Part shown: one piece after another, positions 1-11,239 of the stretch
Numbering within the stretch: the stretch's first letter is position 1
Layout: the number at the start of each line of letters is the position of its first letter
Virus record (IMG/VR): IMGVR_UViG_2740892236_000005
Length of the DNA stretch: 11,239 nucleotides
DNA from: a virus
Lineage: Duplodnaviria; Heunggongvirae; Uroviricota; Caudoviricetes
Strand: one strand, 5' to 3'
Made by a program: the position numbers and the translations under genes
The notes under the pieces: generated by a model
The model's input: the letters and a program-made list of their open reading frames with translations, nothing else
What the model was told of the DNA's origin: nothing
The model's database searches: none

Positions 1-483
1 ATGACGAAGAAAAAAGCACATAAACCTGGTTCAGCGACCATCGCGCTTAACAAGCGCGCCCGTCACGAATACTTTATCGAAGAAGAGTTCGAAGCGGGAC
101 TTGCCCTGCAAGGCTGGGAAGTTAAATCCCTGCGCGCAGGAAAAGCCAATATCAGCGACAGCTACGTCCTTCTGCGTGACGGAGAGGCATTTCTGTTTGG
201 CGCTAACATCACGCCAATGGCCGTGGCCTCCACGCATGTGGTGTGCGATCCTACCCGTACCCGCAAGTTACTTCTCAACCAGCGCGAACTGGACTCATTG
301 TACGGTCGCGTCAATCGAGAAGGCTATACCGTAGTGGCGCTCTCCCTGTACTGGAAAAATGCCTGGTGCAAAGTGAAAATCGGCGTCGCCAAAGGTAAGA
401 AACAGCACGATAAACGTTCAGATATCAAAGAGCGCGAATGGCAGGTGGATAAAGCACGTATCATGAAAAACGCCCACCGTTAA
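1..483 (+). CDS. smpB: SsrA-binding protein SmpB (tmRNA partner in trans-translation)
   Basis: Complete 160-aa ORF ([28 protein letters not shown]...) with TAA stop at 481-483. Length and sequence match enterobacterial SmpB as I recall it, and ssrA lies immediately downstream in the conserved arrangement. Confidence 0.96.
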
Positions 484-677
484 ACCTGCACTCCAATTAT
501 TGACCAGTTCCTCACCGCGCCTCCCTCTCCGGCGGCGCGAATGAACATCTTATTGGCTATCACATCCGACACAAATGTTGCCATCCCATTGCTTAATCGA
601 ATAAAAATCAGGCTACATGGGTGCTAAATCTTTAACGATAACGCCATTGAGGCTGGTCATGGCGCTCATAAATCTGG

Positions 678-683
678 TATACT
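678..683 (+). promoter_or_regulatory. Candidate -10 hexamer (TATACT) of the ssrA promoter
   Basis: TATACT sits about 15 nt upstream of the mature tmRNA 5' end at 698, consistent with a short precursor leader. No convincing -35 was found by eye. Confidence 0.4.
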
Positions 684-697
684 TACCTTTACACATT

Positions 698-1060
698 GGG
701 GCTGATTCTGGATTCGACGGGATTTGCGAAACCCAAGGTGCATGCCGAGGGGCGGTTGGCCTCGTAAAAAGCCGCAAAAAATAGTCGCAAACGACGAAAA
801 CTACGCTTTAGCAGCTTAATAACCTGCTTAGAGCCCTCTCTCCCTAGCCTCCGCTCTTAGGACGGGGATCAAGAGAGGTCAAACCCAAAAGAGATCGCGT
901 GGAAGCCCTGCCTGGGGTTGAAGCGTTAAAACTTAATCAGGCTAGTTTGTTAGTGGCGTGTCCGTCCGCAGCTGGCAAGCGAATGTAAAGACTGACTAAG
1001 CATGTAGTACCGAGGATGTAGGAATTTCGGACGCGGGTTCAACTCCCGCCAGCTCCACCA
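698..1060 (+). ncRNA. ssrA: tmRNA (transfer-messenger RNA, SsrA), 363 nt
   Basis: 5' end GGGGCTGATTCTGGATTCGACGGG at 698, internal tag reading frame, and 3' tRNA-like end GGTTCAACTCCCGCCAGCTCCACCA finishing at 1060. Matches the enterobacterial tmRNA sequence from memory. Confidence 0.95.
787..819 (+). other. tmRNA tag-peptide reading frame (ANDENYALAA plus stop)
   Basis: GCAAACGACGAAAACTACGCTTTAGCAGCTTAA translates to ANDENYALAA followed by a stop, the canonical proteolysis tag encoded within tmRNA. Confidence 0.9.
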
Positions 1061-1070
1061 AATAAATCAA

Positions 1071-1100
1071 GGGGTTACGTGAAAGCGTAGCCCCTTTTTC
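1071..1100 (+). terminator. Rho-independent terminator downstream of ssrA
   Basis: Hairpin GGGGTTACG (1071-1079) / CGTAGCCCC (1086-1094), 9-bp stem with one G-T wobble, followed by TTTTTCTTT. Confidence 0.6.
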
Positions 1101-1118
1101 TTTAGTAGTGGCGGCAAA

Positions 1119-1157
1119 ATGGCGACAGACTTTTGCGTCCATCTTGCCTGTCGCCAT
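1119..1157 (+). promoter_or_regulatory. Perfect 10-bp inverted repeat (ATGGCGACAG ... CTGTCGCCAT), candidate operator upstream of the 1184 ORF
   Basis: ATGGCGACAG at 1119-1128 and its exact reverse complement at 1148-1157, separated by 19 nt, sit 25-65 bp upstream of the ATG at 1184. A weak sigma70-like pair (TTGCGT 1133-1138, 17-bp spacer, CATCTT 1156-1161) overlaps the repeat. Confidence 0.3.
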
Positions 1158-1183
1158 CTTGAAATCATGCAAAGAGGTTTCAC

Positions 1184-1666
1184 ATGGAAGAACTTCACTT
1201 TGTTTACATCAATGCAAATGGTCGTATCGGTGTTCACTCTATACAGAGCATCAGTTATAGCGAAAATCATATACAGGGCATTTGTAAGAACACCGATCGA
1301 ATAAAAACCTTCCGAAAAGACCGCATTCTTAAACAGTACGATTCACCAGAACAAGCCATTCAGGAGTGCGCGTCATTCCTCCCCGAAAACTACTCACATC
1401 TCACCAAGCAGTCTGGTCCGAAAAAAAATACATTCGATGTGTGTTTCACCGGATTTAAGAAAGCAGATAAAGAAAGATTGGTTGATAAGGCGAATGAACA
1501 AGGATTAACGGTAAGAACCTCTGTAACCCAAAGCCTTCAGATGCTCTGTTGCGGTTACAATGCAGGCCCATCAAAAGTATCGGCAGCCAGGATGAAAGGC
1601 ACAATCATCATAGATGAGCCTGGCTTTATACATTTTCTTGAAACGGGTGAGATCCCAGATGAATAA
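1184..1666 (+). CDS. Prophage accessory (moron) protein: N-terminal WYL-like domain fused to C-terminal BRCT-like domain; function unknown
   Basis: 160-aa ORF with Shine-Dalgarno AAAGAGG at 1171-1177, 6 nt before the ATG. The N-terminal half (VYINANGRIGVHSIQSISYSENHIQGICKNTDRIKTFRKDRI) follows the WYL-domain pattern, with HIQ in the WYL position and the hallmark R-x-F-R-x-D-R-I motif. The C-terminal half (VCFTGFKKADKERLVDKANEQGLTVRTSVTQSLQMLCCGYNAGPSKVSAARMKGTIIIDEPGFIHFL) aligns by eye with the LigA-type BRCT domain. The gene is on the opposite strand to the phage late genes, looks AT-richer than its flanks, and has terminators on both sides. Confidence 0.75.
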   Translation: MEELHFVYINANGRIGVHSIQSISYSENHIQGICKNTDRIKTFRKDRILKQYDSPEQAIQECASFLPENYSHLTKQSGPKKNTFDVCFTGFKKADKERLVDKANEQGLTVRTSVTQSLQMLCCGYNAGPSKVSAARMKGTIIIDEPGFIHFLETGEIPDE

Positions 1667-1667
1667 A

Positions 1668-1690
1668 AACCTGCCGTAGCAGGTTCTCTT
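1668..1690. terminator. Bidirectional rho-independent terminator between the moron ORF and ogr
   Basis: AACCTGC (1668-1674) / loop CGTA / GCAGGTT (1679-1685). A T-rich tract follows on the plus strand (CTCTTTCTC) and a better one on the minus strand (TTTTTATTC), so it can end both the minus-strand late operon after ogr and the plus-strand moron. Confidence 0.6.
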
Positions 1691-1692
1691 TC

Positions 1693-1911
1693 TCAAAAAT
1701 TCATATGCCCCTGACCACCTGGCAATGGATGTGGAGGAGCAGTAGCAATCAGTGCGGGTGTCACAATAAACCGGACCACTGTTTCATGGGTAACAAAAGT
1801 ACTCCCGCAGTTAATATTTTGGCACTGGCAGTAACGCTCTTTGGTGCTTTCAGTTACTTGAAAACTGCTCCTTGTGTGTGCCGCATGACCACACTTTGGA
1901 CAATTCATCAT
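1693..1911 (-). CDS. ogr: Ogr-type zinc-finger late-gene transcription activator
   Basis: Within ORF 1693..1956, translation from the internal ATG at 1911 gives a 72-aa protein MMNCPKCGHAAHTRSSFQVTESTKERYCQCQNINCGSTF... with the C-x2-C ... C-x4-C zinc-finger spacing typical of P2 Ogr / 186 B / P4 Delta. It sits directly downstream of D as in P2. The track's upstream extension begins at a GTG and is probably not translated. Confidence 0.88.
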   Translation of the reverse strand: MMNCPKCGHAAHTRSSFQVTESTKERYCQCQNINCGSTFVTHETVVRFIVTPALIATAPPHPLPGGQGHMNF

Positions 1912-1979
1912 ATCCAGATCCCTACCTTTGCTATCAGAATCATTGTAATGATACACAAAATACCAATATTGAGAACACT

Positions 1980-3080
1980 TTATTCCATTTCAAGATCATC
2001 AATCTTCACTTCGAGTTCAATACTGGTTGTAAAACCGTTATCTGGGCTGACGGTATGTGTCAGAGTCGTAATGGTCCATTCCGCATCATCTATCGGCTGT
2101 TTAAAACCACTGACCTTCACAGGCATTTCCGTGTAGAGATCTGCCCGCCCTTCCGCCAGTTGTAGCGAGAATGACGCAACGCCACGTTGCAGGCGTTCCC
2201 ACTGCATTTTCGCTGCCCGTTCAGCGTTGCTCCGGTTGGCATAAGTGCGATTAAGTACCAGCACGTTTTCATCCGTCCCCACCAGGTAATCGCCCTGCTT
2301 CGCTTCCGGCTCTTTCTTCTGCTTCTTAGTCCTGCGCTTACGCTTCACCGTAGTGCTTTCTTTCTTCGCGGGTTCGCGGGTATGCAACCAGCTGGCAATT
2401 ACCCCCGTGTAAGCTCCGCGATCTGCCAGGGTAAAGCGGTGACTGTCGCCGTCCTTACGTGCGATAGTAATCACCGGCAGTGGTTTACCGCTGGCGCTTT
2501 TGCCCTGTCCCTGCCGGATGAATAACAGATTGCCATTTTTCACCGATGCAATGGCACCGTACTGGCGCGCCAGCCGCATCAAAAAACTGCCGTCACTCTC
2601 ATTAGTCTGGTCTATATGCTCCACGGGCTTATCCGACAGGTCTTTACCCAGTGCCATCTTCAGCTTGTGCCGCGCGGCTATTTCCTTCACCACTTCCCCG
2701 ATGGTGGTGTTATGCCACGATTTTTCACGGCGGGTATTCAGCGTTTCCCGAAAATCAGCACTTCGCGCCCGGATAGTCAGGCGGTCCGGTGCGCCAGTGT
2801 GTTCAATCTCGTCCACCGTGAATGCCCCTTTCGGGAAAAGCGGCTGCCCCTTCCAGCCCAGCGCCAGCGTAATGACCGCACCACGGCGCGGCAGCACGAT
2901 TTTTCCGTCGGCGTCGTCCAGCTCCAGATCAAGCTGGTCCGCTTCAAAGCCCCGGTTATCCGTCAGCGTAAGCCCCATCAGGCGTTTGTCCAGCACAGTG
3001 GTGATATCCTTCCCCTCAATACTGATGCTGAATGCGGGAGTTTTGTTGCCTTTGTTAAGCAGTTCAGAGCTGAAATTCAC
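1980..3080 (-). CDS. D: P2 gpD-like tail protein (late control gene D family)
   Basis: 366-aa ORF in the position and size expected for P2 gpD, last gene of the tail operon before ogr. Its ATG overlaps the U stop (ATGA), indicating translational coupling. Confidence 0.85.
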   Translation of the reverse strand: MNFSSELLNKGNKTPAFSISIEGKDITTVLDKRLMGLTLTDNRGFEADQLDLELDDADGKIVLPRRGAVITLALGWKGQPLFPKGAFTVDEIEHTGAPDRLTIRARSADFRETLNTRREKSWHNTTIGEVVKEIAARHKLKMALGKDLSDKPVEHIDQTNESDGSFLMRLARQYGAIASVKNGNLLFIRQGQGKSASGKPLPVITIARKDGDSHRFTLADRGAYTGVIASWLHTREPAKKESTTVKRKRRTKKQKKEPEAKQGDYLVGTDENVLVLNRTYANRSNAERAAKMQWERLQRGVASFSLQLAEGRADLYTEMPVKVSGFKQPIDDAEWTITTLTHTVSPDNGFTTSIELEVKIDDLEME

Positions 3081-3562
3081 GACAGCAGCCCTCCCACCGT
3101 TTTACTGATATCGCTTAAGGCAGACGTTGCCGTATCCTGCAAATTATTCAGCTGCGCACTGAGATCACCGAACATATCGGACATGGATTCATCCACCCGT
3201 TTGAGCGACAGGGTAAACTCAATCCGGCGCGGCATACCATCGCGGAAAAACTCCGTTTTAGTCTGATTCAGTCCCTCAATCACATACATGCCGTAAATCG
3301 TGCCGCTGCCTTCAATCAGGGGCCATGCTTTTCCCTGTTCTGCCATCTGCTCCAGAGCCAGCAACGACAGCCTGCCGCCCGTTATCTCCGGCATAAGAAC
3401 ACCAGAAAGCGTCAGCATGTCGTTGTCCGGTCCCAGAAATTGCGTGGACGGACGACGGTTTACCCGGCTGTTTTCCGCATGTCGCCAGCTGCGTTGATAC
3501 TGCAGTTCCTGATACGGAACGGTGCGCAGCATAAACACGTACAATCCCAGCACCATCATCAT
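3077..3562 (-). CDS. U: P2 gpU-like tail protein
   Basis: 161-aa ORF between T and D with ATGA overlaps on both sides; size and position match P2 gpU. Confidence 0.85.
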   Translation of the reverse strand: MMMVLGLYVFMLRTVPYQELQYQRSWRHAENSRVNRRPSTQFLGPDNDMLTLSGVLMPEITGGRLSLLALEQMAEQGKAWPLIEGSGTIYGMYVIEGLNQTKTEFFRDGMPRRIEFTLSLKRVDESMSDMFGDLSAQLNNLQDTATSALSDISKTVGGLLS

Positions 3563-6500
3563 GCGTCGTATCCCCCCTGATCGCTGTAGTTACTCCTGGC
3601 TTTTGCCTTCAGCCTGCGTTCACGTTCATCAAGCTGGCGTGCCACCTCCCGCGCAATATCCTGCGCACTTTGTCCTGGCTGCGTCTGAATGATGATCTGC
3701 GTCGGTGCCTCAATCCGGTGAACGGGCGGTACAGTAGCTGCACGACTCACCATCGCTTCGCCGCCTTTCGCGGGAAGTGCCAAAGGATGCAATGGTGGAA
3801 GCTCTGCAGGCGCGGCAGCAACGCCCATCATTCCGGCAACAACGGCAGCCAGTGCAGCTGTATTTCTCCGGCTGGTCACATTTGCCGGGCCGTTAACAAT
3901 TTCCGGCCCGTTTTCACCGACGATGCCAAACTGCCCGCGCGGGATATAGCCGCCGCTGTCATACATCCCCGCAAAGCCATATCCCCATGACGGAAAACCA
4001 CCCGGTGGCATCATCACTTTACCGTCTGCATTCACCGTCGCAGGTTGCTGACGCGTCACGCTTTCCGGCAGTTTCGCCTTTGCAGCCTCTTTACTGACAA
4101 TGCCGAGTTTCTCCAGCAACCAGGAAACGCCGGATTTCAGGGAGTCCAGCGGATGCATGACCATATTCAGCCCTTCCGCCAGTGCCTCCCCGAATCGTCG
4201 CCCCATTGCCGCTGCACTCTGCAGTTCGGCAGAGGTCGACTTAACGGGCGTCAGCAGATCAGTAAACCAGCCCCACAGCGCCTGTACTTTGTCGCCAATC
4301 CACTGGAACACGGGCTTAAGCGGTTCGAATGCTGCACTGACGGGACCTGCCGCCGCTTTGAATCCTTCCACTACGCCACCAAGAAATGCGGTGATGGGTT
4401 GCCAGTATTTCCAGACAACCAGCGCCACGCCCGCCAGTGCAGTAACCACAAGACCTATCGGACTGAGCAGAGCACCTAACAGACCAGATACGGCATACAG
4501 GGCAACGCGCAGCATCGCCAGTGGACCAGATGCCAGTACTCGCAGCACCGTGCCTGCGGAGGCCAGTCCACCGCGCAGTACCGCCAGAGGATTCATAAAC
4601 ATCACAGCAACAGCACGTAAACCGGATAATCCAGACCGCAAAAGTGCAACCGGCGCACCTGCTACAGTTTTCAGGACATTTCCCGTCAGTGATGCCGTGC
4701 GGCGCAAAGACGACAACGGCGCAGTAAGTAAACCTGCGGCGTTGCCCGATGAAGCAAGCCCGCGTCGCAGCAGTGCAAGTGGTGCGCCAGCCAACCAGGA
4801 CAACGCGCTGCTGGTTCGCGTTACTGCTGCCGTAACGGAAGGTAACGTTTTGATACCCAGCACAGAGAATCCCAGACGGATGACTGCCAGCGGCCCCAGC
4901 ACAGCAGCCAACACCACAGCCAGGGTGCCGAGGCCCACAGTAACAGCAGCCACAACCGCGGCTACTTTCATCAGTGTGCCCGTCAGTTCAGGGTTAGCTT
5001 CTACCCAGCGACGCAACGCCCCCGTGATGCTTTTCACCGTGTACAGAATATCCATCAGCGGCTGGCGCAGCGTTTCGCCCAGGCTGCTGAAGGTGTTCTG
5101 CGCTCCGGTTTTGACCAGCAACCACTGCGCAGAAAGTGAGTCCTTGTTAATGTCGGATTCTTTCTGCATCGAACCGAGCGCATCATTGCCCGCTGTCAGT
5201 TTTAGCTGGCGCTGCAGTTCCGGCAGGTTGTTTGCCAGTTTCGCCGCATCATCGCCAAACTCTTTACCAAACAACATGGTCATGGCAGACAGGCGCTTAT
5301 CCTGCGGCAGTGCGTTCACCTTCTCCAGTACGCGCTGGATAGTTCCCATCGCATCCTTCGTCATCTGCTTTTCAATCACTTCAGGATTGAGTTTCAGCAG
5401 ATTCATTCCTTCAAAGAAACTCTTGCTTTGCATGGTCGCAATGGACAATTCACGCACCATCGCGTTGGCAGCACTGGCAGCGACCTCCGGCGCAGCCCCC
5501 AGTGTCAGGAAGGTGGAACCCAGCGCCGCCGCTTTACGATAATCCAGACGATCAGCCACACCGCCCAGGCGTTGCATGACATCAATGATGTCTGCCCCTT
5601 TCGACATAGCGTTATCATCCAGATAGTTCAGCGCATCACCGAGCTGTTCAATATTGCGGGTTGGTATTTTGTAGAGCTGGGCGATTTTCCCCAGACTTTC
5701 TGACAGTTCATCCGCTGGCAGCTCAAAGGCTGTTGCCGCCTTTGCTGCCGTACTGGCGAAGGCCAGCAGGTCACGTTTCTGGTCCTCCCAGCTGTCGTCA
5801 GGGTTTGCCACATTCATGCGCGCACCACCTTCAACCAGTGCGGCGAAGTCCACAGCACCGTTTTCCATTGGCAGCTGTTCACTGGCAGCTTTGATGGCAT
5901 CCTGCATTTCGTAAAAACGCGCAGTGCGGTTGCCATTATCGTCACGCAGACCATTGACCTGCTTTGCCACACCTTTCATGGCATCTTCCATGCTGGTATA
6001 GCTTTTTACCGCCGCCATCACTGGCGCGCCCATTGCCAGCCCTGCAGCCGTGGTGGTGGCTCCGGCTCCTGCGATGCGATCGCGCACTTCAAGCCGTCTT
6101 GAGTATTGTTCTCTGGCAGCGTTCATCCGTGCCTGTTGTTCACCCAGACGTTTAAGTGCTTTTTGCTGGCCCTCCAGTGCATGACGAGTTTCTTCGGCAT
6201 TTTTCTTAAGTTCTCGCTGGGCACTACTGAGTTGTCTGGTATCAATCCCTGATTCTTTAAGTGCCTGACGTTGTCTCTGGACCGCCCCCAACAAGCCGTT
6301 ATAGGTCTGCTGAAGTTCCTGTACTCGTGTTTTGGCCTGACTGAATAACTTTGCCTGCGCGGCGGTTGGCCTGTTAGTGGCAGCAAATTGTGTGGCGAGT
6401 TTTGCCGCCTCTTCGCGGGCTGCGTTCAGGTTGTTGGCTGTTATGGCTAGTTGCGAGCGCGTCTTGCGAAATTCATCAATTCTGCCAGCCTGCTTATTCA

Positions 6501-6636
6501 GTTCTTTGAGGCTGTTTCGGGTATTCTGAATTGCGCCAGCCAGCTCTTTCGAACTGGCCTGTGCAGCACGGAATGGGCGGGTGAGTTTGTCAACCGCATT
6601 AAGAATGACCTGCAGGCGCAGGTTATTATCACTCAT
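3559..6636 (-). CDS. T: Tail tape-measure protein (P2 gpT-like), 1025 aa
   Basis: Very long ORF with a coiled-coil-like, Ala/Gln/Lys-rich N-terminal region and a central run of hydrophobic Gly/Ala/Leu repeats (...GAPLALLRRGLASSG...GAPVALLRSGLSGLRAV...PLAVLRGGLASAGTVLRVLASGPLAMLRV...), typical of tape-measure proteins. Located between E/E' and U as in P2. Confidence 0.9.
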   Translation of the reverse strand: MSDNNLRLQVILNAVDKLTRPFRAAQASSKELAGAIQNTRNSLKELNKQAGRIDEFRKTRSQLAITANNLNAAREEAAKLATQFAATNRPTAAQAKLFSQAKTRVQELQQTYNGLLGAVQRQRQALKESGIDTRQLSSAQRELKKNAEETRHALEGQQKALKRLGEQQARMNAAREQYSRRLEVRDRIAGAGATTTAAGLAMGAPVMAAVKSYTSMEDAMKGVAKQVNGLRDDNGNRTARFYEMQDAIKAASEQLPMENGAVDFAALVEGGARMNVANPDDSWEDQKRDLLAFASTAAKAATAFELPADELSESLGKIAQLYKIPTRNIEQLGDALNYLDDNAMSKGADIIDVMQRLGGVADRLDYRKAAALGSTFLTLGAAPEVAASAANAMVRELSIATMQSKSFFEGMNLLKLNPEVIEKQMTKDAMGTIQRVLEKVNALPQDKRLSAMTMLFGKEFGDDAAKLANNLPELQRQLKLTAGNDALGSMQKESDINKDSLSAQWLLVKTGAQNTFSSLGETLRQPLMDILYTVKSITGALRRWVEANPELTGTLMKVAAVVAAVTVGLGTLAVVLAAVLGPLAVIRLGFSVLGIKTLPSVTAAVTRTSSALSWLAGAPLALLRRGLASSGNAAGLLTAPLSSLRRTASLTGNVLKTVAGAPVALLRSGLSGLRAVAVMFMNPLAVLRGGLASAGTVLRVLASGPLAMLRVALYAVSGLLGALLSPIGLVVTALAGVALVVWKYWQPITAFLGGVVEGFKAAAGPVSAAFEPLKPVFQWIGDKVQALWGWFTDLLTPVKSTSAELQSAAAMGRRFGEALAEGLNMVMHPLDSLKSGVSWLLEKLGIVSKEAAKAKLPESVTRQQPATVNADGKVMMPPGGFPSWGYGFAGMYDSGGYIPRGQFGIVGENGPEIVNGPANVTSRRNTAALAAVVAGMMGVAAAPAELPPLHPLALPAKGGEAMVSRAATVPPVHRIEAPTQIIIQTQPGQSAQDIAREVARQLDERERRLKAKARSNYSDQGGYDA

Positions 6637-7065
6637 CGTTGGCCCCGCTTCTCTGAATCGCTTTATACCGCCATTCCAGCACTTCGGTCAGCGGCATAAC
6701 GTCAGTAACGGATGGCGGCCAGTGAAAGATGGTGGCGATATCAGCCACCAGATCGTCAACCGTCAGGCTGTCGGTAAACCGGCAAGCACCGACTTCTTCA
6801 ACAAAAAAGTGACAACCTCAACCGACATGGCAGTGAGATCTGCCGGGTCCATCTCTACAATTTCCTGTGCAGTCAGTGCCGGACTGGAGATGCGGGGGAT
6901 CACGGTCATCATCGCGTTCACATCCATATCCATAATGGCCTGCAGGCGCGTACCGCGCAGCGCACCGGACTGCGGTTTACGCAGCACAATTTCGGTGATT
7001 TCTGTTTTACCGCGCTTGATGGGGGTATCCAGTTGAATAGTCTTTTCAGTCTGCTTATCGCTCAT
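6629..7065 (-). CDS. E+E' fusion product made by programmed -1 ribosomal frameshift (tail assembly chaperone, long form, about 145 aa)
   Basis: Hand translation from the slippery heptamer T-TTT-TTG (minus strand, 6808-6802) in the -1 frame gives an open extension ...VEEVGACRFTDSLTVDDLVADIATIFHWPPSVTDVMPLTEVLEWRYKAIQRSGANDE ending at TGA 6631-6629. That stop overlaps the T start codon (6636-6634), the same geometry as P2 E/E'. Confidence 0.7.
6763..7065 (-). CDS. E: P2 gpE-like tail assembly chaperone (short form)
   Basis: 100-aa ORF (MSDKQTEKTIQLDTPIKRGKTEITEIVLRKP...VTFLLKKSVLAGLPTA) between FII and T. The slippery heptamer lies near its 3' end. Confidence 0.88.
   Translation of the reverse strand: MSDKQTEKTIQLDTPIKRGKTEITEIVLRKPQSGALRGTRLQAIMDMDVNAMMTVIPRISSPALTAQEIVEMDPADLTAMSVEVVTFLLKKSVLAGLPTA
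6802..6808 (-). promoter_or_regulatory. Slippery heptamer T-TTT-TTG for the E/E' -1 frameshift
   Basis: Plus strand CAAAAAA at 6802-6808 is minus-strand TTTTTTG, read in the E frame as ACT-TTT-TTG (T-F-L). Same heptamer class as reported for P2 E/E' and many tail-chaperone frameshifts. Confidence 0.7.
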
Positions 7066-7119
7066 TTTGCTGTCCTGTAAATTGGGTTCTGGCGCGGTAT
7101 CCCGCGCCGTTCAGATACA

Positions 7120-7635
7120 TCAGAGGCCGAGGGCGTTGCGGTGCGCTTCCATCAGGTCCACACCGTCCACAATTTCCACCATGTTGATAAGGTCCACTTC
7201 ATAGAGCACCTCACCATTGATGGTCAGCTTCGCGTAGCTGTTGGTACTGGTCACTTTGGTGGTGTTGCTTTCGCCCGTCTTCCACTCGCCGGAATCCACT
7301 TCTTTGTGACGTCCACGCACGACAAGCTCCACGGCCTGCACTTCCCCGGTATCGTCACGCTGAATAGAGCCGGTAAAGCGCAGCTGGATGCCATCCACCG
7401 TGGCTTTACCCATCTGTTTAAACAGCAGCAATTCAGTACCACCAATGGAAAATTCTGTGTCCAGCGCACTGTCATCAAGCCCCAGATCCACATCCACCGC
7501 ACCCGGCATTCCGCCGCCGCGATACTTCTCATATTTGCGGGTAAATTTCGGCAGCGTCAGCGACTCAACGATCCCCTGCCAGTTGTTCCCGTCGTTAAAC
7601 AGGTTCAGGTGTTTTAATTTGCGTGGTAAAGCCAT
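7120..7635 (-). CDS. FII: Tail tube protein (P2 gpFII-like)
   Basis: 171-aa ORF immediately downstream of the sheath gene, with size and position as for P2 FII. Confidence 0.88.
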   Translation of the reverse strand: MALPRKLKHLNLFNDGNNWQGIVESLTLPKFTRKYEKYRGGGMPGAVDVDLGLDDSALDTEFSIGGTELLLFKQMGKATVDGIQLRFTGSIQRDDTGEVQAVELVVRGRHKEVDSGEWKTGESNTTKVTSTNSYAKLTINGEVLYEVDLINMVEIVDGVDLMEAHRNALGL

Positions 7636-7644
7636 GTTGTCCCC

Positions 7645-8817
7645 TTACGCGCTGACCTGGCTGGCGAAATTCACCAGGTACTGATCGGTGATGCGCTGAC
7701 GCAGCATCAGGTTTTCAAGTGGCGGCACTGGCGTGTAGTCGTAGTCGATGGTGAGTTTTCCGGCTTTCAGCGTGTCTTTGTCGTTCACCGACTCATCCAG
7801 CCAGCAATCACCACCAATGAGATAGCCCTGACTGACCAGGCTGCGCATTTTGGCGCGGATACCTTCGATAATGTCGCGGGCCAGCGACGGGTTAAGCGGT
7901 TTATCCACCGCCCACATGTGTGCTTCTGCCATCGTGTCCATCAGCACCTGAGCCGTGCGGGTGTAGTTTTCGAAGGCAAAGAGCGGGTCATCACTCAGGC
8001 AGCGGGAACCCCAGAAGCGGAAACCGTCTTTACGCACAAGCGTGGTGACGTCGTTCTGGTTCAGCAGACCTGCATCGGTTGCCGGGTCCTGCAGATCCCA
8101 GAACACATCTGCAGAAATTCCGGTGACACCGTTCACGCCCACGTTGGACAGGCTTTTGTGCCATCCGGTCTGCTCGTCAATTTTGGCGCGCAGACCAAGC
8201 GCACGGGCGGTAGCATATGCCGTTGCTTCGGCATTCAGCACCGTGTCCCAGCCAGTAAAGTCAGGCCAGATCAGCATCCCTTCGCGCTGGCTGAAGTTTT
8301 CGCGGTAAGTGATCGCCTCCTGCACTGTCTTGCAGCCATACGCTGACAGGTAAGCAAATCCACGCAGGCTTTGCGCCACGCTCAGCAACTCAGTAGCTAC
8401 CGCCTTGGTGTCGTGGCCTGGCACGCCGAGAATGCGCGGTTTAACGCCGAGCTGTGACTGGGCAGATAACAGGGCTTTCATACCTGTTTTTTTACCTTCA
8501 GCAGTCACTGCGCCGATGATATTGGTCGTGGTTTCGTCTTCCGTTTCACCCTGCGGCACACGCACAACAATGGTCACGGGTTTTGCCTGGTCAGCGATGG
8601 CATCCAGCGAACGGGCCAGAGTACCTGACTCACCCGCTTTACCGCTGGCAGTCAGCACATCAGTGATCAGCACGGGTTTATTAAGAGGAAACATTTTTGC
8701 ATCGGCATCATCGCCCGTGCAGACCATACCCACGATGGCGGTGCTCACCGTGGTAATAGATCGGGTGCCTTCGTTGACTTCAACAACGCGCACCCCGTGG
8801 TGGTAATCCTGAGCCAT
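7645..8817 (-). CDS. FI: Contractile tail sheath protein (P2 gpFI-like)
   Basis: 390-aa ORF, first gene of the FI-FII-E-T-U-D operon, preceded by a strong Shine-Dalgarno (AGGAGG, minus strand) and the late promoter dyad. Confidence 0.9.
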
Positions 8818-8894
8818 AGTGGCGAACCTCCTGATTGGATTAGGCTTCGCCCTATGTTGAAGTGATTGTGCCTGACAAACAGCTAAGCGCAGTT

Positions 8895-8912
8895 GTGTCG
8901 TTATTCACACAA
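8895..8912 (-). promoter_or_regulatory. P2-type late promoter element upstream of FI: TGT-N12-ACA dyad (Ogr/Delta activator binding site)
   Basis: TGTGTCGTTATTCACACA at 8895-8912 is TGT + 12 nt + ACA, centred about 86 bp upstream of the FI ATG. The TGT-N12-ACA dyad centred near -55 is the conserved activator site of P2/P4/186 late promoters. The -10 was not pinned down. Confidence 0.6.
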
Positions 8913-8959
8913 AATAACGGTATTTGTCTGCTTGCAGGGATAATCAACATAATGCTGAT

Positions 8960-9526
8960 TCAGGGGGATTCATTGATCTTATTTGCCGGAAATTTTCTAT
9001 AAATGGTAGAAACGCCTACATCAAAAATCAGTGCAATACGCTGTCTTGATTCTCCGGCCTCGAGTAAACGCCCAATCTGTGCCCACTGTTCGGTGGTCAA
9101 CTTAGGACGGCGTCCACCTACTCTGCCTTTGGCACGAGCTGCAGCCAGCCCTGCCCTGGTACGTTCAACTATCAGTTCGCGTTCCATTTCAGCCAGGGCA
9201 CCCATGACATGAAAAAAGAAACGGCCCATTGGGGTACTGGTATCAATACTGTCAGTCAGGCTTCTGAAATTCACACCACGCTGGCGCAACTCTTCTATCA
9301 GCGTAACAAGATGTCGCATACTGCGCCCCAACCTGTCCAGCTTCCAGACAACCAGCGTGTCTCCTGCCGATAGTGTCCTGAGTAGTTTTTTCAGCCCCGG
9401 TCTGTCGGACTTAGTGCCACTGATTTTGTCCTCAAAAATCCGCTCACATCCCGCGCAGTTCAGTGCATTACGTTGCAAATCGGTGTTCTGGTCATTTGTT
9501 GACACGCGTACATAGCCAATAAGCAT
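8960..9526 (-). CDS. Serine DNA invertase, Gin/Pin/Cin/Hin family
   Basis: Translation MLIGYVRVSTNDQNTDLQRNALNCAGCERIFEDKISG...LVVWKLDRLGRSM...GRRPKL...STIYRKF has the invertase N-terminal catalytic motif (YVRVST, active-site Ser) and a C-terminal HTH, and is very close to Pin/Gin-type invertases as I remember them. The Shine-Dalgarno AGGGGG is positioned for the second ATG (9526), giving 188 aa; the ORF track starts two codons earlier at 9532. Confidence 0.9.
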   Translation of the reverse strand: MLIGYVRVSTNDQNTDLQRNALNCAGCERIFEDKISGTKSDRPGLKKLLRTLSAGDTLVVWKLDRLGRSMRHLVTLIEELRQRGVNFRSLTDSIDTSTPMGRFFFHVMGALAEMERELIVERTRAGLAAARAKGRVGGRRPKLTTEQWAQIGRLLEAGESRQRIALIFDVGVSTIYRKFPANKINESP

Positions 9527-9581
9527 GATCATCCCCCTGAATAAAAACCGGAGATGATGCCAGTTAGCTGTTACCTCTGCA

Positions 9582-9607
9582 TTTTCTTAAACGTTGGTTT
9601 GGGAGAA
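9582..9607. other. Left recombination (crossover) site of the invertible segment, gix/hix/cix-like
   Basis: TTTTCTTAAACG-TT-GGTTTGGGAGAA is an imperfect 12-2-12 palindrome. Its right half matches the gix right half GGTTTTGGATAA (recalled from memory) at 10 of 12 positions. The inner 13 bp GGTTTGGGAGAAG (9596-9608) recur as an exact inverted copy at 11227-11239. Confidence 0.65.
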
Positions 9608-9949
9608 GCGGCAAAAAGGGATGTTGGGATTGGGGCAAATCAGATCCCTGATATGAGCAAATGGACATCGCTGAAAGCAGATTACGGGTGGCGGTTGACT
9701 CCAGATGGATTTCTGGAGCAATGGGGGCGCGGTAATTATGGAAACGGCGATGGAGATTTTGTCATCCCATTCCCGAACCGTTGTGCGTTCGTTTTAATTA
9801 GCTCGGATCCGAATGACACGTCATATGCCGAGATTTCACAGGCATTCCCTGTCAGCAACTCAAAATTCAGGGTTGGCTGCGCAACGGCAGAGGGTAATAA
9901 CGTTAATCCGGCAAATTTGACATGTAACTGGTATGCGAAGGGATGGTGA
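9594..9949 (+). CDS. Silent alternative tail-fibre C-terminal cassette (Hv'), promoterless in this orientation
   Basis: The frame is open through the crossover site (ggt ttg gga gaa = GLGE) and continues AAKRDVGIGANQIPDMSKW...NWYAKGW to a TGA at 9947-9949. It is in the same codon phase relative to the 13-bp repeat as the expressed fibre on the other side, so inversion would fuse it in frame to the constant fibre N-terminus. The track's ATG at 9554 is probably not a real start. Confidence 0.6.
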
Positions 9950-9951
9950 TA

Positions 9952-10155
9952 ATGAATATTTACTTTTATAGCGCGTCAACGAATCAATTTTACCCGACAG
10001 TGTTACTCGACGCATACCGTGGAAATGGCGTTTTGCCTGATGATATTAAGCCCGTCGATGACGATATGGCTCTGAAGTTTTTAGGGGCTCCTCCGGAGGG
10101 AATGAAACGAGCGGCGGGTAGCAATGGGCTACCCACGTGGGTAATGGTAAGCTAG
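9952..10155 (+). CDS. Short (about 67-70 aa) tail-fibre assembly protein N-terminal domain (Tfa'), possibly a truncated remnant
   Basis: MNIYFYSASTNQFYPTVLLDAYRGNGVLPDDIKPVDDDMALKFLGAPPEGMKRAAGSNGLPTWV matches the conserved N-terminus of one tail-fibre assembly family, but the frame stops at TAG 10153-10155 without the usual C-terminal half. An alternative ATG lies at 9943. Confidence 0.55.
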   Translation: MNIYFYSASTNQFYPTVLLDAYRGNGVLPDDIKPVDDDMALKFLGAPPEGMKRAAGSNGLPTWVMVS

Positions 10156-10769
10156 ACGTACAGTTCAGGCCAACTGATATCCGGTGCGGTGCTGGTATCA
10201 GTTGCCGTCACCGCGTCAATGTAATCCAGCACGACGTTAAGCCGGGTGGTTTCTGTCTGCGTCAGTTTTCGCCCGGCCTGCAATTTCAACTGAATCAGAT
10301 TAATGGAAGCCATTGCAGTATCAATCAGCGACTGGCGTTGTGTTTTTGCCGCTTCTACAGCGGCACGATGTTGCGCATCTGTATCGGTCACCCATTTCTC
10401 ACCATCCCATTCATCGTATGGCGTTAACGGTGCGACAGTGGTTGTGTTTTCAGGGTAATCACCCGGAGTGGTGATTTCTGCTGCCTCACGGGTTTCTGTG
10501 TTATAGACTGTCTCACCCCGATGGTCCGGCACGTACTCCCACGTGGTCAGGTCAGCAGTGCGGCAAATCACATAACCAGACCGCCTTTCCCCGGGGGCAT
10601 CAGTGCATGAATGTGCAGGAAGGCCAACGCCTACAGCCAGATATTCGGTTGACGTGTAAAGGTATTCCCGCGTCTTATTATCGTAGCTGTGGACAACAAC
10701 CTCTCCTGCAACTGTTGCCAGCCGCGATTCATTCAGCACCGCTGTAGTCATGGTTTTCTTGCTCATCAT
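10152..10769 (-). CDS. Tail-fibre assembly protein (Tfa, lambda-Tfa-like; positional equivalent of P2 G), expressed orientation
   Basis: 205-aa ORF whose C-terminus (...RLNVVLDYIDAVTATDTSTAPDISWPELYV) matches the conserved Tfa C-terminal motif (VDTSTAPDIEWP in lambda Tfa). Its start overlaps the fibre gene stop (ATGA). Confidence 0.85.
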   Translation of the reverse strand: MMSKKTMTTAVLNESRLATVAGEVVVHSYDNKTREYLYTSTEYLAVGVGLPAHSCTDAPGERRSGYVICRTADLTTWEYVPDHRGETVYNTETREAAEITTPGDYPENTTTVAPLTPYDEWDGEKWVTDTDAQHRAAVEAAKTQRQSLIDTAMASINLIQLKLQAGRKLTQTETTRLNVVLDYIDAVTATDTSTAPDISWPELYV

Positions 10770-11239
10770 GCAGCCCTTACGATGTAGTTAAATGCAATGT
10801 TACGTGGCCTTGCATAACCCAGATACTGAATCCCCCAGGCTCCCACTGGAACGGGGTTCCAGATATGTTCTGTAGGTATACTTTTCGCTCTGAGAATATC
10901 TGAATTGGTTTCAGTTTTATCCCATCCCAGCAGGGCAATGTCGTTTACCGAAAACTGCACCACGCTGTCGGGTGATATATTGGCTTCCTGAACCAGATAA
11001 GAGCCTTTTTGCCACGACAACAACGTCCGGCTACTGTCCACTCCGCGCCCGTCATCCCAGCCACGAATAAATTCACCACGTAAATCAGGCAATATATTTG
11101 TCGGATAAGCCTTTGCCAGTTCCGGGTATTCTTCAGCAGAAAATGCCGCCCCGTTGCATTTCACCCAGCCTGTTGGCGGTGTGGCTGAAGGCCACGGAAC
11201 AGGTACACCAACGGGTAATGCAGAGCCTTCTCCCAAACC
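10766..11239 (-). CDS. Tail fibre protein, variable C-terminal receptor-binding part (expressed orientation); 5' part of the gene lies beyond the window
   Basis: The frame runs to the window edge (GLGEGSALPVGVPVPWPSATPPTGWVKCNGAAFSAEEYPELAKAYP...NYIVRAA), with the PWP...GW..C.G...YP motif seen in many tail-fibre C-terminal domains (P2 H, Mu S). The track's start at 11236 is a window-edge artefact. Confidence 0.8.
   Translation of the reverse strand, partial: GLGEGSALPVGVPVPWPSATPPTGWVKCNGAAFSAEEYPELAKAYPTNILPDLRGEFIRGWDDGRGVDSSRTLLSWQKGSYLVQEANISPDSVVQFSVNDIALLGWDKTETNSDILRAKSIPTEHIWNPVPVGAWGIQYLGYARPRNIAFNYIVRAA
11227..11239. other. Right recombination (crossover) site of the invertible segment, inner half only (truncated by window end)
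   Basis: Plus-strand CTTCTCCCAAACC at 11227-11239 is the exact reverse complement of GGTTTGGGAGAAG at 9596-9608. The core and outer half must lie just past position 11239. Confidence 0.6.

Follow-up and report, generated by a model that had tools for sequence, protein, structure and literature searches.

The gene between ssrA and ogr

The window, by which we mean the whole 11,239-nucleotide stretch of DNA that was analysed, crosses the left boundary of a prophage. On the host side lie smpB (1-483) and ssrA, the tmRNA gene (698-1060, plus strand), which was recognized by ARAGORN and by Rfam model RF00023 at 295.8 bits, the only match in an Rfam scan of positions 1-2500. The 3' end of ssrA is the prophage attachment site. 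Its 46-bp att core (attL copy, 1016-1061) marks the left boundary and is identical at 46/46 positions to the attR copy at 34451-34496 of locus L005 (NZ_CP104112), from an E. coli genome in which a complete 33-kb prophage bears the exact repeat at its far end. Phage DNA starts at about 1062, and what lies to the left of att is host DNA. The prophage is 186-like, of the Peduoviridae, integrated in ssrA and 99% identical to phage 500465-1, with genes for CI, an Apl-like protein, CII, Fil, replication protein A, a DinI/Tum-type protein, P2-type head and tail proteins and Ogr. Because it carries the DinI/Tum-type gene, it is probably SOS-inducible.

The first phage gene past attL, 122 nt inside the boundary, is a plus-strand open reading frame at 1184-1666 (ATG at 1184, TAA at 1664-1666) that encodes 160 amino acids, and which we call the WYL-BRCT gene after its two domains. 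A Shine-Dalgarno sequence read from the DNA, AGAGG (1173-1177, plus strand), stands 6 nt 5' of the ATG, and relatives keep this start context as AGGTG or AGAGG followed by ATGGAAGAA. The gene is convergent with an ogr/Delta-type zinc-finger late activator gene (1693-1911, minus strand; PHROG 603, 7.9e-29, in agreement with the RefSeq annotation of identical DNA), with which the conserved phage backbone begins, and a gpD-like gene lies at 1980-3080 on the minus strand.

The homologues, their substitution pattern and an AlphaFold2 model all support a true gene under strong purifying selection. A word-indexed search recovered 122 homologues of the 160-residue protein at E<=1e-3, and an exhaustive search gave 2656 cluster representatives, 215 of them at E<=1e-30. 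Against a 97%-identical relative dN/dS is 0.10, and against relatives of 55-74% identity dN is only 0.2-0.35 with dS saturated. The locus occurs in 170-171 of 5426 complete E. coli genomes. That the reading frame might be a fragment of a larger gene is ruled out, because members keep a full length of about 160 residues across hundreds of clusters; the preliminary description had named homologues found only as pieces of larger genes as evidence against itself, and the outcome was the opposite. Its placement of the gene, with this ribosome binding site and just inside a prophage boundary, is likewise confirmed, as is its impression by eye of an AT-richer composition: the gene has a GC content of 41-44%, the tail genes one of 54-60%, and smpB and ssrA are at about 50%, with ogr similarly AT-rich.

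Flanking terminators had also been proposed, and both hairpins are present, although the upstream one belongs to ssrA. It forms part of a phage-supplied intrinsic terminator for that gene (1069-1104, plus strand), in which a terminator scan found a hairpin (1069-1096) that has a T-run after its 12-bp stem; every lineage compared has an equivalent hairpin 3' of its t(m)RNA gene. The second hairpin (1668-1685), found by the same kind of scan between the convergent WYL-BRCT and ogr genes, is likely a bidirectional terminator, with the better T-run on the ogr strand. Three 8-bp repeats read from the sequence (1109-1156) take up most of the interval 5' of the gene, namely the direct pair TGGCGGCA (1109-1116) and TGGCGACA (1120-1127) at 11-bp spacing and the inverted copy TGTCGCCA (1149-1156). 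Relatives of both the ssrA type and the tRNA-Met type conserve the direct pair, in which bases co-vary, and we take the three repeats to be putative arm-type sites for Int in the P' arm of attP.

No sigma-70-like promoter reached the scan threshold in the 87 nt between the ssrA terminator hairpin and the ATG (1097-1183), where on manual inspection the hexamers matched at best 3/6 positions. Transcription of the WYL-BRCT gene may therefore rely on read-through, from ssrA in the lysogen and from CI-int-orf343 in the excised circle. An Ogr-dependent late promoter was considered and dropped, the TGT-N12-ACA motif being absent upstream.

Domain architecture of the 160-residue product

A full-length AlphaFold2 model built from 43 family members (pLDDT 91.6) resolves a barrel at residues 1-73 (1184-1402, plus strand), a linker at 74-84 (1403-1435, plus strand), where pLDDT is lower and length varies among relatives, and an alpha/beta domain at 85-154 (1436-1645, plus strand). 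The barrel is of the Sm/SH3 type with five strands (residues 3-9, 15-25, 29-34, 40-44 and 48-52) and two helices, a fold that matches solved WYL domains. The top matches of the N-domain in a fold search were PafBC (6.8), CapW bound to ssDNA (6.5), BrxR (6.3 and 6.2) and DriD bound to ssDNA (5.9), with generic Sm/Hfq barrels ranking beneath them. Searched against Pfam whole and as separate halves, the protein had nothing in its N-terminal half and no WYL match even at E<=10, so the WYL assignment was made from relatives and structure. Pfam WYL (PF13280) matches 3 of 31 close relatives (best 1.5e-5) and 24 of 60 longer ones (best 1.2e-8), and an N-domain profile searched against PDB sequences gave only two matches, both of them WYL domains, both weak (E 0.26 and 1.5) and both aligned on the F-R-x-D-R-I strand.

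The WYL triplet corresponds to N28-H29-I30 by HMM alignment to PafBC, within a family consensus of x-Y/H-I in which the middle position is Y or H and the W is absent. The second motif reads K41-T-F-R-K-D-R-I48. Among 43 aligned members Y8 and T42 are invariant and F43, R44, D46 and R47 nearly so. CapW contacts ssDNA around its W-Y/H-L/V triplet through S144, R164, R168 and R184, two arginines flanking the triplet (PMC11662680). By sequence alignment, the positions of those flanking arginines are held here by E27 and Q31 (E/D in 35/43 and Q in 28/43 family members), and of the CapW ligand-contact residues only the last arginine is kept, as R47 of F-R-K-D-R-I (36/43). The N-domain thus keeps a conserved surface, but since half of the four residues with which CapW contacts ssDNA are replaced in this way, its ligand may be something other than ssDNA. 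The setting of the barrel differs too. PafBC, DriD, CapW and BrxR are wHTH-WYL-WCX regulators, whereas the phage protein has its barrel fused to a BRCT domain instead; because it has neither wHTH nor WCX, it is not a transcription factor.

The C-terminal domain belongs to the LigA/RFC1/PARP1 class of single BRCT domains. In Pfam the C-terminal half is a borderline BRCT match (21.4 bits against a cutoff of 21.3), and the model has the BRCT alpha/beta fold. In yeast Rfc1, T166, G167, R174 and K209 bind the 5' phosphate of DNA (PMC9359705). These residues align, in a PDB sequence-search alignment, to T89, G90, K96 and K131, of which T89, G90 and K131 are present in 43/43 family members and K96 in 41/43 (R in the other two). 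As judged from these aligned residues, the 5'-phosphate pocket is intact. Three differences from the known single BRCT domains stand out. Those of LigA, RFC1 and PARP1 sit with a ligase, a clamp loader or a PARP catalytic core, and the phage BRCT does not; DNA binding by RFC1 is boosted by a basic N-terminal helix, where the phage protein has its WYL domain and linker instead; and, unlike that DNA-binding class, the phage BRCT carries no net positive charge (about -1, in a near-neutral protein with a median pI of 6.9). Beyond the BRCT, the C-terminal tail G-E-I-P-D-E (residues 155-160; 1646-1663, plus strand) is part of a conserved L-E-T-G-E-[IVL]-P motif seen in column counts and alignments, and may be a docking peptide. 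That it mimics a beta-clamp ligand or the SSB tail was considered and dropped, as the ETGEIP tail has neither QL[SD]LF nor a terminal IPF.

Neither the protein nor 60 longer relatives contain a catalytic domain by Pfam, NCBIfam or PADLOC, and no nucleotidyltransferase, OB, HhH or DEDD domain is recognizable by Pfam or in the AlphaFold2 fold. Database names nevertheless suggest an enzyme. The match in PHROG 2561 is labelled 'DNA ligase', as are relatives in GenBank, where another, from phage Cartapus, is called a 'putative exonuclease', and a BFVD fold search returned only BRCT-in-ligase matches and one same-size 'putative DNA ligase' from Vibrio phage SSP002. In NCBIfam, LigA scored 19.6 bits where the cutoff is 444, and a DEDDh exonuclease 26.1 where it is 389. 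All of these matches cover the BRCT part only, and the labels are over-annotations from that domain alone. With the domain content as it is, and a family that is full-length at about 160 residues in hundreds of clusters, the reading of the protein as a DNA ligase, a ligase subunit, an exonuclease or a fragment of one is refuted, and we give it next to no credence; the names are wrong and are spreading. The protein may be compared with subunit B of the T5-like split NAD+ ligase (PDB 9hu3_B; PHROG 3498), which works together with a catalytic subunit A and has other ligase modules. The prophage, judged from the gene set of its NZ_CP104112 copy, has no ligase partner gene, and the N-domain of our protein is a WYL barrel.

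These results bear out the preliminary description in its main lines. A WYL-like N-domain is supported by the fold matches to PafBC, CapW, BrxR and DriD and by Pfam WYL in relatives, a LigA-like BRCT by fold, alignment and pocket, and both by the suggested AlphaFold model and fold search; the suggested Pfam search of the separate halves succeeded for BRCT, at borderline score, and returned no WYL for the N-half. In detail, the triplet had been read as HIQ, which is one residue off, and the motif as R-x-F-R-x-D-R-I, of which F-R-x-D-R-I is there but the first residue is K41. The claim that no catalytic domain is present stands. PADLOC, NCBIfam and PDB sequence searches found no full-length family, solved two-domain homologue or strong full-length match to a protein of unrelated known function, and in PADLOC-DB v2 there was no full-length defence model, the BRCT (residues 83-153) alone matching the C-terminus of candidate PDC-S48 at 1.8e-7. 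The statement that no characterised protein has this architecture agrees with our searches of PDB, PADLOC, NCBIfam and the literature, which found no characterised homologue, but the fusion itself was already among the WYL architectures in a 2014 survey (PMC4012209). What lies in this lysogeny module, then, is a WYL sensor barrel joined to a LigA/RFC1-type BRCT without an output domain, from a family that is catalogued, mislabelled and uncharacterised.

Genomic context in related phages

The surroundings of the gene are strongly conserved among its close relatives. In 80/80 IMG/VR loci (55-100% protein identity) a t(m)RNA gene on the plus strand is followed by the WYL-BRCT gene on the plus strand and by ogr and gpD on the minus strand, and this order is the same for att sites in ssrA and in tRNA-Met. 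Divergence of the WYL-BRCT protein, down to 55% identity, is in step with that of Ogr and gpD across these loci, which points to an old resident and not to a recent insertion. It is accessory all the same. Other cargo replaces it at the ssrA-ogr spot of sister E. coli prophages: strain MS1665 has a 358-aa gene for a ParA-family protein (a ParA-like ATPase), and strain C2 a 257-aa retron-like reverse transcriptase (PADLOC RT_VI, 6.6e-18), closest to retron type VI enzymes, together with a 57-aa ORF. Of the earlier idea of a moron, accessory and replaceable status therefore survives, and recent, self-contained insertion finds no support in the 80/80 conserved order, the co-divergence and the lack of a detected promoter of its own.

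On the circle, the window's own prophage reads CI, int, orf343, attP and WYL-BRCT in a single orientation. In at least twelve P2-like lineages the gene follows the immunity repressor and is co-oriented with int: CI, WYL-BRCT, int in Xenorhabdus (gaps of 34 and 2 nt); CI, WYL-BRCT, two orfs, int in Pectobacterium; CI directly before WYL-BRCT in Yersinia ruckeri, in Mannheimia PHL101 (gap of 3 nt) and in Vibrio PV94; HTH, Flk_N, WYL-BRCT, int in Serratia; the same start extended to HTH, Flk_N, WYL-BRCT, YebY, int, DUF4062 in a metagenomic phage; an HTH repressor, orf249 and WYL-BRCT in Burkholderia phages; and repressor followed by WYL-BRCT in six more IMG/VR phages. Those six come from another scan of IMG/VR, which took membrane-anchored variants as its seeds and returned mostly the enterobacterial loci again, plus one informative membrane-anchored case (L162) and seven further loci, six of them with a repressor directly upstream. 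Recurrence beside att, which the preliminary description had suggested looking for, thus holds for the 80 loci; in other lineages homologues lie in the repressor-integrase operon and not by attP.

The upstream repressors are of different families (186-type CI, a LexA-like CI of 228 aa, and short HTH_3 or HTH_31 proteins), which argues for generic lysogen-expressed cargo over a dedicated partner of one repressor. Flk_N, YebY and DUF4062 proteins are encoded beside the gene as other variable cargo of the repressor-int interval. In the 186-like prophage BTP5, repressor and integrase are transcribed in lysogens under all conditions (PMC7067206). Because relatives sit in the repressor-integrase operon, the WYL-BRCT protein is probably made in lysogens.

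This arrangement also bears on the possibility that the protein helps the DNA transactions of its own phage, by binding cos ends or attP and recombination intermediates so as to aid or protect circularisation, integration or excision. Such a role would suit a gene that abuts attP and the putative Int arm sites in 80/80 enterobacterial loci and is co-oriented with int everywhere, and a binder of 5' phosphates and single strands would suit cohesive ends of the P2 type, which are 19 nt long. Yet the gene is dispensable, sister prophages with other cargo at the spot being otherwise apparently intact; to our knowledge it is absent from P2 and 186, neither of which was matched in the homologue search; in other lineages it is not beside attP; and a protein made after entry cannot guard the ends at entry. 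We consider this role improbable.

Many relatives are longer than the protein studied here. About 60 of the best 150 representatives exceed 225 aa, and 38 of the 44 relatives with an N-terminal extension have one to five hydrophobic 19-mers, as counted with a crude hydropathy window and with some extensions perhaps due to mis-called starts. One such membrane-like variant (L162) lies directly between CI and gpD in a P2-like phage.

Candidate roles in the lysogen

Genes that act in the lysogen offer parallels to this one. In lambda, rexAB shares its transcription with cI and shuts out other phages; in P2, exclusion is the task of old, tin and fun, which are likewise expressed in the lysogen. By analogy of position, the WYL-BRCT gene would belong with them: it comes immediately 3' of the immunity repressor gene and reads in the same direction, and it is accessory, replaceable and AT-richer than the phage backbone. 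The likeness is one of gene position, as neither rexAB nor old/tin/fun is related to it in sequence or fold. The described cargo spots of P2 are old/tin and Z/fun, not the interval between att and ogr.

The explanation that we tentatively prefer, while rating its chance somewhat short of even, is that the protein is a lysogen-expressed, non-enzymatic binder of 5'-phosphate and ssDNA structures that excludes other phages. We infer three of its elements, namely that lysogens of the E. coli lineage express the gene, that the ligand is DNA and that other phages are excluded. The two binding modules would be the WYL-type barrel, of the ssDNA-sensing fold found in PafBC, DriD and CapW, and the LigA/RFC1-class BRCT at the other end of a flexible linker. 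Encoded by what appears to be a long-standing accessory gene on the lysogeny side of P2/186/HP1-like temperate phages, the protein would be present in lysogens through co-transcription, or at least co-orientation, with immunity repressor and integrase, and would protect the lysogen from other phages by superinfection exclusion or defence. Its target may be a structure that foreign DNA exposes on entry or during replication, a 5'-phosphorylated end, nick or gap bordered by single-stranded DNA, such as cohesive ends prior to sealing. Stoichiometric occupancy could then block ligation, circularisation or replication, or deliver the DNA to nucleases of the host. The WYL-BRCT module of many relatives would be tethered at the inner membrane, where phage DNA enters.

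The folds, the intact pocket, the missing enzyme domain, the position in the lysogeny operon, the variable and defence-flavoured cargo and the membrane variants all speak for exclusion. Against it stand the lack of a full-length PADLOC match, a near-neutral charge unlike that of a generic DNA coater, a non-canonical WYL pocket (E27, Q31) and the absence of a detected promoter between the ssrA terminator and the ATG. Nor is DNA the only ligand of BRCT phosphate pockets, which accommodate phosphopeptides and ADP-ribose too.

A site beside the repressor fits the phage's own decision between lysogeny and induction equally well. The protein might sense the ssDNA or the 5'-phosphate gap junctions of DNA damage, the same junctions that RecFOR uses for loading RecA, and tune the SOS signal or the repressor so as to set the induction threshold or stabilise lysogeny. 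Characterised WYL domains (PafBC, DriD, CapW) all sense ssDNA from DNA damage, the gene is almost always the first after the immunity repressor, and the DinI/Tum-type gene makes this prophage a probably SOS-inducible one. Several features fit less well. The protein has no HTH or repressor-like module, at least three unrelated repressor types upstream argue against a specific partner, P2 and 186 manage without the gene, and membrane-anchored variants are a poor fit. We regard modulation of induction as the main rival to exclusion, though unlikely on balance; were it correct, the P2/186 switch would have an SOS-independent input from damage.

A decoy is a further alternative. The protein could act in anti-defence as a sponge for the ssDNA or nucleotide signal that de-represses CapW-CBASS or BrxR-BREX, or could mask ends from host nucleases; the WYL fold is common to CapW and BrxR, and an effector domain is absent, as it would be in a decoy. 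The gene, however, is on the lysogeny side and not among the early lytic genes, the arginines through which CapW touches ssDNA are not conserved, and membrane-tethered variants are hard to account for, so that we give this alternative a slim chance.

If the protein is instead an exclusion or defence factor, as we tentatively prefer, prophage-encoded immunity would gain a purely stoichiometric mechanism that recognizes structure, and T89/K131 and Y8/R44 mutants would offer a handle on the DNA structure that betrays the invader. It is tempting to speculate further, on a proposal that we hold to be quite doubtful, that these genes form a hitherto undescribed class of prophage immunity that needs one gene and no enzyme, a soluble or membrane-tethered 'cap' for DNA ends, nicks or gaps that acts in P2-like lysogens against the sealing or replication of incoming DNA. 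In enterobacteria the gene lies across attP, and integration would part it from the CI-int operon and set it behind strongly transcribed ssrA or tRNA-Met, an integration-dependent promoter swap that would work through terminator read-through.

WYL domains are known as the sensing half of regulators or effector fusions, and BRCT domains of the LigA/RFC1 class as readers of DNA 5' phosphates within large enzymes. The present protein consists of these two alone, occurs in hundreds of sequence clusters of temperate-phage and related genes, and is encoded at a position typical of phage genes with a role in the lysogen. It is a small, cheap and well-defined experimental candidate. Longer relatives other than the membrane-like ones have extra BRCT domains, a second WYL-BRCT unit or an unannotated domain of about 200 aa.

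Cargo between ssrA and ogr

The spot occupied by the WYL-BRCT gene, between attL and ogr, carries other genes in related prophages. In a sister prophage of E. coli strain MS1665 it holds a gene for a ParA-family ATPase of 358 aa (L010 3714-4790), and in strain C2 a retron-like reverse transcriptase of 257 aa together with a 57-aa ORF, in the opposite orientation (L095 970-1885). The presence of these genes therefore marks the interval as a variable cargo spot, one that lies outside the classically described P2 cargo loci. Some relatives (L081, L083 and L085) also carry an extra ORF6N-domain, antirepressor-like gene between the WYL-BRCT gene and ogr, as exemplified by the 213-aa ORF at L085 3030-3671.

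The WYL-BRCT gene is kept with ogr, apl, CI and int in strongly reduced prophage remnants, one of about 4.2 kb (L082 1-4200) and one a deletion derivative (L057); these could be decaying prophages or mini-elements. A distant homologue sits on an integrative island of Pseudothioglobus, convergent with a 338-aa gene of the Mrr type (type IV restriction-like); the pair is at L006 7366-8884. Besides an integrase and a Rep protein, the island encodes AlpA and a DNA methylase of the orphan type, a setting like a defence island and outside the P2-like phages.

Longer versions of the WYL-BRCT module

Longer relatives of the protein include soluble and predicted membrane-anchored forms. Soluble relatives P0123, P0124, P0131, P0159, P0180, P0184 and P0185 have a domain of ~200 aa fused before or after the module, with the motifs GW.FAV, WTQG..F.F..GD.F, LQV and a final F..LL.TG; the domain is shortened in P0202, P0230, P0245 and P0253. 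It is unannotated, and Pfam gave no match to it. Hydrophobic segments, from one to five each, occur in most of the N-terminally extended relatives (38 of 44). Predicted membrane-anchored versions include P0107, P0114, P0115, P0136, P0199, P0219 and a copy in a P2-like phage (L162 5004-5696), where the gene has a CI-like repressor on one side and gpD on the other.

Repeats beyond ssrA and the contig boundary

Upstream of the WYL-BRCT gene, window positions 1109-1156 contain three 8-bp repeats. The direct pair, TGGCGGCA and TGGCGACA, spaced 11 bp apart, lies directly 3' of the ssrA terminator, and the inverted copy, TGTCGCCA, about 50 nt downstream of that terminator. The direct pair is present again in relatives with a tRNA-Met att site, where its bases co-vary (TGGCAGCA twice, TGGCGAT twice). 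Judged by sequence, the repeats are probably the arm-type Int sites of attP. They take up most of the region, leaving almost no space for a promoter.

The window begins exactly at the smpB ATG, as do dozens of IMG/VR prophage contigs (loci L011-L060). It follows from this exact start that the predicted 'viral' contig runs ~1 kb too far into host DNA (smpB and ssrA, window 1-1061). The record of phage 500465-1 likewise counts recN, bamE, ratA and smpB as 'phage' genes. Its hypothetical protein HYO67_gp45 corresponds to a 55-aa ORF on the plus strand (window 617-784), which runs from immediately upstream of the tmRNA gene into its 5' part and is almost certainly a spurious call.

Tail-fibre and lysogeny regions

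At the far end of the window, a 190-aa recombinase/invertase gene on the minus strand (8960-9532) adjoins opposed tail-fibre and fibre-assembly ORFs (9554-11236). This arrangement suggests that the region holds an invertible host-range segment like those of Mu Gin and P1 Cin; a quick scan returned weak inverted repeats only.

Beyond the window, at the other end of the complete E. coli prophage L005, the interval between int and attR encodes a protein of 343 aa whose N-terminus is hydrophobic (33303-34334). This protein is without a match in Pfam, PADLOC or NCBIfam, and its gene is a further uncharacterised cargo gene of the lysogeny operon. A 283-aa counterpart follows int in Xenorhabdus (L008 9504-10355).

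Follow-up and report, generated by a model that had tools for sequence, protein, structure and literature searches.

Serine DNA invertases of the Din family are about 185-195 amino acids long. Their N-terminal resolvase domain is catalytic, with the active-site serine at about residue 9-10, and their C-terminus is an HTH. The invertase genes of Mu, P1 and Hin also contain, in their 5' part, a Fis-dependent enhancer that acts in cis. Phages of the Fels-2/SopE-phi type integrate at ssrA. Inversion of fibre segments has been documented in several prophages. In the e14 element, whose invertase is PinE and whose pix repeat is AAACCTTGGTTTGGGAGAAGG, it was detected by whole-genome sequencing (WGS) and PCR (PMC4272514 Table S1), and both orientations of a P2-like locus of enteropathogenic Escherichia coli (EPEC) E2348/69 were found by WGS/PCR in single-colony cultures, with 93% in the forward state (PMC4272514). 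In the Salmonella prophage Fels-2, an inversion next to fin between strains LT2 and LT7 is reported to swap the C-termini of the fibre (PMC7953296). When the P segment of e14 is inverted by PinQ, the chimeric protein StfE2 is reported to block the adsorption of other phages (PMC12529663).

The locus studied here lies at the right-hand end of what we call the window, the whole stretch of 11,239 nucleotides of viral DNA that was analysed. We consider it very likely to be an invertible tail-fibre segment, belonging to a P2/186-like prophage that adjoins ssrA, in which a Gin-like invertase swaps the fibre tips. A preliminary description of this DNA had proposed a Mu G-segment-type switch on a P2-type tail, and the invertase, the sites, the reading frame and the tail module all proved to be as it had read them. 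The features are as follows.

1693-8817, minus strand: P2-type late tail module, from Pfam matches, comprising ogr (1693-1956), D (1980-3080), U (3077-3562), tape measure (3559-6636), E (6763-7065), tube FII (7120-7635) and sheath FI (7645-8817)
8960-9526, minus strand: serine DNA invertase of the Din family; with the RefSeq start it has 188 aa, and the ORF runs on to 9532
9437-9508, minus strand: putative recombinational (Fis) enhancer stretch, homologous to the enhancer annotated inside P1 cin
9582-9607, plus strand: left crossover site, proximal to the invertase, consisting of TTTTCTTAAACG (outer half), TT (2-bp core) and GGTTTGGGAGAA (inner half)
9596-9949, plus strand: silent alternative fibre C-terminus, 117 codons (GLGEAAKRDVG...AKGW) and a stop; Pfam Gp53-like_C (PF21882), 4.2e-11
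9952-10155, plus strand: short Tfa-like protein, partner of the silent tip, 67 aa, or 70 aa from the ATG at 9943
10152-10769, minus strand: tail-fibre assembly protein of the expressed cassette, a 205-aa ORF, or 199 aa with the RefSeq start (10751)
10766-11239, minus strand: variable C-terminal part of fibre protein H, in the expressed state, 157 codons counted from GLGE; Pfam Collar (PF07484), 1.5e-14
11228-11239, minus strand: inner half of the right crossover site; its core and outer half (TTCTCACATACC-TT, minus strand) are at 11240-11253, past the window

Pfam matches run along the tail module in the order Phage_sheath_1, Phage_tube, Phage_TAC_7, PhageMin_Tail, Phage_P2_GpU, Phage_GPD and Ogr_Delta. 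Domains for sheath, tube, E, tape measure, U, D and ogr were all found, as befits the P2-type tail that had been proposed, and the module matches the P2-like (Peduoviridae) gene order H-G-(insert)-FI-FII-E/E'-T-U-D-ogr. For the bases past 11239 we used an E. coli chromosome, NZ_AP045820.1, which is 99.9% identical to the window over 8900-11239. This chromosome has a 33-kb P2/186-like prophage adjoining ssrA that is apparently complete, with no pseudogenes flagged.

The gene beside the segment, which had been assigned to the Gin/Pin family, codes for a protein with the Pfam domains Resolvase (2.3e-53) and HTH_7 (1.5e-15). In amino acid sequence it shares 74% identity with Mu Gin, 77% with P1 Cin and 78% with the invertase of the EPEC P2-like locus, and it aligns end to end with the Gin structures 3uj3 and 4m6f (E = 1.2e-92 for 3uj3). 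The ORF is intact, with the catalytic serine kept in MLIGYVRVSTNDQ (VRVSTNDQ), and is transcribed away from the invertible segment, like Mu gin. The putative enhancer stretch at 9437-9508 is identical at 56 of 72 positions (78%) to the enhancer feature of NC_005856, compared to 70% identity over the gene's first 540 nt, though constraint on the coding sequence could account for its conservation. It lies 86.5-157.5 bp from the centre of the crossover site; in Mu gin the equivalent stretch is nearer to gixR by about 1 bp. A promoter scan of the interval 8800-11239 found promoter-like sites at background level, and a terminator scan of the same interval found six terminator-like sites (about 2.3 expected) and pointed to nothing.

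The sequence GGTTTGGGAGAAG is present at 9596-9608 on the plus strand, and its exact reverse complement at 11227-11239 on the minus strand, so both copies of the 13-bp inverted repeat in the preliminary description are exact and on the strands it gave; no further copy was found in the window with up to 2 mismatches allowed. The left copy had been placed in an imperfect 12-2-12 palindrome, and we find this palindrome at 9582-9607, with a TT core and half-sites that match at 8 of 12 positions. The window had also been thought to end inside the right site, and it does in fact stop exactly where the inner half-site gives way to the core: extension into NZ_AP045820.1 gave the core and outer half beyond 11239, and with these bases the full site reads TTCTCACATACC-TT-GGTTTGGGAGAA on the minus strand. 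Both sites are thus of the 12-2-12 form, in inverted orientation, with an identical TT core when read from the outer to the inner half. Their outer half-sites, TTTTCTTAAACG and TTCTCACATACC, depart from the gix/cix consensus TTATCCAAAACC, and P1 cixL departs from it equally.

A 19-nt degenerate site pattern occurs exactly twice, compared to 0.04 occurrences expected, and the pattern TTGGTTTRRGAGAA has exactly two inverted matches per locus in the loci L001-L004 and L010, and also matches the annotated cixL and cixR of P1. Searching the 10-kb locus with up to 3 mismatches allowed, we found exactly two crossover sites and no third, and there is no extra AAACCNNGGTTT-like site inside the invertible segment. 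Having two sites only, the locus is not a multi-site shufflon, which would have at least three. Exact inverted repeats of at least 13 nt are themselves common at this scale: the window has about eight independent ones, and 79% of shuffled sequences have at least one. The case for the switch therefore rests not on the 13-bp repeat alone but on its context, namely the position of the sites, their agreement with cix/pix sites already known, and the breakpoints from genome comparison described below. In view of the same background, we treated as chance a perfect 14-nt inverted repeat (9604-9617 and 10343-10356), one copy of which reaches into the left site at its inner edge. It has only 4 nt in common with the half-site, and EAAK is encoded by both its copies.

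The GGT of the repeat is in phase both with the plus-strand ORF at 9554-9949 and with the minus-strand fibre coding sequence, so GLGE is read in the same codon phase in both copies, as had been described. The 350-codon constant part of H lies beyond the end of the window. In a near-identical genome the fibre coding sequence starts 1050 nt (350 codons) upstream of GLGE, which places the constant region in frame with it, a point on which the preliminary description had made its proposal depend. The complete coding sequence (507 aa; L002 5867-7390, minus strand) crosses the right site in frame and ends in the Collar tip. Because the right site is inside H, and both inner half-sites encode GLGE in one frame, each orientation swaps the tip in frame; inversion would bring in the plus-strand tip, as had been predicted, as an in-frame fusion giving a 467-aa fibre with a Gp53-like_C end. 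The two C-termini had been called unrelated, and they are: one is a Collar domain on the minus strand and the other a Gp53-like_C domain on the plus strand. It is the minus-strand Collar tip that the present orientation expresses, again in agreement with the earlier reading, together with its 205-aa chaperone, which matches Pfam Caudo_TAP (1.1e-30) and has the annotation 'tail fiber assembly protein' in NZ_AP045820.1. The stop of this ORF shares the sequence CTAG with the convergent 67-aa ORF. The annotated ORF at 9554-9949 is the silent tip plus 14 codons from outside the segment. The silent tip is rare, adjoining an invertase in three genomes and having one lambdoid copy; in L003 it is 100% identical in nucleotide sequence and is joined to a lambdoid side-tail-fibre gene. 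For a flipped copy of this exact pair of cassettes, a query with the flipped right junction gave no full-length match, with 0 records at 80% coverage or more.

We propose that dimers of the invertase bind the two inverted 26-bp sites (9582-9607, and from 11228 to 14 bp past the window) and would cut them at the central TT, after which the 1.65-kb segment between them would rotate. The reaction probably depends on Fis from the host, bound at an enhancer within the invertase gene, in its 5' part. The 350-aa constant part would stay the same in either orientation and be fused to one tip or the other, followed by the assembly gene of that tip: a Collar-type tip with the 205-aa Tfa in the current state, and a Gp53-like_C tip with the 67-aa short Tfa-like protein in the flipped state. 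We infer that the segment does invert in this strain and that the tips differ in the receptor they recognise, in which case a lysogen culture would release particles with two adsorption specificities.

The partner of the silent tip is a protein of only 67-70 aa and not a full-length Tfa, which is a property of the locus that the preliminary description did not mention. The 67-aa protein is 37-39% identical to residues 1 to about 65 of Tfa proteins of 147 aa, and so corresponds to the N-terminal half of Tfa, the variable part that binds the fibre, without the conserved C-terminal region. Its suggested link to the N-domain of Mu Tfa is by alignment to these longer Tfa proteins only. An AlphaFold model of it is of moderate quality (pLDDT 73), a Foldseek search of the PDB with this model gave no match below E = 1, and no PDB sequence was matched in a profile search.

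Our first reading of the 67-aa ORF was as a decayed Tfa. If the gene were a truncated remnant, inversion could occur and yet only the current orientation would give functional fibres. The short protein does contrast in size with the range of about 147-205 aa of other Tfa proteins, and its ORF has six non-synonymous and four synonymous codon changes relative to L003. The region it lacks is the conserved C-terminal Tfa domain, for which PMC9608196, citing work on Mu Tfa, proposes a role in driving trimerisation of the fibre, so with such a chaperone the flipped state might assemble poorly. However, the 67-70-aa form is found in six clusters (73-99% identity) from E. coli and Citrobacter; 38 positions are invariant and the length is kept down to 73-75% identity, and in L009 it is located directly 3' of an expressed Gp53-like_C fibre gene. 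Conservation of length and frame across genera would not survive decay, which weakens the first reading and makes a switch with a single productive orientation unlikely in our judgement. Because its length is conserved across genera, the short form is probably functional. Together with the expressed example in L009, this conservation raises the possibility, which we put forward tentatively and do not favour, that it is a minimal chaperone or a retained adaptor working without the canonical Tfa C-domain. If true, this would alter the present view of Tfa action, and the conserved partner is the sole point of some interest at this locus.

We also considered whether the architecture of the segment has been kept while the switch itself is dead, the invertase being silent or the sites too degenerate, so that differences in orientation are old events or exchanges of cassettes by homologous recombination. 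Both of the genomes that are near-identical to the window (23CRST047 and 23CRST049) have the same orientation as it does, the outer half-sites are imperfect, and horizontal exchange of cassettes is clear from the occurrence of the same tip on a lambdoid fibre. The synthetic flipped left junction, on the other hand, is contiguous in 924 E. coli genomes, and in L004 (the prophage of E. coli TW10690) a homologous segment, about 77-93% identical to the window's, lies on the opposite strand between flanks that are 99.4% and 100% identical. The change of strand is located at 9591-9608 and 11227-11241, which is exactly at the sites. Since, in addition, the invertase ORF is unbroken and keeps the catalytic serine, and the left site is identical to an EPEC site that inverts with a 78%-identical invertase, we regard a dead switch as quite improbable.

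Another reading accepts the inversion but has it serve the bacterium, wholly or in part, through a chimeric fibre protein that blocks the adsorption of other phages. An effect of this sort has been shown for e14 (PMC12529663), which shares the TTGGTTTGGGAGAAG core in its pix repeat, but here the prophage is apparently complete, with its fibre gene in an intact late operon, so a classical role in host range suffices and a benefit to the host seems very improbable. Lastly, however common exact inverted repeats of this length may be, there is next to no likelihood that the 13-bp repeat is a functionless match, a reading that the comparative sequence data already refute, because it falls where the constant and variable parts of the fibre gene meet, in identical frame, beside a Gin-like invertase, at sites that match cix/pix and are kept as exactly two, inverted, in every related locus.

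An in-frame switch of fibre tips at this locus has practical consequences. The 131-aa 'gp53-like domain-containing protein' reported by annotation pipelines is a promoterless alternative C-terminus of the fibre and not a separate gene. Short-read assemblies of such lysogens can collapse or be mis-joined at the locus, and a host range predicted from the assembled orientation takes in only one of two possible tips. The switch is of the known Mu/P1/e14 type and is not new, having already been shown by experiment in related prophages; it introduces no new principle, since the mechanism, the site sequence and the occurrence on P2-like prophages are all documented.

For comparison of the sites, the gix sequences of Mu and the cix sequences of P1 were taken from reference phage records. 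The layout is that of the Mu G segment: the constant part of the fibre, a site, a tip with its Tfa, a convergent Tfa' and tip', a second site, and an invertase gene that reads outward. In both phages the site is in the reading frame of the fibre, in the same phase (...NLGLQE in Mu, ...YLGLGE here), the invertases are 74% identical, and the distance from the enhancer-equivalent stretch to the nearest site agrees to within about 1 bp. Mu differs in having a TC core in place of TT, an inner half-site that matches at 9 of 12 positions, and a segment of about 3 kb instead of 1.65 kb. The virion module here is P2-type, the Collar and Gp53-like_C tips are unrelated to Mu Sv and Sv', and one of the chaperones is the 67-aa short form. 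The P1 C segment is similar to our locus in its TT core, its 12-2-12 sites and its inner half-site GGTTTRRGAGAA (10 of 12 matches), as well as in Cin (77% identity) and the enhancer-annotated stretch (78%), but in P1 the cin gene reads towards the segment, the enhancer is about 0.5 kb from cixL, and the C segment is 4.2 kb long.

Among prophage elements, e14 of E. coli K-12 has a pix repeat that contains the window's 15-nt core TTGGTTTGGGAGAAG exactly, and this core is also in the EPEC repeats. Unlike the apparently complete P2-like prophage here, e14 is a defective lambdoid element in which fragments of stfE and ycfK are fused. The EPEC locus (NC_011601 2977580-2979467) has the same order of tip, Tfa, Tfa', gp53-like tip', invertase, sheath and tube, its invertase-proximal repeat is identical to the window's left site over 33 nt, and its cassettes are 75-94% identical to the window's where they can be aligned. 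It differs in being a prophage remnant, in which the constant part of the fibre is missing and an integrase fragment abuts the site, and in having a full-length Tfa' (146 aa). Switches of the shufflon type, such as Min of p15B and a three-repeat P2-like locus of EPEC, have at least three sites, compared to two here. The Salmonella prophages of the Fels-2/SopE-phi type, which we set beside our locus by their description, are likewise members of the P2 family with an invertase gene adjoining the tail-fibre genes, and likewise integrate at ssrA, as in the window's prophage. The closest phage record is Escherichia phage 500465-1 (Peduoviridae, Wadgaonvirus), which is 99.3% identical over the invertase and left site and has the same architecture with an annotated DNA invertase, but has a different silent tip (42% amino acid identity) and a full-length Tfa' of 147 aa.

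The element is a two-site, frame-preserving tail-fibre switch of the Mu G type on a P2-like prophage, and the preliminary description was correct in both observation and interpretation. Switches of this kind are already well known, P2-like prophages included. Active inversion in the window's strain, and a difference in host range between orientations, are inferred. Of the features listed next, those from ogr to sheath come from the ORF map and Pfam scans.

1-483, plus strand, smpB
698-1060, plus strand, tmRNA gene ssrA (tag ANDENYALAA)
1693-1956, minus strand, ogr
1980-3080, minus strand, D
3077-3562, minus strand, U
3559-6636, minus strand, tape measure
6763-7065, minus strand, E
7120-7635, minus strand, tube
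7645-8817, minus strand, sheath
8960-9532, minus strand, recombinase (Pfam Resolvase and HTH_7)
9554-9949, plus strand, ORF with a fibre tip at its end (Pfam Gp53-like_C)
9943-10155, plus strand, 70-aa ORF (no Pfam match)
10152-10769, minus strand, assembly protein, Tfa (Pfam Caudo_TAP)
10766-11239, minus strand, fibre C-terminus, open at the window end (Pfam Collar domain)

The 13-mer GGTTTGGGAGAAG lies on the plus strand at 9596-9608 and its exact reverse complement at 11227-11239, with no further copy in the window at up to two mismatches. The window has roughly eight independent inverted repeats that are exact over 13 nt or more, and 79% of shuffled windows contain at least one; the 13-bp repeat alone is no more than chance would give, and its significance comes from its context. 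A megablast search with 8900-11239 recovered two E. coli chromosomes that are 99.9% identical over the full length, and we read the bases past the window end from one of them, NZ_AP045820.1 (strain 23CRST047; window coordinate = L002 + 4899, where L002 is our locus from that chromosome). From outside to inside, the left site (9582-9607) is TTTTCTTAAACG-TT-GGTTTGGGAGAA and the right site is TTCTCACATACC-TT-GGTTTGGGAGAA, its outer part coming from NZ_AP045820.1. The two are therefore inverted 26-bp sites of 12-2-12 layout, with the same TT core and the same inner half. The window ends precisely between the core and inner half-site of the right site, and the core and outer half-site that the preliminary description expected past 11239 are both present in NZ_AP045820.1. 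Scanned with a 19-nt degenerate site pattern, the 10-kb locus gives exactly two hits (0.04 expected); no third crossover site was found in it.

Another perfect inverted repeat, the 14-nt AGAAGCGGCAAAAA (9604-9617 and 10343-10356), straddles the left site's inner edge with one copy and has the other within the expressed tfa; both copies encode EAAK. It could be the trace of an old rearrangement, but we judge it to be chance, since exact inverted repeats abound in the window.

The repeat preserves the reading frame on both strands, as had been proposed. The fibre gene annotated in L002 (5867-7390, minus strand, 507 aa) runs through the right site, with the GGT of the repeat as codon 351 (...LLTYL-GLGE-GSALPVGVP...), and on the plus strand the repeat shares its phase with the Gp53-like ORF. 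Simulated inversion gives an unbroken 467-aa protein, ...LLTYL-GLGE-AAKRDVGIGANQIPDM...AKGW. What is called as a 131-aa ORF (9554-9949) is thus an alternative C-terminus without a promoter, with 14 codons from beyond the segment joined to its front fortuitously. Annotation pipelines call it a 'gp53-like domain-containing protein' starting at the ATG at 9554; most likely this is an ORF-calling artefact of the silent cassette and not a separate gene. Codons 1-14 (MMPVSCYLCIFLNV, 9554-9595) fall in the stretch from the invertase gene to the site, and Escherichia phage 500465-1 has the identical codons.

Relatives of the window are found in both orientations. E. coli TW10690 carries a P2-like prophage (L004) whose flanks match the window at 99.4% identity on the sheath and invertase side and at 100% in the fibre constant part. 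Relative to these flanks, the interior of its homologous segment aligns to the opposite strand, and the strand changes over at the crossover sites (9591-9608 and 11227-11241). When a flipped left junction was built in silico from the invertase 5' end, the left site and the Collar tip, 924 of the 5426 complete E. coli genomes had it contiguous at 80% coverage or more; the observed left junction with the window's own Gp53-like tip is in only 3. Sequencing by Goldberg et al. (PMC4272514) detected both orientations side by side in e14 and likewise in two EPEC E2348/69 prophages of P2-like type; for e14 and the three-repeat P2-like locus they state that PCR confirmed this. The e14 repeat in their Table S1, AAACCTTGGTTTGGGAGAAGG, contains the window's core sequence. 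Their two-repeat P2-like locus (NC_011601 2977580-2979467) has the window's gene order, an invertase-proximal site identical to the window's over 33 nt, and an invertase 78% identical to the window's. The Fels-2 fibre region beside fin is likewise reported to be inverted between Salmonella LT2 and LT7 (PMC7953296).

The silent tip is followed by an ORF of 67 aa (9952-10155; 70 aa from an upstream ATG), which aligns to just the first ~65 residues of the 147-aa assembly proteins at the same position in phage 500465-1 and TW10690 and lacks their conserved C-terminal region. A summary of the work on Mu Tfa (PMC9608196) assigns fibre binding to the variable N-terminal domain and trimerisation to the conserved C-terminal one. 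A protein search with the 67-aa ORF gave six clusters, every one of 67-70 aa and 73-99% identical, which besides E. coli cover Citrobacter youngae and C. braakii. Aligning the window ORF with five of the cluster representatives (six sequences) leaves 38 positions invariant. The short ORF is in the equivalent silent position in a Citrobacter prophage (L007, 5001-5204), and directly follows an expressed fibre gene ending in Gp53-like_C in a metagenome P2-like prophage (L009, 5001-5204). Our first reading, a truncated Tfa, is weakened by these length-constant clusters and placements. Because its length is kept across genera, the sequence comparisons argue for a working short partner, of putative function, and not for decay. 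These proteins adjoin a Gp53-like tip cassette in the loci examined. They matched no Pfam domain; the AlphaFold model of the 67-aa protein is of moderate confidence (pLDDT 73) and no solved structure resembling the protein was matched. If the short protein does serve the Gp53-like tip, it would do so with no canonical Tfa C-domain.

The sequence CTAG at 10152-10155 supplies a TAG stop on each strand for the two convergent assembly genes, and thus the cassettes are joined without a spacer, compared with a 28-bp gap in Mu and a 29-bp overlap in phage 500465-1. A 14-bp perfect palindrome, TACCCACGTGGGTA, lies shortly ahead of it (10130-10143).

In E. coli MARGA_3 (NZ_CM170101.1; L003 3498-5835), the silent-tip cassette also occurs in a lambdoid prophage: it is attached to the side-tail-fibre gene that follows gpJ and lom, its neighbouring invertase is a different one (52% identity), and its orientation relative to the fibre constant part is the opposite one. 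Nucleotide identity to the window is 100% over 9594-9975, the silent tip included; in the 67-aa gene, 6 codon changes are non-synonymous and 4 are synonymous, too few to decide. The MARGA_3 genome holds the cassette in a P2-like prophage too. The cassette has clearly been exchanged between lambdoid and P2-like prophages. The L009 segment (4638-7304; sites 4638-4656 and 7286-7304) includes a 358-aa Acyl_transf_3 gene (5555-6631), probably surface-modifying cargo, which lies inside the segment and therefore would change orientation with the fibre switch.

The late tail module is P2-type and on the minus strand. Because smpB and the tmRNA gene precede the prophage end, the element abuts ssrA, where Fels-2/SopE-phi-type phages integrate too. 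Between ssrA and ogr, a 160-aa ORF (1184-1666, plus strand) has a weak BRCT match and the RefSeq name 'BRCT domain-containing protein', and probably represents prophage cargo. In 23CRST047 the 33-kb P2/186-like prophage looks complete, bounded by ssrA and ypjA, with integrase, CI, CII, replication endonuclease, portal, terminase, capsid, lysis, baseplate and tail genes and no pseudogene flags. The nearest phage record is 500465-1 (Peduoviridae, Wadgaonvirus), with a DNA invertase annotated at the same place.

We retrieved the Mu and P1 reference records and extracted the gix and cix sites from their sequence:

Mu gix: outer half TTATCCAAAACC, core TC, inner half GGTTTACAGGAA
P1 cixR: outer half TTATCCAATACC, core TT, inner half GGTTTAAGAGAA
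P1 cixL: outer half CAATCCTAAACC, core TT, inner half GGTTTAAGAGAA

The window's sites share with P1 cix the layout, the TT core and 10 of the 12 inner half-site bases. The pattern TTGGTTTRRGAGAA matches the annotated cixL and cixR, and in each of the related loci L001-L004 and L010 (five in all) its hits are two inverted positions and no others; a relaxed form gives the same result in the Citrobacter and metagenome relatives. Within the invertase gene, a stretch matching the enhancer annotated in P1 cin (56 of 72 identical) lies 86.5-157.5 bp from the site centre, ~1 bp more distant than its Mu equivalent. It is a candidate recombinational enhancer, consistent but unproven because the stretch is coding sequence, which confounds its conservation. 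The invertase is of the Gin family, as the preliminary description had it, with 74% identity to Gin and 77% to Cin; its alignment to the Gin crystal structures covers the full length (E = 1e-92), and it has the catalytic serine. Gene order and invertase orientation equal those of Mu, where the site is translated as ...NLGLQE, in the same phase as the window's YLGLGE.

Follow-up and report, generated by a model that had tools for sequence, protein, structure and literature searches.

The DNA analysed here, a stretch of 11,239 nucleotides that we call the window, holds the right end of a P2-like (Peduoviridae) E. coli prophage that lies beside ssrA and is apparently intact. It carries an invertible fibre segment with the following features (coordinates are window positions; loci used for comparison bear our own L numbers).

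8960..9532, minus strand: serine DNA invertase of the Gin/Pin/Cin/Hin type, intact (Resolvase 180.6 bits, HTH_7 57.5 bits)
9554..9949, plus strand: Hv', the silent alternative fibre tip (PF21882, Gp53-like_C, 43.7 bits against a cut-off of 24.9)
9583..9609, no strand: left crossover site, TTTTCTTAAACGTTGGTTTGGGAGAAG, which pairs with the right site as a 27-nt inverted repeat in L002
9937..9943, plus strand: Shine-Dalgarno-like purine-rich GAAGGGA, 8 nt upstream of the ATG at 9952, read from the sequence
9952..10155, plus strand: Tfa', short form, 67 aa, N-domain only (phrog_188, N-domain HMM, AF2, homologue lengths)
10152..10155, no strand: CTAG common to both convergent stop codons, read from the sequence
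10152..10769, minus strand: Tfa of the currently expressed cassette, full-length (Caudo_TAP 106.9 bits, residues 84-202)
10766..11239, minus strand: Hv, the variable C-terminal part of fibre gene H, in expressed orientation (collar domain PF07484, 54.1 bits)
11227..11239, no strand: right crossover site, of which the core CTTCTCCCAAACC is visible, 13 nt, before the window end cuts the site

The 13-nt crossover core is visible twice in the window, positions 9596-9608 pairing with 11227-11239. The full 27-nt pair is present at 3043-3069 and 4688-4714 of L002, a prophage identical to that of the window, in which PGAP labels the equivalent of the invertase 'recombinase family protein' and in which gene H, running past the window end here, encodes 507 aa at 4227-5750. 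The core TTGGTTTGGGAGAAG is the repeat of the e14 P segment as quoted in PMC12529663. Because the reading frame through the core (GGT TTG GGA GAA G) is the same in H and Hv', inversion yields an in-frame H::Hv' fusion. Both orientations occur in nature: the cassette is silent in L003 and fused to H (393 aa) in L014, with the same small-protein allele and the half-sites exchanged; L014 represents an L003-like prophage after the flip. Fused H::Hv' forms of 393-397 aa are present in L014, L019 and L006, and the cassette stands in expressed orientation in L006, L014, L016 and L019. The minus-strand Tfa, 205 aa as its longest ORF and 199 aa from 10751 in the PGAP call, matches phrog_105 (E 4.8e-89) and the C-domain HMM (E 2.3e-16). 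Its 97.8% homology to ordinary E. coli alleles ends at about 10165, and its last four codons read ELYV, as against the usual APPEA/LPEA ending; E. coli 720632 carries the same right-hand Tfa allele as the window. Promoter-like sites between 8800 and 11239 are at chance level (2, against 2.6 expected from shuffled sequence), and neither a terminator nor a promoter was found at the junction of the convergent stops.

Both convergent ORFs described in the earlier note, 9943-10155 on the plus strand and 10152-10769 on the minus strand, are present in the window. The 70-aa Tfa' that it read from position 9943 holds as an ORF and not as a gene start: most likely the gene begins at ATG 9952 and encodes 67 aa, since the homologues all begin at the equivalent methionine (MNIYFY, MTIYLY or MSKYAYS), PGAP gives 67 aa in E. 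coli MARGA_3, and GAAGGGA is suitably placed upstream. PGAP leaves the 67-aa ORF unannotated in the identical E. coli prophage. The stop codon of Hv' (TGA, 9947-9949) precedes the start of the small gene by 2 nt, a gap kept in all close loci, and this spacing suggests that translation of the two genes would be coupled. As had been described, the convergent stops share CTAG, the plus-strand gene ending in TAG at 10153-10155 and the minus-strand stop being the reverse complement of CTA at 10152-10154. It is likewise confirmed that no plus-strand frame takes up Tfa-like sequence past 10155, the C-domain HMM matching only the minus-strand Tfa in the window; the plus-strand ORF at 10137-10427 has no Pfam match. 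A C-domain placed in another plus frame or in an adjacent split ORF was also considered, and the six-frame HMM search of the window and of L007, L038-L040, L043 and L044 found none. The sequencing error near 10150 that the earlier note had allowed for can be set aside, as the same junction recurs in the independent assemblies L002, L003 and L014, and homologous junctions occur in about 16 further assemblies. Among the close loci described below, the 4-nt stop/stop abutment is found in 16 of 19, as CTAG, CTAA or TTAA; a functional palindrome is rejected on the grounds that the tetranucleotide varies while the geometry is kept. In more distant lineages the two genes lie 12 nt apart or overlap by 32 nt, or a convergent gene is absent.

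The Hv' tip extends for about 112 aa past the crossover and ends in ...LTCNWYAKGW. It had been described as short, and the length stands, but the size is normal for the group: at 131 aa, the silent Hv' ORF of the window equals that of phage 500465-1, where Tfa' is full-length. Further, we scanned with Pfam the tips that precede short and long members of the family, and all match PF21882, one of them (that of phage 500465-1) at 24.2 bits, slightly below the 24.9-bit cut-off. Gp53-like_C as the determinant of a short or a long Tfa was rejected, since both classes follow Gp53-like_C tips. The lead-in 'NQIPDMS' was rejected as a tip motif diagnostic for a short partner, the Cartapus/613R3 tips with NQIPDMA or NQIPDIN pairing with full-length Tfa.

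To which part of Tfa the short protein corresponds is clear from several comparisons. Its PHROG matches are phrog_188 ('tail fiber assembly protein', E 2.8e-15) and, over the whole length, phrog_19350 (E 9.7e-11; residues 1-67 align to positions 1-68 of 70). With Pfam PF02413 (Caudo_TAP) it reaches 14.2 bits (E 0.049), short of the cut-off of 22.1, and covers positions 3-55 of the 131 in the profile. When the N-domains of 80 full-length relatives (first 68 aa each) were made into an HMM from which short forms were left out, this matched the 67-aa protein at E 1.8e-27 over positions 1-65, and its homology to the N-domain of two-domain Tfa proteins is firm at the level of sequence. AF2 models the 67-aa protein with a pLDDT of 95.7 and the topology b-b-a-b-a-b-b, the last strand at residues 61-65; this is the N-domain topology of P0008, a 143-aa full-length relative in which the N-domain runs to residue 66 and is followed by a linker (67-71) and two helices (72-102 and 108-125). 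When aligned to full-length homologues, the comparison that the earlier note had proposed, the short protein ends at the domain boundary, four residues past an invariant Trp and within the interdomain linker. What it lacks is the C-terminal helical domain. The match between the family profile and Mu U (PDB 5yvq_B) is confined to the C-domain, positions 70-141 aligning to U 107-175 (E 6.5e-12), and the domain homologous to this part of U is absent from the 67-aa protein and gives no HMM match on the plus strand of the window. PMC9608196 gives the role of fibre binding to the N-domain of Tfa, which is variable, and those of trimerisation and of the key element in assembly to the C-terminal helical domain, which is conserved. 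The retained part had previously been taken for the conserved one; it is the other way round, the N-domain being family-specific and variable and the missing C-domain broadly conserved. Compared with solved structures, the N-domain model gave no significant match, the Mu Tfa N-domain included, and tip binding is for this reason proposed from the logic of the family rather than from identity of fold. The 67-aa gene lies directly downstream of its fibre tip, as Tfa genes do, and its diverged homologues occupy the same position.

Close loci carrying a Gp53-like tip together with a gene of 65-70 aa number 19 (about 20), from E. coli, Citrobacter youngae/braakii/pasteurii, Mixta and IMG/VR contigs. 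In all 19, the tip ends in ...LTCNW[YF]A[KR]GW and the 65-70-aa gene follows 2 nt on. Among seven database homologues, six are 67-70 aa long, and WP_052656902.1 (67 aa, 'tail fiber assembly protein') is 91% identical and sits at the same position in E. coli MARGA_3. Neither for this protein nor for phrog_19350 ('unknown function') did we find a described function or a study in the literature. The 15 distinct alleles of the short gene contain no stops, frameshifts or indels; they vary at 70 of 189 sites, distributed 22/15/33 by codon position, with a deficit of non-synonymous changes (binomial p 0.0007-0.002) and a dN/dS of about 0.2-0.35 at dS 0.3-1.5. The short gene is clearly less constrained than the tip, whose omega is 0.02-0.14, and this counts against a functional reading. 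The module is rare, being present in only 3 of 5,426 complete E. coli genomes, and no homologue above 60% identity was found in 50,697 deposited phage or 72,556 plasmid records, so that no proven viable phage with this exact module is known; the closest relatives inspected among the deposited phage records are full-length. Decayed relatives exist as well, namely a 121-aa chimera in L008/L009 that is broken inside the N-domain, and some family representatives end in frameshift-like tails. One locus, L006, is peculiar in that both cassettes share a nucleotide-identical tip inside a 465-nt inverted repeat, the two orientations differing solely in the C-terminal half of the small protein; inversion there would swap only the small protein. 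This one metagenomic locus is rearranged and contains both an acyltransferase insertion and the remnant of a Tfa C-domain, and its second small-protein copy lacks several near-invariant residues.

Beyond the close clade, we identified independent one-domain lineages (at most 50% identity) whose stops are real and lie inside contigs, all of them behind Gp53-like_C fibres: P0013 (67 aa; L034), P0028 (70 aa; Hafnia, L038 and L039), P0011 (71 aa; Serratia marcescens, L043) and P0121 (69 aa; S. proteamaculans, L044). In L039, L043 and L044 no invertase is present, and the one-domain homologue is the only Tfa-like gene behind the Gp53-like fibre. By HMM search, no C-domain lies in the flanking stretches searched, up to 4 kb on either side, in L007, L038-L040, L043 and L044. 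These non-invertible examples are prophages or MAG contigs and may not be viable. Natural family proteins of about 70 aa in related prophages, which the earlier note had named as evidence that would speak against a remnant, are found here at the sequence level. Taken over the best 150 family representatives at 50% identity, 29 are N-domain-only, defined by a complete N-domain, a tail of at most 30 aa and no C-domain, and at least 83 have two domains and a length of about 140 aa. The N-domain-only proteins make up about one fifth of the family's sequence clusters.

We consider it probable that the 67-aa protein is a functional, minimal tip-binding Tfa cognate to the Hv' tip. In the present orientation, H is fused to the collar-type tip and followed by the two-domain 205-aa Tfa; inversion at the 27-bp sites would fuse H in frame to Hv', with the 67-aa gene directly behind. 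The protein is a complete, independently folding N-domain from a Tfa family in which every member stands behind a Gp53-like_C tip. While the fibre is being made, it would attach to the C-terminal tip and serve as a minimal chaperone, as a retained cap or as both, the Hv' tip needing no Tfa C-domain. We infer tip binding, sufficiency for assembly and a functional alternative fibre. Among the options raised in the earlier note, a minimal domain that suffices is the best supported, albeit with the domain logic reversed, as it is the variable N-domain that is kept and the conserved C-domain that is lost. On the published model, which is centred on the C-domain, a protein without that domain may possibly be no chaperone at all. 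The 4-nt stop overlap would most simply be a scar, inherited from an old event in which the C-domain was lost as far as the stop of the convergent tfa. A historical deletion is indeed a plausible origin of the close clade, because the way the gene abuts that stop has the look of a scar; if this holds, the event is old and its product has been under selection since.

A deletion may also be read as the end of the story, in which a Tfa' of about 140 aa lost its C-terminal half, the 67-aa ORF has no function and the switch has one dead state. The two-domain majority of the family is in keeping with this, as are the full-length Tfa' genes (131-147 aa, overlapping the convergent gene by 29 nt) that take this place in phages 500465-1, Cartapus and vB_EcoM-613R3 and in E. 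coli 720632, the abutment of the junction on the convergent stop together with the altered last four codons of the convergent tfa, and the rarity of the module in E. coli. Against it, the same truncation point is kept in 15 undisrupted alleles from several genera at an omega of 0.2-0.35, the protein ends precisely at a domain boundary, the cassette occurs in expressed orientation, a one-domain homologue of at most 50% identity stands behind the fibre with no other Tfa-like gene in L039, L043 and L044, which are free of an invertase, and a genuine remnant, the chimera of L008/L009, looks quite different. A non-functional remnant with a dead alternative fibre, the first option of the earlier note, is accordingly disfavoured, and we regard it as very unlikely. 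Should the 67-aa protein instead be functional and insufficient, the activity of the C-domain would have to come from the convergent 205-aa Tfa or from the Tfa of another prophage. The C-domain is the widely conserved part of Tfa and is interchangeable between phages; the short gene faces a full-length Tfa with a C-domain in 16 of the 19 close loci, and several tfa genes per genome are common in E. coli (median of 1 tfa-matching place, up to 7). Yet after inversion the 205-aa tfa would run antisense to the late operon, in a region where promoter-like sites are no commoner than in shuffled sequence, its N-terminal part belongs to another family (phrog_105) and serves the collar-type tip, and the six loci named above have no C-domain within the up to 4 kb searched on either side. 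Supply in trans seems rather unlikely to us, and for the simple borrowing of another chaperone, the remaining option of the earlier note, we found no support.

The short protein might, on the other hand, be no chaperone but a lasting part of the mature fibre, a cap or adhesin subunit through which receptor recognition is modulated, with a tip that folds by itself. Analogy lends this some appeal: Mu Tfa remains on the fibre tip, bound through its N-domain, and assists LPS binding (PMC8174754, PMC10579305), and Alteromonas fibre chaperones behave as dispensable 'caps'. In its favour, too, the small protein evolves faster than the tip, and in L006 an identical tip is combined with small proteins that differ only in their C-terminal half; L006 is, however, one rearranged metagenomic locus whose second copy lacks near-invariant residues, and overall we judge a purely accessory role to be unlikely. 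A broader proposal, that N-domain-only Tfa proteins form a distinct functional class of retained caps or co-adhesins on Gp53-like tips and not of folding chaperones, and possibly the variable element of a host-range switch, is in our eyes a doubtful one. A minimal tip-binding Tfa remains the explanation that we prefer.

The existence of this class matters for the understanding of Tfa function. The model derived from Mu U and Pam3 gp25 has an N-domain that binds the fibre and a C-terminal helical domain that is essential for assembly and trimerisation. Here we have a natural class of Tfa reduced to the N-domain, which selection maintains and which in several loci is the sole Tfa-like gene behind a fibre. 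This leaves two options: some fibres can do without the C-domain, or the N-domain also serves the mature fibre as a cap or co-adhesin. Which of them holds has a bearing on the engineering of phage and tailocin host range, in which fibre tips are usually moved together with 'their' chaperone. If the class of caps or co-adhesins were real, a whole class of fibres would manage without the conserved Tfa C-domain, and an add-on of about 65 aa could tune host range. For annotation, short ORFs behind fibre genes should not be written off as pseudogenes.

Several known systems help to put the module into context. Mu U (TfaMu, PDB 5YVQ) and Pam3 gp25 follow the two-domain model, and full-length members of the window family share the layout of an N-domain and a helical hairpin; the window protein consists of the N-domain only and has no detectable similarity in sequence or fold to the N-domain of Mu U. 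The gp27-type proteins of Alteromonas phage A5/V22 and gp38 of the T-even phages are likewise small proteins that are encoded directly downstream of the fibre gene and may stay on the tip, a likeness to the window protein by position, with no homology shown. An anti-phage role such as that of e14 StfE2, a Gp53-like protein generated by inversion (PMC12529663), was considered and rejected: the prophage is apparently intact, its H is a late gene, and we saw no sign that it is expressed in the lysogen. The P2-like phages 500465-1 (Wadgaonvirus) and Cartapus (Elveevirus), which have invertible H tips and two full-length tfa genes, share with the window the gene order sheath-invertase-Hv'-Tfa'-Tfa-H; the invertase region of the window is about 97% identical to those of Cartapus and KP12. 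The Hv' ORFs of these P2-like relatives are 131-134 aa long and carry Gp53-like_C, and their Tfa' N-domains are homologous to that of the window (37-39% identical). Their Tfa' proteins, however, continue through a C-domain to 131-147 aa whereas the window Tfa' halts in the interdomain linker, and their convergent genes overlap by 29 nt where those of the window abut by 4 nt. The invertible segments of Mu (G, S/U and S'/U'), P1 (C) and e14 (P) also have an adjacent serine invertase (Gin, Cin or Pin), inverted crossover sites of about 26-27 bp inside the fibre gene, and two convergent cassettes, each made up of a tip and a downstream helper gene. Unlike in these segments, one cassette of the window carries as its helper a one-domain protein of 67 aa in place of a two-domain Tfa.

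The short plus-strand gene tfa′ does exist at the position described. It is no lesion, and its product belongs to a one-domain Tfa variant, so far unstudied, that goes together with Gp53-like fibre tips; a literature search found no paper on one-domain Tfa proteins. Beyond the tmRNA gene, the window is the minus-strand right arm of a P2-like prophage, with the invertible fibre segment running to the window end.

Features of the prophage arm and invertible segment
1-483, smpB, at the left end of the window
698-1060, tmRNA gene
1693-1956 (−), ogr (Ogr_Delta)
1980-3080 (−), counterpart of P2 D, by position
3077-3562 (−), counterpart of P2 U, by position
3559-6636 (−), counterpart of P2 T (tape measure), by position and the PGAP tail tape measure protein in L002, an identical E. 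coli prophage
6763-7065 (−), counterpart of P2 E, by position and the PGAP tail assembly protein in L002
7120-7635, tube, named after the PGAP annotation of L002
7645-8817, sheath, likewise named after L002
8960-9532, serine invertase (Resolvase and HTH_7)
9583-9609, left crossover site
right crossover site, cut at 11239, the window end

A 160-aa ORF between the tmRNA gene and ogr (1184-1666, +), which has a weak BRCT match below threshold (E 0.0011), is probably cargo at the prophage end beside the ssrA attachment site. The stretch 9540-11239 is 99.9% identical to the prophage of E. coli 23CRST047 and 23CRST049, in which the product of the fibre gene H has 507 aa and the invertible segment lies between the two copies of a 27-nt inverted repeat (TTTTCTTAAACGTTGGTTTGGGAGAAG and its counterpart). 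The crossover core TTGGTTTGGGAGAAG (window 9594-9608 / 11227-11239) is the same as the e14 P-segment repeat, which is inverted by PinE, PinQ and PinR alike (PMC12529663); thus, Pin recombinases of other resident prophages could flip the window segment in trans. The same study reports that StfE2, a Gp53-like protein arising through inversion, blocks T2 adsorption.

As the earlier note had described, the ORFs at 9943-10155 (+) and 10152-10769 (−) converge, and CTAG at 10152-10155 is common to both stops. Its further claim, that no plus-strand frame continues with Tfa-like sequence, was borne out: an HMM of the C-domain made from full-length relatives matches the minus-strand Tfa only, and the plus-strand ORF at 10137-10427 has no Pfam match. 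The same junction recurs in L002 and in two further comparison loci, L003 and L014, and is therefore not an artefact of a sequencing error near 10150. The short ORF stands; its proposed start, giving 70 aa, probably does not. The probable start is ATG 9952 (67 aa), judging from an equivalent Met in all homologues, a 67-aa PGAP call in MARGA_3 (WP_052656902.1) and GAAGGGA 8 nt upstream; in L002 the ORF has no PGAP annotation.

The product belongs to phrog_188 ‘tail fiber assembly protein’ (PHROGs; E 2.8e-15, profile positions 43-105 of 207) and matches end to end phrog_19350, a 70-position family of unknown function; its Pfam Caudo_TAP score is below threshold (14.2 vs 22.1 bits). A profile search against 1.84 billion representatives returned 317 relatives, the best 150 of which are bimodal in length, with peaks at about 140 and 70 aa. 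When Tfa′ was aligned to full-length members, its stop fell four residues past the single invariant Trp, after which those members go on into a linker rich in Pro and then a helical stretch that ends in ...WP..P. The AF2 model of the 67 residues is a compact β-β-α-β-α-β-β domain (pLDDT 95.7) with its last strand at 61-65, and P0008, a 143-aa relative, has the same N-domain to residue 66, then a linker and a helical hairpin (72-102 and 108-125; pLDDT 96.7). Neither of the two models has a significant counterpart in PDB fold searches. Mu U (PDB 5yvq_B) is matched by the family profile through the C-domain only (E 6.5e-12), and the literature ascribes fibre binding by Tfa to the variable N-domain and trimerisation and assembly to the conserved C-domain (PMC9608196). 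The description of Tfa′ as keeping only the conserved N-terminal part is thus reversed: the specific, tip-binding domain is kept and the conserved one is missing. The 78-position family phrog_3792 matches only the C-domain of the window Tfa (10155-10769, −; residues 127-203) and is the reciprocal half of the N-only phrog_19350, so stand-alone C-domain genes exist as well; together, the two families hint at split or modular Tfa systems.

Nor is the short gene a private accident of one prophage. Six of seven database homologues are 67-70 aa, and context look-ups and collection scans yielded 19 close loci from E. coli, Citrobacter youngae, C. braakii, C. pasteurii, Mixta tenebrionis and IMG/VR contigs, on P2-like backbones plus one with Mu-like baseplate genes. 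All 19 have a Gp53-like_C tip ending in ...LTCNW[YF]A[KR]GW, with a 65-70-aa gene beginning 2 nt on. The first 63 codons form 15 distinct alleles, free of stops and indels, in which 70 of 189 sites vary (22/15/33 by codon position). Pairwise dN/dS is 0.2-0.35 at dS 0.3-1.5 (adjacent tip, 0.02-0.14), and the non-synonymous deficit is significant in four pairs (binomial p ~0.001). In L006, L014 and L019 the short cassette is fused to an H gene that is complete (393-397 aa), and L014 is an L003-like prophage in the flipped state with half-sites exchanged. Of 5,426 complete E. coli genomes only 3 carry the module, and no close homologue turned up in the phage and plasmid records searched; the exact module is thus not known from any phage proven to be viable. 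L016:3492-5217, like L018, has its short cassette turned to the expressed side; the opposite cassette carries a glycine-rich (Gly_rich_2) tip and a different 143-aa Tfa, with the 4-nt abutment kept (TTAA). The invertase of this locus is broken up into two ORFs (4797-5081 and 4948-5217 in L016), apparently by either a frameshift or an assembly error.

The 4-nt stop/stop abutment is found in 16 of the 19 loci, spelled CTAG, CTAA or TTAA and facing three kinds of two-domain tfa; the geometry is therefore inherited, while the palindrome is not conserved. The related P2-like phages 500465-1, Cartapus and vB_EcoM-613R3 share the gene order of the window, with a full-length Tfa′ (131-147 aa) whose gene runs 29 nt into the convergent tfa. 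E. coli 720632 (L045:301-2386) likewise has a 138-aa Tfa′ and the usual 29-nt overlap, opposite a right-hand Tfa allele 97.8% identical to that of the window; its invertase is annotated as frameshifted and its fibre gene as partial, so this standard arrangement is locked there and decaying. Similarity of the window to ordinary Tfa alleles ends at about 10165, leaving the 205-aa Tfa with ELYV as its last four codons instead of the usual APPEA/LPEA. The simplest history is that an old event deleted the C-domain up to the convergent stop, and that the module of tip and short gene later spread and diversified under selection. A separate 73-75-aa form (L022-L024:3402-3710, +; 41% identical), behind another Gp53-like tip (...CYFRYIAIGS) and with a tail reaching 32 nt into the antisense of a convergent 145-aa tfa, seems to be a second, independent case of such a truncation.

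More distant relatives (≤50% identity) are also one-domain, with genuine stops inside contigs and again behind Gp53-like_C fibres.

One-domain relatives from the profile search
P0013, 67 aa, metagenome reads; L034, an invertible locus with a convergent 134-aa Tfa 12 nt away
P0028, 70 aa, Hafnia MAG; L039 lacks an invertase, L038 a second cassette
P0011, 71 aa, metagenome contig, cluster members named Serratia marcescens; L043, an HP1-like late operon
P0121, 69 aa, S. proteamaculans CP045913; L044

No Tfa C-domain occurs in the available stretches (up to 4 kb per side) of L007, L038-L040, L043 and L044. By domain content, the best 150 cluster representatives divide into 83 with the N-domain and a full C-domain, 29 whose N-domain is complete and followed by a tail of ≤30 aa, 30 with partial or other C-terminal regions, and 8 fragments. 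Gp53-like_C tips precede short and long members alike, and a tip lead-in motif was ruled out as diagnostic of short forms, as it does not discriminate. Seven representatives of 446-623 aa (P0018, P0060, P0091, P0116, P0117, P0122, P0136) carry the Tfa N-domain at about residues 300-545 and appear to be fibre-Tfa fusions, whether through read-through in gene calling or as genuine intramolecular chaperones. At two unrelated loci, Acyl_transf_3 genes adjoin a one-domain Tfa gene (L044:4285-5367; L006:4555-5631, there as cargo inside the segment, with a Tfa C-domain remnant at 4321-4467, −); these may be O-antigen-modifying morons tied to fibre modules.

Inversion at the 27-bp sites would join H in frame to the alternative tip Hv′: the frame across GGT TTG GGA GAA G is equal on both sides, and the fused form is present in L014. 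The late operon would then read H::Hv′ followed by the coupled 67-aa gene. We infer that the one-domain protein binds the Gp53-like tip as a minimal chaperone, a retained cap or both, and that such a tip can do without the helical C-domain. Dependence on a two-domain Tfa in trans, which tfa genes of other prophages may supply, is unlikely, since inversion would leave the convergent tfa antisense to the late operon and promoter-like sites occur only at chance level. That the protein is purely a tip accessory is rather improbable too. It draws on L006:3631-6311, where a 465-nt inverted repeat (96%) takes in the complete Gp53-like tip and about 31 codons at the start of the small gene, so that both orientations have the same tip and inversion would leave all but the C-terminal half of the 65/67-aa protein unchanged; this locus is, however, rearranged. 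Least credible, and very unlikely, is a dead remnant, as true decay of the short gene looks otherwise: unlike the window form, the 121-aa chimera of L008:3624-4366 and L009:964-1706 consists of N-domain residues 1-48 and unrelated sequence, broken inside the N-domain, and lies behind a Gp53-like tip of 124 aa and a Pin-like invertase, the element around it being e14-like, degraded and without an H gene.

Mu Tfa remains on the fibre tip and helps LPS binding (PMC8174754, PMC10579305). The one-domain variant is at odds with the view of the conserved C-domain as the essential part of Tfa, and the tip with its 67-aa gene offers a compact two-gene system in which to test that view.
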